From: a bacterium
GTDB taxonomy: Bacteria > UBA8248
Reading direction: 5' to 3'
Assembly (NCBI GenBank): GCA_965221165.1
Contig: CBDCRP010000002.1
Location: 448,001-512,000, forward strand
Length of the DNA: 64,000 bases
The notes under the pieces are model-generated. The model searched no databases. It was given only the letters and a program-made list of their open reading frames with translations, and had not been told where the DNA came from. The position numbers were made by a program, and so were the translations under genes. Below are positions 1-64,000 of this stretch, in pieces (positions within the stretch are counted from its first letter, which is position 1; each line of letters starts with the position of its first letter).

Positions 1-400
1 CATAAACGGCGAACTCCGTCGTCACGGTTTTCCCCATGATGACGGCACCGGCGTTTTTGAGCAGGGACACGAGCGCGGCGTCTTCGGTGGGCCGGCGGCC
101 CGCGTGAAGAGGGGAGCCGTTCTCGGTCGGCAGATCGGCGGTGTCGATGATGTCCTTGATTCCGACGGGAACCCCGTGAAAAGGACCGAGGGCCTTACCT
201 TGTTGTCTCGCCAGATCGGCATCCCTCGCCTGCGTCAGGGCGAATTCCTTGTCCAGATGCTCCCAGGCACCGATTTGCTCTTCGTGCTCATCGATGCGGG
301 TCAGGCACGCCTCGATGAGTTCTTCCGAGGTCAATTCGCCTTCGCGTATCGCTTCTACGGCGCGAAGGGCGCTCAGTTGGGCCGGGTTCATCTTTTCCAT
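1..400 (-). CDS. Amidase-signature family protein (5' part; runs off window start)
   Basis: Not in the ORF track. Manual translation from ATG at 400 gives MEKMNPAQLSALRAVEAIREGELTSEELIEACL...GPFHGVPVGIKDIIDTADLPTENGS...GAVIMGKTVTTEFA. GGAGG RBS upstream. Confidence 0.85.
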   Translation of the reverse strand, partial: MEKMNPAQLSALRAVEAIREGELTSEELIEACLTRIDEHEEQIGAWEHLDKEFALTQARDADLARQQGKALGPFHGVPVGIKDIIDTADLPTENGSPLHAGRRPTEDAALVSLLKNAGAVIMGKTVTTEFAVY

Positions 401-465
401 CAGACTATTCCTCCATTCAGCGCGCTTCGCGCGGCTCTCAAGAACATGGACTCATCCCTTATCGC

Positions 466-1365
466 TCAACGAGAACGCTCCGCCGCGCCCAGCAACATGG
501 CCACCGCGGCGAAATCCAAATCCCCCAGGCCATCTCGCGAAGCCATGCGGTAGACCTGGTTCGCTGCCGCGCCGGAGGGGCACGGCAGCCCCAGGGACAT
601 GAGAGCGGAAACGGCCAGGGACATATCCTTGAGCATCAAATCCACCGTAAAGCCTGCCTCGAAATCCTTGCTCGAAGGCGCGCCCTCGATGAGGCCGGGA
701 CAAGGCGGGTCTTTTTCCATCACCCAGCTTCCGCCGCTGCTCGTGCGTATCACCTCGTGGAGAATTTTAGTGTCCACTCCCGACGCCTTTCCCATGGCGA
801 ACGCCTCCGCCGCCGCCACCATGGTGACGCCCGCGATTAAATTGTTGCAAAGCTTCGCGACCTGCCCCGCGCCATGCTCACCGACGTGGATGATGTTTTT
901 CCCCAGCAACGCCAGAACAGGCTGCGCCGTCTTGAACGCCTCTTTCGGCCCCCCGACCATGATGGTGAGGCTCGCCGCCTCCGCTCCCATCACCCCGCCC
1001 GAGACGGGCGCATCAATCGCCACCGCCCCGCGTTCAGCCGCTTCGGCGGCGAGTTTGCGGCTCTGCTCGGGCTCTATGGTGGACAGATCGACCAGCAAGC
1101 CGCCCTCGCCCACGGCTTCCATGAGGCCGCCCTCGCCCAGGTAGACGTCTTCCACCTCGATTCCCGTGGGCAAGGAGGTGAGCACGATTTCGCACGTGGC
1201 GGCGAGTTCCGCAGGGCCAGACGCCTCGAAGGCGCCATGAGAAACGGCGCGCTCCACGGCTTCACGGCCAACGTCCACCACGCCCACTTCATGGCCTGCT
1301 TTGATGAGGTGCGGCACCATGCGGCCACCCATCGCTCCGACTCCTACAAAACCCAATCGCTTCAT
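466..1365 (-). CDS. mmsB: 3-hydroxyisobutyrate dehydrogenase family oxidoreductase
   Basis: GFVGVGAMG Rossmann motif, DAPVSGG, GAGQVAKLCNN. Start trimmed to MKRLG after a GGAGGA RBS. Confidence 0.8.
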   Translation of the reverse strand: MKRLGFVGVGAMGGRMVPHLIKAGHEVGVVDVGREAVERAVSHGAFEASGPAELAATCEIVLTSLPTGIEVEDVYLGEGGLMEAVGEGGLLVDLSTIEPEQSRKLAAEAAERGAVAIDAPVSGGVMGAEAASLTIMVGGPKEAFKTAQPVLALLGKNIIHVGEHGAGQVAKLCNNLIAGVTMVAAAEAFAMGKASGVDTKILHEVIRTSSGGSWVMEKDPPCPGLIEGAPSSKDFEAGFTVDLMLKDMSLAVSALMSLGLPCPSGAAANQVYRMASRDGLGDLDFAAVAMLLGAAERSR

Positions 1366-1405
1366 CAGGTATCCTCCACGAAAAATTTTCTCATTTTCAT
1401 CTATC

Positions 1406-2785
1406 TTAACCCGCCCTCGATAGAAATTCCTCCGCCACCGCACATAGGAATCCGTCCTGAAAAGCAGGCGCAAGCAGGGTCACCCCGATGGGCAGCCCGT
1501 TCGCATAAAAGCCATTCGGGATTGCGATGGCGCATAAATCCAGCAAATTCACAAAATTCGTATACATCCCCAGATTCGTGTTCAAGACAACAGGATCGGC
1601 ATTTATCTCATCTATCGTGTAGGCCGTGGGCGTCGTGGGAACGGCCAGAAAATCGACCTCCCGCCACACTTTTCCCGCTTCGCGCTTTAATTCCTCCAGG
1701 CGATAAAAGGCCCGAAAAGCGTCGACCGCCGTGTACCGGGCGGCCCCCGCAATCAACTCCCTCGTGACGGGATGAAGGGCTTCGGGCTTTTCCTGAAAAA
1801 ACTCTTCAATCGCCGCCAGACGCTCCGCCACCCAGGGACCCCCGTACAGGAGCTCGGCTGTCTCGTAAAAAGGCGAGAAATCAACATCTTGGACATCCAC
1901 ACCCACTTCCTCGATGCGCTCAATCCACCTCTCATAGGCTCTTTGCGCTTCCTCATCTCCCAGGAAGTCTCTTTGCTCAGGCAACGGCGCGCCTGCCTTC
2001 AGCCTCTCCGGGAGATCGGAAAGCCTCTCCAAAGACGCTCCCGCCGGAAGAGCGCGGCTGTACGGGTCCTCATCCGGGACGGCCATCGTCTCGAGTACAC
2101 GAAGCGTATCCGAGGCCTCCAGTGTGAAAACCGAGACACAATCGAGCGTGCGGCAAGCGGGAACCACGCCTCGCGTGCTCACCAGTCCACGGGAGGGTTT
2201 GAGGCCCACGATGTTGTTGAACCCAGCGGGCACCCGGCCCGAACCGGCCGTGTCCGTGCCGAGCGCGAAACTCACCAGACCCGCCGTGACGGCAACGGCC
2301 GAACCCGAACTCGAACCGCCCGGAATATAGTCCGCGTGAAATGGATTCCTGGCCACGCCATACGGCGTGCGCGCGCCTACGAGGCCCAGTGCGAATTGAT
2401 CCAGGTTCGTCTTCCCGACGAAAATTGCCCCGGCATCAAGCAGATATTCTACGCAGGGAGCGCTATTCTCAGGCGTATAGGCATATTCAGGGCATCCTGC
2501 CGTCGTCGGAACGCCCGCGACGTCGATGTTGTCTTTCACCGCAAACGGAACACCGTATAGAGGCAGTTCAGGCGCATCCGCGCTGCGAGTTTCCAACTCT
2601 TGCGCACGCGCGAGTAATTTATCCTCAGGCTCAACGTGAATCCACACGCCATCCTCACCGCGCGCGGCGATTCGCTCACAAACCAGGTGAACAACATCAG
2701 AAGGCGTTTGCTCACCCGATGAATACGCCTGCCGGAGTTGGGAGAATCTCAGCTTATCCGCTTGAGGTGCTGCGCCCGTCATCAC
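1406..2785 (-). CDS. atzF: Allophanate hydrolase (amidase domain)
   Basis: LYGVPFAVKDNID, GKTNLDQFA, GGSSSGSAVAV, GTDTAGSGRVPA, LYGGPWVAER, YTNFVNLLDL. Confidence 0.85.
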   Translation of the reverse strand: MMTGAAPQADKLRFSQLRQAYSSGEQTPSDVVHLVCERIAARGEDGVWIHVEPEDKLLARAQELETRSADAPELPLYGVPFAVKDNIDVAGVPTTAGCPEYAYTPENSAPCVEYLLDAGAIFVGKTNLDQFALGLVGARTPYGVARNPFHADYIPGGSSSGSAVAVTAGLVSFALGTDTAGSGRVPAGFNNIVGLKPSRGLVSTRGVVPACRTLDCVSVFTLEASDTLRVLETMAVPDEDPYSRALPAGASLERLSDLPERLKAGAPLPEQRDFLGDEEAQRAYERWIERIEEVGVDVQDVDFSPFYETAELLYGGPWVAERLAAIEEFFQEKPEALHPVTRELIAGAARYTAVDAFRAFYRLEELKREAGKVWREVDFLAVPTTPTAYTIDEINADPVVLNTNLGMYTNFVNLLDLCAIAIPNGFYANGLPIGVTLLAPAFQDGFLCAVAEEFLSRAG

Positions 2786-2856
2786 CTGGGATTTCCTGAT
2801 TTCACGACTTCCCCCCGTTCACGTCTTTTACATGAAGCGTTCGATACCCGTTCCGA

Positions 2857-4404
2857 TCACCCATCCTTTTCTCGAGACTCTTGCTCCAATATCTCGCGAA
2901 GCGCCGTTTTGAGAACTTTTCCGTAATTATTCTTGGGCAGAGTCTCTATGAAACGATACGCCCGGGGACGCTTGAAGCGCGCGATGTGCTCGAGGCACAA
3001 ACTGTCGAGTTCATCCTCACTCACATGCCGCTCATCCTTGGGCACCACGAACGCCAAAACCTCTTCTCCCCAATCCGGGTGAGGACGTCCGATGACGGAG
3101 ACCTCCACAACGCCTTCATGGCGGAGCAGCACCTCCTCCACCTCCCGAGGATAGATGTTGCTGCCGCCACTGATGATGAGGTCTTTAGAGCGATCCTTGA
3201 GGGTGAGGAAACCATCTTCATCCATCACACCCACGTCGCCCGTGTGGAGCCATCCTCCTTTGAGCGCGCTCGCCGTGGCCTCGGGGTTGTTCCAATACCC
3301 TTTCATGACGACGTCGCCGCGCACGAGCACCTCGCCGGTCTCTCCTGGCGGTAGAGTATTGTCCTCAGAGTCCACCACACGGACTTCGACCACGGTGTGC
3401 GGCATCCCGACGGATGCGAGCCGCTCCTCATAGCGCGAGTGGTCCGTGTCGACGTGCCGCTCTCTGGAGACAACCGTGATGGTCATGGGGCTTTCCCCTT
3501 GTCCATATACCTGAACGAGCTTGTTCCCAAGAGCCGCCATGGCATTTTTGAGGTCTTCCACGTACATCGGGCCACCGCCATAGGCGATGGTCTTCAAATT
3601 TTTGGTATTCGCCTCCTTGATCGCTTCGCTCTGAATCAACCGTGTCACCATGGTGGGCGCCGCGAATATGGTGACGCCCGGGTAGACTTGGATGAGACGA
3701 AAAATCTCCTCGGGCTCGAACCCCCCGCTCTCGGGAACGATATTGTTCGCGGCCTTATACACATGGGGTATCGCGTACAGGCCCGTACCGTGGGACAAGG
3801 GGGCGGCGTGCAGGATGCAATCGTTTTCAGAGACCGGATCGACGTCGGCGAAATAGCTCAGGGACATGCTGTGGAGGTTCTGGTGGGTGAGCATGGCGCC
3901 CTTCGGCCTGCCCGTCGTCCCGCTCGTATAGAAAAGCCAGGCCAAATCATCCGGCTCCTGGGGTTCGATAGGGACGGCCTCTCGGGATTGAGTCGCCCGA
4001 TATTCGGGAGTATCGACCTCCATCACGGTTTCCAGGGTCTCGATTTCATGGCTCAGCTCCCCAACCGTACCCGTGAGGTCCGGGGTGGCGAAACAACAGC
4101 GCGCGCCTGCATTTTCCAGGATAAAAGCCATCTCCCTGGGATGGAGTTTTGCGTTGATGGGCAGTGCGCAACAGCCTGCATGCCATATGGCGTAGAGGAC
4201 CTCTAAAAACGCCGGGCAATTCTTCATGGTGATGGCCACGCGATCCCCGGGCCGCATGTCGAGCTCATTCCGCAGGAAACCGGCCATAGAAGCCGCCCTG
4301 CGGGAAAGCGTCTCATACGTGCAATGAACAGTTTCGCCCGAGGATATGGCCGGTCGCTCTCCACAAGCTCTGGCCGCTCTGGCTAAAAATTCCGCCATGT
4401 TCAT
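2857..4404 (-). CDS. AMP-binding acyl-CoA synthetase / long-chain fatty acid-CoA ligase
   Basis: YTSGTTGRPKG, YGQGE, GWLHTGD and GKVLK adenylation motifs. Confidence 0.9.
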   Translation of the reverse strand: MNMAEFLARAARACGERPAISSGETVHCTYETLSRRAASMAGFLRNELDMRPGDRVAITMKNCPAFLEVLYAIWHAGCCALPINAKLHPREMAFILENAGARCCFATPDLTGTVGELSHEIETLETVMEVDTPEYRATQSREAVPIEPQEPDDLAWLFYTSGTTGRPKGAMLTHQNLHSMSLSYFADVDPVSENDCILHAAPLSHGTGLYAIPHVYKAANNIVPESGGFEPEEIFRLIQVYPGVTIFAAPTMVTRLIQSEAIKEANTKNLKTIAYGGGPMYVEDLKNAMAALGNKLVQVYGQGESPMTITVVSRERHVDTDHSRYEERLASVGMPHTVVEVRVVDSEDNTLPPGETGEVLVRGDVVMKGYWNNPEATASALKGGWLHTGDVGVMDEDGFLTLKDRSKDLIISGGSNIYPREVEEVLLRHEGVVEVSVIGRPHPDWGEEVLAFVVPKDERHVSEDELDSLCLEHIARFKRPRAYRFIETLPKNNYGKVLKTALREILEQESREKDG

Positions 4405-4720
4405 TCGAAACCATCCTCCTGGTAGTCACGCCCATGATTCGCGCCATCACACGGTTTCATTAGTAATTCATCGATGGAAGATCTTTTCGCCTGATGACTT
4501 GATGATAAGCCATATCCGAATCCATGAATATGCGGTAGTATTAAAGCATATATCAGCGATGGTTTGCTCGCCCGAGCGCAACGCGCAACAAGGCCAGTAG
4601 GCGTCTGAGTATGAAACCCATATCTGCGTTTCATCGACTACGGCTTTGGCCTAAGAAATTGCATTTGTGTGGAGAGCGCATCGAGCGTCTTCTGTTCCGA
4701 TACCCATGGAGGCGATGCCC

Positions 4721-6037
4721 ATGCGAAGTGAAAAAGACCTGCTTGAGTCCGCAAAGAAGTACAGCTTTCGTGGCCGGGTGGACAAGTCGGTTTTCTCGGG
4801 CCCCGTCTTCGTGCGCGGCGAGGGGTCCACCGTCGAGGACGTGAACGGCAAGCAATACCTTGATTTCAACTCGGGCCAAATGTGCTCAGCACTCGGGCAC
4901 AATCACCCCACCGTGACAGACGCCATCAAAAAAAGCTGCGATAGTCTCATTCACGCGCACAGCAGCTTCTTCAACGACCAGGAAATCGCCCTCGCCGAGC
5001 GTCTGGGCGAACTATTGCCGCCTCCACTAGAGAAAAGCCTTTTCCTGGGCTCCGGCGCGGACGCCAACGAGGCGGCGGTGACGATTGCCCGAAAATTCAC
5101 CGACGGCTTCGAGGTGGCGAGTCCCCACATCAGCTTTCACGGCCTCTCCGACACGACCCGCTCCCTCACCTTCGCGGGCTGGCACAGCGGGCATGGACCG
5201 CTCGCCTCGGGGAGCATGGCCATGGTCGCGCCCTATTGCTACCGTTGTCCGTTGAGCCAGAAATTTCCCGATTGCGAGATCGCCTGTCTGGACACGAGCT
5301 TCGAACTCATCGACGCGCAAACGACGAGCAAGCCCGCCGCCGTCATCACCGAGCCGCTGTTCAGCGCGGGCGGCGTAGTGGAGCCGCCGCCCGGATGGCT
5401 CAAGAAACTTAAACAAAACTGCGAGGAGCGCGACATGCTCCTCATCGTGGACGATGAACAGACGGGACTCGGCAAGCTGGGCACGATGTTCGGCTTCGAG
5501 AAGGACGAGGTGGTGCCCGACGTCGTGACGCTGGCGAAACACTTCGGCGGAGGCGTGAGCATCAGTTCGGTCTCGACGAGCGTCGAGGTGGAGGAGAAGG
5601 TGGCGGCTTCGGAGTTCGTCGTCACCCATTCGCACACCAACGACCCGCTCGCATGCGCCGCGGGGGTGGCGAGCCTCGACATCATCGAGCAGGAAGACGT
5701 ACCCGCAAAGGCGAGAAAGATAGGAGGCCACCTTAGAGAGCGCCTCACCTGGCTAGGCGAGCAATATGAACTGGTGGGAGACATCCGGGGCCGAGGCCTC
5801 CTTCAAGGGATCGAGTTGGTCGAGGACAGGCGCTCTAAAACGCCCGCCACTAGACAGGGACGCGAAATCAACCGCAGATGCCTCGAAAACGGACTCATAT
5901 TCAGCCAGCGGCGCGAAGGCAGCGTTCTTCGCTTCGTGCCGCCGGCCACGACGACGGAAGGACAGATGGACCAGGCGATGGACATCCTCACCGACGCGGT
6001 AGACAAAGCGAGCGTTCGCGGCGCCGTCTCGGAATGA
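4721..6037 (+). CDS. Class III PLP aminotransferase, 2,2-dialkylglycine decarboxylase-like
   Basis: LDFNSGQMCSALGHNHP, DDEQTGLGK, TLAKHFGGG (PLP lysine), GDIRGRGLL. Start placed 8 nt after GGAGG. Confidence 0.8.
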   Translation: MRSEKDLLESAKKYSFRGRVDKSVFSGPVFVRGEGSTVEDVNGKQYLDFNSGQMCSALGHNHPTVTDAIKKSCDSLIHAHSSFFNDQEIALAERLGELLPPPLEKSLFLGSGADANEAAVTIARKFTDGFEVASPHISFHGLSDTTRSLTFAGWHSGHGPLASGSMAMVAPYCYRCPLSQKFPDCEIACLDTSFELIDAQTTSKPAAVITEPLFSAGGVVEPPPGWLKKLKQNCEERDMLLIVDDEQTGLGKLGTMFGFEKDEVVPDVVTLAKHFGGGVSISSVSTSVEVEEKVAASEFVVTHSHTNDPLACAAGVASLDIIEQEDVPAKARKIGGHLRERLTWLGEQYELVGDIRGRGLLQGIELVEDRRSKTPATRQGREINRRCLENGLIFSQRREGSVLRFVPPATTTEGQMDQAMDILTDAVDKASVRGAVSE

Positions 6038-6084
6038 TTTCCGAGTTCGATTCATCCGCTTTCGGTTAGACCAGGTCAAATCAA

Positions 6085-6576
6085 ATGCTCCACGTCGCTC
6101 TTTATCATCCGGCGATTCCGCAGAATACCGGGAACATAGGCCGATTATGCGTCGGGATGAAAGCGCATCTCCACATCATCGAACCCACGAAATTCGACTT
6201 CTCGGACAATTCTTTGAAAAGAGCGGGGCTCGACTATTGGCCTAACGTGGAACTCACCATCCATAAAAACAAACGTTTCTTTCTCGAATGGTTGGGGAAC
6301 AGGAAACCCTGGCTGATCACGAAGTTCGGCAATTCTCGCTTCGATCGGGTTTCGTACCGTGAAGACGACGTGCTGATACTGGGAAACGAAAACACAGGCC
6401 TGCCTGATGAGTGGCACGAACGTTGGCCCGAGCGGCGAATTTACTTGCCCATGCCCGGGCCGATCCGCTCCTACAACCTCGCCAACACCGCCGCTATCGT
6501 TCTCGCACAAGCATACGTTCAGCTTTATGGTGCGGAAGTTACGAACCACGGAGGAGCGCAAGACCCTATCGGCTAA
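6085..6576 (+). CDS. trmL: tRNA (cytidine/uridine34-2'-O)-methyltransferase
   Basis: PAIPQNTGNIGRLC, KRAGLDYW, GNENTGLP, RSYNLANTA SPOUT motifs. Confidence 0.92.
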   Translation: MLHVALYHPAIPQNTGNIGRLCVGMKAHLHIIEPTKFDFSDNSLKRAGLDYWPNVELTIHKNKRFFLEWLGNRKPWLITKFGNSRFDRVSYREDDVLILGNENTGLPDEWHERWPERRIYLPMPGPIRSYNLANTAAIVLAQAYVQLYGAEVTNHGGAQDPIG

Positions 6577-6640
6577 AACTTAAAACCTCGGGATCTGCGG
6601 ATGAAAGGCCTCTCACAATTGTCTCAGGGACAGTCAATCA

Positions 6641-7798
6641 TCACGACGCCATATCCACCCAGATGCCTTCCTGCGCGCTGCGCAGGCAGGCCTCAGCGAG
6701 TTGTACATCGCGGATTCCGGCGGAGAGGTCGGCGTAAAAAGGCTCATCCCGCACCACGTGGCGGATAAAACGCTCCCAGCCGAAGCGATAGGGATTCTTG
6801 TAAGACGCAGGCTCGGGCTCTTCTTCCCAGTTCTCGCGATAATCCACCGAAACGTCCATGGTGTCCGCGTCGCGACCCATGAGAAAACCGCACACCACCG
6901 GCGTATCGCCCGCCGATTGTTTCCAGCAGCGCCTGAGACCCGCTACCGCCGTGCCTTCGGTTCCATCCACCTGGAATGTCACCAGGTCGTCGCGTCGCAC
7001 CCGGGTGGACCAGGAGTTTAGAATCGCGCCGCGCGCGCCGCTTTCGAGTTCCAAAAACGTATGCGCATTATCCTCGACGTCGACCTCGAAACGCGCACCC
7101 GCCTCGTCGACACGCTCGGTTTGCCCCGTCCAGGAAAGCGCCGCCACGCGCGCAATCGGCCCTAAGGTTCCCTCGACGACGTAGCGCCAGTGGGGGTGCA
7201 TGTCCGAGATGAGTCCGCCGCCGCCCGCCTTTTGGTAGTTCCAGCTCGGGCGCTGGGATTCGGCTTCGACCCCGTTGAACACCCACCACCCGAAATGAAT
7301 CTGAAAACCGATGACACGACCCAGGAAACCGCTCTCCACGACCCGGCGCAGCTTCAGGAACCCCGGCAGGAAGAGCTTATCTTCCACCGCTCCGTGCTTG
7401 AGGCCCTTGGCCTGCGCCGCGCGCAACAGGCTCATCCCCTCTTGAACGGTGGGAGCCACCGGTTTTTCGGTATAAATGTGTTTGGTCGCGGAAATGGCGC
7501 GCTTTAACGTATCCACCCGCAAATGCGTGGCTGCCGCATCGAAAAAGACGGGATACGCCGTATCCTTAAGAGCCGCATCCAGGTCGGCCGTCCACTCGAG
7601 GCCGCCGTGTTCCGCCGCGAGTTTCGCGAGCCGTTCCTCGCTCCTGCCTACGAGCAACAGCTTGGGCAGGATTTTCTCATCGCCCAGATCGAGGCCGCAC
7701 TCTTTGATGATGGGCGCGAGTGAGTTCCTCAAATGCTGGAAAGAGCAGATGCCGCCCGTCGCCCCGTGCAGAATGATTCCCAACTCCCGCGTCTCCAT
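6641..7798 (-). CDS. Gfo/Idh/MocA family oxidoreductase
   Basis: HIYTEKP, QRPSWNY, GGGLISDMHPHW. Confidence 0.85.
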   Translation of the reverse strand: METRELGIILHGATGGICSFQHLRNSLAPIIKECGLDLGDEKILPKLLLVGRSEERLAKLAAEHGGLEWTADLDAALKDTAYPVFFDAAATHLRVDTLKRAISATKHIYTEKPVAPTVQEGMSLLRAAQAKGLKHGAVEDKLFLPGFLKLRRVVESGFLGRVIGFQIHFGWWVFNGVEAESQRPSWNYQKAGGGGLISDMHPHWRYVVEGTLGPIARVAALSWTGQTERVDEAGARFEVDVEDNAHTFLELESGARGAILNSWSTRVRRDDLVTFQVDGTEGTAVAGLRRCWKQSAGDTPVVCGFLMGRDADTMDVSVDYRENWEEEPEPASYKNPYRFGWERFIRHVVRDEPFYADLSAGIRDVQLAEACLRSAQEGIWVDMAS

Positions 7799-7840
7799 AT
7801 ATTCGCTCTATCCCGCCGCTCAGAATTTTCTGAAAACGAA

Positions 7841-8971
7841 TTATGCTTCCAAGCCCGCCATCAAATCAGCGGGCTCCATGGGGAGTTTCAACTCTTCGCC
7901 GCATTTGGCCGAGAGGTCCATCGCCATGGTCAGCATGAGATTGCGGTGACCCTCGGCGGCGGTCGCATGAGGGGTGCACTTGCCCGAATAAATCCGCTGG
8001 AACCAGGAGTTCGTCTCCTCGCGCATCGGCCCCCAAAGCTCTCCGTCATACATGTCGCCCGGGGGGAAGCTGGTGAGAAAATCGACGTTGCGCCGCGCTT
8101 CCAGGTCAAAATCCTCGGGCTGATAGGCGGGGCCTTGCGAGAATTCCGACGCCATCACTACGTCTCGGTGCGTGTCTTCGATGTCCACGACCCCCTTGGT
8201 GCCCACGATGCCGATTTCGAGTCCATACACCGCGCCCGGCCACTCCTTGGGCAGTGCCCAGCAGATGTTCATGCTCCAGATGGCGCCGCTGTCCATGGTA
8301 AACACGCCGAAAGTGGCGTCTTTGGTCCCAAGATCGCTCAATATCCCCTCGGTCGAGCGCGCGAAGATGGAAACCGGCTCAGCGCCACCCATCAGCCACA
8401 GGCACATATCGAGGCTGTGAGTGCCCGAAATAACCATGGGAGTTAAAAACCGTCTATCCTGAGAGAGCCGGACCTCTCCGGTCGGCGCCATGCGGTTCAT
8501 GAAGGCGCGCGTAACCGCCGCCGTGACGTCGCCGATCTGACCGCTTTGGACGCGATCCTTTACGGCGAGAAAACGCCGGCGGAAACGCTGGGTGTAGCCG
8601 ACGACCGCATCCACGCCGGCCGATTTTATGGCCGCGAGCACCGAGGCCGATTCACGCGCATCTGTGGCGAGCGGTTTTTCAATCAGCATGGGAAGGCCGC
8701 GATCCGCCGCGGCGAGGGTGGGTTCGACGTGCGCCCAGGTGGATGTGGCGATGATCGCCGCATCCACTTCGGGGCGGGCGATGAGTTCGCGGAAATCGGT
8801 GGTGAAGTAATCGGCCCCGATGTCTTCCTTGAGTTTCCTGCCGACCTTCTCATTCATATCGGAGAGTCCGATCCACCCGATTCCAGGAAAATCCCTGGAC
8901 AGCGCACCCCGCATGCGCCCCACGACTCCACAGCCGACGATGGCCAACCCAAGTTCTTTTTTATCTACCAT
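7841..8971 (-). CDS. Gfo/Idh/MocA family oxidoreductase
   Basis: IVGCGVVG, LIEKPLA, VGYTQRF, GTHSLD. Confidence 0.85.
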   Translation of the reverse strand: MVDKKELGLAIVGCGVVGRMRGALSRDFPGIGWIGLSDMNEKVGRKLKEDIGADYFTTDFRELIARPEVDAAIIATSTWAHVEPTLAAADRGLPMLIEKPLATDARESASVLAAIKSAGVDAVVGYTQRFRRRFLAVKDRVQSGQIGDVTAAVTRAFMNRMAPTGEVRLSQDRRFLTPMVISGTHSLDMCLWLMGGAEPVSIFARSTEGILSDLGTKDATFGVFTMDSGAIWSMNICWALPKEWPGAVYGLEIGIVGTKGVVDIEDTHRDVVMASEFSQGPAYQPEDFDLEARRNVDFLTSFPPGDMYDGELWGPMREETNSWFQRIYSGKCTPHATAAEGHRNLMLTMAMDLSAKCGEELKLPMEPADLMAGLEA

Positions 8972-9234
8972 TCTTTTTCCCTTTCACTGTAGAAAATATC
9001 GCTTATATGACTCCGTGTGCGAGGCCAGATGCAAAACTATCGAGTTGTCCGCAGAATAAAATGAGAACATCGCATCATAATACACGGGCCCAACTTCAGG
9101 AAGGCGCGAAGGACATCCAAGGATGTGAACCCGCTTTTGATATTTTGTGAAAATGAGACCACGGTGCGAAAACGCGCGTTCAAGAGGCGAACGCTCGTAA
9201 GAGGAGCGTCTGATAAGGCATTTCAGGAAATAGC

Positions 9235-9262
9235 AAAAGGCCGCGGGTTCGCCGCAGCCTTT
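9235..9262 (-). terminator. Intrinsic terminator after tRNA-fMet
   Basis: Minus strand GGCTGCGG-CGAAC-CCGCGGCC followed by TTTT. Confidence 0.7.
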
Positions 9263-9271
9263 GGTTTTGCT

Positions 9272-9348
<77 letters not shown>

Positions 9349-9452
9349 TCGATACGTGTTATCTACTCCCGCATTAGCATTCTGTCAAGGAGAGCGTATT
9401 GCTTCAAACATCTCGTAGACGCCGCAAATATCTACGAAGCGAAAACTCCGAA

Positions 9453-9776
9453 TTATTTTTTCGGGGGAAGAAACTCGTAGACGATTTCCCCTTTCTTCAC
9501 GAGGCCTAAATCTTCCCGCGCGATTCGCTCGATCGCCTGCATATCGGAGCGTAAAGAGCGAATCTCCGTGCCCAATTCCTTGTTTTTCGCCTCGATTTCC
9601 TTGATCTCTTTTGTCAGCCCGGAAATCCGCTCCGTGTTCACGATGACGGCGAGATACCCATCCCGGCCCAGCCACGCGGTACCCAGCAGCAAGACGATGA
9701 CGCCCGCAGAGAGCCAAAACAAAAGTCTGGCTTTTGGCGATTGGCCCGTGGTGGATGATCGTCCTGCTTTTCGCAT
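9453..9776 (-). CDS. ftsB: Septum formation initiator FtsB/DivIC
   Basis: One TM helix, coiled coil, IERIAREDLGLVKKGEIVY motif. Confidence 0.85.
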   Translation of the reverse strand: MRKAGRSSTTGQSPKARLLFWLSAGVIVLLLGTAWLGRDGYLAVIVNTERISGLTKEIKEIEAKNKELGTEIRSLRSDMQAIERIAREDLGLVKKGEIVYEFLPPKK

Positions 9777-9811
9777 CGCGCTCAGGCTCCGAGGCGCGCG
9801 AACTCCATCGA

Positions 9812-11095
9812 CTAAAGCTCGGCGAACGCCTCTCGCGCGGCGGCCAGCGTGGCCTCCACGCTCTCATCCGTATGGGCGAAAGACATGAACCCTACTTCGA
9901 ACTGGCTCGGGGCGAATGCCACACCCCGTTTTAGCATAGAATGAAAGAATTTGGCATACCGCGCAGTGTCCGAGCGCATGGCGTCCGAGAAATTGCGAAC
10001 CGGACCTTCCTGAAAAAATGCGCAAAACATCGACCCGCAACATGCGCCGGTGAGCGGAACGCCCGCAGCCCGCGCCGCGTCGGCCATGCCCTCAGAGAGC
10101 GCTTTGACCCTCACGTCCAAGGCTTCGGGCAGTCCTAGTTCCTCGATGATTTTGAGCGTCTCCACCCCTGCAGTCATGGCCAGCGGATTTCCGGAAAGCG
10201 TGCCCGCCTGATAGACGGAACCCAGGGGGGCGACGCATTCCATCACGTCACGTCTTCCGCCATAAGCGCCCACGGGCATGCCGCCGCCAATCACTTTTCC
10301 GAGGGTCGTCAAATCGGGCGTGATTTCGAAAAGGGCCTGCGCACCGCCCCTGGCCACCCGAAAGCCCGTCATCACCTCATCGAAAATGAGCAATGCGCCC
10401 GCTTTTTCGGTTTCCTCCCGCAAGACTTGCAAAAAGCCGGGTTCTGGAAGAATGAGACCCATGTTGCCGGCTACGGGTTCGATGATGAGGGCGGCCACGT
10501 CCGCGCCTCGCCGGGCGAAGAAATCCTTCACCGCTTCGGCGTCGTTGAAGGGAAGCGTCGCCGTGTTTCGCGCGTAATCTTGCGGAACGCCCCCGCTGTC
10601 CGGCACGCCAAGGGTGGCGCCGCCGCTGCCCGCCTTGACGAGCAGCCCGTCGGCATGGCCATGGTAGCAGCCTTCGAACTTCACGATTACGTCCCGGGCC
10701 GTGAATCCGCGCGCAAGGCGGATGGCCGACATCGTCGCCTCGGTGCCCGAGTTCACGAAACGCAACAACTCCATCGAAGGGTATGCCGCGTTCACCAGTT
10801 CCGCCAATTCGGTCTCGAGAGCCGTGGGCGCGCCGAAACTCGTGCCGCGAGCCGCCGCTTTTTCAATCGCTTTCACTACGCGCGGGTGAGCGTGGCCCAG
10901 AATCAGCGGCCCCCAGGAGAGCACATAGTCGATGTAGGCGTTGCCGTCGGCGTCCCAGATTCGGTCGCCCTTCCCTTTTTCGACGAAAAAGGGCGTTCCG
11001 CCTACGCCCCGGAACGCGCGGACGGGGGAATCCACGCCTCCGGGGATGCGGTTTTGCGCAAGCGCGAATAATTCATCGGATTTAGGACGGTTCAC
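9812..11095 (-). CDS. hemL: Glutamate-1-semialdehyde 2,1-aminomutase
   Basis: IPGGVDSPVRAF, NSGTEATMSAIRLARG, FDEVMTGFR, GKVIGGGMPVGA. Confidence 0.97.
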   Translation of the reverse strand: MNRPKSDELFALAQNRIPGGVDSPVRAFRGVGGTPFFVEKGKGDRIWDADGNAYIDYVLSWGPLILGHAHPRVVKAIEKAAARGTSFGAPTALETELAELVNAAYPSMELLRFVNSGTEATMSAIRLARGFTARDVIVKFEGCYHGHADGLLVKAGSGGATLGVPDSGGVPQDYARNTATLPFNDAEAVKDFFARRGADVAALIIEPVAGNMGLILPEPGFLQVLREETEKAGALLIFDEVMTGFRVARGGAQALFEITPDLTTLGKVIGGGMPVGAYGGRRDVMECVAPLGSVYQAGTLSGNPLAMTAGVETLKIIEELGLPEALDVRVKALSEGMADAARAAGVPLTGACCGSMFCAFFQEGPVRNFSDAMRSDTARYAKFFHSMLKRGVAFAPSQFEVGFMSFAHTDESVEATLAAAREAFAEL

Positions 11096-11949
11096 AACAC
11101 ATATTTTCCAATCAGGTGACGCAGGCGTTCTTTCGTCTCATTCGGCATACGGGCAGGGTCGGTCATGAGGGCCGTCGCCAAAGAGCCCGCAAAGGGACTC
11201 TCACCATCGATTTCGGTCGCCGCTTCTTTGATGATCTTCTGCGCGAGCACGGCATTGCGTCTCACGAGGGCGACCACGGCCTCCACGCTCACCGCCTCTT
11301 CCTCCTCATGCCAGCAGTCGTAATCCGTCGCCAGCGCGATGGTGGCGTAGCTCATTTCCGCCTCGCGCGCGAGCTTGGCTTCTGGCATGTTCGTCATCCC
11401 GATGACCGAAGCGCCCCAATCACGGTAGCGAAAACTCTCCGCCCGGCTACTGAACTGGGGGCCTTCCATGCACACGTACGTGCCGCCCGCGTGCGCCGTT
11501 GCGCCCGCCCGAAGGGCCGCGCCCATCAGTATCTCGCTCAAAACCCCGCACACCGGGTCCGCTATGGAAACATGGGCGACGACGCCATCGCCGAAAAACG
11601 TGCTAATACGTGTTTTGGTGAGATCGATGAACTGGTCGGGAATCACGATGTGCCCCGGATGGATGTCTTCTTTCAGGCTGCCCACCGCGCTTACGGAAAT
11701 CAGCCACTCCACACCCAACTGCTTGAATCCGTGGATGTTGGCCCTGAAGGGAATCTCATTGGGAAGGAATACGTGCCCTCTTCCGTGCCTGGGCAAAAAC
11801 GCGATTCGCTTGCCGGAGAGCGTCCCCAGGACATAGGGGGCCGAAGGCGCACCGTAGGGCGTATCCAAGGCGCGCTCTTCCACTTCGCTCAACTCCGCCA
11901 TCTCATACAAGCCGCTTCCGCCGATGACCCCGATTTTCACTTCAGCCAC
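11092..11949 (-). CDS. mtnP: S-methyl-5'-thioadenosine phosphorylase
   Basis: IGVIGGSGLY, PRHGRGH, MEGPQFS, GMTNMPEAKLAREAE, TDYDCWH. GTG start after GAGGAG. Confidence 0.95.
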   Translation of the reverse strand: MAEVKIGVIGGSGLYEMAELSEVEERALDTPYGAPSAPYVLGTLSGKRIAFLPRHGRGHVFLPNEIPFRANIHGFKQLGVEWLISVSAVGSLKEDIHPGHIVIPDQFIDLTKTRISTFFGDGVVAHVSIADPVCGVLSEILMGAALRAGATAHAGGTYVCMEGPQFSSRAESFRYRDWGASVIGMTNMPEAKLAREAEMSYATIALATDYDCWHEEEEAVSVEAVVALVRRNAVLAQKIIKEAATEIDGESPFAGSLATALMTDPARMPNETKERLRHLIGKYVL

Positions 11950-11970
11950 TTTCAGGCTCCTCACGCACCA

Positions 11971-12981
11971 TCACCTCACCGAGGAGGCCTGGAGCATTCC
12001 CCTCTCGATCAGCACCTCGGCTATCTGAACCGCGTTGAGAGCGGCGCCTTTTCTCAAGTTATCCGCCACCACCCACAGGTTGAGCGTATTCTCCCGGGAA
12101 TCGTCCCGGCGAATGCGGCCGACATATACCGGGTCTTCCCCGTCCGCGTCTTTGGGCATGGGATATGCGAACGATTCCACATCATCCACCACTTCAACGC
12201 CCGGAGCGCTAGCCAGCAACTCCCGCGCCTCCTCCGGTGAAACGGGCTCATCGAACTCCACGTTCACCGACTCGGAATGCGCATTGAAAACGGGCACCCG
12301 CACACACGTGGCGCTGACGGCCAGGTGCGGCGCGCCCAGGATCTTTCGCGTCTCATCGACCATCTTCTTCTCTTCTTTCGTATGGCCGCCATCCAGAAAA
12401 ACGTCAATATGAGGCAGGCAGTTAAAAGCGATTTGATGGGGCATTTCCCTGGGGGCAGCGGCATCACCGTCGACCTGAGCCTGCATTTCATCTATGGCGG
12501 CTTGCCCCGCCCCGCTCACCGCCTGATAGGTACTCACCACTATCCGCTTGATGCGGGCGGCGTCGTGAAGGGGCTTGAGCGCCACTACGAGTTGAATGGT
12601 GGAGCAGTTCGGGTTCGCAATGATTCCCTCGTGTGCGGCCATCGCATCCGGGTTCACTTCCGGCACTACGAGGGGAACACCTTCATCCATGCGAAAGGCG
12701 CTGGAATTATCCACCACCACCGCCCCTGCCTTCACGGCGGCAGGCGCGAACTCCAGAGAGCGGGAAGCACCGCAGGAGAAAAGCGCCAGGTCCACGCCGG
12801 CAAAAGCGTCTTCCATGATTTGGCTTACGGGAAGTTCTGAATCCCGAAACGGGATTTTCCGACCCACGCTGCGCTCGCTGGCAAGCAAAACGAATTCTTC
12901 GGCGGGAAATTTTCGCTCCTCCAGAATCTTGAGCATCTCCCTACCCACGGCGCCTGTGGCTCCGGCGACGGCGACGCGCAT
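11971..12981 (-). CDS. asd: Aspartate-semialdehyde dehydrogenase
   Basis: GATGAVG, DNSSAFRM, ANPNCSTIQ, DNLRKGAALNAVQ. Start overlaps the leuB stop (TGATG). Confidence 0.97.
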   Translation of the reverse strand: MRVAVAGATGAVGREMLKILEERKFPAEEFVLLASERSVGRKIPFRDSELPVSQIMEDAFAGVDLALFSCGASRSLEFAPAAVKAGAVVVDNSSAFRMDEGVPLVVPEVNPDAMAAHEGIIANPNCSTIQLVVALKPLHDAARIKRIVVSTYQAVSGAGQAAIDEMQAQVDGDAAAPREMPHQIAFNCLPHIDVFLDGGHTKEEKKMVDETRKILGAPHLAVSATCVRVPVFNAHSESVNVEFDEPVSPEEARELLASAPGVEVVDDVESFAYPMPKDADGEDPVYVGRIRRDDSRENTLNLWVVADNLRKGAALNAVQIAEVLIERGMLQASSVR

Positions 12982-14069
12982 CACGATGCCCCTCCCGCGA
13001 GAACGGCGATGCGCGCGCCCATCTCGACGCAACTAACCGCCGTGGCGCCCGGCGTATGGATGTCGGGCGTTCTGAGGTTCTCATCCAGCGCTCCGGCCAC
13101 GGCCGCCTCGATGGCCTCGGCCAGGTCCACGCGCTTGAACGAGTAGCGGCACAGCATGGCGGCCGACATGATGGCCGCAATCGGGTTCGCCTTGTCCTGG
13201 CCGGCAATGTCGGGGGCCGTGCCATGAACCGGTTCGTACAAGCCAAATCCGGTCTCGTTCAAGTTCGCCGAGGCGAGCATGCCGATGGAGCCCGTGAGCA
13301 TGGAGGCGCAATCGCTCAGGATATCGCCGAACATGTTGCCCGTCACGATGACGTCGAATTGCAGCGGGTCGCGGATCAACTGCATCGCCGCGTTGTCGAC
13401 GTACATATGACTGATTTCGACTTCAGGGAACTCCCCGGCGACGTCTCCGGCGACCCTGCGCCACAGACGGCTGTTGTCGAGAACGTTCTCCTTGTCCACC
13501 GAGCAGAGTTTTTCCTCACGCACGGAGGCCAACTCGAACGCGAGACGAACGATTTGGCGAATCTCCCCCGTGGTGTACGTCATCGTGTCGACCGCTTTTT
13601 CCTCATCGAGCGAGAGCCGCTCGATGCCCCTGGGTTGGCCGAAATAAATGCCGCTCACACCCTCGCGCACGACGAGGAGGTCGAGGCCGCGAACCACCTC
13701 GGGTTTGAGCGAGGAGGCTTCCACCAGAGGATCGAACATGACGGCGGGCCTTAAATTGGCGAAGAGGTTCAACTCTTTCCTCAAGCCCAGGATAGCCTGC
13801 TCAGGGCGTTTGTCGCGCGGTAGCGCATCCCACTTCGGCCCTCCCACCGCGCCGAATAGCCCGGCGTCGCTCCGGCGGCAGAGAGCGAGGGTTTCCTCGG
13901 GCAGAGGCTCTCCCGTCGCGTCATAAGCCGCGCCACCGCAAAGCCCTAGCTCGAACTCGAAACTCGCGCCGAAGCGAGCGCCAGCCGCCTCCAGAACGGA
14001 ACGCGCCTGCGCCACTACCTCCTGGCCGATGCCATCGCCCGGCAAAACGGCTATCCGATAACTGCTCAC
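12981..14069 (-). CDS. leuB: 3-isopropylmalate dehydrogenase
   Basis: [41 protein letters not shown]. Confidence 0.96.
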
Positions 14070-14084
14070 TGAAACACTCTCCTC

Positions 14085-14693
14085 TTATTGCTCTTGTCTC
14101 TCAAAATTCGTGACGTATGGCAGACACCGGGCCACTTCTTCAACCTGGGGGAGGTTGCCCCGCAAATTGGCGAGCATGTCCCACGTACCTGCCAAAAAGG
14201 CAGCTTTGCGCGTCTCCTGAATGGCGATGGGTATGACGCGCTCGCCGTAGCTGACCGCGGAATTCCTGATGTCCACGGTGAAGCGCGTCTCCGGCTCTTC
14301 TTGCGCCAGTTTGATCAGCGCATTCACGTCATCCGCCGACGCCACGCCAAGCGGCACACCGATGGCGAAGCAGTTTCCCGCGAAAATCTCCGCGAACGAT
14401 ATGCCGACGAGCACGGCGATGCCGAAGCGCTTGAGGGCCTGCGGGGCGTGCTCGCGCGAGGAGCCCGAGCCGAAGTTCTTGCCCACGAACATCATGCTGG
14501 CCCCCTTGTGAGCGGGGTTGTCCACAGGATGATCGGGCGTATTCTCGCGCTCATCGCAAAACAGCGCCTTCTCGATGCCCTCAAAGGTGATGGACTTGAG
14601 AAACCGCGCCGGCGTAATCCTGTCGGTATCGATGTCGTCACGGGGCATGGGAATGGCCCTGCCCACGATTTTTTCGATCTTTTTTGTGCTCAT
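14085..14693 (-). CDS. leuD: 3-isopropylmalate dehydratase small subunit
   Basis: DIDTDRITPARFL, NFGSGSSREHAPQAL, SFAEIF. Start trimmed to MSTKK. Confidence 0.93.
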   Translation of the reverse strand: MSTKKIEKIVGRAIPMPRDDIDTDRITPARFLKSITFEGIEKALFCDERENTPDHPVDNPAHKGASMMFVGKNFGSGSSREHAPQALKRFGIAVLVGISFAEIFAGNCFAIGVPLGVASADDVNALIKLAQEEPETRFTVDIRNSAVSYGERVIPIAIQETRKAAFLAGTWDMLANLRGNLPQVEEVARCLPYVTNFERQEQ

Positions 14694-14695
14694 GC

Positions 14696-16102
14696 TTATT
14701 CTCCCATCTCTCTGGGGTCCGCGATGCAGCCCGCAATCGCCGAGGAGACGACGACGACCGGACTGCCCAGGTGAGTTCTTCCGCGCGGGCTGCCCTGACG
14801 TCCGATGAAATTGCGATTCGAGGTGGAAATGCTTCTCTCCGCCCCCACGAGTTGATCCGGGTTCATGCCCAGACACATCGAGCAGCCTGCTTCGCGCCAC
14901 TCCGCGCCCGCTTCGGTGAAAATCTCGTGCAATCCTTCTTCTTCGGCCTGCTGCTTCACCTGCTGCGAGCCGGGCACTACCAGCATCCTGACGCTCGGGT
15001 GCACCTTGTTGCCCTTCAGCAGCCGCGCGCCCTCGCGCAAGTCGGAGATTCTCGAATTAGTGCAGGAACCCAGGAAGGCGACATCGACCTTCGTACCCAG
15101 AATCGACTCGCCCGGCTTGAGGTCCATGAATTCATAGCCGTGTTCCGCTGTCTTCCTGTCCTCGCCTGCGAAGCTGCCAACCTCGGGGAGCGGCTGTGAA
15201 ATTCCGACCGAATGCCCCGGATTGATGCCCCAGGTAACCATCGGTTCGATGGATTCGCCCGCAATCTCGTAGATATCGTCATATTCCGCGTCATCGCCCG
15301 AGGCGATATCCCGCCAGTACGCGAGGCCACTCTCCCAGGCTTCCCCTTCGGGGCTGAATTCGCGGCCCTCGAGATAATCGAAAGTCGTCTGGTCCGGATT
15401 CACATAACCGATGCGGGCGCCGCCCTCGATGCTCATGTTGCAGACCGTCATACGCCCTTCCATCGACATGTCGTCAAAAACGTCGCCACCGTATTCATAG
15501 GCGAAGCCAATGCCGCCCTTGATGCCCAGATCGTGAATGACCCGTAAAGTCACGTCCTTGGGTGTCACGCCGGGGCTGAGAGCGCCCGTAACCTCGATTC
15601 GCTTCACCTTTAAGCGGTTCAGCGCCAGGGTCTGCGTCGCCAGGACGTGGCCCACCTCGGTCGTGCCGATGCCGAAACCCAAAGAGCCCATCGCGCCGTG
15701 CGTACTCGTGTGACTATCGCCGCAGGCGATGGTCATTCCGGGCTGGCTGAGTCCCAACTCCGGCCCGATGACGTGGACGATGCCCTGCTTGCCGGAATCG
15801 AGATGCAAGAAGCGAACGCCGAACTCGTTCACGTTCTGCTCCAGGGCGGCCATCATCTTCTCGGCCTGCTCGTCCTCGTAGGGCCTTATCTGGCTGAGCG
15901 TAGGGATGATGTGATCCACCGTCCCCATCGTGCGGTCGGGGAAAGCGACGCCGGCGCCGATTTCCTTGAGCATCCCGAACGCCTGGGGCGTGGTGACCTC
16001 ATGGATGAGGTGCAGGCCGATGAAAATCTGGTCCTGGCCCGAATCGAGCTTGGCCACGGTGTGGGAATCCCAAACCTTATCGTACAGCGTGTTTTTCGAC
16101 AT
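14696..16102 (-). CDS. leuC: 3-isopropylmalate dehydratase large subunit
   Basis: [51 protein letters not shown]. Confidence 0.96.
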
Positions 16103-16157
16103 GGCATTACCCTCGAAATGATCTACAGATTCTTACGCGTCATGTTGAAATTGAATG

Positions 16158-16976
16158 TCAAGAAACCGTTTTTGAGCGATCGAGACCTTCCCGCAAAGAG
16201 GCGATGTAATCGCGCGCCGCCCGCATCTTGTGCTCACGCGACGCTTCCGCCTCCATGACGTCTATCAGGGCGCTGCCCACGATGACGCCATCGGCGTGTC
16301 CGGCCACCTCCTCGGCCTGCTTGGGCGTCTTGATGCCGAACCCCACGAGGACGGGCCGATTCTTCACCCGGTTGATCTTCGTCAGGGTGACGCCCAAATC
16401 CGAATCCAGGGCGTCTCGCGCACCGGTGACACCCATCTGCCCGACGTAGTAGATGAAGCCTCCGCCCACGTCGTTCACCAACTCGATGCGCTCCTGCGTG
16501 CTCGTGGGCGCGAGCATGAAGACGGGCTCGAGCGGATAATCGTTCATGATCTCGACAAGGGTGCCCGCTTCTTCGGGCGGCAGGTCGGGCACGATGACGG
16601 CGTCGGCCCCCACCTGCGATGCGCCGCGCACGAATTCCGCCAGGCCCATGGCGATAATGGGGTTGTAATACGTCATCAGCACCAGAGGCGTATCTGGTAT
16701 ATCCGCGCGAACCTCCCCCACCATCTCCAGGACGCCGCTTAGGCGCGTTCCGCCCGCGAGCGAGCGCATGCTCGAGCGCTGGATGGTGGGGCCGTCCGCA
16801 AGGGGATCGCTGAAAGGAACCCCTATCTCGAAGCCGTCCGCTCCCGCCTCGGTCATGAGGGGCAGCAGATCCATGGTGAATTCCAGGTCCGGATCGCCCG
16901 CGGTGACGAACGGGAACAGACCGGCCCGGCCCTCCGTGCGCAAACGGGTGAAACATGTTTCCAGTCTATCGCCCAT
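16158..16976 (-). CDS. trpA: Tryptophan synthase alpha chain
   Basis: TAGDP, EIGVPFSDPLADGPTIQ, GFGI, ADGVIVGSA. Confidence 0.97.
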   Translation of the reverse strand: MGDRLETCFTRLRTEGRAGLFPFVTAGDPDLEFTMDLLPLMTEAGADGFEIGVPFSDPLADGPTIQRSSMRSLAGGTRLSGVLEMVGEVRADIPDTPLVLMTYYNPIIAMGLAEFVRGASQVGADAVIVPDLPPEEAGTLVEIMNDYPLEPVFMLAPTSTQERIELVNDVGGGFIYYVGQMGVTGARDALDSDLGVTLTKINRVKNRPVLVGFGIKTPKQAEEVAGHADGVIVGSALIDVMEAEASREHKMRAARDYIASLREGLDRSKTVS

Positions 16977-18193
16977 TATCGCACGTCCTCGTCATCGAGC
17001 ATTTCCGTCAAAAGCCCCTCCGCCTGATGCACGTCCTTGTCTCCCCGGCCGGAGAGGCAAAGCACTACGGTCTTCATCTCGCCCGCCTCTCTCGTCTCCT
17101 CGGCCAGGCGATCCAGATAGGAAATCGCGTGGGCGCTCTCGAAAGCGGGGATAATGCCCTCGAGCACCGAGAGTTGCTGGAAGGCCTTGAGCGCGTCGTG
17201 GTCTTCGACCGTCACGTAGCGCGCGCGCGCGGAATCTTTGAAATACGAATGCTCCGGCCCCACACCCGGATAATCGAGACCCGCGGAAACCGAATGCGCC
17301 GGGATGATCTGACCATCATCGTCATAGAGCAGGAACGTCTCGCAGCCATGCAAAACGCCAACGCGGCCGGCGGTCAAGGACGCCCCGTGCTCCTCTGTAT
17401 CCAGACCCCGGCCTCCGGCTTCCACGCCGATGAGTTCGACGTCCGCATCATCCACGTAAGGATGGAACAAGCCGATGGAATTGCTGCCGCCGCCCACGCA
17501 GGCCACGCAAGCGTCGGGAAGCCGGCCCTCGGCCTCGAGAATCTGGGCGCGCGCCTCGCGCCCGATGACGGACTGGAAATCGCGTATCATCTCGGGGAAC
17601 GGATGCGGCCCCACCACCGAGCCGATGATGTAGTGGGTCGTTCGCACCGAAGCCGTCCAGTCGCGCAGCGTCTCGTTCGTGGCATCCTTCAAGGTCTTGC
17701 TGCCCGAGGTGACCGGAATCACCCGCGCGCCCAGAAGGCGCATGCGGAACACGTTGAGTGATTGCCTGCCGATGTCCTCCTCGCCCATGTAGACGTCGCA
17801 TTCAAGACCAAAGAGCGCCGCCGCCGTGGCGGTGGCCACCCCGTGCTGGCCCGCTCCCGTCTCCGCGATGATCCGCGTTTTTCCCAGCCTCCTGGCCAGA
17901 AGGACCTGGGCGAGCGTGTTGTTTATCTTATGGGCGCCCGTATGGCAGAGGTCTTCGCGCTTGAGATAGACCCTGAGAACGCCCAGATGATCGGAGAGGC
18001 GCTCCGCCAGATAGAGCGGCGTGGGCCTGCCCACGAATTCCCTCAGATATCCGGCGAGTTCTTCGTGATACGCCGGGTCGTCCCGGGCCTCCTGATACGC
18101 ATCTTCCAGTTCCTCGAGGGCGGGCATAAGGGTTTCCGGGACGTAGCGCCCCCCGAACCGACCGAATCTACCCCTGGAGACCAATTCGTTCAT
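16976..18193 (-). CDS. trpB: Tryptophan synthase beta chain
   Basis: [46 protein letters not shown]. Confidence 0.98.
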
Positions 18194-18840
18194 TTTCTCA
18201 TTTCCTCAAGTTCGGATATCGCCGCGCGCGCGTTTTGCACGAAACCCAGGACCCGCTCGGAGTCTTTGCGGCCCAAAACCGCGCCCTCCACCCCGCTGCT
18301 CGAATCCACGCCATAGGGCTGAACGCTCCTCACGGCTTCCCCCACGTTCTCGGGCTTAAGACCACCCGAGAGAATGATCGGCCTCGCATCGGACGCCTGC
18401 CGGGCCAGTTCCCAGTCGAAGGTCTCGCCCGTGCCCCCGAGCGCGCCCTTCACGTAGGCGTCCAGCAAAATGGCGCAATCGGGGAAGGCGTCTATTTGCG
18501 CTATCGTTCCGGGCCCTTTCACCCGCAAGGCCCGAATCACGCGCAAGCCCCGCTCGATGAGCCGGTGGCAATCCTCGGGCGTCTCATCGCCATGAAGCTG
18601 GGCCGCGTCCAAACCGACGCGACCGGCAATTTCCATGACGCGTTCGGGGGTCTCGTTCACGAAAACGCCCACCCGCGTCCCGAAAGGCGGCAGCGTCTCG
18701 GCTATCTCCCTCGCCTGCTCCACCTCCAGACATCGGGGAGTGCCCGGAACGAAATTCAGCCCCAGCGCGTCGGCGCCCGCATCCAAAGCGAATTCCGCGT
18801 CATCTACTGTCGTCACTCCACAAATCTTCACGCGGATCAT
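18190..18840 (-). CDS. trpF: Phosphoribosylanthranilate isomerase
   Basis: [29 protein letters not shown]. Confidence 0.96.
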
Positions 18841-19020
18841 GTTGCGAAATCCTCCCGAGCAGAGCAAGCATTTATAGCACAGAGTCGGAGCGCAAGCCTA
18901 GCGCAAAGGGTGCGATATGAGCGATAGGGGCAACAAGGCGAGAAGATTGTATCGGGCAAAGAGCGCGGGGCTAATGAGGCGTGAGGATGCAACCTCTACA
19001 GGAGGGGAAGAGGCGGACCG

Positions 19021-19734
19021 TTAGCCGCCACCGAGATACATCATCTTGACATCCTGGTTGTTCAGGAGTTCGTGGCCGCCGCCCTGATAGCGGTTCCTGC
19101 CGAGTTCGAGCACATAGCCGCGGTCTGAAATCTCCAGGGCGCGAGCGGCATTCTGCTCGACGAGCATGATGGTCAGCCCCTCCTTGGCGAGACCCACGAT
19201 TTTCTCGAACACTTCGGTCACGAAGCGGGGACTCAAGCCCAAGGACGGCTCATCGAGCATAATCATCTTGGGTCTCGTCATCAGGGCGCGGCCCATGGCC
19301 AGCATCTGCTGCTCACCGCCGCTCATGGTGCCCCCCAACTGTTTCTGCCGCTCGCCGAGGCGCGGGAAGAGCGAGAAGACGTAGTCCATCGATTCGTCGA
19401 TTTTCTTCTGATCGCGCTCGATATAGGCGCCCATCTCCAGGTTTTCCCTGACCGTCATCTGGTTGAAGACGATGCGCCCCTGGGGCACATAGCCCAGCCC
19501 CCGGCCCAGAATCTGATCCGGACGATAGCCCACGATGTTCTGATCCTCAAACTGGATCTCACCGCCCAGATAATTGATGAAGCCCATGATAATTTTGAAA
19601 GTAGTGGATTTGCCCGCGCCGTTCGGCCCGATGACGGCCACCACCTCTTTTTCGTTCACGTGGAGCGACACGTCGTGGAGTATCTGGATTCGGCCATACG
19701 CCGCGTTAACGTCCTTGAGATCCAATAGCGCCAT
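19021..19734 (-). CDS. livF: Branched-chain amino acid-type ABC ATPase (LivF-like)
   Basis: GPNGAGKST, MSGGEQQMLAMGRAL, LDEPSLGL. Confidence 0.88.
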   Translation of the reverse strand: MALLDLKDVNAAYGRIQILHDVSLHVNEKEVVAVIGPNGAGKSTTFKIIMGFINYLGGEIQFEDQNIVGYRPDQILGRGLGYVPQGRIVFNQMTVRENLEMGAYIERDQKKIDESMDYVFSLFPRLGERQKQLGGTMSGGEQQMLAMGRALMTRPKMIMLDEPSLGLSPRFVTEVFEKIVGLAKEGLTIMLVEQNAARALEISDRGYVLELGRNRYQGGGHELLNNQDVKMMYLGGG

Positions 19735-20460
19735 TTATCTGTGTCCAAAATATGCTTCGATAACGTCTTCGTTCGCCTGAATAGACTCGGGCAGGCCTTC
19801 GGCGATTTTCACGCCGTAGTCCAGGACGAACACCTTTTCGCAGTGATTCATGATGACGTTCATGTCGTGCTCGACAATGAGAATCGTCTTTCCCTGGTCT
19901 TCCTGAAGATGGTGAATATGGTCGAGCAGGTTGTTGAGCAGGGTTCTGTTGACGCCGGCCGCGGGCTCATCGAGGAGGATGAGATCCGGGTCCGTCATCA
20001 AGGCGCGCGCGAATTCGAGAAGTTTTTGCTGCCCATAGGAGAGGTTTCCGCCATACTCGCCGCGCAGTTTCGTGAGCGTGACGAACTCCATGAGTTCTGC
20101 CGCCCGCGCGCGCGCCTCCTTCAAGGGCATCTTCATGCTGGAGGCGGAGAGCATATTCTCGAACACCGTCATTTCGCGGTAGATGCGGGTAATCTGGAAG
20201 GTGCGGCTGATGCCCCTGTTGAAGACTTCATAGGGCCTCAAGCCGACGATATTCTCTCCGTTATAAAACACCTCGCCGCTGTCCGCTGCGAGAACGCCCG
20301 TGAGCAGGTTGAACGTAGTGGTCTTGCCTGAGCCGTTCGGTCCGATCAGGCCCGATATCTTCCCCCTGGGCACCTCGAAAGTGCACCCATCCACCGCCTT
20401 GATGCCGCCAAAGTGTTTTTTCAGGTCTCGAATATCGAGAGCAATTTCCGCTTCAGCCAT
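19735..20460 (-). CDS. livG: Branched-chain amino acid-type ABC ATPase (LivG-like)
   Basis: GPNGSGKTT, LSYGQQKLLE, LDEPAAG, EHDM, EAYFG. Confidence 0.88.
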   Translation of the reverse strand: MAEAEIALDIRDLKKHFGGIKAVDGCTFEVPRGKISGLIGPNGSGKTTTFNLLTGVLAADSGEVFYNGENIVGLRPYEVFNRGISRTFQITRIYREMTVFENMLSASSMKMPLKEARARAAELMEFVTLTKLRGEYGGNLSYGQQKLLEFARALMTDPDLILLDEPAAGVNRTLLNNLLDHIHHLQEDQGKTILIVEHDMNVIMNHCEKVFVLDYGVKIAEGLPESIQANEDVIEAYFGHR

Positions 20461-20481
20461 TTTTCCGCACTGCTCCGTCTC

Positions 20482-21420
20482 TTAGTGAACCATTCCCTTG
20501 CGCGCCCAGCCCTTATTGATGGCGTATCCCATCAGCCCGCGCGGCATGAACCGGGCCACGAGGATGATGAAGACGCCGAAGGCGATGAGGTGGGCCGTGG
20601 GGAACTCCACCCAAGTAATTTCCTGAACGATATACAAGATGAACGTGCCCAGGATGGGGCCAATCACCGTTCCCTTGCCGCCGAACATGGCGAAGAGCTT
20701 CATGAAGATGGTGATGAGGATGAAGAATTCGGTTTCGGGGTCGATATAGAGAATCTTGTACGCCTGAATGCCGCCGGCCGCCGCCGGGAAGATGGCGGAG
20801 AGCCCGAAGGCGGCGAGCTTGTAGAACGTGGTGTTGATACCCAGGCTCTCCGCAGCGATTTCGTCCTCGCGTATGGCGTTCAGGCGGATGCCGAACCTCG
20901 AGTGCCCTACCCAGTAGGACACGATGATGGTGACCAGCATGACCACCAGCATGGCGAAATACGTTTCAAACGAGTTCTCTATGTTGGGCAGCCCGATTCC
21001 CAGACCGCCGTGGGTAAGGCTCTCCCACACCGTGGCCACCACGCGCGTACCCTCCGCGGCGCCGAGCATGGCGATGGCGAAATATGGGCCTTTGAGGCGC
21101 AAAACCGGAAAACCGATACACAGGGAGACCACGAAGGAGACGAACACACCCACGAAAAGGGTCGGCACCCAATGCCAGCCGTAGTCCACCACCAGAATAC
21201 CCGTGGCGTATGCGCCGATGCCGTAGAACATCACATGGCCGAACGACACGTAGCCCGTATAGCCGCTGATGATGTTCCAACTCAGGGAGAGAACGACGTA
21301 CATCATCGTGAACATGATAACGGAGCGCTGATACAGATTGATCTGCGAGGGCAACGCACACAGGATGATTATGAATATGGCCAGCATTCCAAAGTTGCGC
21401 AGGTGCTCTTTTTGGGCCAT
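20482..21420 (-). CDS. livM: ABC permease (LivM-like)
   Basis: WNIISGYTGYVSFGH, LRLKGPYFAI, AIREDEIAA. Confidence 0.85.
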   Translation of the reverse strand: MAQKEHLRNFGMLAIFIIILCALPSQINLYQRSVIMFTMMYVVLSLSWNIISGYTGYVSFGHVMFYGIGAYATGILVVDYGWHWVPTLFVGVFVSFVVSLCIGFPVLRLKGPYFAIAMLGAAEGTRVVATVWESLTHGGLGIGLPNIENSFETYFAMLVVMLVTIIVSYWVGHSRFGIRLNAIREDEIAAESLGINTTFYKLAAFGLSAIFPAAAGGIQAYKILYIDPETEFFILITIFMKLFAMFGGKGTVIGPILGTFILYIVQEITWVEFPTAHLIAFGVFIILVARFMPRGLMGYAINKGWARKGMVH

Positions 21421-21431
21421 TCAGATCTCTC

Positions 21432-22421
21432 CTAGTTTTCTTTCGGCCCCATCAGGCCGCGAGGCCTGATAAGCAGCACGAATACCATCATTCCGTAGGA
21501 CGCAATTTCCACCATGGCGGTGCCGTTGGGAATCATGAAGGAGATGAGGCTCTCGATTACCGCCAGCATCACTCCTCCGATGAGCGCACCGATGTAGTGG
21601 CCCCTGCCTCCGAGCACGATAATGGCGAAGGCTTGCAGCGTATACAAAACACCCGTTTCCGGGTTGAAGCCGAATTGAATCGACACCAGGGCGCCGCCCG
21701 CCACCGCAAGCGCCGCGGCGAGACCCGACGTGATCATGTAGATATGAAAAATGTTGATGCCGCAGACCATCGCGACGTCCGCGTTTTGCGCCGTAGCGCG
21801 TATGGCCTTGCCGATGCGGTGTATTTTCAGGAAAAAGAACACGCTGAAGGATATGAAAGCGGCCATCACGAAGCTGATGATCTTGCTCCTGCCCACTGCG
21901 ATGGACTCGGTGATCTGCAAAGCGTCGGGAGCGTAGGGAATAGTTCTATAATCCGTGGTGAAAATGGCTTCCACGATGTAAATGATCGTGAGGCCCATGC
22001 CGAATGTTATCAGCAAGGGCGTCAGTTCCGGCCCGCCCACCACGGCGTTCAAGAGCAGCTTTTGAATCAGGACGCCGATGACGAAGGCGATGGGGAGCGT
22101 GAGGAACAAGGCGAGGAGCGGGTCGATTCCCACGTAGAAGAAGAACATCCACGTCAGGTAGGCGCCCAGCATCACCAGTTCGCCATGCGCCACGTTGATG
22201 ATGCGCATGACGCCGAAGATGAGCGTGAGCCCCACGGCGAACATGGCGTATACGCCACCCTGCATGATGCCGTTCAGGATGACGGTGGTCAGATCCGCCA
22301 GCCACTGAAGATCGAAGAAGACGTGGTCCGTATAAATACCAATGCCGAACGGGATGGTGTACGCCGCAACCAAAAACAACGCCAGCCAGTATTTACTACG
22401 GATTTCAGCTTTTTCCTGCAT
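21432..22421 (-). CDS. livH: ABC permease (LivH-like)
   Basis: GLTLIFGVMRIINVAHGE, GKAIRA, LGGRG. Confidence 0.85.
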   Translation of the reverse strand: MQEKAEIRSKYWLALFLVAAYTIPFGIGIYTDHVFFDLQWLADLTTVILNGIMQGGVYAMFAVGLTLIFGVMRIINVAHGELVMLGAYLTWMFFFYVGIDPLLALFLTLPIAFVIGVLIQKLLLNAVVGGPELTPLLITFGMGLTIIYIVEAIFTTDYRTIPYAPDALQITESIAVGRSKIISFVMAAFISFSVFFFLKIHRIGKAIRATAQNADVAMVCGINIFHIYMITSGLAAALAVAGGALVSIQFGFNPETGVLYTLQAFAIIVLGGRGHYIGALIGGVMLAVIESLISFMIPNGTAMVEIASYGMMVFVLLIRPRGLMGPKEN

Positions 22422-22469
22422 GAGAAATCAAGTCCTCGGAATACGACACAAAAAACCAGATACTTTCGC

Positions 22470-22511
22470 CTTCGCGCCGGAGCCGCTTTTTTTAACAGCC
22501 CCGGCGCGAAA
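22470..22511. terminator. Intergenic hairpin between binding-protein and permease genes
   Basis: CTTCGCGCCGG ... CCGGCGCGAAG inverted repeat. Confidence 0.5.
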
Positions 22512-22552
22512 GTTCAAGTGGTTATGGCATTTTCGCCTTTCATGCAACCCGC

Positions 22553-23749
22553 CTAGTTCTTGCCTCTTTCCTTCCACTTCGGCATCGGCAGCTTGTAGGG
22601 GACTTCCGATATCTTCTTGGGCCAGACGATCTTGCGCTCGCCGTTCAATATCTGGAAGGTCAAGCCCTCGTGATTGTTCATGTTGGTGTCATCCACCTTC
22701 CAGGGACCGATGACGGTCGTGGTACTCATGGTGCGCAACGTCCTCCACACCTTGTCCCTATCCGCGGAGCCGGCTCGTTTCACCGCCTCGCCGAAAACCT
22801 GCATGGACGCATAAGACTGACCCGCGTGGTAGTTCGGCTTCACGCCGTAGCGCTTCACATACGCCGCGATGAATTCCTTCATGCCGGGCCGCTTGAGGAT
22901 GGCCGGCTTCGGCTCCCACTGGCTGAAGCCCAGAACGAATTCCGCCGTGTTGCCGAGCTGTTTGGCGAATTTCGGGAGACCGGGGCCGACGGTTCCGGCG
23001 AAAATCTTCAGGTTGATGTTGAGTTCCCTAAGCTGGCGAATCTGAGCCGCAGAGTCAGCGAAGTAGCTGTTCGAGATGAGCGCCTCCGCGCGGCGCGCCT
23101 TGATTTTCTGGAGCAGCGCGGTGAAATCTGTCTGCTTGCGCGGATAGTTCTCGTTCAACACTACTTCGAGGCCGAGCTTCTTCGCCCACTCCACGGCGCC
23201 TTCCGCCGACTGGCGCGGGAAGAGGCTGTCCTCGCCGACGATGGCGATTTTTTTCACGCCGATGTCCCTGGCGATATGGAGCGCGCCCTTCTGGTAGTCC
23301 TGGGCGACGGCGATGATGTCGAAGAGATACTTGCGGCCTTTTTTCCAGATGATGCCCGAGGCGGCGCCCGGCGCCATCGTGGGGTACTTGTACCTTTCCA
23401 GCACGTTGGCCACGGCGTCGGTGATGCCGCTGGAGTAGGGGCCCATGGTCAGGTTCACCTTGTCCTGCGTGATGAGCTTCTCGTAGAGCTTGATGCTGGT
23501 CTGCTTGTCCGATTTGTCGTCCATCATGATGAAATCGATTTTCTGGCCGTTCCACCCACCCTTGGCGTTCATCTGATCCACGTACAGATTGTAGGAGTTC
23601 ACCATACGTCCGGCGGGTTCGGCGTAGCGGCCCGTCTGCGAAATGGCGATCCCCAGGGTGACCTTGTCCGCCGCGACGCCTTTCTCCACGAAGGGAGCAG
23701 CCGTGAGGGCGATAACAAAGCCGAGTACCAAAACCAGGCTTTTCTTCAT
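22553..23749 (-). CDS. ABC substrate-binding protein (LivJ/K-like), copy 2
   Basis: Signal peptide, SQTGRYA, GPYSSG; paralog of 24086..25279. Confidence 0.9.
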   Translation of the reverse strand: MKKSLVLVLGFVIALTAAPFVEKGVAADKVTLGIAISQTGRYAEPAGRMVNSYNLYVDQMNAKGGWNGQKIDFIMMDDKSDKQTSIKLYEKLITQDKVNLTMGPYSSGITDAVANVLERYKYPTMAPGAASGIIWKKGRKYLFDIIAVAQDYQKGALHIARDIGVKKIAIVGEDSLFPRQSAEGAVEWAKKLGLEVVLNENYPRKQTDFTALLQKIKARRAEALISNSYFADSAAQIRQLRELNINLKIFAGTVGPGLPKFAKQLGNTAEFVLGFSQWEPKPAILKRPGMKEFIAAYVKRYGVKPNYHAGQSYASMQVFGEAVKRAGSADRDKVWRTLRTMSTTTVIGPWKVDDTNMNNHEGLTFQILNGERKIVWPKKISEVPYKLPMPKWKERGKN

Positions 23750-24006
23750 TTCTTACACTCCTCTAATGGAAACAAAAAATCCTGCCTTACAACAGAAAAC
23801 AAAATGGATTACCCCTTGTAAATTAAGAGCAAAACGCTCTCAATCTGACAATCTCTTCGCGAGAATATCAACCTCCCGAAGTTCTGATTACGCAGTTAAC
23901 CCGTCAATAGGTGCGTTATGATACGCATATTGATTGATATGTCAAAGGGTTATTTTGAAGAATTCGGGAGCGTCGCCCGAAAAGGATTCTGTCCTCAAGC
24001 GAAAAT

Positions 24007-24038
24007 CCCGCCCCGCGCGAAGCCGGGCGCGGGGCGGG
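24007..24038 (-). terminator. GC-rich hairpin/terminator after binding-protein copy 1
   Basis: CCCGCCCCGCGC...GCGCGGGGCGGG stem followed by ATTTT on the minus strand. Confidence 0.6.
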
Positions 24039-24085
24039 AGTAAATCCGCTACAATTGGAAACCGTTATTTTTCCCCTCCGCCTTG

Positions 24086-25279
24086 CTAGTTCTTGGCCCT
24101 GTCCTTCCATTTGGGCATCGGCAGCTTGTAGGGGACTTCCGCGATCTTCTTCGGCCAGACGATCTTTCGCTGGCCGTCGAGAATCTGGAAGGTCAGGCCT
24201 TCATGATCGTTCAGATTGTTCTTGTCCACTTTCCATTTCCCCATGATGGTCTGGAACTGTGAGGTGCGCAGCGCATTCCAGACCTTCTCGCGATCAAAGG
24301 AGCCCGCCTTTTGAATCGCCTGGGTGGTAACCTGCATCGCCACCCATGCGATCCCGGCATGGTAGTTCGGCTTGACGCCGTGGCGCTTCACATACGAGTC
24401 GATGAAATGCTCCATGCCCGGGAATTTCAGAATCTCGGGGCGCGGCTCCCACTGGCTGAAGCCCAGAACGTATTCCGCCGTGTTGCCCAGTTGCTTGGCG
24501 AATCTAGGCAGACCCGGGCCGACGGTTCCGGCGAAAATCTTGAGGTTGATGTTGAGCTCACGAAGCTGGCGAATCTGCGCCACGGAATCCGCGAAGTAAC
24601 TGTTCGAGATGAGCGCTTCCGCGCGGCGCGCCTTGATTTTTTGCAACATCGCGGTGAAGTCGGTCTGTTTGCGCGGATAGTTCTCGTTCAACACCACTTC
24701 GATGCCCAGCTTCTTCGCCCACTCCACGGCGCCCTCGGCCGACTGACGCGGGAAGAGGCTGTCCTCGCCGACGATGGCGATTCTCTTCACCCCGATGTCT
24801 CTGGCGAGATAAACGGCGCCCCTTTGATAGTTCTGGGCGATGGCGTTCTGGTTGAAGATGTACTTTCTCCCCTTCTTCCAGATGATGCCCGAGGAAGCGC
24901 CGGGCGCCAGCGTGGGGTACTTGTACCTTTCCAGAATGTTGGCCACGGCGTCGGTGATGCCGCTGGAATAGGGGCCGAGCGTGAGGTCGACCTTGTCCTG
25001 CGTGATGAGCTTCTCGAAGAGCTTGATGCTGGTCTGCTTGTCCGATTTGTCGTCCAAGATGATTAGTTTCATCTTTTGGCCCAGCAGGCCGCCCTTGGCG
25101 TTTTGCTGATCGGCGAACATCTTGTAGGAGTTGACAAACCTGCCGGCAGGCTCCGCATAGCGGCCCGTCTGGGAGATGGCTCCGCCGAAGGTTTTCTCGC
25201 CCGCCGCCGGGGCCGGGTTGGTGAACACCGCCACCGTCAACGCAAAAACAATCGCAACGAAGATATGAGCCACTTTCAT
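24086..25279 (-). CDS. ABC substrate-binding protein (LivJ/K-like), copy 1
   Basis: Signal peptide, SQTGRYA, GPYSSG; long identical stretches with 22553..23749. Confidence 0.9.
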   Translation of the reverse strand: MKVAHIFVAIVFALTVAVFTNPAPAAGEKTFGGAISQTGRYAEPAGRFVNSYKMFADQQNAKGGLLGQKMKLIILDDKSDKQTSIKLFEKLITQDKVDLTLGPYSSGITDAVANILERYKYPTLAPGASSGIIWKKGRKYIFNQNAIAQNYQRGAVYLARDIGVKRIAIVGEDSLFPRQSAEGAVEWAKKLGIEVVLNENYPRKQTDFTAMLQKIKARRAEALISNSYFADSVAQIRQLRELNINLKIFAGTVGPGLPRFAKQLGNTAEYVLGFSQWEPRPEILKFPGMEHFIDSYVKRHGVKPNYHAGIAWVAMQVTTQAIQKAGSFDREKVWNALRTSQFQTIMGKWKVDKNNLNDHEGLTFQILDGQRKIVWPKKIAEVPYKLPMPKWKDRAKN

Positions 25280-25459
25280 TTTCTATCCTCCTTCCATGTG
25301 GGAAAAACATTGAATCTCACGGCGGAAAATCCGCCCTTTCTTGAAATGTTTCCAATGCAGGATGAAACCAGCGCCCGAGCGCGTCATTATCCAAAGACGC
25401 AGCGCCTTCGGCGCAATTTATTGGAGTATGGATAAATTCTAGCCGGAAGGGGAAAAATG

Positions 25460-25921
25460 TCAAACGCGGAAATTCTGGGCTTTTGGAGGTTCCGCCGTCT
25501 CGGCGTCCACGGCGCATCCCTCCACCCAGGCCACGCCGTCTTCGCCAAACTCTTTCTTCCATACCGGCAAGATCTGCTTGATGCGGTCGATCGCATAGCG
25601 GCACGCCTTGAAGGCCGCGTCCCGGTGGGCGGAGGCCGCCGCGATGCCCACCGCAATGTCGCCTATTGCGAGCGTTCCCACCCGGTGGGCCATCGCCAGG
25701 TGGGTGACGCCGAAACGTTCTTCGATCTCCTCGGCGACCTGGCGCATCTTTTTTTCCGCCATCTCGGGATAGGCGTGGTATTCGAGATGCGTGACCCCCT
25801 GCCCCGCGCTGTGGTTGCGCACCTTGCCCACGAACGTGCAGAGCCCGCCGAGTTCGGGAGAATCGATGCTACCCGTCAACTCGTCCATGTCGATGGCGGA
25901 ATCCGCGATGCGGCAAATCAT
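25460..25921 (-). CDS. moaE: Molybdopterin synthase catalytic subunit
   Basis: FVGKVRNH, LEYHAYPEMA, HRVG, PVWKKE. ATGA overlap with moaD. Confidence 0.95.
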   Translation of the reverse strand: MICRIADSAIDMDELTGSIDSPELGGLCTFVGKVRNHSAGQGVTHLEYHAYPEMAEKKMRQVAEEIEERFGVTHLAMAHRVGTLAIGDIAVGIAAASAHRDAAFKACRYAIDRIKQILPVWKKEFGEDGVAWVEGCAVDAETAEPPKAQNFRV

Positions 25922-26169
25922 GCGCAACCTCCGCTGATGGGCGGAATCAACGCCAGTTCATCGCCCACCACCACGGGCGTGCCCTCGCCTGCGAACTCCT
26001 GATTGACGGATACGGCGATGGACTCCATCCGCCCCGAAAAAACCGGAAACCGCTCGGCGAGGCTATCCCTCAAATCGGCCACCGTGGCGCCCTCGGGCAC
26101 TTCGAGGTCGATTTCCTCCTCGCCCGTCACCTCCTTCGCCCAAGCGAAGCATTTGACGCGAACTATCAT
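25918..26169 (-). CDS. moaD: Molybdopterin synthase sulfur carrier
   Basis: Ubiquitin-like fold, GDELALIPPISGG followed by a CA extension. Confidence 0.92.
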   Translation of the reverse strand: MIVRVKCFAWAKEVTGEEEIDLEVPEGATVADLRDSLAERFPVFSGRMESIAVSVNQEFAGEGTPVVVGDELALIPPISGGCA

Positions 26170-26348
26170 TTGATCCCTCACTCTCACTGCTACGATATAG
26201 ACGCCGCCTCCGGGCGGCCGCCCCTGATCCTCAAAAACAATTCTTACACTCTCCTCGGGATGATAGATATTCCAACCGGCGGAATCAAGGGGATGCTCCC
26301 GCCAATCCGCTCTTCTTGTCCATCTTTAGCGGGTGTATACTCACCCGC

Positions 26349-27509
26349 ATGAAAATCGCCTCTCATCCCGAACTATCCAAAACCCTTGCAAATGCGCTCG
26401 AAAACGGCCCAATCCCCTTTCGCCGCTTCATGGAGATCACCCTCTACCATCCGGTGGGCGGCTATTATTGCCATGAAAACTCCCGAATCGGGCCTGATGG
26501 CGATTTCTACACCTCTCCCCACCAAAGCCCCTGGCTCGGGCGGATGATTGCGCCGCTTCTCGATAAAATCCGGCGGCGCATGGGCGAGGCACCCTCGCTG
26601 CACATATGGGAATACGGCCCGGGAGAGGGATGGCTCGCTTTCGATATCCTCGAATCGATTCGCTCCTCGCGCCCTGCTTTCGAGGAGGCCATCACTTATA
26701 CGTTTGCCGAACAAAGTGATCCGGCCAGAGAGCGGATAAGGGAAAAATTCCAGGATTCCGATAAAATTCAATTTTTAGACCCCACGTTGTATCCGTCCCC
26801 GGGCTTCGAGGGCGTCGTGCTCGCCCATGAGTTCCTGGACGCCCTACCCGTCCACTCCCTCATTCAGAAAGAGACACATCTACAAGAAAGGTATGTGACG
26901 TGGCGCGACGCGAGGCTTCTCTTCAGCGAGGGCGCGCTCTGCGATGAGCGCCTGTACGGCTGGTTCTCCGAATTGGGTGTTCAACTCTCTCCTGGACAGA
27001 TGGCGGAGGTGAACCTGTGCGCCTTCGACTGGGTGAGTGAGGTGGCGCGCCGGATGGAGCGGGGTGCCATATTGATCTTCGACTATGGGTTCTCCGCTCG
27101 TGTACTCTACAGCCCCACCCGCCCGGCCGGCGCGTTGCGCGGCTACAGAAACCACACCCTCACGAGCGATGTCCTGTCCCGTCCCGGAGAAACTGACCTC
27201 ACCAGCCACGTCGATTTCACTTCCATCTTCCGAGCGGCCGCATCCCACGGCATGGAACTCGCAGGCTTTACGGATCAGACGCGCTTTCTTCTGGGAGCCG
27301 GCCTGCCCCAGGCGGTGGAAAACGCGAGGGGTGGCGATGATGAAAAAACCAGGCGCGAGCGGCAATCCATCATGGGCATCATGGACCCCACGGGTCTGGG
27401 CGGGGCCATAAAGGTCATGTTGTTGTCCAAAAATCTGAAGCTGGATGATTTGAGCGAGTTTTCGATGAAGCCCGACGACAGGGAGTCTCTCGAGACGCTT
27501 ACAAGCTAG
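26349..27509 (+). CDS. SAM-dependent methyltransferase, MidA/NDUFAF7 family
   Basis: FMEITLYHPVGGYY, GDFYTSP, EYGPGEG, HEFLDALPV, DYG, DLTSHVDF. Confidence 0.88.
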   Translation: MKIASHPELSKTLANALENGPIPFRRFMEITLYHPVGGYYCHENSRIGPDGDFYTSPHQSPWLGRMIAPLLDKIRRRMGEAPSLHIWEYGPGEGWLAFDILESIRSSRPAFEEAITYTFAEQSDPARERIREKFQDSDKIQFLDPTLYPSPGFEGVVLAHEFLDALPVHSLIQKETHLQERYVTWRDARLLFSEGALCDERLYGWFSELGVQLSPGQMAEVNLCAFDWVSEVARRMERGAILIFDYGFSARVLYSPTRPAGALRGYRNHTLTSDVLSRPGETDLTSHVDFTSIFRAAASHGMELAGFTDQTRFLLGAGLPQAVENARGGDDEKTRRERQSIMGIMDPTGLGGAIKVMLLSKNLKLDDLSEFSMKPDDRESLETLTS

Positions 27510-29296
27510 CCGCCTGCCGGACGTATGGCGCGAAGCTCAAGTTGCATCCTGGTGCTGCCGCGCCAGCGGTTCAGGCTGGGAGAAAACGCGATGTCCAGCT
27601 TGCCCTTTAAACGCTCCGGCTCTTTGAGCAAGGCCCCCATGCCGAAGCCGATGGCTTCTCTCTGATCGCGGAATTGCCGCAAGCCCAGCTTGAGATGCTC
27701 GCCCTCCCGGCCCACCACGCCCGGGCTTCCGGCCACCTCGACCTGAGAAGAGCAAAACAGAGGCCTCGGGTTCTCCTCCCCGAAAGGCGCCATGCCCTCG
27801 AGTTGCTCCAGGAGCGGCACGTCCATTTCGGAGAAATCGACGGCAGCGTCGAGCACGAGACTGCGCTCATCCGCTTCAGGCTCCTTCATCCCGCGAATCA
27901 CCTCCTGAAAGCGCGCCCTGAAAGCGTCTATCTTCTCCTCTTCCACCTTCAGCCCCGCGGCGCCCTTGTGCCCGCCAAATTGAATCAAGAGGTCAGAGCA
28001 GCGTTCGAGCGCTTTATGGACATGAAGACCCATGGCCGAGCGAACGGAGCCCTTGCCCACCCCGCCCTTGACGTGGATGAGGACCGAGGGCTGGTGATAT
28101 TCCTCCACGAGCTTCGCGGCCACGATGCCCACCACGCCGGGGTGCCATTTGTCGCTCGCCAGCACAATGGCCTCCTCACGGGCGGCGGCCCCCGACGATT
28201 CCATGGTGGCTATCGCCTCCTCCCAGGCTTCCTGCTGCAAGTTCTGGCGTTGGCGATTCCACTCCTCGAGCACTTCCGCACGGGAGCGCGCCTCGCCCTC
28301 GTCATCGGCGGTGAGAAGCTCAACGCCAAAGGAGGCTTCTCCCACGCGCCCCGCCGCGTTGAGCCTCGGCGCAAGCGAGAAGGAAACGTGTCCCACATTG
28401 ATCACCTGGGCTTTGAGGTTCGCCGCCGCTTGCAGCGCGCGAATTCCCGCCTTTCGCCGATCCAAAGTCTCGAACCCGCCTTCGGCCACCTCGGAAGGCG
28501 ATAAAATTTCAAGCCCATGACGCACGAAAATGTGATTCTCACCCCGGAGGGGAACCACGTCGGCCACCGTACCCAACGCCACCAAGTCCAGATGCTGTTT
28601 GAGGTTCGGCAGCGGCGTCTCGAACCCGCCCTCATGCAAGCGTCTTCTGATGGCGGTAACCAGCTTGAACGCGACCCCGACTCCGCAAAGCCCTCGAAAG
28701 GGATATGCACAACCCCGCTGGCGGGGGTTCAGGACGGCCACGGCGTGAGGCAATTCATCGGGCGGGCGGTGATGATCGGTGATGATGAGGCGAACTCCCA
28801 TTTTATCGGCTTCTCTTGCGGCGGCATGCGCACTGATGCCGCAATCAACCGTCACCACCGTGTCGCAGCCCGCTTCTTTCAACCTCTTCAAACCCTTGGG
28901 GTGCAGGCCGTATCCCTCATCCAGTCGACCCGGAATGTAGTAGGGAACTTTGACGCCCACTTGGGAGAGAAACCGGCACATGAGCGCCGTGGCGGAGATG
29001 CCGTCTACGTCATAATCCCCATAAACGCCGATGGGACGGCGGTTTCTTATCGGCTCCAAGAGATGTGAGGCCGCCTTCTCCATCCCCTTCATCAAGAACG
29101 GATCATGCAGCCCCGCCAGGGGCGCATTCAGGAACCTGCACGCCTCATCGGTGTTTTGCATCCCCCTTTGCGCGAGGAGCTTCCCCATCAACGGGGGCAG
29201 GTTCAATTCTCGGGAAAGTTTTTCGGCCGATTCCTGATCGACGGGGCGCAGAGTCCACTTGCGGGGAAAAGCGAGCGGGCCGGTGGAATAACTCAT
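27506..29296 (-). CDS. recJ: Single-stranded DNA exonuclease RecJ
   Basis: GDYDVDG, TVDCG, TDHH, GTVADVV, PRLNAAGR, GGHKGAAG. Start uncertain (29296-29359). Confidence 0.95.
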   Translation of the reverse strand: MSYSTGPLAFPRKWTLRPVDQESAEKLSRELNLPPLMGKLLAQRGMQNTDEACRFLNAPLAGLHDPFLMKGMEKAASHLLEPIRNRRPIGVYGDYDVDGISATALMCRFLSQVGVKVPYYIPGRLDEGYGLHPKGLKRLKEAGCDTVVTVDCGISAHAAAREADKMGVRLIITDHHRPPDELPHAVAVLNPRQRGCAYPFRGLCGVGVAFKLVTAIRRRLHEGGFETPLPNLKQHLDLVALGTVADVVPLRGENHIFVRHGLEILSPSEVAEGGFETLDRRKAGIRALQAAANLKAQVINVGHVSFSLAPRLNAAGRVGEASFGVELLTADDEGEARSRAEVLEEWNRQRQNLQQEAWEEAIATMESSGAAAREEAIVLASDKWHPGVVGIVAAKLVEEYHQPSVLIHVKGGVGKGSVRSAMGLHVHKALERCSDLLIQFGGHKGAAGLKVEEEKIDAFRARFQEVIRGMKEPEADERSLVLDAAVDFSEMDVPLLEQLEGMAPFGEENPRPLFCSSQVEVAGSPGVVGREGEHLKLGLRQFRDQREAIGFGMGALLKEPERLKGKLDIAFSPSLNRWRGSTRMQLELRAIRPAGG

Positions 29297-29375
29297 CGGC
29301 CCTTCATGCCCCCTTACTCCGCCCGCAACCGCTGCGCCGGCAGAGTCGACTCCAGACAAGCGTATCGATCATAGG

Positions 29376-31178
29376 TCACTCACGACTACGCCCGCCCTGG
29401 GCGCCTTTCGAGGACCACGTAGCGTCATCGTCCGCCGGGGCCGCTTCGGCCGAGTTCTCCGCGGACGATTCGCCCTCGGAATCATCTTGGGGCGATTCGG
29501 CCATCGGGACGATTCCCGGGCCGAGTTCCTCGAGTTCACCCTCTTCGTCCGGGTCCGGACGCGGAGATGCGCGCCTGCGCCATCCGTCTCTGATGGAAGG
29601 CTTCGGCATGGAGCGCGCCATCATCTCGCGCGCCCCTTTGAAGTGGGTGTTCACGGGATTCGAAAAATTCCGGTTCAACGAAACTATCGAGCGCACCAAC
29701 TCGCCCGTGAGGCCTTTGGGCCGGCAAGCATTTCCGTTCATGAGAACAGAGAAGGCGAGGATTTCCCCGTTTCTCGCGGCCGCGTATCCGCTGAAGGCGC
29801 GCACGCCGTTCAGCACGCCCGTCTTCACCCGCACCCGGCGCGAATCGACTCCCCGGCGGCGTCTTTTTTGCACCGTGCCGTCGACGCCGAACACGGCGAG
29901 AGACGCCATGAACTCTGGCCGCAGCCTGAAATCGTTATGCGCCGCTTCGAGCAGGGTCGCCAGAGAGCGCGCCGAGGCGCGGTTCATCCTGCTTAAGCCC
30001 GAACCGTCGGCGAGGGCGATCTCCTCCGCCGAGACGCCGATGGAGATCAGGAAATCGCGCACGACGCGCAGGCCTTTTTCCGCGGTGCCCGGCGCGCCGT
30101 GCGCTTCTGCGCCCATTGTCTTGAGAACCTGTTCGGCCACGAAATTGTTGCTGAACTTGTTGAGCCCCCGAACCACCTCGCTCAAGGGCGGTGAGAGGTT
30201 TCGCGCCAGAAGCTTCGCTTCGGGCGGCGTGGCGGCCCGCCGTATGCCTCCCTTCAAGACGATTCCCTGCCTCCCCAGTTCGGCGGCGACCGCGCCTGCG
30301 GTGAAGGCGGTGGGGTCCGTGACGGGCACCCGGTACCTCCTCATCCTGCTTCCAGCCGGAAACCAACCACTTACCAGAACGACGTCCTTTCCCTTGGAGC
30401 GCCTGCGCCCGAGCCGGATCCTCAAGCGCCTGCCGCGAGAGGTCTTCACTTTCGCCTGGAGGCGAAGCGCGCGCGATGGCGGCTCGAGATTCACCAAGGC
30501 CGGGCCGCCGACCCTCTCGCCCGGGGCCACAAGCACGTTCGACAAACCAAAATTCAGGGATAGCGCCCCGTGCGGCGCCAGATAGGGCCGGATGGAGCGG
30601 CCCACGCGCCACCCGCGACCGTGTTTTTTCTTATCGAAAAACGAATCGTCCGCCACCAGATCGCCCATGACGCGCCTCACGCCGCGCAGTTTGAGCCGGC
30701 GCACCAAGTCGCGCATTTTTTCATGCACGAAAAGCGGATCGCCGTAGCCCTTCAGATAAAGGTCACCTCGGACGACGCCCTCTCGAACCTTGCCCTTCGC
30801 GTAAAAATCGGTGGCGAAGCGATAGTCAGGCCCCAGGCGCGCGAGCGCGGTGGCGGCCGTAAAGAGTTTGACGTTCGACGCGGGTATGCGCCTCGCAGCG
30901 GCCTTATGGGAATAAAGCGTCTGCGCGGTGGAAACCGAACGAACGTAGAGACCGAGGAGTCCGGGGCGGGCGCATTGCCTTTTAACGGCGCGCTTCACCC
31001 TGGCCTGGAAGACGGCCTTAGACGTGATGCCTTTTTTCGAAGCGATCCTTTTTTTAGGAGCGCGCCTTTTTCTTGCGGCGAAGGCGTCCGACGCGCACGA
31101 GGCGATGAGGCACAAAACAACCGCCCATATGGAAAATCTCAAAAACCGGCCCGCTGGGTCGTGTTCGGTGAATCTCAT
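29376..31178 (-). CDS. dacB: D-Ala-D-Ala carboxypeptidase/endopeptidase PBP4 with acidic C-terminal tail
   Basis: PASNVK (SxxK), SNN (SxN), KTG, DGSGLSR. Confidence 0.92.
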   Translation of the reverse strand: MRFTEHDPAGRFLRFSIWAVVLCLIASCASDAFAARKRRAPKKRIASKKGITSKAVFQARVKRAVKRQCARPGLLGLYVRSVSTAQTLYSHKAAARRIPASNVKLFTAATALARLGPDYRFATDFYAKGKVREGVVRGDLYLKGYGDPLFVHEKMRDLVRRLKLRGVRRVMGDLVADDSFFDKKKHGRGWRVGRSIRPYLAPHGALSLNFGLSNVLVAPGERVGGPALVNLEPPSRALRLQAKVKTSRGRRLRIRLGRRRSKGKDVVLVSGWFPAGSRMRRYRVPVTDPTAFTAGAVAAELGRQGIVLKGGIRRAATPPEAKLLARNLSPPLSEVVRGLNKFSNNFVAEQVLKTMGAEAHGAPGTAEKGLRVVRDFLISIGVSAEEIALADGSGLSRMNRASARSLATLLEAAHNDFRLRPEFMASLAVFGVDGTVQKRRRRGVDSRRVRVKTGVLNGVRAFSGYAAARNGEILAFSVLMNGNACRPKGLTGELVRSIVSLNRNFSNPVNTHFKGAREMMARSMPKPSIRDGWRRRASPRPDPDEEGELEELGPGIVPMAESPQDDSEGESSAENSAEAAPADDDATWSSKGAQGGRSRE

Positions 31179-31226
31179 ATTCGTTGTCCATCACATGGCG
31201 GGCGGAATGCCGGACCTTCTACATTG

Positions 31227-31775
31227 TCATAAAAAAGCCAAGGCCTGCATCACCTGCTGAACCGACGGGCGGTCGCTGGGATATTTGCCCACATGAACGT
31301 AGCGAACCACGCCGTTCTTGTCGATGATGAAAGTGGAGGGCCGGGCGATCCCCTCCCTCGGATGAAGCACCCCGAAGCCTTTGATGATTCGCTTCTTCGG
31401 ATCCGAGATCAGCAGATACCGAATGCCCAACTCCCGTATCGTCTTGTTCACTTCAAGCGCATTATCCGCGCCGATGGCGACGATTTTGGTCTGAAACCGA
31501 TGAATTTTATTGGAAAATCGCTGGAACTCGACGAGTTGCCGTTGGCAAATCACTCAGAAGTGACCCCGATAGAAAATCATCACGAGATTCTTCTTGCCCT
31601 TGAGGTCGGAGAGCTTGAAGCCCTGAATTTCGAACTCATGCGCCTTATCCCCCACCTTGGGGCGATTCTCGTCGAAAGGCGCCGCCGCCGCCATGCTCAC
31701 GCTCATGAGGACGAAAGCAAGCGCCATCGCCGCCGGACGTAAAGTTCGCTTCAACTGACACTTGCTCCTTCTCAT
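31227..31775 (-). CDS. Exported AhpC/TSA peroxiredoxin-like selenoprotein (UxxC; Sec TGA at 31554-31556)
   Basis: Two in-frame ORFs join through one TGA: FYRGHF-U-VICQRQL. Later ARPSTFIIDKNGVVRY. GGAGG RBS, hydrophobic N-terminal segment, hairpin 16 nt after the TGA. Confidence 0.85.
31525..31537 (-). promoter_or_regulatory. Putative bacterial SECIS hairpin
   Basis: AACTC-GTC-GAGTT 16 nt downstream of the in-frame TGA. Confidence 0.55.
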
Positions 31776-31931
31776 CGGGGAAAACCTCCGGGTCATCGAG
31801 TCAAACAATCACGACCGAGGCGAATCTTAATCCGCCCGGAACGGGCTGTAAACCACGAGGACGCGCCGCATTGACTACGAGACGCGGCGTATGCGAATCT
31901 CCAAATGTCTCCCGCCCGCCGGTATATTCAG

Positions 31932-33482
31932 GTGAAAAACAAATCGCTCGCTTTAGTGGCTCTCATGCTCGCGGGCGCGGGTTTATCCGCCTGCGGGGAG
32001 AAGCGTTCAGCGAAAGGCGACGCCATCGTCGTCGGCATCGGAACCAACCCCACGCAACTCGACCCGAGGCTATCACAAGACGCCGTCTCCTCTAAGGTGC
32101 AGCGCTTCATTTTCAGCCGTCTGATATCGAGAAACCACGAGGGCCGCATCGTTTTGGAACTCGCCGAGAGTTGGGAGCGGCCCACACCTCTCGTTCATCG
32201 GTTCGAACTCAGGCGCGGGGTGCGGTTTCACAACGGCGCAGCCCTCACCTCATCCGACGTGAAATACACCTTCGACTCCATTCGAGACCCCTCTCTCGCC
32301 TCCCCCAAGGCGGCGGGACTCAAAGAACTCGCGCGCATCGAAACGCCCACGCCGCACAGGGTCGTCTTTCATCTCTCAGAACCCTCCGCCTCGTTCGCGG
32401 AATCCCTCATGGTCGGCATCCTCCCCAAAAGCGCGCGCGAGACGGGGAGGCGCTTCGCCCAAAAACCCGTCGGCACCGGCCCGTTCGAGTTCGTGGAATT
32501 CACGCCGGACGAGCGAATCACCTTAAAAGCGTTTTCCGGTCATTTCGGCGGGAAACCCGCTTATGAGCACCTCATCTTCCGGATTCTGCCGGAGGAGACC
32601 ATCCGCGTCTTGGAACTCGAAAGCGGCGGGGTCGATTTTCTCCAGAACTCCTTTTCGCCCGATATTTTACCGCGCTTCATCAAGAACAAGCGGCTCAAGA
32701 TACGAAAACGCCTGGGAACGAACTTCAGCTACATCGGCTTTAACCTGAGCGACCCGATTCTCTCGAAACTCGAGGTGCGGCGCGCGATAGCCCACGCGAT
32801 CGACAGGCACCCCATCGTGCGCTTCATCCACAAGAGTCTCGTCCAGGAGGCGGACAGTCTGCTGCCGCCGGATCATTGGGCGCACCAAAAAGGCCTTCCA
32901 AGGTACGAGCACCGCCCCGAGTTGGCCATGAAACTTCTCGATGCGGCGGGCTTCCCCGACCCCGACGGGCCTGGGCCCGAGCCGCGCTTCACCCTCGTCT
33001 ACAAAACCTCACAAAACGAACTGGGGCGCCGCGTCGCCACTGTACTGGGCCATCAACTCGCCCGAGTGGGGATAAAAATGAAAATCCGCTCCTATGAGTG
33101 GGGCACGTTTTTCGGCGACATCAGAAACGGAAACTTCCAGCTCTACAGCCTCACGTGGGTCGGCATATCGGACCCCGACATCTACCGCTATATCTTTCAC
33201 AGCCGCTTCACACCGCCAGCCGGCTTAAACCGGGGCCGCTACAAAAACGCGCGCGTGGACGCGCTCTTAGAGGCCGCTCGCCAACCCATCGCTCCCGAGG
33301 CGCGCGCCCGCACCTACGGCGAGGTGCAGCGCATCCTGGGCGATGAACTTCCCTACATCAACCTGTGGCACAGCGTGAACGTGGCCGTCTTCGATAAGCG
33401 CATATCGGGGTATCGGGTGTACCCGGACGCGGACTTCATCTCGCTGGCGAGAGCCACTCTCTCCCCGGCGGCGAGGCGATAA
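31932..33482 (+). CDS. Peptide/nickel ABC substrate-binding lipoprotein (family 5)
   Basis: Lipobox LSAC, LRRGVRFHNG, DVKYTF, PVGTGPF. GTG start inferred. Confidence 0.9.
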   Translation: MKNKSLALVALMLAGAGLSACGEKRSAKGDAIVVGIGTNPTQLDPRLSQDAVSSKVQRFIFSRLISRNHEGRIVLELAESWERPTPLVHRFELRRGVRFHNGAALTSSDVKYTFDSIRDPSLASPKAAGLKELARIETPTPHRVVFHLSEPSASFAESLMVGILPKSARETGRRFAQKPVGTGPFEFVEFTPDERITLKAFSGHFGGKPAYEHLIFRILPEETIRVLELESGGVDFLQNSFSPDILPRFIKNKRLKIRKRLGTNFSYIGFNLSDPILSKLEVRRAIAHAIDRHPIVRFIHKSLVQEADSLLPPDHWAHQKGLPRYEHRPELAMKLLDAAGFPDPDGPGPEPRFTLVYKTSQNELGRRVATVLGHQLARVGIKMKIRSYEWGTFFGDIRNGNFQLYSLTWVGISDPDIYRYIFHSRFTPPAGLNRGRYKNARVDALLEAARQPIAPEARARTYGEVQRILGDELPYINLWHSVNVAVFDKRISGYRVYPDADFISLARATLSPAARR

Positions 33483-34403
33483 ATGAGAAAATTCCTCCTG
33501 AGGCGCATTCTGCTGCTCATCCCCGTCCTGTGGGGGGTGACGACGCTCGTTTTCATCGTCACCCAGGTGTTGCCGGGTGACCCGGTGGACCTGATGCTGG
33601 GCGAGACCGCCCGGCCCGCCCAACGCGAACAACTGCGCAGTACGCTGGGGCTGGACAGACCCCTGGGCGTTCAATACGCCGATTACATGGGCGGGCTGCT
33701 GAAAGGGGATCTGGGCACCTCGCTCCACCAGAGGAGAGCTGTGTCGGCCATCATCTTCGAGCGTACTTACGCCTCTGCGGAACTCACGCTCGCCTCAATG
33801 GTTGTCGCCCTGCTCATCTCGCTTCCACTGGGAATCGCGGCGGCGCGGCGACAGGGCACGGGAATCGACCTGGCGGCCGGCTTTCTCGCCGTGGCGGGCG
33901 CGAGCATGCCCGTCTTCTGGCTCGGCCCGCTGCTCATCATCGTCTTCTCCATCGGTCTCGGCTGGTTCCCCGTCTCGGGCAGGGAGGGGGCTTTAAGCCT
34001 CATCCTCCCCGCCGTGACGCTCGGCGCCGCTCTCTCTCCGATATTGATGCGCATGGCGCGCTCGAGCCTCCTGGAAGTGCTGCCGCAAGACTACATCAGC
34101 GCGGCGCGCGCAAAGGGCATTTCGGAAAAAAGAGTGCTCTGGCTGCATGCGCTCAAGAACGCGTGCCTGCCGCTCATCACCATCCTGAGCCTCCAGCTCG
34201 GCGCCCTGCTCTCGGGCGCCATCATCACGGAGACCGTCTTCGCCTGGCCCGGCGTGGGCCGCCTGGTGATTCAGGCCATCGCCTCGCGCGACTACCCCCT
34301 CGTGCAGGGCTGCGTGCTGTTCATCGCCGCCATCTACGTGAGCGCGAATTTTCTGGCCGACATCGCCTACGCCTGGCTCGACCCGCGCGTGAGGTTGACG
34401 TGA
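33483..34403 (+). CDS. Peptide ABC permease (DppB/OppB-like)
   Basis: PGDP, ARAKG, ETVFAWPGVG, RDYPLVQG. Confidence 0.92.
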   Translation: MRKFLLRRILLLIPVLWGVTTLVFIVTQVLPGDPVDLMLGETARPAQREQLRSTLGLDRPLGVQYADYMGGLLKGDLGTSLHQRRAVSAIIFERTYASAELTLASMVVALLISLPLGIAAARRQGTGIDLAAGFLAVAGASMPVFWLGPLLIIVFSIGLGWFPVSGREGALSLILPAVTLGAALSPILMRMARSSLLEVLPQDYISAARAKGISEKRVLWLHALKNACLPLITILSLQLGALLSGAIITETVFAWPGVGRLVIQAIASRDYPLVQGCVLFIAAIYVSANFLADIAYAWLDPRVRLT

Positions 34404-35209
34404 GACGCGGTCTTTCCATCTACCTGGGCGGCGGCATCATCGCCCTTTTGCTCATCACCACTCTAGCCGCCCCCGTCCTCTCTCCCCAAAACCCGTATGA
34501 GATGAAACTATCGCAAGGGCTGGCCTCCCCCGAACCGGCGCATCCTTTCGGGCGGGACAAGCTTGGTCGCGACATCCTAAGCCGAGTACTGCACGGCGGC
34601 AGAACGTCGCTCACGGTGGGCTTCGCCGCTGTCTCCATATCCGTCCTGCTGGGCGTCCTCATCGGAGGAATCGCGGGTTATTTCGGCGGGGTCTGGGATG
34701 AGGCGATCATGCGCGTCACCGACGTGTTTCTGGCCTTTCCGGGCATTCTGCTCGCTATCGCGCTCATGTCCGTGCTTGCACCGAGTCTGTGGAACATCGT
34801 CATCTCTCTTTCGGTATTCGGGTGGGTCGGCTACGCGCGCCTCGTCCGCGCACAGGTGCTCGCGCTGCGCGAGCGCGAATTCGTTACCGCTGCTCACGCC
34901 GCGGGAGCCACGCCCGGGCGAATTCTCACCCGGCACCTATTCACGAACATCATCTCCCCGGTCATCGTGGAGGCGAGCATCGGCATGGCAGGGGCGATTC
35001 TCGCCGAATCTGGACTCTCGTTCCTGGGATTGGGAATTCAGCCGCCCGAACCGAGTTGGGGGGCGATGCTGGCCGAGGGGCGAGACTTCCTGCTCGTTGC
35101 CCCGCACCTGACGATCTATCCGGGAATCGCGATCGCCCTCACCGTCATGGGGTTGAACATCCTGGGCGATGGGTTGAGAGATATGCTCGACCCGACTCAG
35201 AAGAGATAG
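34400..35209 (+). CDS. Peptide ABC permease (DppC/OppC-like)
   Basis: HPFGRDKLGRD, ESGLSFLGLG, PSWGAML, GDGLRD. GTG start overlaps the previous stop. Confidence 0.92.
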   Translation: MRRGLSIYLGGGIIALLLITTLAAPVLSPQNPYEMKLSQGLASPEPAHPFGRDKLGRDILSRVLHGGRTSLTVGFAAVSISVLLGVLIGGIAGYFGGVWDEAIMRVTDVFLAFPGILLAIALMSVLAPSLWNIVISLSVFGWVGYARLVRAQVLALREREFVTAAHAAGATPGRILTRHLFTNIISPVIVEASIGMAGAILAESGLSFLGLGIQPPEPSWGAMLAEGRDFLLVAPHLTIYPGIAIALTVMGLNILGDGLRDMLDPTQKR

Positions 35210-35661
35210 AGGAAATACCAGCGCCGCTTTTTCTTTTCTTTCTCTTTCACGGCGGGGGCAGCCTCTTGTTTGGGCGCAGGCCCCTCCCCCTGCACTCCTT
35301 TCGGCCTAGGAGTGAACTTCGGCTTGGGAATTTTGGCGATGTCGAGCAAAACACCGTGAGGAAAGTCGGTGCTGCGCTGCTCTTTTTTGAAAAACGTCTC
35401 GGGACGAACGACGTGACATCCGAGGCACCGGGTAGCGGCGCGCAACGGGCTTTTCTCGTCATACCGAAGCCTCTGCTTCTCGATGTGCGGGGCTTCCTGG
35501 AAGCTCGCGTGCAAATGGCAGCTTTGACAGTAAGACGTGACGACCACGTTCTCCTCCGTTAGAGGAAGAGAACCGCGTACGGCACTTTCTATCGGTTTTC
35601 GCTGGCAAGCGGAAACGAACAGCAAACATACCGCCAATACCATGAGCCATGAATTCTTCAT
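35197..35661 (-). CDS. Small diheme c-type cytochrome lipoprotein
   Basis: Lipobox FVSAC; two CxxCH motifs (CQSCH, CLGCH). Confidence 0.65.
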   Translation of the reverse strand: MKNSWLMVLAVCLLFVSACQRKPIESAVRGSLPLTEENVVVTSYCQSCHLHASFQEAPHIEKQRLRYDEKSPLRAATRCLGCHVVRPETFFKKEQRSTDFPHGVLLDIAKIPKPKFTPRPKGVQGEGPAPKQEAAPAVKEKEKKKRRWYFLYLF

Positions 35662-35762
35662 CCAGCCGCTCCACAAAATTTTATTCCGAAAAAAGCGTCC
35701 CGTCCCGCTTATGCCCGCGCAGTATACGAACTGAGTCTCCGCACCGCAACGAAGCCGCGCCC

Positions 35763-36176
35763 TCAGGCATCCTGCCTGCGATCGGCCACCGTTTCACGTA
35801 CATAGGCGACGATGTCCTCCATCGTCGCGCCCGGCGTGAAAATCTCGTCCACCCCATTTCCCTTGAGAAAGGGAATATCCTCATCCGGCACGATGCCGCC
35901 CCCAAAGAGCAGAACGTCCTCCATGCCGTGCGCATCGAGCAATTCACGGATTCTGGGAAACAGGTGGTTGTGCGCGCCGGAGAGAATCGAGAGCCCCACG
36001 CAGTCGACGTCCTCCTGCATGGCGGTCGAGGCGATTTGCTCGGGCGTCTGGCGAATGCCCGTGTAAATCACCTCCATGCCGGCGTCCCTGAGCGCGCGCG
36101 CGACTACCTTCGCTCCCCTGTCGTGGCCATCGAGGCCGGGCTTGCCCACCAGCACACGTATTTTTCTCTCACTCAT
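35763..36176 (-). CDS. Cobalamin-binding subunit of a methylmalonyl-CoA/acyl-CoA mutase
   Basis: [30 protein letters not shown]. Confidence 0.92.
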
Positions 36177-36349
36177 TCGCCGCCTCCGCGTGTGATGTGC
36201 TTCTGAAGGATTCAATACCGATTATCCTGTAAAGAAAGCCGCGTTTCAAATGAACTCCATAGACGTATCGACTTTTACCGTAAGTTTTTGTAACCTCAGA
36301 AAATCAGAAATGTAAGACAACGCACCAAATCGCCCCACAGGATTCTCAC

Positions 36350-38386
36350 ATGACGCCTACCCGGGAGATTTACTGGAACATCGTCTTGGGCCCGTTGGTC
36401 TACCTCCTTGCCGCGGCGGCGATCGGCGTGATGTCCTACGGTATCTACCAGCGCGTGCGCTTGTGGCGCCTGGGCGGCGGCGAGATGAGAACAGACAATC
36501 CGGTAAAACGCCTCTGGGGCGTGGTGGATGAGTTGGTGCTCCACCGCCGGATGCTGCGGGACACCTACCCCGGCCTCATGCACTTGTTCATTTTTTATGG
36601 ATTTTTCGCCGAACTCATCGCCACCTCGATGATAGCGGTTCAGGAATGGACGGGAATCCACTACCTCAAGGGAAACCTCTACCTGGGCTACTCGCTGCTC
36701 AGCGACGGATTCGGGCTGTTGGGGATCGTCGGTATTGCTATGGCCCTCTGGCGCCGCCTGGTGGTGAAACCAGAGCGCATGAACTCCGTGCTCGACGACT
36801 ACATGGCACTCTGGCTGCTCCTGCTCGTATTCGTTCAAGGCTTCTTCGTGGAGGGCCTGCGCATCGCGGCAACCGAACTCAGACAGAACCCGGCCCTGGC
36901 GCCGTGGTCGCCGGGCGGCTACGCAGTCGCCCTGACCCTGCAGGGGTTGAGCGTCGAGACACTTCAATTTCTCCACCGCATCAACTGGTGGTTCCACGCC
37001 GTCACCGCATTCGTGCTGCTCGGCTACATGGGTTTCGGGAAATTCAACCACATCTGGTACGGCCTGTTGAACATATTCTGCAGAAATATGGGACCCAGCG
37101 GCAAGCTGAGCTTCATCGACATCGAGGCGACGATGGAAGCGGACCCCGAGGCGCTGGAAACCCTGGGGGTCGAGAAAATCGAGGAGTACACCTGGAAAAA
37201 CCTGCTGGATCTGGACGCCTGCACGAACTGCGGCCGCTGCCAGGACGTCTGCCCCGCCTACATGAGCGGCGTGCCGCTCAGCCCGAAAAAGCTGATTCAG
37301 GACATGAAGGCGCATTTGAGCGAGGCGGGCACGGCGGCGCTCGCGGAAAACGGAGAAGCGGGCGAAAGGCCGCCCCTGTTCGGCGAGCCCGGGGATAAAC
37401 CAGCCGTGCTGGAAGAAGAACTCTGGGGCTGCCGCACCTGCGGGGCCTGCCAGCAGGAGTGCCCCGTCTTCATCGAGCACATCCCCAAGATGGTGGACAT
37501 GCGCCGCTACCTGGTGATGATGGAGTCGAAGACGAGCGAGGACGCGCGTCAGTTCTTAAAGTCGATGGACGAGCGGCTCCACCCCTGGGTGGGCGCCCAG
37601 CACAACCGCGAGGAATGGTACGAGGGACTCGACGTAAAAGTCCTCTCGAGCGGCGAGAAGGCGGAATATCTCTATTGGGTAGGCTGTACGGGCTCGATGA
37701 TCGACCGCAACATCGAGGTGTCGCGGGCGATGGTGAAGATTCTGGGCGCCGCGGGCGTCGACTTCGCCATCCTGGGCGCGGAGGAGGTCTGCACGGGCGA
37801 TCCGGCCCGGCGGGCCGGGGGCGAATTCACCTTCCAGATGTGTGCGAAGCAGAACATCGAGACGCTCAACGGCTATGAGGTGAAGAAAATCATCACCACC
37901 TGCCCCCATTGCTTCAACACGTACAAGAACGAATACCCCGACTTCGGGGGAAACTACGAGGTGGTCCACCATACGCAGCTCATAGCGGAGCTTATAAAAT
38001 CAGGAAAACTCAAGCTCAAGAAATCGCTCGGCTCCCTCACCTATCACGACCCCTGCTACCTGGGCCGCCACAACGGCGTGTATGACGCCCCACGCGAAGT
38101 GCTGCACCAGATATCGGACGGCGGCTTCACGGAACTCAAGCGCAACCGCTCGCGCTCGCTCTGCTGTGGCGCAGGCGGCGGCTACGCCTGGATGGACGAT
38201 GACCCGAAAAAGCGCATCAACCACGAGCGGCTCGAGGACGTGAAGGCCTGCGGGGCCAAAACCGCCGCCGTCTCCTGCCCTTTCTGCATGCAGATGTTCG
38301 ATGACGCCTTAAAGGCGCTCGACCCCGAGAAGAACATCCGCGCCGCCGACATCGCCGAACTCGTCGCCGAGGCGATTGAAGAGTAG
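36350..38386 (+). CDS. Membrane Fe-S oxidoreductase, FadF/HdrD-like (CCG domains)
   Basis: N-terminal TMs, CTNCGRCQDVCP, CRTCGACQQECP, CTGD, YHDPCYLGR, CCGAGGG, CPFC. Confidence 0.88.
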   Translation: MTPTREIYWNIVLGPLVYLLAAAAIGVMSYGIYQRVRLWRLGGGEMRTDNPVKRLWGVVDELVLHRRMLRDTYPGLMHLFIFYGFFAELIATSMIAVQEWTGIHYLKGNLYLGYSLLSDGFGLLGIVGIAMALWRRLVVKPERMNSVLDDYMALWLLLLVFVQGFFVEGLRIAATELRQNPALAPWSPGGYAVALTLQGLSVETLQFLHRINWWFHAVTAFVLLGYMGFGKFNHIWYGLLNIFCRNMGPSGKLSFIDIEATMEADPEALETLGVEKIEEYTWKNLLDLDACTNCGRCQDVCPAYMSGVPLSPKKLIQDMKAHLSEAGTAALAENGEAGERPPLFGEPGDKPAVLEEELWGCRTCGACQQECPVFIEHIPKMVDMRRYLVMMESKTSEDARQFLKSMDERLHPWVGAQHNREEWYEGLDVKVLSSGEKAEYLYWVGCTGSMIDRNIEVSRAMVKILGAAGVDFAILGAEEVCTGDPARRAGGEFTFQMCAKQNIETLNGYEVKKIITTCPHCFNTYKNEYPDFGGNYEVVHHTQLIAELIKSGKLKLKKSLGSLTYHDPCYLGRHNGVYDAPREVLHQISDGGFTELKRNRSRSLCCGAGGGYAWMDDDPKKRINHERLEDVKACGAKTAAVSCPFCMQMFDDALKALDPEKNIRAADIAELVAEAIEE

Positions 38387-38544
38387 ACCCCACCCACCCG
38401 ACCGGCGCGCTCTTGAGGCGGCCGCGCCCTTGACCACCTATGAACGAAAACGACCGTGGAGGTCGACGCGCGAATTCACCCTGCGCTTGTGCGAATTTGG
38501 CGGGATGACGCTACGCGGCGCCGGTGGTTCGGAAAGTGCGGCAG

Positions 38545-39240
38545 TCAGCGGGTTCCGTTCTCGGGCCCGGCGGGGGCGACGCGGATGTCACCGTACCAGC
38601 TTCGGGCCGAGAGCTTGCTGTTGTCGGTGTCGGTCATGATGGCGACGTGGGTGATCTCGGTGATGTCGCGACCGAAGTAGCGCCGGAAATCCTCGCGCAT
38701 GTTCCGGCGATGCGTCCGCCACTCTCCGGCGCGGCGCTCGCCCGAATCGACGGCGACCATGCGGGCCTTTTGGGTGTAGGGGTTGGGCCAGGAGGCGCCT
38801 TCGGGCTGGCGGCTGGCCCAGACGTAGACCACCGAATCCGGAAAGGAGAGCATACCGGCGCCGGGGGTGACGAAATAGACGCGGGCGGCGAAGTCATCCC
38901 CCGCCTTCGTCAACTCATCCGGCGGGTTGACGGGGCGCTCGATCCGCCAGCGCCAGATGAGGATCGGCGTTTTGGTGAGGTTGATCTTCCGCTCGTACAC
39001 GAGGCCCGAGGCAGCCGCGTTGCTCACCGCTTCGAGAACAGTTTCACCTGCCTGGTCTTTCGTCAGGCGATAGCGAGTTTCCCCTTTGAAACTTTTGGGC
39101 TGCCAGCCGGCGAGGTCGCCCGCCGAGAACCGGCCGAGAACTATCCCTTGCGCGCACGGCGCACCGGGCGATAGCGTGAGAAGCGCGGTCAAAACGCAGA
39201 GGGCAATTGCGGGGCATTTGCGAAAACGGTAAGTAAGCAT
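38545..39240 (-). CDS. DUF3047-like exported protein
   Basis: Signal peptide, WRWRI, DDFAARVY, YVWAS, IMTDTDN. Confidence 0.75.
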   Translation of the reverse strand: MLTYRFRKCPAIALCVLTALLTLSPGAPCAQGIVLGRFSAGDLAGWQPKSFKGETRYRLTKDQAGETVLEAVSNAAASGLVYERKINLTKTPILIWRWRIERPVNPPDELTKAGDDFAARVYFVTPGAGMLSFPDSVVYVWASRQPEGASWPNPYTQKARMVAVDSGERRAGEWRTHRRNMREDFRRYFGRDITEITHVAIMTDTDNSKLSARSWYGDIRVAPAGPENGTR

Positions 39241-39250
39241 TCAAAAAACC

Positions 39251-39964
39251 TCAGCGGCAAAACGGCCAAATCTGATACCACGAATCGCACTGAAACCTCG
39301 ATTCGCAGCGCGCGATCTGTGCCTTGTAGCGACGGGCGGTCTCGGCCACCCGCTGCGCGGCGCGGCGTACCTTTGGCTTTTTCTTCCAGGTGCCGCGCCG
39401 GTAGCCGCCCCTTCCCTCGTGATAGGCGAGGTAGAGTCTGTGCGCGTCGTATAAGGAGATGCCCAGTTCGCGCCGGGTCTTGGCGTTGTACCAGCCGACG
39501 AAATCGAGCGCGTCCTTCATGTGCGAGCGGCTGCTCAGCAAGTTGCCGCGCTCCGCCCTGTAGTCCTTCCAGGTCTGGCTCAGGGGCTGCGCATAGCCCA
39601 GAGCCGTGGAGGCGCGGCCGAGCGGGATGAACAAGAACCACCTCATGGGCGGCCTCGCGTGGCTTTGAAAACTCGATTCTTTCTTCACGAACGCCATAAG
39701 CACGTGCACCGGCGTGCCCCAGCGCTTCTCGGACGCGCGGGCGTAGTCGTACCAGTCGGGCTGCTGATCGAAAACCGCACAGATGTTCCCCTGCCGCCTA
39801 GGCGTGGGCGTGACGCAGCCGCTCACGAGAAAAACGAGGGCGAAAGCGAACAAAAGATGGCGGCGCCAGCGCGCATGAGACGCCCGTTTCTCCCAAAAAC
39901 CTTTTGAGCGAAAACGTGAGACCAGCATCGGCTCATTCATCTCCATGTATGGGCGGGGGTGCAT
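39251..39964 (-). CDS. Lytic transglycosylase SLT-like lipoprotein
   Basis: Lipobox VSGC, KESSF, GYAQ, YLAYHEG. Start uncertain. Confidence 0.75.
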   Translation of the reverse strand: MHPRPYMEMNEPMLVSRFRSKGFWEKRASHARWRRHLLFAFALVFLVSGCVTPTPRRQGNICAVFDQQPDWYDYARASEKRWGTPVHVLMAFVKKESSFQSHARPPMRWFLFIPLGRASTALGYAQPLSQTWKDYRAERGNLLSSRSHMKDALDFVGWYNAKTRRELGISLYDAHRLYLAYHEGRGGYRRGTWKKKPKVRRAAQRVAETARRYKAQIARCESRFQCDSWYQIWPFCR

Positions 39965-40040
39965 TTGCTGTTAATCCGTGAACATCCAAGCAGTTTCATT
40001 CATCATAATTCTTGACATATCGGCAAGGGCGGATTTCGAT

Positions 40041-41183
40041 TCAGTTGAGAAGATGCTTGGCGATGACCTGGCGCAGGATTTCGTTCGTCCCCTCGTAGAT
40101 CTGCGTCACCTTAGAAGCCCGGTAGAACCGCTCCACGGGATACTCGCGCATGTAGCCGTTGCCGCCGTGGAGTTGAACGCCTTCTTCGGCGTTTCGCTGG
40201 GCGGCGTCGGTGGCGAACACCTTGGCGACCGCGGCTTCGGGCGAATAGGGCTCGCCCGCCGCCTTCAGACGCGCCGCCTTCAAGGTGAGCAGACGCGCGC
40301 CGTGGACGCGCGTGGCCATGTCGGCGAGTTTCCATCCCACGGGCTGGTGATCTTTGATCGGCACCCCGAACGTCTCGCGCTCTCGCGCATAGGCCACCGA
40401 GGCGTCGAGACACGCCCGTGCGAAGCCGAGCCCCTGGGCTGCGACGATGATGCGCCCGGAATCCAGGATCCGCATCGCCAGCTCGAAGCCCTGCCCCTCA
40501 TCCCCCATGCGGTTCTCCTCGGGCAGTTCCACGGCGTCGAAGCGAAGCTCCGATACCGAGCAGCCGTGCATCCCCATCTTGTCCTCGCTGCGCACGACCT
40601 CGAAGCCCTCCACATCCGTCGGCACCAGGAAGGCGCTCAGCCCCTTGTGGCGCATCGAGCGATCCGTCACCGCGAAGAGAAGGCACAGGCCCGCCTGCTT
40701 GCCGCTGGTGATGAAGCGCTTCACACCGTTGATGCGGTAGGCGTCCCCCTCGCGCACGGCATTGGTGGTGAGCGAGGCGGCGTCAGAACCCGCGCCCGGC
40801 TCCGTCAAGGCGAAAGCGCCGATGCACGCGCCGCTCGCCAGGCCGTGTAGAAATTTTTCTTTTTGTCCCTCGCTCCCGAATCGATGCACCGGCTCGCAGA
40901 CCAAGGAGTTGTGCGCGGCGAAAATCGCGCTCGTCGAAGGACACGCGGCGGCTACTTCCTCGGTCGCCAGCGCCATCGAAACGGGGTCCGCTCCCCCTCC
41001 GCCATACGAATCCGGCACCGTGAGGCCCATCAGACCAAGCTCCCCCATGCTCTTCACGATTTCCGCCGGGAAACGGCCCTCGTCAATTTCCGCCGCCTGG
41101 GGGGCGATTTCTCGTTCACAGAAATCGCGCGTCATCTGGCGCACCATCTTTTGCTCGTCGTTCAAAAAACCATTCTCAGACAT
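40041..41183 (-). CDS. Acyl-CoA dehydrogenase
   Basis: FALTEPGAGSD, KRFITSG, QLHGGNGY, QIYEGTNEI. Confidence 0.93.
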   Translation of the reverse strand: MSENGFLNDEQKMVRQMTRDFCEREIAPQAAEIDEGRFPAEIVKSMGELGLMGLTVPDSYGGGGADPVSMALATEEVAAACPSTSAIFAAHNSLVCEPVHRFGSEGQKEKFLHGLASGACIGAFALTEPGAGSDAASLTTNAVREGDAYRINGVKRFITSGKQAGLCLLFAVTDRSMRHKGLSAFLVPTDVEGFEVVRSEDKMGMHGCSVSELRFDAVELPEENRMGDEGQGFELAMRILDSGRIIVAAQGLGFARACLDASVAYARERETFGVPIKDHQPVGWKLADMATRVHGARLLTLKAARLKAAGEPYSPEAAVAKVFATDAAQRNAEEGVQLHGGNGYMREYPVERFYRASKVTQIYEGTNEILRQVIAKHLLN

Positions 41184-41436
41184 CACCCATCTCTCCTGTG
41201 ATTCATTGGGCGCCTCTTCGAGGCCGAACATTCCAGCAAGGGCAGAGCGGCGAGCGGCTCTCCACCCTCGATTCATTCAACGCAAAACGCACCTTCAGAC
41301 GCACAATTTAACAGGCCCTTGCCCGAAAATCACCCACGCGGCATCATGCGGATGAAATCGAATAAGATACGGCGTTATCCACCGGGACGAGTCCTTGAAA
41401 TTTCGGGGATTCGCCCGGGTCCCAAAGGAGAAAACC

Positions 41437-42417
41437 ATGGCGGAAACCATCAACGTGCTCACGAGAGAGGACGTCCTCGATAATCTAAACAACCTGCGTG
41501 AGGCGCAGCAGGTCGATTTTTCGGCGTTTTATTCGAGCCACTTAGGCGGCGTGGTGACGGACCCCGCCCTCATGGTCATTCCCTTCGATGACCACATGGT
41601 CCACCGGGGACACGGCATCTTCGACACGGCGGCCATCATCGAGGGAAAAATCTACGATCTGAAAAACCACCTGGATCGCTTCATCCGCTCGGCGGAGGCC
41701 TCGAAGCTCGAACTGCCCAGCCGCGAGGAAATGCGCGAGATCGTCATCCGCACGAGCGCGCTCTCGGGCCGCCGCGAGGGATCGATTCGCTACTGGGCTT
41801 CTTCCGGGACCGGGAACCTGGGGCTGATACCCGCAGGCGACGCCAAGCCCGCTTTTTTCGTGATGATCTTCGGCGGCCTCGACTATCCCGAGCGCTACTA
41901 CGCCGAGGGGATGAAGGTGATGACGACGACCTACCCCATCAAGCCGCCGCTTTACGCCATCACCAAGAGCACGAACTACCTGCCCAACACCCTGATGCAG
42001 ATGGAGGCGAAAGAAGAGGGCCTCGACAACGGGATTTTCGTGGATGAGGCGGGGAACGTGGGCGAGGGCTCGAACATGAACTGCGCCTTCGTTACGGCGG
42101 ACGGCATACTGCGGCATCCCAGGTTCGAGAACATACTCTCGGGCTGCACCGTGAAGCGCCTCCTGGAACTCGCGAGCCGCTTGGTGGATCAGGGCGTCAT
42201 CGCCGACGTGGTGGTGGACGACATTCCCGTGGCCGAGGCCAAGGCCGCCGCCGAGATGATGCTCATCGGAAGCTCGATATACGTCGCCCCCGTCGTGCAG
42301 TGGGACGACCAGATAATCGGAAACGGAAAGCCGGGACCCGTGACCAAGGCGATGCGTGAGTTGCTCGAAGAGGACATGCGCTCGGGCGAGGGTATGCTGA
42401 TAGACGTGCCGTATTAG
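41437..42417 (+). CDS. Class IV PLP aminotransferase (D-amino-acid transaminase/ADC lyase-like)
   Basis: DDHMVHRGHGIFDT, HLDRF, KSTNYL, EGSNMN, ILSGCT, GKPGPVT. Confidence 0.88.
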   Translation: MAETINVLTREDVLDNLNNLREAQQVDFSAFYSSHLGGVVTDPALMVIPFDDHMVHRGHGIFDTAAIIEGKIYDLKNHLDRFIRSAEASKLELPSREEMREIVIRTSALSGRREGSIRYWASSGTGNLGLIPAGDAKPAFFVMIFGGLDYPERYYAEGMKVMTTTYPIKPPLYAITKSTNYLPNTLMQMEAKEEGLDNGIFVDEAGNVGEGSNMNCAFVTADGILRHPRFENILSGCTVKRLLELASRLVDQGVIADVVVDDIPVAEAKAAAEMMLIGSSIYVAPVVQWDDQIIGNGKPGPVTKAMRELLEEDMRSGEGMLIDVPY

Positions 42418-42437
42418 TCATCATGTAAAAACTGGAA

Positions 42438-42455
42438 CGGCCCTTTCGAGGGCCG
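42438..42455. terminator. Hairpin between convergent genes
   Basis: CGGCCCT-TTCG-AGGGCCG. Confidence 0.6.
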
Positions 42456-42457
42456 CC

Positions 42458-43861
42458 TCAGGATTTCTTCGGAGGAGCGTGGATTGCCTCGCCGTGGACG
42501 TCGAAAGCCGCTTCCATCACGGCTTCTGAGAGCGTGGGGTGGGCGTGCATGGTCCGCGCCAAGTCCGAGGCGGTGACATTGTGCTGCATGGCGACGGCGG
42601 CCTCGTGCACGATGTCGGCGGCGTGCGCGCCTACGATGTGAACGCCTAGAATGGCGTCATCCCCCGCGTCGGCGATTACTTTCACCTCCCCCTCGATGGC
42701 GCGTTCGGCCTGCGCCTTGCCCAGGGCGCGAACCGCGAACTTGCCCACGCGCACCACATGCCCCGCCTTGGTCGCCTCGTGCTCCGCCATGCCGACGACC
42801 CCGATTTCAGGATGCGTGAAGATGCCGGCCGGAATCGCACGGTAATCCATCCGAATGTCACCGCCCATGGCGTTTTCCGCCGCGGCGACCCCCTCGGCCG
42901 AGGCCACGTGCGCGAGCATGGGCTCGCCCACAACGTCGCCCGCCGCGTAGACGCCCGCCACGTTCGTCTCCATCATCTCGTTCACCTTGATCTCGCCGCG
43001 CGGACCAAGCTCGACGCCGATTCGCTCGAGCCCCAGCCCGTCTGTATTCATCGTCCGGCCCACGGAAACGAGTACGAGGTCGGCGCGTTCCTCCTCGTCT
43101 GAATCTTCGAAGCCGGCGGCCATTGCCCTGCCCTTGCGCGAGACGCTGGTGATCTTCTCACCCAGACGCACCTTGATTTTTTGTTTTCTGAGTTCGCGCG
43201 CCATGAGTTTCGAGACATCCTCATCCCCAAGCGGCAGGACGCGGTCGAGTAGTTCCACCATGGTGACTTCGGCACCCAGTTCTCTATACAGACAGGCGAA
43301 TTCACAGCCGATGACGCCCGCGCCGACGATGAGCACCCTCTTGGGCAGTTTATTCAGATGCACCGCTTGTTCCGAAGAAATGATTTTTTTTCCGTCGATG
43401 GGAAAAGCGGGAATCTGTGCGGGCCTTGAACCGGTGGCGATAATGATCTTATAGGCGGATATTATCTCGTGCTCCCCGCCTTTTCCGCGCACCGAAATTC
43501 TGCCCATATCGAGAATCTCGGCGTCGCCCGCCATGTGGTCTACTCCGTGGGCCTTGAACAGCCCGCCGATTCCCCTTACCAAGCCTGCGACTATCTTGTC
43601 CTTGCGCTCGACCATGGCGGCCAAGTCGGCGCGCACCTCGCCCGTGACCTCGATGCCATAGGCGTCCGCGTTCTTGATGTTCCTGTAAACTTCCGCAGCG
43701 GCGATGAGACTCTTGCTGGGTATGCAGCCCCAGTTCAGGCAGGTGCCGCCCAACTCGTCGCGCTCGATGACCACGCAGCTTCCCCCGCTCTGGGCCACGC
43801 GCACGCCCGCCACGTAGCCCGCCGGTCCGCCGCCGATCACCGCCACGTCATACGCCGCCAT
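42458..43861 (-). CDS. lpdA: Dihydrolipoamide dehydrogenase
   Basis: GGGPAGY, GGTCLNWGCIPSK, GAGVIG, HAHPTLSE. Confidence 0.95.
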   Translation of the reverse strand: MAAYDVAVIGGGPAGYVAGVRVAQSGGSCVVIERDELGGTCLNWGCIPSKSLIAAAEVYRNIKNADAYGIEVTGEVRADLAAMVERKDKIVAGLVRGIGGLFKAHGVDHMAGDAEILDMGRISVRGKGGEHEIISAYKIIIATGSRPAQIPAFPIDGKKIISSEQAVHLNKLPKRVLIVGAGVIGCEFACLYRELGAEVTMVELLDRVLPLGDEDVSKLMARELRKQKIKVRLGEKITSVSRKGRAMAAGFEDSDEEERADLVLVSVGRTMNTDGLGLERIGVELGPRGEIKVNEMMETNVAGVYAAGDVVGEPMLAHVASAEGVAAAENAMGGDIRMDYRAIPAGIFTHPEIGVVGMAEHEATKAGHVVRVGKFAVRALGKAQAERAIEGEVKVIADAGDDAILGVHIVGAHAADIVHEAAVAMQHNVTASDLARTMHAHPTLSEAVMEAAFDVHGEAIHAPPKKS

Positions 43862-43996
43862 GCTTCCTCCTTCGGGTAATCCGCTCCACGAACCGAAACC
43901 CAAGCCCATTAGACCAAGGTTCCACGCTCATGCCAAATGGGGGGCGGGATTCATACTAAAACCACACATAAACGGCCTTGACAAGGGGGACGAGAT

Positions 43997-44010
43997 ATTG
44001 TAGCTACAAT
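43997..44010. promoter_or_regulatory. Palindromic operator upstream of the antitoxin
   Basis: Perfect palindrome ATTGTAG|CTACAAT between TTGACA (43978) and the AGGAGG RBS. Confidence 0.55.
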
Positions 44011-44037
44011 GAGGCTACATAATAGGAGGGTACCAAA

Positions 44038-44295
44038 ATGCCGACGGATACGGTCGTGCGCGCCAGAATCGACAGCGAGACCAAAGCCCGCGCCACCGAG
44101 GCGCTGAACGCCATGGGCCTTTCCGTTTCCGATGCGATTCGCCTGCTCATGATGCGCGTGGCGGATGAGCGAAGGCTGCCCTTCGTCGTCCGCGCGCCGA
44201 CCCCCGCCACCCGCAAGGCGATGAAGGAACTCGATGAGGGCAAGGGCAAGCGCTTCGAGAGCGCCGAGGCGCTGTTCGAGGATTTGGGAGCCTGA
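44038..44295 (+). CDS. RelB/DinJ family antitoxin
   Basis: VRARIDSETK, MGLSVSDAIRLLM, LPF, FESAEALFEDL. Confidence 0.9.
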   Translation: MPTDTVVRARIDSETKARATEALNAMGLSVSDAIRLLMMRVADERRLPFVVRAPTPATRKAMKELDEGKGKRFESAEALFEDLGA

Positions 44296-44425
44296 CTGAA
44301 CACATACTTCCACTCCACTCCATTCAAGAAATGAATCCTCAGTGAGACCGATTACGCTTTACGATTGACAGCAAGATACGTCATTGTATGGCCGCATCGC
44401 TGGAGTTTCGGGAAGGAGAATCTGA

Positions 44426-45793
44426 ATGCCGTGCGCAGGGATAAATGTAAAATCGGGTGAATCAATTACCATGATCCCTTGTCAGTTTTCGTTCGAATAT
44501 CCAGAAGATGAGTTGATGGAAGTGGACGGCAAACTATTGTGCCACTTCCACGCACCGCTTGAAGATAAGAGCGGCAACCTCACGGATAAGGGGGAATGGA
44601 CGCATCATGAAATAAATGGATTCAATCAGAAAATCCTTACCTTTCAAACAAATACCTTAAAAGCACAAGGAATGCTGAATTTAAGTGGCGTTGTTTTCCC
44701 CGGTGAGGCACGTTTTCAAGAGAGAGAATTTCCTGAAGTTAATTTTTCTCATGCACAATTCAATGGGCATGCCTATTTCTTTTATGCAAAATTCAAAGGG
44801 CATGCAAATTTCTCATTTGCACAATTCAAAGGACAGGCTTCTTTCAACAATGCAAAATTTAAGGGAGGCTACACATTCTTCCTGAATTCGAAGTTTGAAG
44901 AAAATGCCGAATTCGAGACCGCCATTTTCAGCGGCATGGACGTATCCTTTAACAATGTGAAATTCAAAAAGACTGTTAGCTTTCAACATTCTATATTCAG
45001 CAGCGAATCCGCTAAATTTCGAGATGTCGAATTTCACGATTTAACTATTTTCCAAAATGCTCGGTTTGAAGGGCGCGCTGACTTCAGAACGATGGGAAAC
45101 AACAGTGATTTGGATGCATTTCATGACGTTGTTAATTTTGAAGGCGTGGAATTTTTCGACTACGCCATTTTTGAGAATCGAAATTTTCGAAAAAGAACTA
45201 TCTTCAAAAATTGCACCTTTCATAAAGCGCCCCACTTTCATGGCTGTCGCTTCCATCAAGATACAAATTTCACGGATGCCAGATTTTTAGATAACCAAGG
45301 AGATGAAGCAGCCAGGGCATACCGAACGCTGAAACTGGACATGGAACAAAAAAGGGCGCGACAGGAGCAGTTGAGGTTTTACGCCCTGGAGATGAAAAGC
45401 AGGCGCAGTGAAGAAAAAAGGAAATTCTTGAAGTTCATCTCCTGGCTGTATGAAGCAACTTCCGATTACGGCCAGAGGATTTTTTTGCCGCTGGCGTGGC
45501 TGGTGTATTCCTTCCTGGTCTTCGCTTTTTTCTACGCGGCGTATTTCAAGGGACTGACGGATTTGGATGCGGCGAGTATTCTGCCGCGGTCTCTACATTT
45601 CAGCATCAAGCAAATCGTCCGCCCGTTCGGCGTATTCGGCTCTTTATCAAATTCCGGTATTTGGGGGAAAATTCCACCTTCAAGTCTCCTATCCCTGCCC
45701 CTCATTATCGCGGCCACGCTTCAATCGTTCCTGAGTCTCGCCCTACTGCTCCTGAGCGGCCTCGCGGCGCGCTGGCGCTTCAAGATCGGGTGA
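44426..45793 (+). CDS. Pentapeptide-repeat protein with C-terminal membrane domain
   Basis: Repeated A-x-F-x-x-A-x-F units, then TSDYG and hydrophobic helices; AT-rich 5' part. Confidence 0.75.
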   Translation: MPCAGINVKSGESITMIPCQFSFEYPEDELMEVDGKLLCHFHAPLEDKSGNLTDKGEWTHHEINGFNQKILTFQTNTLKAQGMLNLSGVVFPGEARFQEREFPEVNFSHAQFNGHAYFFYAKFKGHANFSFAQFKGQASFNNAKFKGGYTFFLNSKFEENAEFETAIFSGMDVSFNNVKFKKTVSFQHSIFSSESAKFRDVEFHDLTIFQNARFEGRADFRTMGNNSDLDAFHDVVNFEGVEFFDYAIFENRNFRKRTIFKNCTFHKAPHFHGCRFHQDTNFTDARFLDNQGDEAARAYRTLKLDMEQKRARQEQLRFYALEMKSRRSEEKRKFLKFISWLYEATSDYGQRIFLPLAWLVYSFLVFAFFYAAYFKGLTDLDAASILPRSLHFSIKQIVRPFGVFGSLSNSGIWGKIPPSSLLSLPLIIAATLQSFLSLALLLLSGLAARWRFKIG

Positions 45794-46061
45794 GGGAAAT
45801 AGGGCCGATGCGCAACCGCTTACTTCACCCGAGCGCCCGAGCAATCCAGCGCGTGCCTATCGGGTCGACCACCGAATTTTCTCCCGCGGGAACTATGCAT
45901 TTCCCCGTATCACCATCTGGTCGTGATGGGACGAAATCAACAGGATAAATCCGGATCTTAGAGCGGCGAAATCAGGTCTATAATTTCTGAAAATAAGTGA
46001 AAAATAGTAAAAAATAAGACAAATATCTGAAAAATTCTGAAAATTTATCGCACGCGGGTGG

Positions 46062-46126
46062 TTATCCACATAAATACACAATATTTGGGGATACCGTGTG
46101 GGTAAGTTCATATATTTTGTGGATAT
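46062..46126. promoter_or_regulatory. Cluster of DnaA boxes
   Basis: TTATCCACA at 46062-46070 (perfect); TGTGGGTAA at 46097-46105 and TGTGGATAT at 46118-46126 (one mismatch each, reverse orientation). Confidence 0.6.
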
Positions 46127-46207
46127 CGATTTTTTTTATATTGACAGAGGGGAACAAAGCATACTACATTTAGTGTTACGAGTTGGTTTCGTCATACTAA
46201 ATATGTC
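46077..46207 (+). promoter_or_regulatory. nrdJ sigma70 promoter with NrdR-box-like sites
   Basis: TTGACA at 46141, 18 nt, TACATT. NrdR-like ACACAATATTTGGG (46077), ATACTACATTTAGTGT (46161, overlapping the -10) and ATACTAAATATGT (46194). Confidence 0.65.
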
Positions 46208-46246
46208 CCCGACATAGCGGGGCGCCTTTAGCGGAGGAGACAGGGA

Positions 46247-49200
46247 GTGGAGTTTACGAGGCGTTTTACCCGGGCCGGAGATGAGGCGTATAGCGACATT
46301 CGTTTCGCGCCGCGCACCTCACGCATCACCAACCCGGACGGCTCGGTCGTCTTCGAAGCCAAGGATATCATGGCGCCGGAGAACTGGTCCCAGGTGGCCG
46401 TCGACATTCTGGCGCAAAAATACTTCCGAAAAGCTGGCGTTCCCGCGCATTCGAAAAAGATTCACGAAGAAGGAGTGCCCGAGTGGCTGCAGCGCTCGGA
46501 GCCAGACACGGAGAAACTCGAACCCTTGCCCGAAGCCGAGCGATTCGGAAGCGAGCGAGACGCCCGGGACGTTTTCCATCGCATGGCGGGATGCTGGACG
46601 TACTGGGGCTGGAAACACGGTTACTTTCATACAGAGGACAACGCCAAGGCGTTTTATGAGGAGCTTTTATACATACTTGCGAGCCAGATGGCTGCTCCCA
46701 ACTCGCCGCAGTGGTTCAATACGGGCCTGCACTGGGCCTACGGCATTACACGCCCTGCCCAGGGCCACTTCTATTGCGATCCCGAGACGGGGGAAATACT
46801 CCGCTCCGTGAATGCTTACGAGCGTCCCCAGCCACATGCGTGCTTCATACAATCGGTAAAAGATGATCTCGTCAACGAAGGCGGAATCATGGATTTATGG
46901 ACGCGCGAAGCGCGCATCTTCAAGTACGGCTCGGGAACCGGCACGAATTTCTCGAGCCTGAGAGCGGACGGAGAATCGCTATCGGGAGGTGGGAAAAGCT
47001 CCGGCCTCATGAGTTTCCTGAAGATTGGAGACCGCGCCGCGGGCGCCATCAAGTCAGGCGGCACGACGCGCCGGGCGGCGAAAATGGTTACACTCGACAT
47101 AGACCATCCCGACATCGAGGAATTCATCAACTGGAAGGTGAACGAAGAACAGAAAGTGGCCTCTCTGGTATCAGGCAGCAAGATGTGCAGCCGACATATG
47201 AACGCCATTCTCGGGGCTTGCTTGGAGGGGGAGAACCTGGGCTTGAATGGCAACTTTCATCAGCCGGATAAAAATCCATCACTCGCCAAAGCGATACGCG
47301 CCGCAAGGCTCGCCGGTGTTCCGGACAATTACATTCATCGAACCCTTCAACTCGCACGTCAAGACATCACCGAGGTCGAGTTCGAGGAATTCGACACGAA
47401 TTGGGAAGGCGAGGCCTACACTTCAGTGTCCGGGCAAAACTCGAACAATTCCATACGTGTTTCGGATGGATTCATGGAAGCCGTCGAGAAAAACACGGAC
47501 TGGAACCTGATTCGGCGTACCGATGGCGAAATCGCCGCCTCCGTCAATTCAAAAGAACTTTGGGAACAGATTGGATATGCGGCGTGGTGCTGTGCAGACC
47601 CCGGTCTTCAATTCGACACGACTATCAACGACTGGCATACATGCGCCGCCGATGGGCGCATCAATGGTTCCAATCCTTGCTCGGAATACATGTTCTTGGA
47701 TGACACCGCATGCAATCTGGCGTCCATGAACCTCATGAAATTCCTGGATATCGACAAGAATCATTTTCGGGTAGAAGACTATCGCCACGTTATTCGCCTA
47801 TTGACGGTTGTCCTCGAAATTTCAGTGCTTATGGCGCAATTCCCCAGTGAGGAAATAGCCAAACGCTCATATGAGTATCGAACCTTGGGACTTGGATACG
47901 CCAACCTGGGCACCGTGTTGATGGTTCTCGGCATCCCTTACGATTCGCCGGAAGCAGAAGCATGGTGCGGCGCTCTCACTTCCATCATGACGGGTTGCTC
48001 GTATGCCACCAGCGCCGAGATGGCGGGGGAACTGGGAGCTTTCGCAAGGTATCAGGATAATCAAGAACACATGTTGCGCGTTCTGAGAAACCATCGCCGC
48101 GCAGCTTATTCCGTGCCTGAAGCCGAATACGAAATGCTCTCTAAAGCGCCCAAAGGAATCGCTGCGGAAATCTGCCCGCATTACCTTCTTGATGCGGCGC
48201 GCGAAGCGTGGGATGACGCTTTAGCCATTGGCTATCGAAACGGTTACCGGAATGCGCAAACCACCGTTATCGCCCCGACAGGCACCATCGGTTTGGTCAT
48301 GGACTGCGACACAACGGGAATCGAACCGGATTTCGCTCTGGTGAAATTCAAAAAACTGGCCGGAGGCGGTTATTTCAAGATCATCAACCAGTCTGTTCCC
48401 GTTGCTCTGCGGCATATGGGCTATGCCGACGAGGAGGTTCGCGAAATCGTCGCTTACTGCCGAGGGCGAGGCACTCTCACGAATGCGCCTCACATCAATC
48501 CAGAGTCTTTGCACGCGAAAGGATTTACCGGTAAGGCTCTCGAAAAGGTGGAAGCCGCACTAGAAGGGGCATTTGAAATCCAGTTCGCCTTCAACAAATA
48601 CTCCCTCGGTGAAGATTTTTGTCGTGAGGAATTAGACCTCAGTGAAGCGCAGATGGCCGACTGGAATCTGAATCTGCTTGAAGCCATTGGTTTTACCCCA
48701 GAGCAAATAAGCGAAGCGAATGATTTCGTTTGCGGCAAAATGACGCTAGAAGGCGCACCTCACCTAAAAGAAGAACATTTGGCTGTTTTTGATTGTGCAA
48801 GCAAATGCGGGAAAGAAGGCAAGCGCTTCATCAGTCCCATGGCACACGTCCGGATGATGGCGGCGGCGCAGCCCTTCATATCGGGCGCCATCAGCAAGAC
48901 CATCAACATGCCCGCAGAATCCACGATCCAAGATATCTTAAGCATCTACCATGAATCGTGGCAGCGGATGACCAAAGCCATTGCAATTTACCGCGATGGT
49001 TCCAAACTGAGCCAGCCGCTTTCCGCGCAAAGCGAAGCGGAACTCTTCAATGACATCGGTGAAGAAGAAACAACTGCTGACCAAAGCGCTCCGGTTCGCG
49101 TCGCCCAGCAAATTGTGCGCCGGATTATTTACCAATCCAGAAGACGCAAGCTGCCCACCCGCCGTGGTGGCTACACGCAAAAAGCCGTCATCGGCGGACA

Positions 49201-49840
49201 CAAAGTCTATCTTAGAACCGGGGAATATGAAGACGGCTCCATCGGCGAAATTTTTATAGATATGCACAAAGAAGGCGCTGCCTTCAGAAGCCTCATGAAT
49301 TGTTTCGCCATCGCAATTTCGCTGGGTCTTCAGCACGGCGTACCATTGGATGAGTTCGTGGATGCTTTCCTCTTCACGCGTTTCGAGCCGGGCGGTATGG
49401 TCTCGGGCAACCCGCATATCAAGATGAGTACATCTATCATCGATTACATTTTCCGTGAGCTGGCCGTTTCATATCTCGGGCGCCACGACCTTGCACAAGT
49501 CGTGTCAGAAGACCTGAGAAGCGATACTATTGGGCGACCTCAAGAAGAGATTCCGGAGTTCGATACAGAAGAAGAGGAAGAGATTCGAACCATAATCCCA
49601 GGACCGGATGCAAGCGCACCACGCAGTGACCGAGTAAGTTTGAATTATGACAAAGAAACCTCTAGTGCCTCGATGGCACCTCTAACAAAAGCAAGTTCCG
49701 CTCTTGATTCCCGTATCGAAGAAGCCCGCGCTAAAGGATACGAGGGTGAAGCATGTGGTGATTGTGGTTTATTCACCTTGGTGAGAAACGGCACATGCCT
49801 GAAGTGCATGACTTGTGGCGCTACGAGCGGATGTTCTTAA
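46247..49840 (+). CDS. nrdJ: Class II adenosylcobalamin-dependent ribonucleotide reductase
   Basis: [49 protein letters not shown]-terminal CxxC...CxxCG. Confidence 0.96.
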
Positions 49841-49849
49841 AAATTACTA

Positions 49850-50150
49850 CCCGTCGTGGGGAAAACGGGCGGACTCTGCGACGGGACGAGAGTCGGGGGA
49901 GAATCCTCGGAGGGCTATCCCCCGACTCTCACCAAAATAGGGTTTCAGGAAATTTTCTTGTTGCGGGGGAAACGGGCGGACTCTGCAGCAAGACCGGGGG
50001 CCGGGGATAATACACCTCGGGGGTTGAGTTTCCGGCCCCCACTTAAATTCAATGGTGATTTTCTGCTGCGGGGGAAACGGGCGGACTCTGCGGCAGGCCG
50101 AGAGCCGATGGAGCCTCCTAGTGGGAGTCTTCATCGGCTCTCCCTTTTTC
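49850..50150 (+). ncRNA. Three tandem ~105-nt two-hairpin structured RNA-like units (unknown family)
   Basis: Core GGGGRAAACGGGCGGACTCTGC at 49858, 49965 and 50070, closed by different but complementary stems; a second long hairpin in each unit; G-U pairs favour the + strand; ends in a T-run. Confidence 0.7.
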
Positions 50151-50159
50151 GGTAGTGTC

Positions 50160-51035
50160 TCACTTTGAAATCTTCTTCTTGTAAGGGCCACGCGGACCCG
50201 GCTTCGGTTCCCGCGCTTCAATGAGTTCGAGTATCCAGTTCATATCGCGCAATTCAGAATCAAGGCCAGCGGCCATCGCTGGCGTAACCCGCAAACTTTT
50301 GTGGATGCGGCAAAAGTTATAGTGCACGAAATACAACGATAGCATGTGGATATGATTCTCAAGTTTCTTCGAGAAGCCATTCGTTAGACGAGTGAAACGG
50401 CGCATACACATTCTCATGGTGAGGTTTTGTCTTTCAGCGTAGCTGGTGGAGATATGCGCCGGATCGGCCATTCCGGTTACCATCGACATTCGAGTTCCAA
50501 TACATTCAGAAGGGCTGTATCTCCCATCCTTCTCTGATTGACCATATAGCTTCACTAGCATGGCGTAATCAACATCATCCCCAAAGGCATCTTCAACCGC
50601 GTCAAGATATGCCTTGTGGCCGTCTGTGGTCACCTGAACGCGGTTTGCGAGTCTTTCCTTTACATCGGCCATGAACTCATTCGCATAGCCGCTATCACGA
50701 CCGCCTACGAGATAAGAGACAATCAGTTTGCTATCGGCATCTAAAGCCGTCCACGTCCACACGTCACCCGCATCTTCCGGTGCGGCTTCGGCAGTCGCCA
50801 CGTTCTTTTGCTTCGCATAGACAAACGACCATATCTCATCGCACTGGATTCTCTTTGACTTCACATTGCGAACTTGGTGGTCGTGAAATTCTGCGCAAGC
50901 CTCTCCCGCTTTGATGAGCAGTTTCGTCACAGTGTTGATGGACGCGCCCGTTACGCGGGAGATTGCCCGCATGGACATTCCCTCGATAAGAAGGTTGAGT
51001 ATTTGGATTCTTTTATCTGTGTGTAATTTGTTCAT
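50160..51035 (-). CDS. IS1-family DDE transposase
   Basis: N-terminal HTH, QCDEIWSFV, TTDG, STSYAERQNLTMR, RFTRLTNGFSKK, TPAMAAG; stop codon lies inside the left IR. Confidence 0.92.
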   Translation of the reverse strand: MNKLHTDKRIQILNLLIEGMSMRAISRVTGASINTVTKLLIKAGEACAEFHDHQVRNVKSKRIQCDEIWSFVYAKQKNVATAEAAPEDAGDVWTWTALDADSKLIVSYLVGGRDSGYANEFMADVKERLANRVQVTTDGHKAYLDAVEDAFGDDVDYAMLVKLYGQSEKDGRYSPSECIGTRMSMVTGMADPAHISTSYAERQNLTMRMCMRRFTRLTNGFSKKLENHIHMLSLYFVHYNFCRIHKSLRVTPAMAAGLDSELRDMNWILELIEAREPKPGPRGPYKKKISK

Positions 51036-51080
51036 ACATATAATATATGAACTTTATTGCTTAGTGTCAAGTGCAAAGTG

Positions 51081-51344
51081 CTACTCTTTGGAAAAAACTT
51101 CCGAATTAAATGGAGTCAGGTTTTTCCATTTGCGGTCATCGCTTTTTAACCACTCTTCATCATAGTGGTAGACACGACTTTTGTGGTGCCCACATATTAT
51201 TTCTACCGCCGACGAATCGCCTGCTTCTAGCTTTTCTGCATTCTCTTCATCTGTGATGAAATATCCAGTCTCGTTCTCATCTAAAATCACTCCCACGAAA
51301 ACATCATCGAAAGCGCATCTGACGATTACCTTTTCTCCACGCAT
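51081..51344 (-). CDS. Hypothetical protein (IS passenger)
   Basis: 87-aa ORF with GGAG RBS; no recognised motif. Confidence 0.55.
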   Translation of the reverse strand: MRGEKVIVRCAFDDVFVGVILDENETGYFITDEENAEKLEAGDSSAVEIICGHHKSRVYHYDEEWLKSDDRKWKNLTPFNSEVFSKE

Positions 51345-51516
51345 CTCAAATCTCCATTTGGGCGAGGTTCAAACCTTGCCCATTCTACCAGTGCCACAAA
51401 GTAGATTCAAAAAAAGTCTAATTTTTACGATTTATGGTATTGACTCTATGGCACATACCGTTAATATCTATCAGATGTTAATGGTAATGGCACAACTCTA
51501 ATGTGAGGAATTTAAT

Positions 51517-52212
51517 ATGAGCGACGAAGCCGGATCCAAAACACCCGCCCCGCCATATTTGGCGTTCATTACTTTTCTGGGATTCATAGAGTCGATGGCG
51601 ACCATTGGTCTCCCGCATCAGATCGACAAGAGCATCATGAAAAATATGTCTGGCGCAAATCAAAATTGGACGCTTAGTTGCCTGAAATATCTCAAACTGA
51701 CCTCAGAAGGAAATAGGCCTACAGATAAATTCAAACAACTCGTTTCGGTGGATGGCGAAAACAGAAAAGAACTGATGAAGGATATCATAATCAACGCATA
51801 TCCTTTCATATTCAGCGCAGAAGGATTTGATATTAAGACCGCTACGGAAAAACTACTTAATGAGCAATTTGACAGTACAGGGGTGGTAGGCGATACGAAA
51901 AAAAAATCTGTCAGATTCTTCATGAATGCGGTGAAGCATGTAGGTATAGAAATTTCGCCTTATCTGGATCAAATGAAACTCCGAGCCAGGACACCCACAA
52001 AAAACAAAAAAACAAAACGTCCTCTAGGAACCAATGGAAATAACAAGACGAAAGATAAAGAGCCACAAGAGCCGCCAGAAAAGGAGAAAGACACATCCTC
52101 CGACAGTAATTTCAATCAATCTCTCCTAGACAAGATTCCTCCGTTCAATCCTGAATGGACTGAGGAAACTTTGATTAAGTGGCTGGATACAATTAGCAAA
52201 CTGAAAGGGTAA
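51517..52212 (+). CDS. DUF5343-like hypothetical protein (IS passenger)
   Basis: PPY...TF, P..IDKS, L.YL.L, PT..F..LV, AY, FF N-terminal domain; charged linker; KIPPFNPEW tail; GAGG RBS. Confidence 0.65.
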   Translation: MSDEAGSKTPAPPYLAFITFLGFIESMATIGLPHQIDKSIMKNMSGANQNWTLSCLKYLKLTSEGNRPTDKFKQLVSVDGENRKELMKDIIINAYPFIFSAEGFDIKTATEKLLNEQFDSTGVVGDTKKKSVRFFMNAVKHVGIEISPYLDQMKLRARTPTKNKKTKRPLGTNGNNKTKDKEPQEPPEKEKDTSSDSNFNQSLLDKIPPFNPEWTEETLIKWLDTISKLKG

Positions 52213-52217
52213 AAACA

Positions 52218-52246
52218 CCCCCTGATGGAGGTAAGCCATCAGGGGG
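52218..52246 (+). terminator. Hairpin after the DUF5343-like gene
   Basis: CCCCCTGATGG-AGGTAAG-CCATCAGGGGG with no T-tail; could allow read-through or processing. Confidence 0.5.
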
Positions 52247-52255
52247 GGATGAAAC

Positions 52256-52331
52256 GGCCCCGTCGCCAAGTGGTTAAGGCGCGCCTCTGGCAAGAGCGTA
52301 TACGCCGGTTCGATTCCGGTCGGGGCCTCCA
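52256..52331 (+). tRNA. tRNA-like gene: Cys-type body with GGC in the anticodon position
   Basis: GGCCCCG/CGGGGCC acceptor, U73, CCA; D arm GCC-AAGTGGTTAA-GGC; T arm GCCGG-TTCGATT-CCGGT; anticodon arm CGCCT-CTGGCAA-GAGCG. Confidence 0.75.
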
Positions 52332-52344
52332 AATGAGATTGAGT

Positions 52345-52417
52345 GGGGGGTGTGGATGGTTCCCAGGTCAGGACTTAGGCCCCCGTCCTTGGGGTTCGAT
52401 TCCCCAACCCTCCACCA
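52345..52417 (+). ncRNA. tRNA-like RNA with Ala-type acceptor (G3:U70, A73) and non-canonical D/anticodon region
   Basis: GGGGGGT/ACCCTCC-A-CCA acceptor; T arm TGGGG-TTCGATT-CCCCA; the middle does not fold into a standard cloverleaf. Confidence 0.55.
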
Positions 52418-52423
52418 ATCTCA

Positions 52424-52648
52424 TTACTTCGATGTTCCTTTGTTCCACCGCGAATTTGCGGCTTTTTGTGCAATCTCTTTTCGTCTTTCAGGTGATAGCT
52501 TTTCTGCGCGGGCACGTCCGCCCGATCTGCCAAGTATCTGCCCAGCGGTCTGAGTCTCCACAACTTCACCCACCGCAATCTTGGCTACATTGACTGCGCA
52601 CCCTACCACATCACCGGGTCTTTTCTGTCCTTGTGGGCCAGTAGCCAT
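52424..52648 (-). CDS. Small basic IS-associated protein
   Basis: KRPGD, GRSGGRARAEKLSPERRKEIAQKAANSRW; a type I recognise from IS1/IS1595-like elements; AAGGA RBS. Confidence 0.8.
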   Translation of the reverse strand: MATGPQGQKRPGDVVGCAVNVAKIAVGEVVETQTAGQILGRSGGRARAEKLSPERRKEIAQKAANSRWNKGTSK

Positions 52649-52775
52649 GTCGAAAATTCCTTTTATGCAATGACGACTATTATCGTCACACGACGATTAT
52701 TGTTGCAACCCCTTTCGAAGTCAAGGGAAAATGGAGGGCGATAAATTTCAAAGTGAGACACTACCCCTTTTTCAC

Positions 52776-52804
52776 TTGACACCCGATGCTCCTTCACCTA
52801 CCTT
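52776..52804 (+). promoter_or_regulatory. sigma70 promoter for tRNA-Ala
   Basis: TTGACA, 17 nt, TACCTT; ends 14 nt upstream of the tRNA. Confidence 0.6.
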
Positions 52805-52818
52805 CAAGTTCCTTTTGT

Positions 52819-52894
52819 GGGGGTGTAGCTCAGATGGGAGAGCGCGTGGATCGCACCCACGAGGTCAGGGGTTCGAATCCCCTCACCTCCACCA
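52819..52894 (+). tRNA. tRNA-Ala (CGC)
   Basis: Canonical 76-nt cloverleaf; CGTGG-ATCGCAC-CCACG anticodon arm; G3:U70; ACCA. Confidence 0.95.
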
Positions 52895-52944
52895 ATTCGA
52901 TTTCATGAACAGATTCCATTTTTCAGAAATTGCAACCTTTACGC

Positions 52945-53787
52945 CTAGAGCATGGCGATAGCCGCATCTCGCGTCCTCATGCCTTCTTGCACTCCGCGTT
53001 TTTCAGCCACTTCATTCATGCATGAAATGATGCCATCTTCCCAAGTGCTCATCACATCGCCAATGCGCGCGCTCATGGCACCAACCGCAGCCACCGCGAT
53101 ACCCTCTCGCGCCAGATAAGAAAAAGCAGCGATACCAGAGTCATCTTTCCCCCGACCCGCATCATTCGCAATGACACCCTTGAGATTGAGCTTGATGACA
53201 TGCGGAACGAGAGTGAGTCCGCAATGCGAGGCTTGGATAAAAATATCATCGGGCCTTGGCTCTTTTATAGAACGCAGGACGGGAATTCCCCATGAGGCAC
53301 GTATATTGCCATCAGGAAAATGCTCTAATTCATAAATTCTATCATCAAGACTCTCTTCAATAATCACTTTTCGGCCCACTTCCCCATTGAGCAAACAATT
53401 CGAGGCCTCAGCTATTGACTGACCGATTTCAACACCTAGGTCTTGAGCTGCTTGATTCGCATGGCCAACTTTACCTTCATACACAGATTCGCCCACTGCG
53501 AGCCTCGCTGACATGGTCTCGCACGCTAAGGCCGGCACATTATATTCCTGAGCCAAGCAGAGGCCACTGATACCAGCATCATCCTTGCCAACTCCCGCCG
53601 CATGTGCGACCACTGCTCTCGCACCCAAGCGCATTGCCCAGGCAATTGTCATGCGTGCAGCATAAGAACCCCCAATGAGAACATCCCTTTCACCAACCCT
53701 GTGATCAAAATATGTCATCGAGTCCGCTGAGAGAACGCGGCCACGCATGTCTTCATGATGAATAATTTGCTCATCTGTCGCCATCAT
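52945..53787 (-). CDS. Hypothetical protein with internal domain duplication
   Basis: Two copies of (A/D)AGxGKDDxGI...SAR(L/I)...GV..G...A. Confidence 0.75.
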   Translation of the reverse strand: MMATDEQIIHHEDMRGRVLSADSMTYFDHRVGERDVLIGGSYAARMTIAWAMRLGARAVVAHAAGVGKDDAGISGLCLAQEYNVPALACETMSARLAVGESVYEGKVGHANQAAQDLGVEIGQSIAEASNCLLNGEVGRKVIIEESLDDRIYELEHFPDGNIRASWGIPVLRSIKEPRPDDIFIQASHCGLTLVPHVIKLNLKGVIANDAGRGKDDSGIAAFSYLAREGIAVAAVGAMSARIGDVMSTWEDGIISCMNEVAEKRGVQEGMRTRDAAIAML

Positions 53788-53843
53788 GTTTCCTTTTTCA
53801 TAAGTCATGAAGCAGCATCTGTATTCTGCCGTCATTTCAGAGC

Positions 53844-53878
53844 AAAAGAAACGCCCGGTCGATATCACAACCGGGCGT
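53844..53878 (-). terminator. Intrinsic terminator after the small acidic ORF
   Basis: ACGCCCGGT-loop-ACCGGGCGT followed by TTCTTTT on the minus strand. Confidence 0.7.
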
Positions 53879-53902
53879 CCAATGATTTTCCACTACGGGG
53901 CA

Positions 53903-54070
53903 CTAATATACGGCAGGAGCATTCCCCCCTTCGCCGTCACTTAAGATGCAGAAATTTTCACTTACATTTTTATCAGGTACATCATATTCCACATCCGTCG
54001 GCAATACGTCTCCAGACTCTGCAAAAAACTCATGGTCCAGAACAACAACATTATCTGTCAATTGAATCAT
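53903..54070 (-). CDS. Small acidic peptide (55 aa) ending ...DGEGGNAPAVY
   Basis: GAGGA RBS before ATG at 54070; own terminator 25 nt after the stop. Confidence 0.55.
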   Translation of the reverse strand: MIQLTDNVVVLDHEFFAESGDVLPTDVEYDVPDKNVSENFCILSDGEGGNAPAVY

Positions 54071-54438
54071 TTCATCCTCATTCTGTGGGCGGCTCGAAAT
54101 CACTTTGCTCCAGCTTTTTTCGAACATCGCAAAGTCAGGAAATATACTCAAAAACTATCGAAAAAAGCAATACTTTTTTATCCATAACCCCTTATTTTTC
54201 AACTGAAAAATATGTTGATCCAAGCGATACTGCTATATTTTCGGGTGCTATCCGAGAATTGAAAAATCTTGAACAACGAAAAATGAAAAATATAGGAGGT
54301 GTGCAGTTCAGACGACTTTATCTTGTTCAGCACATAGTATGACTTTCATGGACGCGCGCACGACTAAACGGCTATCCACAAAATTGAGGGTTTGCGCGAT
54401 ATATTTTCTTGATGAAATGCCGGATTCGGCCGAACTAT

Positions 54439-55104
54439 TTACTCCATATCCTTCTCTTGAAATTCGATGCGCCCTCCCGGAGGTTCCACCACCAAGTGAA
54501 GCGCCTCAGCCAGCCTTCCTGAAAGGTGCCACATACCACAAATAAAAGTGAGTTCCACAATCTGACGAGCGGAGAAATATTTTTTCATTTCACCGAATGC
54601 GAAGTCGTTATTCTTTGCCGTAAGCTTCGACACCTCATCCGCCCACCGGATAACGGCTTTTTCCTTATCATCGAATAAATCGCTGTCTTTCCAATAATCG
54701 CCTTCAAGCAGATTTATCTGCTCCTGAGTAAGACCCAGAACTCGACCGAGCTCCACATTGTGCCCAATTCAGTTGTTGCATTCGGTCAATATCGCCGTTT
54801 TGACGATGACAAGCTCCATGAGGCGAATATAATCGGATTCCGTCTTTAATCGATTCGTGCGGAGCTTTTGGTCGAGGAACATCCACGCTTCCATGGTGGG
54901 AGGAGCATTCCCCAGTAGCTGCAAAAAACGCGGGACGGTGCCCCACATCCGAGTTGACCACTCATAGAGCGGAGTCAGTTCATCTTTGAGTTCAGCGGGA
55001 ATGTTATCAGGATCAACGAAAGGCAACCTCGGTAACGGACAAGCCATCATCTCGTCGGTCACGCCCAGACTATCCGGCAAGCTTGTTGCTTCGTCCATAG
55101 GCAT
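54439..55104 (-). CDS. AhpD/carboxymuconolactone decarboxylase-like selenoprotein (CxxU; Sec TGA at 54769-54771)
   Basis: In-frame fusion reads ELVIVKTAILTE-CNNU-IGHNVELG; downstream FDDKEKAVIRWADEV...QIVELT; SECIS-like hairpin present. Confidence 0.88.
54738..54753 (-). promoter_or_regulatory. Putative bacterial SECIS hairpin
   Basis: GAGCTC-GGTC-GAGTTC 15 nt after the in-frame TGA. Confidence 0.7.
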
Positions 55105-55136
55105 TGGATTCTCCTTAAAAAAGTATTGGGTGTGAT

Positions 55137-57392
55137 TTACGCGCTATTCGTCGCCAGAGCCTCACTAATATGATGCGGGCCAACGGGCAATGAAAAAACT
55201 GGTATTCCGACAGCATCCTGTATGGCGTTCACTATAGCAGCTGCAGTCGCCACTATGGGCGGTTCACCCACCCCCCGCATTCCATAGGGTGTGCCCTCGG
55301 CCGGATTGTCATACAAAACGGCATTCAATTCGGGCATATCCATGCTGGTTGGTATCAGATATTCATGGAAGGTATCGCCGTGCAAATTCCCATCCGGGTT
55401 TCTTGGTTGCTCTTCCATCAAAGCCAAACCAAGCCCCTGTATCATGGCGCCCTCAATCTGTCCGACCACAGACAATGGATTTATCGCAAATCCCACATCC
55501 TGCACACATGTAAGGCGCAAAACCCTGATTTCGCCAAGTTCCGGATTCACGGCCACATCCGCTGTCTGTCCGGTATGTATGGGACACGGAGGTGGCTTCG
55601 CGCTTTCGCCTTGTCCAATTAAAAATCCCTGAATTTCAGGGGCGGCCTTAGCCACCTGTGCAAGCGTAAGGGCTCGCTCGGGTGCCGAAGCTACCTTGAC
55701 CTGGCCATCTTCCAAAACCAGATCGTCCGCAGCGGCTTCTAGTTTTATGCTCGCCACATTCAAAATTTTATCTCGCAAATCGCGCGCGGCACTCAAGGTG
55801 GCCATTCCCACCGCGCGCGTCGCCTTGCTACCCGATGCCGCAGATGATTCGGGCACCGAATCCGTATCGCCGTTCGTATAGCGCACCTCATCCAAACCGA
55901 CGCCTAACTCCTCCGCGGCCAACTGGCATATGGAAGTACTCATGCCCGTGAGGTTCACCGTTCCAGCTATCACTTGTACGGTGCCGTCTTGATTCAAGCG
56001 AACCGTGCAACTAGACGCCTCTCCCGGCCCTGGCCAATATCCACAAGCAATCCCGCGGCCTAACTTCCAACCCTCTCCTTCAAGCTCTCCGTTTACTTCA
56101 ATCTGCTGCCCCCACTGTCCCTCTATGGCTGTTGAATCGAGGACGCTACGCATGGATGAGTTCTGCTCCTTGCCAGCCAGCGTTTCATCCCCGGGCCGAA
56201 GAGAATTGATTCGCCTTATTTCAAGCGGGTCGATCCCCATCTCGCGTGCGATGATGTCCATTTGCACTTCGGTGGCAAAGTGATACTGGGGACCGCTAGG
56301 AGCACGCACAGGACCACAAACGGGTCCATTGGTATACACCGTACATGCGCGAATTCTAACGTTGAGAATGCGATACGAACTTGATCCCATAAGCATCTTG
56401 CTACTGCATTGGAATGGCGCGCCCCGTCCATACGCCCCATGATCCATCGTGACATCAAGTTCCCGGGCGACAAAGGTACCGTCATTTTTCACAGCTGTAC
56501 GTATGGTGATGAAATGAGGGTGCCTTGGATTCACACTGATATGATCTTCTTCGCGGGTCATCTCCATGCGCACGGCTTGGTCCGTTTTCAAAGCCAATAG
56601 CGCAGCTATGTGCTCATACGTGCTCTTCAATTTTGCGCCAAAGCCACCACCAATTTCGGTAGGGATGACGCGAACCTGCGTTGCAGGAAGCCCTAGAGCC
56701 TCAGCCACGTCCGCCCGAATGGCCCACGCATCCTGCGTGGTTGTCCAGACCGTGACTTTCCCGTCCGTACCAGCTTCGGCAGTACACGCATGGGGCTCGA
56801 TGTAGCCGGCATGTACAAATGGCGTGGAAAATGTGTGCTCAAAAATACGATCCGCCTCTTTATAACCGGCGTCAACATCACCGATTTCTTTTTCAAACCG
56901 GGCGATGATGTTCTTGTCCGCATTGGGGCCAAGTCCTAATTCTTGCCAATCTTCATGTACGGCAAGACCCTTACCTGCACGGCTATCCAAGCCGTTTACC
57001 ACCGGTTCTAAAACTTCATATTCCACGCGGATCAACTCGATGGCTGCTTGGGCGGCATCCATATCCTCCGCAGCCACAGCGGCCACTGGCTCTCCGCCAT
57101 ACCGAACAAATCCATCTTGCGCAAACCAACTCTGATCTTTGATGTTGGCGCCGAATCGAATACGAGGAGCCTCATCTCGCGTCACTACAGCGCGGACGCC
57201 AGGGATATTGCGCGCCTCGGTCGCATCCACGTTTTTCACTTTTGCGTATGGATACGGGCTGCCCAACACAAGGCCTATTAGTGAACGGCTCGATGGGACG
57301 TCAGCCGCATATTTCGCACTTCCAGATACTTTGTCCGGAGCATCAATTCTGGTGAGGCCCAAGCCCGCCACTTTGTAGTCTGTCATTTCCAC
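55137..57392 (-). CDS. Xanthine dehydrogenase/aldehyde oxidoreductase family molybdopterin-binding subunit
   Basis: DKVSGSAKYAAD, IGGGFGAK, RAP, GQIEGAMIQGLG, GMRGVGEPP. Confidence 0.9.
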   Translation of the reverse strand: MEMTDYKVAGLGLTRIDAPDKVSGSAKYAADVPSSRSLIGLVLGSPYPYAKVKNVDATEARNIPGVRAVVTRDEAPRIRFGANIKDQSWFAQDGFVRYGGEPVAAVAAEDMDAAQAAIELIRVEYEVLEPVVNGLDSRAGKGLAVHEDWQELGLGPNADKNIIARFEKEIGDVDAGYKEADRIFEHTFSTPFVHAGYIEPHACTAEAGTDGKVTVWTTTQDAWAIRADVAEALGLPATQVRVIPTEIGGGFGAKLKSTYEHIAALLALKTDQAVRMEMTREEDHISVNPRHPHFITIRTAVKNDGTFVARELDVTMDHGAYGRGAPFQCSSKMLMGSSSYRILNVRIRACTVYTNGPVCGPVRAPSGPQYHFATEVQMDIIAREMGIDPLEIRRINSLRPGDETLAGKEQNSSMRSVLDSTAIEGQWGQQIEVNGELEGEGWKLGRGIACGYWPGPGEASSCTVRLNQDGTVQVIAGTVNLTGMSTSICQLAAEELGVGLDEVRYTNGDTDSVPESSAASGSKATRAVGMATLSAARDLRDKILNVASIKLEAAADDLVLEDGQVKVASAPERALTLAQVAKAAPEIQGFLIGQGESAKPPPCPIHTGQTADVAVNPELGEIRVLRLTCVQDVGFAINPLSVVGQIEGAMIQGLGLALMEEQPRNPDGNLHGDTFHEYLIPTSMDMPELNAVLYDNPAEGTPYGMRGVGEPPIVATAAAIVNAIQDAVGIPVFSLPVGPHHISEALATNSA

Positions 57393-57490
57393 CTCATAGA
57401 GAAATATGGCTTAAACCGTTAGAAGTTATGGTACTCGATAATCAATTAATGCTTTTACCACGCAACTCATAAAATTCATCTCCCATCCAC

Positions 57491-57892
57491 CTATTCAGGA
57501 ACATCCGGTGGCCTCATGCCATGCGTGGCACGAATTTTCGTTTTGATATTTCCTCTCACATTAAAATCACCTTCAATCCATATCCACTTCGGTTCACAAA
57601 CTTCAACCAAATCATCGAGTATTGTGCTGACCACTTGTTCATGAAAAATTTCTCGGTCCCTGTAATTATTGATGTAGAGTTTTAAGGACTTCAACTCGAC
57701 TATTTTATCTCCAGGAACATATTTAATGTGGATAGTGGCGAAGTCAGGAAAATTACTGATCGGGCAAAGACACGTAAATTCGGGAACAGTGAAATCGACA
57801 ACGTAATCTCTTTGCCTTGAGGGATTCGGAACAGCCGCCAGCTTCGTCTCGGCAATCATCTTCGCGCCATATTTCATCTCACCTTGAGACAT
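57491..57892 (-). CDS. queF: NADPH-dependent preQ0 reductase (type I QueF)
   Basis: [28 protein letters not shown]. Confidence 0.93.
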
Positions 57893-57897
57893 TTTCG

Positions 57898-58958
57898 TTA
57901 TGCACCAGGGGTCAGATTCACTAACAAAGCACCGTCTTTTCGAGCCACAAACGTATCGTGCGCCTCTTGATATTCCTTGAGGGGGAAACGATGGGTGATG
58001 TATGGATCCACTTCCATTCTCCCGGCATGAATGAGCGATAAAACCTCATCTCCACAATTAGGATTCGCTCGAACACCAAAAATATCCATTTCCTCAAGCA
58101 CAACGCGTTTCCATGCCAAATCATGGATGTTGTCCGGTATGCCGGTAATGGCGACACGCGCGCCTTTTCCGCCACAATCCACACTCCACTTGAAACTATC
58201 CGTGGTTCCCGCCGTCTCCAGCACCACGTTGGCTTTCCTTCCGCCAGTCATCTCATTAATCCGTTCTGGCACACCCCCGTCTCGGTAACTGACGACTTCA
58301 GCACCTTGTTCCTCCAAAATTTCGAGTCTCTTGCCGCCTCCCACAACAATAATGCGGCCTGCGCCCATCGCCTTGGCTGATTCATAGGCGAAAACACCTA
58401 TGGGACCCGAACCCAATATCACGACCGTATCGCCGGGGTTGATGCCTGGGCGCTTCGCTGTCCAGAGACCACAAACAGCCGGGTCCACGGCTGAACCATA
58501 CTCGAAAGACATGCCTTCCGGCATCTTGTGCAGCGCACGTATATTGTTGGTCACATACTCCGCATATGAACATATGAACCTTGCGTGATATGCCCATATT
58601 GCCTGTGGCCAGTGACTGTATTTCCATAATTATAGCAGAGGTTATAGCGGCCGATGAAGCACATGCGGCAAGCGCCGCACCCTGCGTGGCTCGTACCCGC
58701 CACGGAATCACCCATCTCCAGACCGAACCCCTCGGTCATCGGACCCATTGCGACGATTCTGCCAGACCACTCATGCCCTAAAATGGACGGAAGTTTAGGC
58801 GGCCAGCGGGGAAGATGGCCCCCTTTGATGATTTCAATGTCCGTACCACAAATCGTGGTACACTCTACTTTGACAAGCACTTCTCCAATATCCGGCTCAG
58901 GAACAGGAACAGACTGAATTTCTAGCTCTTCGGGCGCGGTCATTACAACCGCTTCCAT
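57898..58958 (-). pseudogene. Zn-dependent (MDR) alcohol dehydrogenase frameshifted by an 8-bp duplication
   Basis: ICGTD, LGHE, CGACRMC...C in ORF 58551..59027; GSGPIG in ORF 57898..58554; CATATGAA tandem at 58563-58578. Confidence 0.8.
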
Positions 58959-59132
58959 GTTATCCCCTATCTCTTCGCCATAACGCACTTCGAATTGTGA
59001 GGACATAAAACTTACACTCTCCTTCAATTTGCTGCTGCTTGACGATCAGTTTTGGAATGAATGCCAGGTTCTCGCAAATCCATTACAACACCTTCCCACA
59101 AGCTGGGCAGTGATGAACGATAGTTTATCGCA

Positions 59133-62100
59133 CTAGATACCTATTTGTCCCTTCTGTGGTGAATGCACATCTACTTCTTCTCTCGTTAGCCATCTGCCCG
59201 TCCATAGGCGCCACCAAAACCGCCCGACGTCGTTTCCGATTAAAGAAATTACAGGAACCAGAACAAGCGTTATCACCGTGGCGAAAAGTAGCCCAAAACA
59301 CAAACTAATCGCCATGGGGATCAAAAATTGCGCTTGAAAACTTTTCTCGAACAATATTGGCCCCAGTCCTGCGGCTGTTGTTAATGTGGTCAGAATAATG
59401 GCTCGCCACCTGGCGACACCGGCCAAATGAAGCGCATCTTCAATCGACATCCCCTCCTTGATGCTTCGATTTGCGAAATCCAAAAGCACCAAAGAGTCGT
59501 TCACCACCACGCCGGAAAGCGCCAAGATCCCCATCATACTCAATATGGAGATATCGAACCCCATGACAACGTGTCCCCAAAAGGCGCCTACTATCCCAAA
59601 CGGAATAGCACTCATGACAATGAAGGGTTGAAAATAGCTCCTGAACAATGTGGCCAAAATCGTAAAAATAACGGCTATCGCAATTGCGAAGGCGCGGAAC
59701 AGACTGGCAAATGATTCTCTTGTTTCTTTTGCCTGACCCTCGAATCTAAATCCTATCCCCTTATAACGGTTGAAGAGTTTTGGAAAAAAGTTGGCTCTCA
59801 GGTCACTTAGGACTTCAGTGGGATTGGCGCGTTCCGAGTCAATATCGGCCGTCACATTTACAACTCTTCTCCTGGCCGCGCGTTTGATTTCATCAAGGCC
59901 TTGAATCATCTTGACTTCCGCCACTTCATAGAAAGGTATTTCCGCCCCCGAAGATGTTCTAACCCTCATATTCTTGATATCTTCGAGAGAACGCCTTTCC
60001 TCTGGCGGGTAACGCAGTTTCACCTTCACGTCCTCACGTCCACGTTGCAGACGCAGGACTTGCAGCCCGAAAAAGCTTGCGCGCAATTGACGCGCCAAGT
60101 CATCCAGGCTCACTCCCAGCACTCGAGCCTGTGATTTCAATGAAGTTTGAAACTCGAGTTTTCCGGGTCTGAAATCATCCTGGATATCGTATAAGCCGGG
60201 ATATTTTCTCAACTCCAGCTTCAACTCCTGAGCTATTCTTTTCAAAGCCTCGATATCGTCACCATAAAACTGCACATCAATCGGCTTTCCACCGGGCGGC
60301 CTAGCTCCCCCGGCGCCAAAAGTCAGGCTTATTACGTCAGCGATTTCCCCTGTCTTCTCACGCCAGCGGTTGGTAATTTCCTTCGCGCTGATCCCCCTGG
60401 CTTCTGAGGGTAGCAACTCGACGATCAACTGAGCCATATGGCTTCCCCCCGCGACACGTCCACGACTTTGGCCTTGTTCGACTTGCTCGCCCAGCATGGT
60501 AAATACATGTTTGACGATAGGCTCTCCCGTTTTCGAGCGAAAATCCTCATCAAGAGACATGGCCGCCTGTTCGATCCTTTTTGTTGCGAGTCGTGTTTGC
60601 TGAATCGGGGTGCCCTGTGGAAACAGGAGCCTGGCTTCCACCCAGTCGGAATCGAGTTTTGGGAAAAACAAAAATCTCACGTGCCCGCTTACTGCCAAAC
60701 CTACCGTCACCATGAAAACCACTACAGCAACAGCGATGATCAGGTACCTGGCGCTGAGACAAAATCTCAGAATCGGCGCATAAAATCGGTGGATCAGCCA
60801 GTTCACGGCCCTTTCGATGGTATTCCTTACTCGCGATGAGATTCCGCCCCTCCTCGGTGGCCGCACCCAGTGTCCCAAATGAGCCGGCAGAATGAACAAC
60901 GACTCGATGAGAGAAGCAATTAGTGCGGCGATGATGGCCGCCGGGAACACCGCCATGAACTTCCCGACAGTTCCCTCCATCATCAGCAGAGGTATAAAAG
61001 CAACTATGGATGTCACTACAGTGGCAATAACGGGCAAGACTACTTCATAACAGCCATCAATAGCGGCCTGAACGCGGTTTTTCCCTCTTTCCATATGTGA
61101 ATAAATATTTTCAGCCACTACGATGGCGTCGTCCACCAGGATTCCCAAAACCATGATGAACGCGAACATGGTCAGCATGTTGAGCGTACCGCCGGAAAAA
61201 CTCAAGAAACCCAGCGATGTCAGCAGGGAAATAGGAATACCCAGCGCAACCCAAAAAGAAAGGCGGATGTTCAGAAACAACCACAGAGAAATGAAGACCA
61301 AAACGAGCCCCATCCGCCCGTTTCTCAAGAGAAGATCGAGTCGATCTCGTATCAACCGCGAGGTATCCGCCCAATCGGCCAAATGCAATCCTTCGGGTAA
61401 TTCCCGGCGCTTTTTCTTCACATATGCAGCTACTGCTTTTGAAATCGAAAGCGCATCTTCTTTCTCGGTCCGGTACACTGTGATGAGAGCAGCCGGTTTC
61501 CCATCGAATCGACCCGTTCTATCGCTGTCCTCAAAGGCATCGACCACACGAGCGATATCACCAAGTCTCAAAATGGTGCCGTCTTTCTGAGTGAGTATTT
61601 CAAGCCGCTCGAACTCGAGACCCGTATAACGCTTTCCCAATGTTCTGATCCTGATTCTCCGCTCCGAAGAACGGATATCACCACCTGAAAGCTCCAGCAC
61701 GTTTTTGCGAATGATATTCGCAAGCCGCTCAAACGTGAGGCCATGGCGGCGAAGCGTTTCCTCAGACATTTCGATTGAAATTTCCCAATCCTTCAACCCG
61801 GTCAGAACCACCTTGGAAATGTTGGACATATCCACCAAATCATCCTTGATTTCTGTGGCTTTGCGTTTGAGGATTTCTTCTGAAACGTTTCCGAATAAGG
61901 AAAGGTGAACCACCTGATTCGTCCGCTTTACTTCCGTAACGACGGGCCTTTCTATGTCCTCAGGCAATGTGTTGATACGGTCGATCTCACCTCTTATATC
62001 TTCCATCAACTCCCGGGAGTCTTTAATCCAAGAATGTAACTCCACCATCACATTGCAGCGCCCTTCATAGGCGACCGAATTTATTTTTTTTATCCCCTCC

Positions 62101-62324
62101 ACAGCCGTAAGACCCTCTTCGATCCTGATACAGACGCCCTCTTCCACCTCTTCAGGACTCGCGCCCTCCCACACTACGCTGACACGCACTCTATCGAGCG
62201 CAAACTGCGGGAGTAACTCGCTTCTAATCTGAAAACCGGCGACCACACCGATGATGAGCATTATCACCATTAGAAGGTTGGCGAAAACAGAATTGCGTGC
62301 AGCCCAATCGATAATTTGCTTCAT
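59133..62324 (-). CDS. RND efflux permease (AcrB family)
   Basis: 1063 aa; GILVDDAIVVAEN, GVVVNDS, RAIILTTLTT. Confidence 0.94.
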   Translation of the reverse strand: MKQIIDWAARNSVFANLLMVIMLIIGVVAGFQIRSELLPQFALDRVRVSVVWEGASPEEVEEGVCIRIEEGLTAVEGIKKINSVAYEGRCNVMVELHSWIKDSRELMEDIRGEIDRINTLPEDIERPVVTEVKRTNQVVHLSLFGNVSEEILKRKATEIKDDLVDMSNISKVVLTGLKDWEISIEMSEETLRRHGLTFERLANIIRKNVLELSGGDIRSSERRIRIRTLGKRYTGLEFERLEILTQKDGTILRLGDIARVVDAFEDSDRTGRFDGKPAALITVYRTEKEDALSISKAVAAYVKKKRRELPEGLHLADWADTSRLIRDRLDLLLRNGRMGLVLVFISLWLFLNIRLSFWVALGIPISLLTSLGFLSFSGGTLNMLTMFAFIMVLGILVDDAIVVAENIYSHMERGKNRVQAAIDGCYEVVLPVIATVVTSIVAFIPLLMMEGTVGKFMAVFPAAIIAALIASLIESLFILPAHLGHWVRPPRRGGISSRVRNTIERAVNWLIHRFYAPILRFCLSARYLIIAVAVVVFMVTVGLAVSGHVRFLFFPKLDSDWVEARLLFPQGTPIQQTRLATKRIEQAAMSLDEDFRSKTGEPIVKHVFTMLGEQVEQGQSRGRVAGGSHMAQLIVELLPSEARGISAKEITNRWREKTGEIADVISLTFGAGGARPPGGKPIDVQFYGDDIEALKRIAQELKLELRKYPGLYDIQDDFRPGKLEFQTSLKSQARVLGVSLDDLARQLRASFFGLQVLRLQRGREDVKVKLRYPPEERRSLEDIKNMRVRTSSGAEIPFYEVAEVKMIQGLDEIKRAARRRVVNVTADIDSERANPTEVLSDLRANFFPKLFNRYKGIGFRFEGQAKETRESFASLFRAFAIAIAVIFTILATLFRSYFQPFIVMSAIPFGIVGAFWGHVVMGFDISILSMMGILALSGVVVNDSLVLLDFANRSIKEGMSIEDALHLAGVARWRAIILTTLTTAAGLGPILFEKSFQAQFLIPMAISLCFGLLFATVITLVLVPVISLIGNDVGRFWWRLWTGRWLTREEVDVHSPQKGQIGI

Positions 62325-63646
62325 TGCGTGGAAATCTTGGGCGTGCTCCCATTCAGGGAACTAAGTTTCATGCCGGAAACGGGGTCGGGGATGGCGGAAA
62401 GAATGATTTGGGCGTTTTCGCTCACTCTATTTTTTATTACGACGCCATCTTGGCCTTTTCGAATGACTTGCACTTTCTGAATTCGTAGTTTTCCATCGTC
62501 GAACAAATAAATATGATCCCGCGCGCGTAACGCGGCACGCGGAATTACATATACATCGGACATTGTGATGCCTTCGATCTCTACTTGAACGAACATTCCC
62601 ACAAAAAGAGGAGGATGCTCTCCAGGAACCCAATTTCTCATGGGTTCGGGAATTTCCACTACGAGCGTGAGCGCGCGCGTGGACTCATCGAGCCCAGAGC
62701 CCACAAGAGATACTCGTCCTTTCCATTCAAACTGTTTTCCGAATTGGCTCCAGGATACCTTGGCGGCGGGGAAAAACGGCTTTACTTCTTCTTGACTGCG
62801 CGGAAAGGATACTTTCTGAATACGGCGAAACACCCAGCGCACATCCTCAACCGGCAACGAAACCGGAACTTCGAGCACTGAGACATCAAAAATTCTACCC
62901 ACGGATTTGCCCGTACTGGCGAAATCTCCCACATCCAAACTCGTCTCCCGTACCCGAGCATCAAAAGGAGCCACCATCTTCGTGCGGGATAATTGCAAAA
63001 CCGCCCTTTTGAGTTCGGAGCGATTCGCATCCAACGCCGCGCGTTTCTGTCTTAACTGAACGGGCAGAAGCGATAAAACATTTTTAATGGACTGGACTGT
63101 TCTTTCTTGCCTGAGAAAATTTTGTTGAGACTGATCATATTGACCAGAAGAAATCACACCTTGCCTTCTCAACTTTCTATTGCGTTGTATTTCCTGAACA
63201 AGCAATTCCAGATGGCTCCTGGCGATATTCAGATCGGCCTGATGGTTCTTCTCCTCTTGTCCTAATCGAGCAATATCGGCTCTGAGTTGTGCTATTTCTG
63301 CTTTACGCCGCTCAATGGCGAGTTTGTAGTCCGCCGGATCAATTTGAAACAACAAATTCCCTTTTTGGATAAAACCACCTGTCCTGAAGCCTGGAGAGCG
63401 CTTTATTACCCGACCCGAAACCTCGGGCACGATAGAAAGTTCCGTCTTCGGCCGCACTGTTCCGAATCCCTTCACCCAGAACGTCTTGTTCTGTTTTTTC
63501 AAGAGCATTGTTCTGACGAATCTACGCGGTGCGGGGGGAGCCACAGTCTCGGCTTCTGGTCGATTTTTAATCAGCCACCTAGTGACTCCTCCGCCAATTA
63601 CTAGAACCATGACGGCCAAAATGATGAAGACCTTTTGACGAGACAT
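62321..63646 (-). CDS. RND periplasmic adaptor (membrane fusion protein)
   Basis: N-terminal TM, PEVSGRV, coiled-coil hairpin, APFDARV, GMFV; ATGA overlap with the permease. Confidence 0.9.
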   Translation of the reverse strand: MSRQKVFIILAVMVLVIGGGVTRWLIKNRPEAETVAPPAPRRFVRTMLLKKQNKTFWVKGFGTVRPKTELSIVPEVSGRVIKRSPGFRTGGFIQKGNLLFQIDPADYKLAIERRKAEIAQLRADIARLGQEEKNHQADLNIARSHLELLVQEIQRNRKLRRQGVISSGQYDQSQQNFLRQERTVQSIKNVLSLLPVQLRQKRAALDANRSELKRAVLQLSRTKMVAPFDARVRETSLDVGDFASTGKSVGRIFDVSVLEVPVSLPVEDVRWVFRRIQKVSFPRSQEEVKPFFPAAKVSWSQFGKQFEWKGRVSLVGSGLDESTRALTLVVEIPEPMRNWVPGEHPPLFVGMFVQVEIEGITMSDVYVIPRAALRARDHIYLFDDGKLRIQKVQVIRKGQDGVVIKNRVSENAQIILSAIPDPVSGMKLSSLNGSTPKISTQ

Positions 63647-63857
63647 CGTCTTATCGGTATCTCCTCTGTAAGCGGCAATATCATGATTTCGGCGGTAAGC
63701 CGCTTAGGCGGCCCAATAAATGGTTACGCTTCTCGGAAACTTTGATAAAGGCTGCGTATTGTATGCCTTCTTACCCCTATCAGCAGTGTCCCTGTGTGTC
63801 AAAAACCCGTTATTCTCTGATAAACTATAATTTCAATACACAAAAAAGGGAATCCAA

Positions 63858-64000
63858 ATGCACGAAGACGTCGCCTATTTTAGTGATGGCCTCAAAATCG
63901 CCGCGCACTTGTACCGCCCCGCCGACTGGCAGCCCGGCGATCCGCCTCGGCCGGGTGTTGTCTGTGTAACAGGCTACAGCGGACGAAAGAACCTGGCCAC
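63858..64000 (+). CDS. Alpha/beta hydrolase (5' partial)
   Basis: Manual translation MHEDVAYFSDGLKIAAHLYRPADWQPGDPPRPGVVCVTGYSG; open to the window end. Confidence 0.65.
   Translation, partial: MHEDVAYFSDGLKIAAHLYRPADWQPGDPPRPGVVCVTGYSGRKNLA

Follow-up and report, generated by a model that had tools for sequence, protein, structure and literature searches.

A structured RNA family of narrow distribution behind nrdJ in Nitrospinota-like bacteria

Introduction

Why would a bacterial genome carry three copies of one hairpin module directly behind the gene for its ribonucleotide reductase? Ribonucleotide reductase (RNR) sets the supply of dNTPs, and to our knowledge its control in bacteria has been described almost entirely at the promoter, by NrdR and others. 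The locus considered here lies in a stretch of 64,000 nt of bacterial DNA (the window) from a genome of 3.69 Mb (G000). A sequence-only reading had described the units behind the gene as a multicopy structured RNA of unrecognised family, possibly an sRNA cluster, a sponge or a guide-like array. What are these units, how widely do they occur, and what might they do for the gene that they follow?

Three two-hairpin units at the end of nrdJ

The gene is nrdJ (46247..49840, + strand), which encodes a class II, B12-dependent RNR according to its ORF and its Pfam matches (Ribonuc_red_lgC, 3.1e-126; Ribonuc_red_2_N, 7.5e-43; TSCPD, 3.2e-10). It is the only RNR found in the 96%-complete genome, with a single large-subunit locus, and neither nrdB nor nrdD was found there. 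The portion of the NrdJ alignment examined shows no family-specific domain.

Immediately 3' of nrdJ there are three units of two hairpins each (49848-50146, + strand). The stop codon TAA is at 49838-49840, and the first hairpin (H1) of unit 1 begins at 49850 with 9 nt between. A 20-nt core, GGGGRAAACGGGCGGACTCT, occurs at 49858, 49965 and 50070, with spacings of 107 and 105 nt; three matches compare with 0.01 expected, and this number was reached in 0 of 100 shuffles. H1 consists of a stem of 12-13 bp and a 12-nt loop, and the three H1 stems are unlike in sequence while each is paired, as had been claimed from the letters. A linker of 2-3 nt leads to the second hairpin (H2), in which a stem of about 13 bp is followed by an internal loop and a short apical stem that closes a 3-nt loop. 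AU-rich spacers separate the units, and CCCTTTTTC stands directly 3' of unit 3. Every detail of the layout given by the sequence-only reading (the 9-nt gap, the three units and their spacings, the linkers, the AT-rich spacers and the T-run) is therefore correct. The predicted folding energy of the 320-nt stretch is -160.3 kcal/mol, that of shuffled sequences -123.7 +/- 5.3 (z = -6.85), and none of 100 shuffles equals it.

Unit 1 (49848..49934, + strand) is recognised by fold, by sequence and by a match of 97.4 bits to the covariance model R1 described below. Its H1 (49850-49885) has a 12-bp stem and the 12-nt loop AAAACGGGCGGA at 49862-49873, and its H2 (49888-49930) is preceded by the linker AC and followed by the tail ACCA. 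Unit 2 (49955..50044, + strand; 80.2 bits to R1, and fold) has its H1 at 49956-49993 with the loop GAAACGGGCGGA at 49969-49980, then the linker CC, H2 at 49996-50040 and the tail ACUU. Unit 3 (50060..50146, + strand) matches R1 with 90.8 bits; its H1 is at 50063-50096 with the loop at 50074-50085, and its H2 is at 50100-50142. The last hairpin doubles as a terminator hairpin: a terminator-like site is located at 50123-50142 with the tail CCTTTTTCGG, and the U-tract CCTTTTTC follows at 50143..50150 (+ strand, from sequence). The combination of a GC-rich hairpin and a U-tract expected of an intrinsic terminator is found at unit 3 H2 plus CCTTTTTC, and at the last H2 only.

Is the array a transcript of its own or a part of the nrdJ message? 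No promoter-like site was found between nrdJ and the array, so a location in the 3' UTR is the natural reading, and the array is probably co-transcribed as part of the nrdJ mRNA. The simplest use of such a tail would be purely structural, with hairpins that serve as exonuclease barriers and as the nrdJ terminator and insulate the gene from the promoter of a downstream tRNA-Ala, and with no binding partner. The terminator-like last H2 with its U-tract is in line with this, and so are the great stability of the hairpins and the relatives of this locus, where most genera have a U-run behind the last unit and internal units have none. The conservation of the units bears on this account and is described next.

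Covariation, strand and invariant nucleotides

The model R1 was built from 46 units and has 87 positions and 28 pairs. The resulting alignment holds 97 units (84 distinct) from 37 loci. In the 84 distinct units 97.5% of the pair cells are standard pairs, compared with 86.1% in shuffled alignments and at most 55.7% with slid partners, in an alignment that is fitted to R1 and so favours the structure. Compensatory changes occur in 22 of the 28 pairs, and 0 of 500 shuffles attain any of the pairing measures. An independent alignment with MAFFT and RNAalifold gives compensatory changes in 19 of 26 pairs. The earlier reading had proposed a covariance model as a check and had named absence of covariation as a refutation; with such a model built, covariation is present.

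The wobble pairs give the strand. The top four pairs of H1 are G-U, G-C, G-U and G-C. Pair 13:30 is G-U in 82 of the 84 distinct units and pair 11:32 in 64, and the G-C pair 14:29 is unvaried in all 84. R1 scores 80-98 bits on the + strand and 27-31 bits on the reverse strand. Both stems contain G-U wobbles, each of which the opposite strand would have to form as an A-C mismatch; with the weak reverse score, this shows that the constraint acts on the + strand RNA. The element is a + strand structured RNA with a constant loop; the claims that the non-Watson-Crick pairs are G-U on this strand and that the loop is constant are both borne out.

Beyond the structure, many nucleotides are fixed. The loop nonamer CGGGCGGAC is invariant in the 84 distinct units. 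Across the 8 genera, G12, G14, the loop positions C21, G22, G23, G24, C25, G26, G27 and A28, and C29 are the same in 84 of 84, and A20 is kept in 81. The H1 loop is purine-rich (..ACGGGCGGA). The tip of H2 reads C-C-U-N-G-G-R-G-G, where C67, C68, U69, G72, G83 and G84 are each present in at least 80 of the 84 units, and a C two nucleotides 3' of H2 is found in 80 of the 84. The internal loop of H2 is variable in size and sequence. Mutual information in the unit alignment gave no tertiary or pseudoknot covariation, that is, no pairing outside the helices.

This pattern weighs against a purely structural 3' end. A barrier needs neither an invariant 9-nt loop nor fixed G-U wobbles nor a conserved H2 tip, all of which hold over 84 units and 8 genera, and the loop sequences of ordinary terminators drift freely. 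Moreover, the element is found at one gene only in each genome. We consider it unlikely that structure is the whole purpose of the array.

Could the conserved nucleotides form a ligand pocket? A riboswitch-like aptamer in the 3' UTR would sense an RNR-linked metabolite, such as a deoxynucleotide or a cobamide, and steer decay or termination. The very high sequence conservation, the small fold and the tie to a single metabolic gene are what one would expect of it, and some riboswitches are known in tandem. But the conserved nucleotides lie in terminal loops and not in junctions or internal loops, the internal loop of H2 varies, and no tertiary covariation is seen outside the helices. The array also lies 3' of the gene, its internal units have no obvious expression platform, and no Rfam family matches it. 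We give an aptamer a low probability.

Distribution among genomes

How widely is the unit distributed? R1 was searched against 51 genomes of the phylum. Units were found in 36 of the 41 genomes of one Nitrospinota-like family, with 1-4 tandem units at a single locus in each positive genome, and in none of the 9 genomes of three sister families. The five negative genomes of the family are drafts of 280-560 contigs with 79-93% completeness; because several arrays lie at contig ends, assembly breaks are the likely cause of these negatives. A search with the core pattern in 101 relatives detected tandem sets in 37 of the 41 genomes of the family, again at one place per genome. Among the 37 arrays, 5 have one unit, 9 have two, 18 have three and 5 have four. 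Decayed units exist as well: in L016, L023 and L024, for instance, an H2 has lost its H1.

Outside the family the unit was not detected. When 80 nrdJ loci from across the bacteria were searched, R1 matched only the three that belong to the same family. The other 77, which include five loci of Nitrospina, Nitrospinaceae and Nitrospinales at 56-61% identity, gave up to E = 1 one weak match on the minus strand (L063, 20 bits, E 0.43), which we take as chance. No R1 match was obtained among 80 of the matches listed for metagenome loci with the loose pattern GGGNNNNCGGGCGGACTCYG, nor in the 6 loci from a search of viral sequences. With Rfam 15 at gathering thresholds, the whole window contains only 3 tRNAs, and an E-value scan of 49780-50220 gave at best 19.7 bits against a cutoff of 60. 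The family that had gone unrecognised by eye thus matches none in Rfam, and a hit there had been named as a possible refutation. A full-text search of the literature brought up nothing on such an element in an nrdJ tail or in Nitrospinota. The array unit is a new structured RNA family of narrow distribution, located in the nrdJ 3' tail.

Is the array a dispersed DNA repeat?

Tandem hairpin-rich DNA between two genes might also be a repeat at the DNA level (a REP, a MITE or a recombination site), and dispersal of this kind had been named in advance as a finding that would speak against an RNA element. In G000 the core is found only at the array, apart from one match with 2 mismatches that reads as coding sequence, and the array is the only match of R1. 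Other H1-like hairpins were sought at the 524 sites of CGGGCGGA in this genome, and none has a stem longer than 10 bp. Core and R1 are confined to the array locus and no other long-stemmed H1 was found at these sites, so the array does not behave as a REP or MITE; with one locus per genome, the search for dispersal found none.

There is in G000 a dispersed REP-like repeat of another kind. It has the form CGGGCGGACAC-(4-6 nt)-palindrome-CCCTAC, or on the other strand GTAG and then a hairpin, and its 11-mer occurs 61 times compared with 6 for the reversed control. Examples are at C2:152410 and C3:1225962, and a partial copy of the motif lies in the window at 52516-52531. The repeat is mostly intergenic, its enrichment is limited to part of one genus, and genus g5 has 0 copies; its orientation is unbiased, with 10 sense and 8 antisense copies by crude gene calls. 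No Y1 (RAYT-type) transposase was found in G000. The H1 loop has 9 nt in common with this repeat (CGGGCGGAC), which is a point in favour of a DNA-level origin. On the other hand, g5 has the unit and no copy of the repeat, the array stays at a single locus, its G-U pairs are strand-specific and would turn into A-C mismatches if the other strand folded, and the repeat shows neither orientation bias nor an accompanying Y1 transposase. Its distribution and orientation rule it out as partner or origin of the array, and the common nonamer is probably a coincidence. The reading as a DNA repeat is already contradicted by the data, and we give it next to no weight.

Is hairpin 2 a variable module?

It had been supposed that H2 is a variable module beside the constant loop, as in a guide-like array. 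In 12 three-unit arrays of the window genus, comparison between genomes gives an identity of 90-95% for units at the same position and of 87-94% for H2 alone. Between different positions within one genome, the identity is 67% for units and 60% for H2 alone, and the variation in H2 is compensatory. High identity at the same position with low identity between positions indicates that the units are old position-specific orthologues under purifying selection. This runs against the idea of a variable or guide-like module. As for the proposal of a multicopy ncRNA, the structured RNA with a constant loop stands, while many copies are evidently unneeded, as 5 arrays have a single unit.

Two known kinds of repeated RNA were considered and rejected. 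CsrA as a partner to be sponged is not supported by its distribution: PF02599 was detected in 8 of 51 genomes, in 0 of 22 of genus g1 and in 0 of the 4 unit-bearing genomes of g5, and control genomes were positive. The sponge idea fails, as far as CsrA is concerned, in all 22 genomes of the genus. A ToxI-like array of a type III toxin-antitoxin system was rejected because a terminator ends the array and the next feature is tRNA-Ala in 14 of 21 loci and a mobile element in the window.

The array and its neighbours

Which neighbour does the array depend on? The first unit lies 6-27 nt 3' of the nrdJ stop in 34 of 37 loci, where the NrdJ C-terminus reads C..CG.T.GCS. The stop codon before the array in these 34 loci is TGA in 16, TAA in 13 and TAG in 5. 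The use of all three excludes a stop-specific recoding signal, and a SECIS-like signal was rejected on the same count, since the array is tied to no one stop codon. In the other 3 of the 37 loci, from genus g9, about 100-400 nt lie between nrdJ and the array, which shows that the array need not follow the gene closely. In two g9 genomes this gap holds an ORF of 83-94 aa that has a Shine-Dalgarno-like site of its own (L009, 1232-1483, + strand; L010, 1588-1869, - strand), and in L010 it has taken the place of the first unit's H1 and of half its H2. Being present in 2 of the 51 genomes of the phylum and without a Pfam match, this ORF is not the partner of the array. Nor does the array itself code for protein: units are spaced 94-123 nt apart, by distances that vary from genome to genome and of which most are not divisible by three, so that ORFs over the array are incidental, and a coding role was rejected for want of a conserved reading frame.

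The ancestral downstream neighbour is tRNA-Ala(CGC), in the window at 52819..52894 (+ strand), which is preceded by a conserved promoter-like CTTGACAC...TACCTT. Of 21 loci scanned with ARAGORN, 14 have it 3' of the array; of the seven misses, four are the g5 loci, and L116 and L120, at contig ends, and L009, with masked letters, are uninformative on its presence. The tRNA neighbour is thus inconstant, and the constant neighbour of the array is nrdJ.

In the window the array is parted from this tRNA by a mobile insertion of 2,615 bp (50151..52765) with perfect 21-bp terminal inverted repeats, which is not part of the RNA element. The insertion point is exactly the U-tract of the array terminator. 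The 8-bp target-site duplication CCTTTTTC is found at 50143-50150 and 52766-52773, and relatives have a single copy of CCTTTTTC followed by CACTTGACAC, with no mobile element. The insertion contains an ORF for an IS1-like transposase (50160-51035, - strand; weak Pfam match), a DUF5343 ORF (51517-52212, + strand), a tRNA-Ala(GGC) (52256-52331) and a fragment resembling a tRNA 3' end (52391-52419).

A possible docking site in the nrdJ message

What, then, might the array do? We favour, at about an even chance, that it is a set of cis-acting modules in the 3' UTR which offer the invariant loop to a putative trans-acting factor and so couple the fate of the nrdJ mRNA to a signal. A sequence-specific factor would dock on the invariant loop of H1 and the tip of H2; a protein is the likeliest candidate, ahead of an RNA or the 30S subunit. 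Its binding would set the stability or the 3'-end fate of the mRNA, adding a post-transcriptional layer to the promoter-level control by NrdR, and tandem copies would provide more docking sites. The constraint on sequence beyond structure, seen in loop and tip over 8 genera, counts for a docking factor. A plain exonuclease barrier or terminator would explain the hairpins too, but not the invariant loop. A search for an RNA-binding gene linked to the array locus found none.

One special form of docking might be offered by the ribosome. The H1 loop octamer ACGGGCGG is fully complementary to CCGCCCGU, nt 1408-1415 of the 16S rRNA of G000, which we take to be the universally conserved stretch of the decoding centre and the classic '1392R' universal primer site. 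The NGGRGG of the H2 tip resembles a Shine-Dalgarno sequence, for which the CCUCC tail of 16S rRNA is a possible pairing partner. Each unit could then hold the small ribosomal subunit at two points, and units placed just after the stop codon might capture post-termination or immature or inactive 30S subunits on the nrdJ mRNA. If true, dNTP supply would be tied to ribosome status, or the 3' end of the mRNA would be shielded. The match was equalled by 409 of 5000 composition-matched shuffles of the loop in 16S, and by 930 of 5000 in 16S and roughly 23S; with 409 of 5000, the complementarity to 16S is not significant on its own. We see only a slight chance for this form.

Might the units instead act in trans? 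They could be sRNAs derived from the 3' UTR: cleavage within the AU-rich spacers would release units of about 85-105 nt, whose H1 loop would serve as a seed on C-rich targets that contain the complement UCCGCCCG. The invariant loop is indeed seed-like, the single-stranded AU-rich spacers are possible RNase E sites, the last unit uses the mRNA terminator in the manner of known 3'-UTR sRNAs, and the copy number varies from 1 to 4. The search for complements of the constant loop that the sequence-only reading had suggested, made in the four small, low-GC g5 genomes, did not bring out a conserved target: the 8-mer complement occurs at background frequency, since each genome has 6-11 sites for it and 2-11 for the reversed control. 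One extra site is common to the four genomes, but its sense strand has the loop motif and not the complement. Leaders of nrdJ from the window and from 11 loci in 7 genera were searched as well; they hold no conserved complement and show no conserved pairing with the tail. Two matches with 3 mismatches elsewhere in the target search resemble coding sequence by eye. An origin of trans-acting sRNAs from this array is therefore rather unlikely in our judgement.

The extra site common to the four g5 genomes is itself a hairpin. It is a terminator hairpin 4 nt 3' of a gene that reads, by eye, as cation-antiporter-like (L147, L160, L148 and L159, near position 1500). It has CGGGCGGA in a bulge on the sense strand in 4 of 4 g5 genomes, and it has no match in Rfam. 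This gives a weak hint that it may be a second docking site, and the lead is only a weak one because the four genomes are close kin.

Comparison with known systems

Is there any known system of this logic? The 3' UTR of the transferrin-receptor mRNA has five tandem iron-responsive elements (IREs) bound by IRP1/2. Like the array, these are small tandem hairpins behind a single metabolic gene, in its 3' UTR; the loop is invariant while the stem covaries, so that function is a matter of the loop's binding partner. They differ in being eukaryotic, with a CAGUGN loop, a C bulge and a known binding protein, whereas the nrdJ array is bacterial and has a 12-nt loop and a second conserved hairpin in each unit. 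The IRE may be regarded as the nearest analogy, in logic only and not in membership. The 3' stem-loop of histone mRNA with SLBP could serve as a second analogy in logic: it too is a conserved 3'-terminal hairpin, and the level of its mRNA follows DNA replication, a coupling that RNR has as well; but it is a single 6-bp stem with a 4-nt loop, of other sequence, in metazoa.

Among bacterial elements the nearest kinds appear to be REP stabilisers and 3'-UTR sRNAs. The REP/BIME elements of enterobacteria, for example at malE-malF, are likewise tandem GC-rich hairpins after a gene, and such hairpins can block 3'-5' exonucleases. They are dispersed in hundreds of copies in either orientation, in contrast to the single locus, strand specificity and invariant loop of the nrdJ array. 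The sRNAs CpxQ, SroC and DapZ resemble it as conserved elements at an mRNA end with a common terminator, but they are single, mostly linear seeds with known targets and Hfq, and the nrdJ units are tandem hairpin modules. CsrB and RsmZ present repeated hairpins with a GGA-containing loop; these sponges are stand-alone genes with many short hairpins, unlike an array in an mRNA tail, and CsrA was found in none of the 22 genomes of g1 or the 4 of g5.

A module in the nrdJ 3' tail points to a post-transcriptional layer of control of a kind for which there is hardly any documented case among bacteria. Should the partner of the loop be a protein, it would be a new RNA-binding regulator of bacteria, and its site would be unusually well defined. 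The family is compact, with 22 of its 28 pairs showing compensatory changes over 87 positions, and is therefore suited to Rfam and to structural work. One limitation should be noticed: its narrow range, a single family of uncultured Nitrospinota-like bacteria, limits the general reach and makes experiments hard.

Other features of nrdJ

Some minor observations concern nrdJ itself. In L044, from Thermoflexales, the nrdJ product has 1840 aa with a large insertion after the conserved PQPHAC motif, which looks intein-like by eye from the alignment. In the window, NrdR-box-like palindromes were seen by eye around the promoter-like TTGACA of nrdJ (46060-46215), and the same arrangement stands 5' of nrdJ in most of the other family leaders examined; such palindromes occur in leaders from 7 genera. 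Long leaders of about 250 nt have a conserved CGAATAWAATACGAA about 70-120 nt before the start codon (L286, L287, L290, L291, L292 and L293; genera g2, g8, g9, g7 and g4). The motif is missing from the short leaders of g1 and g5, and it could be a second regulatory element of nrdJ.

Follow-up and report, generated by a model that had tools for sequence, protein, structure and literature searches.

A mobile IS1-family element of Nitrospinota with a tRNA-like RNA that carries the alanine identity set

Introduction

The closest published description of RNAs like those considered here is that of Mukai et al. (2017; PMC5389517), whose text deals with allo-tRNAs and irregular tRNA polycistrons and suspects a link to transposable elements or to toxin-antitoxin systems; it also reports that non-canonical tRNAs with a G3:U70 pair insert alanine in E. 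coli. That text names no IS family and gives no element boundaries; its supplementary figures S5-S7 may show members of the RNA family described below, and in the literature we found no paper that presents tRNA-like RNAs as a recurrent part of IS1 elements. Insertion sequences are usually seen as a transposase and two ends; here we describe a widespread IS1 lineage that regularly keeps a tRNA-shaped RNA with the alanine identity set. The starting point is a stretch of 64,000 nucleotides from a Nitrospinota genome (the window), in which positions 50151-52765 (2,615 bp) hold what is very probably a complete and recently transposed IS1-family transporter element of about 2.6 kb. It contains two tRNA-like genes, of which RNA 2 falls into a widespread family of the IS lineage, while RNA 1, an accessory tRNA, combines a body and an anticodon that are at odds.

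Results

Boundaries and mobility of the element

The element is bounded by perfect 21-nt inverted repeats and flanked by an 8-bp duplication, CCTTTTTC (Table 1). The target site is uninterrupted in five sister species (G005, G021, G010, G011 and G003), and the same empty-site joint is also present in contigs of the sequencing runs X1, X3 and X5. Given the target duplication and the empty sites, the element moved as a single unit, which bears out the earlier proposal of a mobile module of protein and tRNA-like RNA; both RNAs indeed lie within the inverted repeats, 13 nt apart, downstream of a DUF5343-like gene and a hairpin. A possible degenerate internal repeat near 51064-51086 might have marked where the IS truly ends; this was rejected, as the target duplication and the empty site define the unit 50151-52765.

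Table 1. Features of the element and its immediate flanks, in window coordinates.
Feature	Position	Strand	Evidence and remarks
Left target-site duplication copy, 8 bp, CCTTTTTC	50143-50150		same 8 bp after right inverted repeat; single copy at the uninterrupted site in five sister genomes
Left terminal inverted repeat, GGTAGTG...	50151-50171	+	21 nt, 100% complementary; overlaps 3' end of transposase gene
IS1-family DDE transposase, single ORF, 291 aa, apparently intact	50160-51035	-	Pfam, NCBIfam, blastn; conserved D, D, E blocks in alignment
Promoter-like site, TTGACA-17-TATATT	51042-51070	-	11/12 consensus positions; consensus match only; just upstream of transposase gene
orf87, 87-aa ORF, no family	51081-51344	-	homologs at same relative place in L059 and L102
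Promoter-like site	51440-51467	+	9/12 consensus positions; consensus match only; upstream of DUF5343 gene and both RNAs
DUF5343-family protein, 231 aa	51517-52212	+	Pfam PF17278; N-domain predicted to resemble tandem winged-helix DNA-recognition domains
11-bp hairpin	52218-52246		-23.2 kcal/mol, z -4.6; tail-less on + strand, T-tail and terminator-like on - strand
RNA 1, cloverleaf tRNA, anticodon GGC on tRNA-Cys-like body	52256-52331	+	U73, C3:G70, C30.A40 mismatch, encoded CCA
RNA 2, tRNA-like RNA with alanine identity set (G3:U70, A73)	52345-52417	+	small D-arm, non-canonical anticodon arm, T-arm, encoded CCA
orf74, 74-aa ORF, no Pfam family	52424-52648	-	kept at same end of G029 sister element; paralogs elsewhere in genus
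Terminator-like hairpin with T-run	52448-52470	+	30 nt after RNA 2; inside orf74 (opposite strand)
Right terminal inverted repeat	52745-52765	-	21 nt, perfect partner of 50151-50171
Right target-site duplication copy, CCTTTTTC	52766-52773		10 nt before -35 TTGACA of host tRNA-Ala(CGC) gene
Host tRNA-Ala(CGC) gene	52819-52894		its -35 TTGACA follows the right target-site duplication copy by 10 nt

The transposase scores 27.3 bits against Pfam PF03400 (cut-off 24.1); its best NCBIfam family is IS1 (NF033558) at 68.2 bits, which is under the cut-off of 100, and in blastn its gene is 66-69% identical to genes annotated as IS1 family transposase. Terminal repeats of the IS1 family begin GGnnnTG, and the ends found here are of this type, with the repeats starting GGTAGTG and accompanied by the 8-bp duplication and the empty sites. 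The classical pair of overlapping ORFs joined by -1 frameshifting is absent; the one 291-aa ORF in its place presumably fits the single-ORF subgroups of IS1. The single-ORF and the passenger-carrying members of the family are, we take it, the 'transporter IS' (subgroup names as in ISfinder, Siguier et al.).

In the usual order of the lineage, the left repeat is followed by orf87 (-), DUF5343 (+), the hairpin, the tRNA-like RNA (+), the transposase (+) and the right repeat. Relative to this, the block of orf87, DUF5343 gene, hairpin, RNA 1 and RNA 2 is inverted in the window. Neither there nor in a sister element in G029 does an RNA precede the transposase gene. The sister element is 2,140 bp long, has repeats identical to those of the window element and its own 8-bp duplication, and carries different cargo. 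Its transposase is identical to that of the window at 266 of 292 aligned positions, and it again has a tRNA (Leu-UAG according to ARAGORN, on a Glu-like body) directly before orf74.

The protein cargo

The assignment of the cargo protein to DUF5343 is marginal (27.9 bits against PF17278, gathering score 27); its homologs bear the same Pfam label. In a structure model with a pLDDT of 78.5, VIA-align finds resemblance to FokI (Z 7.1) and BrxA (Z 6.0), both middling values that indicate fold, not function; Foldseek returned no match in the PDB at E <= 0.001. PADLOC gives a weak match to the candidate defence family PDC-M34A (E 1e-4), and among the searches of the element, which included Pfam, NCBIfam and PADLOC, none found a toxin, a nuclease or a known defence gene. 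The hairpin that follows the gene had been described as tail-less, which applies to the + strand; on the minus strand it has a T-tail and reads as an intrinsic terminator.

Structure of the two RNAs

Both RNAs have TTCGATT T-loops, paired acceptor stems, intact T-arms and encoded CCA ends, all of which can be read directly from the sequence, as in the preliminary description. Single-sequence folding places them no better than shuffles (z -1.7 and -0.2), as is usual for tRNAs. Their anticodon regions, by contrast, had both been called aberrant, which is correct for RNA 2 and only partly so for RNA 1: there the loop is a normal one of 7 nt (CUGGCAA), and the oddities are a C.A mismatch in the anticodon stem and an anticodon that conflicts with the body.

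RNA 1 is recognized as a tRNA by Rfam RF00005 (51.7 bits, gathering score 29) and called tRNA-Ala(GGC) by ARAGORN, and the closest host tRNA is tRNA-Cys(GCA), at 74% identity. The identity elements for alanyl-tRNA synthetase (AlaRS) are G3:U70 and A73; RNA 1 has C3:G70 and U73 instead. A DNA-level search of 61 related genomes gave no homolog of RNA 1. The host's own tRNAs include tRNA-Leu(UAG), tRNA-Ala(GGC) and tRNA-Cys.

RNA 2 is 73 nt long, with a 7-bp acceptor stem, a D-arm of the form (U)GGA-UGGU-UCC(C), a T-arm UGGGG-UUCGAUU-CCCCA and an ACCA end; its T-arm and 3' acceptor strand are 86% identical over 29 nt to the neighbouring tRNA-Ala. In the register shared with its closest relative, in G003, the anticodon-region loop is CUUAGGC (C-U-UAG-G-C). 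In the register of the family the anticodon arm pairs poorly, with 5 of 8 layers formed in our own reading; an alternative for the region is a 5-bp stem with a 10-nt loop. In the window ARAGORN does not call RNA 2, and its best Rfam match is tRNA-Sec with 25.4 bits, below the gathering score of 47. It is not a tmRNA: it has no mRNA-like part and scores 13.5 bits against the permuted-tmRNA model (gathering score 47), and ARAGORN places the host tmRNA in a separate gene elsewhere. Nor is it of the allo-tRNA type, as it combines a 7-bp acceptor stem with a 5-bp T-stem, rather than 8/4 or 9/3.

A family of tRNA-like RNAs in the IS1 lineage

RNA 2 is a member of a widespread family of tRNA-like RNAs carried inside the IS1 lineage of the window element. 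Model R1, built from 19 relatives from other phyla with no Nitrospinota sequence among them, scores RNA 2 at 77.6 bits (E 4e-15) and the host tRNA-Ala genes at 35 bits; together with this significant score, RNA 2 has the invariant pairs of the family, the small D-arm with GGUUCC and the T-arm. The family comprises 65 loci in many phyla, with 49 distinct sequences, in all of which G1:C72, G2:C71, G3:U70 and A73 are invariant (49/49) and the acceptor stem is parsed as 7 bp (49/49); the consensus T-stem has 5 bp. Covariation is seen in acceptor pairs 4-7 and in the fifth pair of the T-stem. These observations rest on the subset A3 and our own parsing, since MAFFT, given all 49 sequences, put the 5' acceptor strand in the wrong place; in RNAalifold the anticodon arm is unalignable because its lengths differ, and we claim no consensus for it. 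In the large Desulfobaccales-type subgroup the loop has 9-10 nt rather than the canonical 7. CCA is not encoded in most family members.

In 32 of the 53 loci that have 700 nt of flank or more, the RNA is followed on its own strand, at a distance of up to about 600 nt, by an IS1-family transposase gene (28 by the scripted count, plus four whose ORF calls overran the RNA), and 21 of the 53 have no transposase directly downstream. In the Desulfobaccales-type subgroup the spacing is near constant, the transposase gene starting 120-123 nt after the start of the RNA, and a hairpin directly upstream of the RNA recurs in the family, with compensating changes in its 12-bp stem in the Desulfobaccales-type elements. 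The terminal repeat type of the window element also ends related elements: inverted repeats of the type GGTAGTGTCC enclose the family RNA, with an exact 8-9-bp target duplication in 12 of the 15 entries listed, representing 10 distinct elements. The tRNA-like RNAs thus recur in related IS1-family elements and are not randomly decayed there, as the earlier idea of a mobile module would have it. A viral contig (L138) shows the same order of DUF5343, RNA and transposase, and in three loci (L069, L088 and L110) the family member is followed by a 78-nt tRNA and a 93-nt tRNA(UAU). Wider sampling added little. A search with R1 across the class of G066 finds matches in only 5 of 151 genomes, one of which, G176 with locus L162, enters this tally and nothing else; a strict sequence pattern retrieves 1 viral contig, a looser one 23 contigs, one of which is strong on R1.

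DUF5343-like genes are a less steady neighbour: a DUF5343-type gene stands beside the RNA in only 9 of the 48 loci with enough upstream flank, and the three homologs of the protein in other Nitrospinota genomes lack a tRNA-like RNA in their surroundings of about 1.5 kb.

Codon pattern in the transposase genes

In elements whose RNA has a UAC loop, the valine codon at alignment column 264 of the transposase gene is GTA in 19 of 20 genes, which ranks it in the top three for fixation among 83 conserved degenerate sites (median top-codon share 0.56). L138 also has GTA at this column, and L165, with a GAC loop, has GTC; L037 has a UAC loop, yet GTC. The UAC/GTA pairing is largely one inherited state rather than many independent events. 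Moreover, the same genes fix AGG (20/20) and ATA (18/19) as well, with no matching RNA in the element, so that the match of GUA and UAC could be coincidence, at roughly 1 in 20. For elements with CUG, UCG, UCC or UGC loops, no codon matches consistently; a link between CUG loops and a CAG codon at column 262 was dropped, L163 having CAA there.

G029 retains all four CTA codons of the window transposase gene, two of which flank column 264; at the 29% rate of synonymous difference between the two genes this would be expected about one time in four. CUA accounts for 2.3% of the leucine codons of the host. The element is AT-richer than the host, and the share of A-ending codons is therefore raised by composition alone. 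Fixed rare codons in DUF5343 genes were examined in 6 sequences in all, which is too few.

Discussion

A possible decoder encoded by the element

The best explanation overall, which combines the element, the RNA family and a role in decoding, is a tentative one to which we give a little less than an even chance. Transcription from the promoter-like site at 51440 would probably cover the DUF5343 gene and both RNAs; RNase P and 3' nucleases would trim the RNAs, and the host AlaRS would charge RNA 2 with alanine; an identity set that resides in the acceptor stem needs no recognition of the anticodon, and would thus work in any host. On the ribosome, the charged RNA could act as a decoder of particular rare, mostly A-ending codons in the genes of the element, the transposase above all, by which synthesis of the transposase would be tuned, or made independent of the host. 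For the copy in the window, the candidate pairing is between the loop UAG and the CUA codons. RNA 1, with its GGC anticodon, reads common codons and fits this model poorly. Also unfavourable to the model are the poor pairing in the anticodon arm of RNA 2 in this copy, the loops of 9-10 nt in the Desulfobaccales-type subgroup, the tRNA-Leu(UAG), tRNA-Ala(GGC) and tRNA-Cys that the host already possesses, and the position of the RNAs here, which do not precede the transposase gene. That RNAs of the RNA 2 type are AlaRS-charged decoders, owned by the element, of rare codons kept in the transposase gene is possible, well short of probable. The broader form, a portable decoder across the IS1-type lineage, in many phyla and some phages, with its loop matched to a fixed rare transposase codon so that synthesis, and possibly alanine recoding, depend on an RNA of the transposon, is on the unlikely side; if true, it would place transposition under the control of a private component of translation. 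We doubt the earlier suggestion that the RNAs were losing decoding fidelity: an alanine set that never varies and loops resembling those of anticodons speak for an RNA that is charged and may well decode.

Alternative explanations

An unlikely, but the most serious, alternative is that the tRNA shape serves as a signal for RNA processing: element transcripts would be cut at an RNase P or 3'-trimming site, leaving the upstream mRNA with a stable protective hairpin at its end and, in the usual gene order, providing the transposase mRNA with a defined 5' end that is uncoupled from read-through. The recurrent upstream hairpin with its compensating stem changes and the near-constant distance from RNA to transposase in the Desulfobaccales-type subgroup both agree with this, as does the layout in the window, where the hairpin has no T-tail on the + strand, allowing transcription to continue into the RNAs, and a site resembling a terminator lies beyond RNA 2. 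Most family members, having no encoded CCA, must be processed. However, processing needs the shape of the acceptor and T-arm only; it leaves unexplained both the invariance of G3:U70, A73, G1:C72 and G2:C71 and the presence of anticodon-like loops, and in the window and in G029 the RNAs do not lie upstream of the transposase gene.

That the RNAs are tRNA mimics in a conflict (a decoy for, or replacement after, anticodon nucleases, an RNA antitoxin, or an addiction tRNA that is toxic through mis-decoding) we regard as quite improbable. In the text of Mukai et al. (2017; PMC5389517), toxin-antitoxin genes are found close to allo-tRNAs and irregular tRNA polycistrons, and two engineered allo-tRNA variants are reported as lethal to E. 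coli; the DUF5343 protein contributes its weak match to PDC-M34A and a fold that resembles, with middling Z, the domains by which restriction and BREX or Ssp proteins recognize DNA. Against this, the searches of the element turned up neither a toxin or nuclease nor any known defence gene. The gene found most regularly beside the RNA is that of the transposase (32/53) rather than DUF5343 (9/48), and DUF5343 homologs elsewhere in the phylum go without the RNA. A decoy ought to retain an anticodon arm like that of host tRNAs, and RNA 2 does not. The preliminary proposals of an anticodon-nuclease decoy and of an RNA antitoxin for the DUF5343 protein find no support here, and neither does that of a portable integration target; the preliminary idea of an RNase P/Z processing signal stays in play as the first alternative above.

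There is similarly little probability that the RNAs are non-functional passengers, captured tRNA genes decaying in the cargo region. RNA 1 could be read in this way, with its stem mismatch, its clashing identity and its lack of DNA-level homologs in the 61 related genomes, and so could the irregular anticodon arm of RNA 2 in the window copy and the 21 of 53 loci that have no transposase directly downstream. Yet stems maintained by covariation, identity elements that never vary and a distribution over many phyla are not signs of decay; acceptor stem, T-arm and CCA are intact in both RNAs, and contigs of other studies still contain diverged copies of the stretch with the two RNAs, at about 86% identity over 52234-52643.

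Hardly credible, finally, is an aid to targeting, whereby insertions would be guided to the vicinity of host tRNA genes by either the tRNA-like RNA or the DUF5343 protein: three elements with defined ends do sit 53-82 nt upstream of a host tRNA gene (those of the window, at tRNA-Ala(CGC), and L047, at tRNA-Arg(CCG), 10-15 nt from the -35 box; the third is L065, at tRNA-Arg(CCU)), and RNA 2 resembles the neighbouring tRNA-Ala over the 29 nt noted above, but these are only 3 cases, other elements with defined ends have no tRNA gene in the available flanks, the tRNAs at the target sites are of different identity, no motif is common to the duplicated 8-mers, and we know of no RNA-guided DDE transposase of such a kind.

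Were the decoder reading to hold, with the RNA charged and decoding, mobile DNA would possess its own anticodon-independent decoder, a matter of interest for the regulation of transposases, for missense or recoding tRNAs in nature and for orthogonal tRNA scaffolds of compact size; as a processing signal only, the RNA would be a bacterial parallel to 3'-end formation of the mascRNA type.

Comparison with known systems

The element resembles the IS1 family in its DDE transposase, which best matches IS1 models, its GGnnnTG ends, the 8-9-bp duplications and the position of its cargo between end and transposase. Unlike classical IS1, the window element lacks the two-ORF frameshift, scores under the NCBIfam cut-off for an IS1 equivalog and carries tRNA-like genes at a fixed position. 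With the allo-tRNAs, as described in the text of Mukai et al. (2017; PMC5389517), the RNAs share the mismatch between anticodon and identity, in some cases G3:U70, and the tandem arrangement with other odd tRNAs; they differ in that the RNA 2 family lacks a long variable arm and combines acceptor and T-stem as 7/5 instead of 8/4 or 9/3. For the 'irregular tRNAs' that, according to the same text, were found unplaced in metagenomes, the IS1 lineage provides a genomic home with clear boundaries. As with the tRNA genes of phages and integrative elements, which often serve codons rare in the host, mobile DNA here may bring its own decoders; here, however, the carrier is an insertion sequence of 2-5 kb with one to few genes, and the RNA 2 family is non-standard, joining alanine identity to varied anticodon-like loops. 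The tRNA-like domain of tmRNA is similar in its G3:U70 alanine identity and reduced D region, and mascRNA (MALAT1) in being a tRNA shape that follows the protective 3' structure of an upstream transcript; RNA 2 has neither an mRNA-like part nor a tag frame, and its Rfam scores for tmRNA and mascRNA are far under the thresholds.

The element and its insertion site

Both RNAs lie within a 2,615-bp element bounded by perfect 21-nt inverted repeats, and the 8-bp sequence CCTTTTTC adjoins both of these repeats. Five sister species (G005, G021, G010, G011 and G003) carry an empty site with a single CCTTTTTC, which runs uninterrupted into the promoter and the tRNA-Ala(CGC) gene; the empty-site joint is also found in contigs from three public sequencing runs, one of which probably stems from the source sample and hence is not independent. 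The duplication and the empty sites thus establish that the entire 2,615 bp transposed as a single unit, RNAs included. The element is present once in its genome. The top NCBIfam family of its transposase is IS1 (68 bits, below the cut-off of 100), and the only blastn matches, over element positions 25-921, are to genes annotated as IS1 family transposase, on three plasmids. That it is a complete IS1-family transporter element is well supported.

Features of the window element, the neighboring tRNA gene, and the cargo of the sister element in genome G029
Feature	Position	Strand	Basis or remark
Element	50151-52765
Left inverted repeat	50151-50171
Promoter-like site, strong	51070-51042	-	before transposase gene; consensus match only
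Transposase, 291 aa		-	Pfam IS1 transposase, 27.3 bits vs 24.1
orf87, 87-aa ORF		-	ORF listing
Promoter-like site	51440-51467		before DUF5343 gene; consensus match only
DUF5343 gene		+	Pfam, 27.9 bits vs 27
Hairpin			between inverted repeats
RNA 1	52256-52331	+	between inverted repeats; ARAGORN: tRNA-Ala(GGC)
RNA 2	52345-52417	+	between inverted repeats
Terminator-like site	30 nt past RNA 2		consensus match only
orf74, 74-aa ORF	52424-52648	-	ORF listing
Right inverted repeat	52745-52765
Standard tRNA-Ala(CGC)	52819-52894		ARAGORN
G029: class-II-like tRNA-shaped sequence		-	loop UUUAGGA; our reading, uncalled by ARAGORN
G029: 148-aa ORF
G029: hairpin
G029: 78-nt tRNA			ARAGORN: Leu(UAG); body tRNA-Glu-like on reading

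The genome G029, from the same family but another genus, holds a 2,140-bp element (L124 1937-4076) with identical 21-nt repeats, its own 8-bp duplication (GTTCGCCC), and a transposase identical to that of the window at 266 of 292 aligned positions. The 74-aa ORF sits at the same end in both elements and the RNA adjoining it carries a UAG triplet in both, while the remaining cargo differs. Odd tRNAs, being present in both elements, are therefore a repeated feature of this sublineage. Relative to the usual order of the lineage, the block of orf87, DUF5343 gene and RNAs is inverted in the window; this is no assembly slip, as the G029 tRNA has the same orientation relative to its transposase. The hairpin, described as tail-less in the preliminary description, has a T-tail on the minus strand in a consensus scan.

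Several further observations concern the element and its surroundings. The C-terminal motif of the 74-aa ORF is ...RRKEIAQKAANSRW, and its sole family match is a PHROG of unknown function; a paralog lies in the window's genome (G000:C2:776428-776611), and several genomes of the genus have DNA-level relatives, G009 having four. Between the insertion site and a gene for class II ribonucleotide reductase, a repeat beginning GGGGRAAACGGGCGGACTCTGC occurs in three copies about 105 nt apart (49858-50142), each with a terminal hairpin; these repeats are kept across the genus and have no Rfam match at gathering thresholds. Diverged copies of the DUF5343 gene, and also of the stretch that contains both RNAs and orf74 (52234-52643), occur at about 86-95% identity in contigs of runs X3-X5 from other studies, with small indels in the D region of RNA 1. 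Three elements of the lineage lie 53-82 nt upstream of host tRNA genes: that of the window (tRNA-Ala CGC, 52766-52894), L047 (tRNA-Arg CCG) and L065 (tRNA-Arg CCU), two of them 10-15 nt before the -35 TTGACA box of the tRNA gene. The lineage may have a preference for tRNA promoters.

Two dissimilar tRNA-like RNAs

ARAGORN finds three tRNA genes in the window, including RNA 1 and the tRNA-Ala(CGC) gene, and the Rfam tRNA model scores 51.7 bits at 52256-52328, within RNA 1 (gathering score 29). RNA 2 is called by neither; in a permissive Rfam search, the top match of RNA 2 is tRNA-Sec, at 25.4 bits (E 0.015) and under the gathering score of 47. Direct reading bears out the 13-nt gap, the TTCGATT T-loops, the encoded CCA ends and the paired acceptor stems of the preliminary description, the stems being 7 bp long in both RNAs. 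The aberrant anticodon regions, also proposed there, hold for RNA 2, which has an irregular middle arm and a small D-arm; in RNA 1 the loop (CUGGCAA) has the normal 7 nt, and the irregularity is confined to a C30.A40 mismatch in the anticodon stem. RNA 1 carries C3:G70 and U73 and is therefore without alanine identity elements; its nearest body is that of the host tRNA-Cys(GCA), with 74% identity and an identical D-arm. RNA 2 has G1:C72, G2:C71, G3:U70 and A73.

The RNA 2 family

A DNA search in relatives yielded RNA 2 look-alikes in a further three species of the genus (G003, G006 and G008); G3:U70 is kept in all of them, and substitutions in their acceptor stems compensate one another. A scan for exact patterns derived from the D-arm and T-arm motifs matched 36 loci in a set of one genome per species and 49 in metagenomes, of which parsing retained 65 loci with a 7-bp acceptor, two of these loci having 6 of the 7 pairs; they represent 49 distinct sequences. 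By title, the named genome records belong to Desulfobaccales and other Thermodesulfobacteriota, Dehalococcoidia, Pirellulales, Dissulfurispiraceae, Gemmatimonadetes, Terriglobia, Sphingomonadales, a Woesebacteria MAG, and Nitrospinota. Each of the 49 distinct sequences has G-C, G-C and G.U as pairs 1, 2 and 3, and A73 after them; compensated variation is seen at pairs 4-7 and at the fifth pair of the T-stem. Many members fold into the acceptor stem, a small D-arm (GGGA-UGGU-UCCC), a long anticodon-like arm and the T-arm, the variable loop being absent. ARAGORN called one of 21 genome loci tested (Gln-CUG) and, on the 65 oriented loci, made three Gln-CUG calls and one overlapping Asn(ATT) call; of eight loci tested with Rfam at its gathering thresholds, none was called. 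A covariance model, R1, built from 19 members with Nitrospinota excluded, scores RNA 2 at 77.6 bits, against 35 bits for host tRNA-Ala genes, and found no second RNA 2 copy in the window's genome.

Linkage to the transposase and to DUF5343

When all ORFs of the 65 oriented loci were searched with profiles, an IS1-family transposase was seen on the strand of the RNA, its start no more than about 600 nt downstream, in 32 of the 53 loci whose flank reaches 700 nt (28 found by script, plus L037, L063, L064 and L076, where an ORF call ran across the RNA), and within 5 kb in 37 of 65. tRNA-like RNAs thus recur in related IS elements. The other 21 of the 53 lack a transposase directly downstream; the window is among them, since its transposase lies on the opposite side and the opposite strand. 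Repeats of the GGTAGTGTCC-TAATTTGA type enclose elements of 2.2-5.2 kb with the RNA inside, and an exact 8-9-bp duplication flanks 12 of the 15 rows listed, corresponding to 10 distinct elements; of the remaining rows, one agrees at 7 of 8 positions, while the last two lack a duplication or have a false left end. It is well supported that RNA 2 is a regular, conserved part of a transposon lineage, and not chance cargo.

DUF5343 is a less steady neighbor. Of the 48 loci whose flank reaches 900 nt, 9 have a gene of the DUF5343 or a related type that ends no more than 300 nt before the RNA (13 of all 65). Homologs of DUF5343 occur in 4 of 51 Nitrospinota genomes, including that of the window, and the three others have no tRNA or R1 match in the surrounding 3.5 kb or so, which counts against a tight pairing of protein and RNA. 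The viral contig L138 has DUF5343, RNA and transposase in the order of the lineage, and orf87 homologs occupy the matching relative place in L059 and L102. The structure of the DUF5343 protein, predicted from an alignment of 10 sequences with a mean pLDDT of 78.5, is helical throughout; it has a basic linker that is disordered and, at the C-terminus, a short pair of helices that is conserved. At E <= 0.001 Foldseek had no match (best BrxA, E 0.29); the top VIA-align row, at a middling Z of 7.1, is the DNA-recognition part of FokI (rmsd 3.2, 142 residues aligned), and the other best rows, also of middling Z, are N.BspD6I, SspB, an uncharacterized protein, BrxA (Z 6.0) and BpuJI, again DNA-recognition parts. 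The model suggests tandem winged-helix nucleic-acid binding, and no more.

Further odd tRNAs accompany the family RNA, which in the window is preceded by RNA 1. L069, L088 and L110 have a 78-nt tRNA(UGC) and a 93-nt tRNA(UAU) after it; in L065 a class-II-like sequence with a UAG loop (our reading) follows, and in G003, after 10 nt, an 88-nt class-II tRNA with anticodon CUA. The latter (L005 1408-1495, minus strand) is amber-suppressor-like, labeled 'Pyl' by ARAGORN, and has in its vicinity a DNA methyltransferase gene as well as a fragment that we read as resembling an IS1595-type zinc-ribbon N-terminus. L055 and L094 carry, inside the element, a 'tRNA-Ser(CGA)' that at 74-77 nt is shorter than a serine tRNA should be; it precedes the family RNA by about 660-740 nt, lies upstream of a DUF5343/HARE-type gene, and is further irregular tRNA cargo. 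Polycistrons of irregular tRNAs have been reported by Mukai et al. (2017).

Codons of the transposases

In an alignment of 26 distinct transposases (pairwise identity 36-99.7%, median 61%), the valine codon of column 264 is GTA in 19 of 20 elements with a UAC(A) RNA loop; elements with other loops have ATC, ATA or GTG in that column; L138 combines a UAC loop with GTA, L165 a GAC loop with GTC. Over 83 conserved sites, each at least threefold degenerate, the commonest codon has a median share of 0.56, and the three most fixed sites, AGG (20/20), the GTA of column 264 and ATA (18/19), are all rare codons. Against a match between codon and loop, AGG and ATA are fixed although the matching RNA is absent from those elements, and L037 has a UAC loop yet GTC. 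For the most part, the UAC/GTA state reflects a single inheritance and not repeated gains. Loops CUG, UCG, UCC and UGC have no steady partner codon; a pairing of the CUG loop with CAG at column 262 was rejected, L163 having CAA instead. At columns 106, 264 and 277 (L027-L107), ATA, GTA and AGG are nearly fixed, while other synonymous sites differ freely; these codons may be translational pause sites.

The loop of RNA 2 in the window reads C-U-UAG-G-C, in a gap-free register common to G003. CTA occurs four times in the transposase gene of the window, and two of these codons flank column 264. G029 keeps every one of the four, a retention expected about one time in four at 29% synonymous differences. 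Among the leucine codons of 1,377 long host ORFs, CUA accounts for 2.3%, as against 9 of 48 in the four genes of the element; the element is richer in AT than the host, which alone raises the share of A-ending codons.

Possible function and relation to known tRNAs

AlaRS recognizes G3:U70 independently of the anticodon. As the alanine identity set is invariant, the sequences argue that charging by AlaRS would be the selected property of the family RNA. Invariance, this mode of recognition and the behavior of non-canonical tRNAs in E. coli, cited below, make a decoder that belongs to the element and serves rare codons in its genes the best mechanistic reading, if a tentative one, the codon evidence for the window's copy being thin: the RNA would be charged by AlaRS through its acceptor stem, the anticodon not being needed, and would then decode rare codons of the element's own genes. 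A somewhat less probable alternative is that the family RNA is a processing signal, which would account for the conserved hairpin-plus-RNA arrangement and for the constant spacing to the transposase gene, and would leave the alanine identity set unexplained. The roles of decoder and processing signal could coexist.

Full-text searches returned no paper on DUF5343, none on an IS1 family with a tRNA-like RNA and transposase and, when broadened, nothing relevant among the results listed; the link between this RNA family and IS1-type transposons seems not to be in print, subscription journals and supplementary files being outside the search. Allo-tRNA together with transposition was found only in Mukai et al. 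(2017, PMC5389517) and a 2020 review. The former (Mukai et al., 2017) supplies the closest precedent: in E. coli, non-canonical tRNAs with G3:U70 put alanine into proteins.
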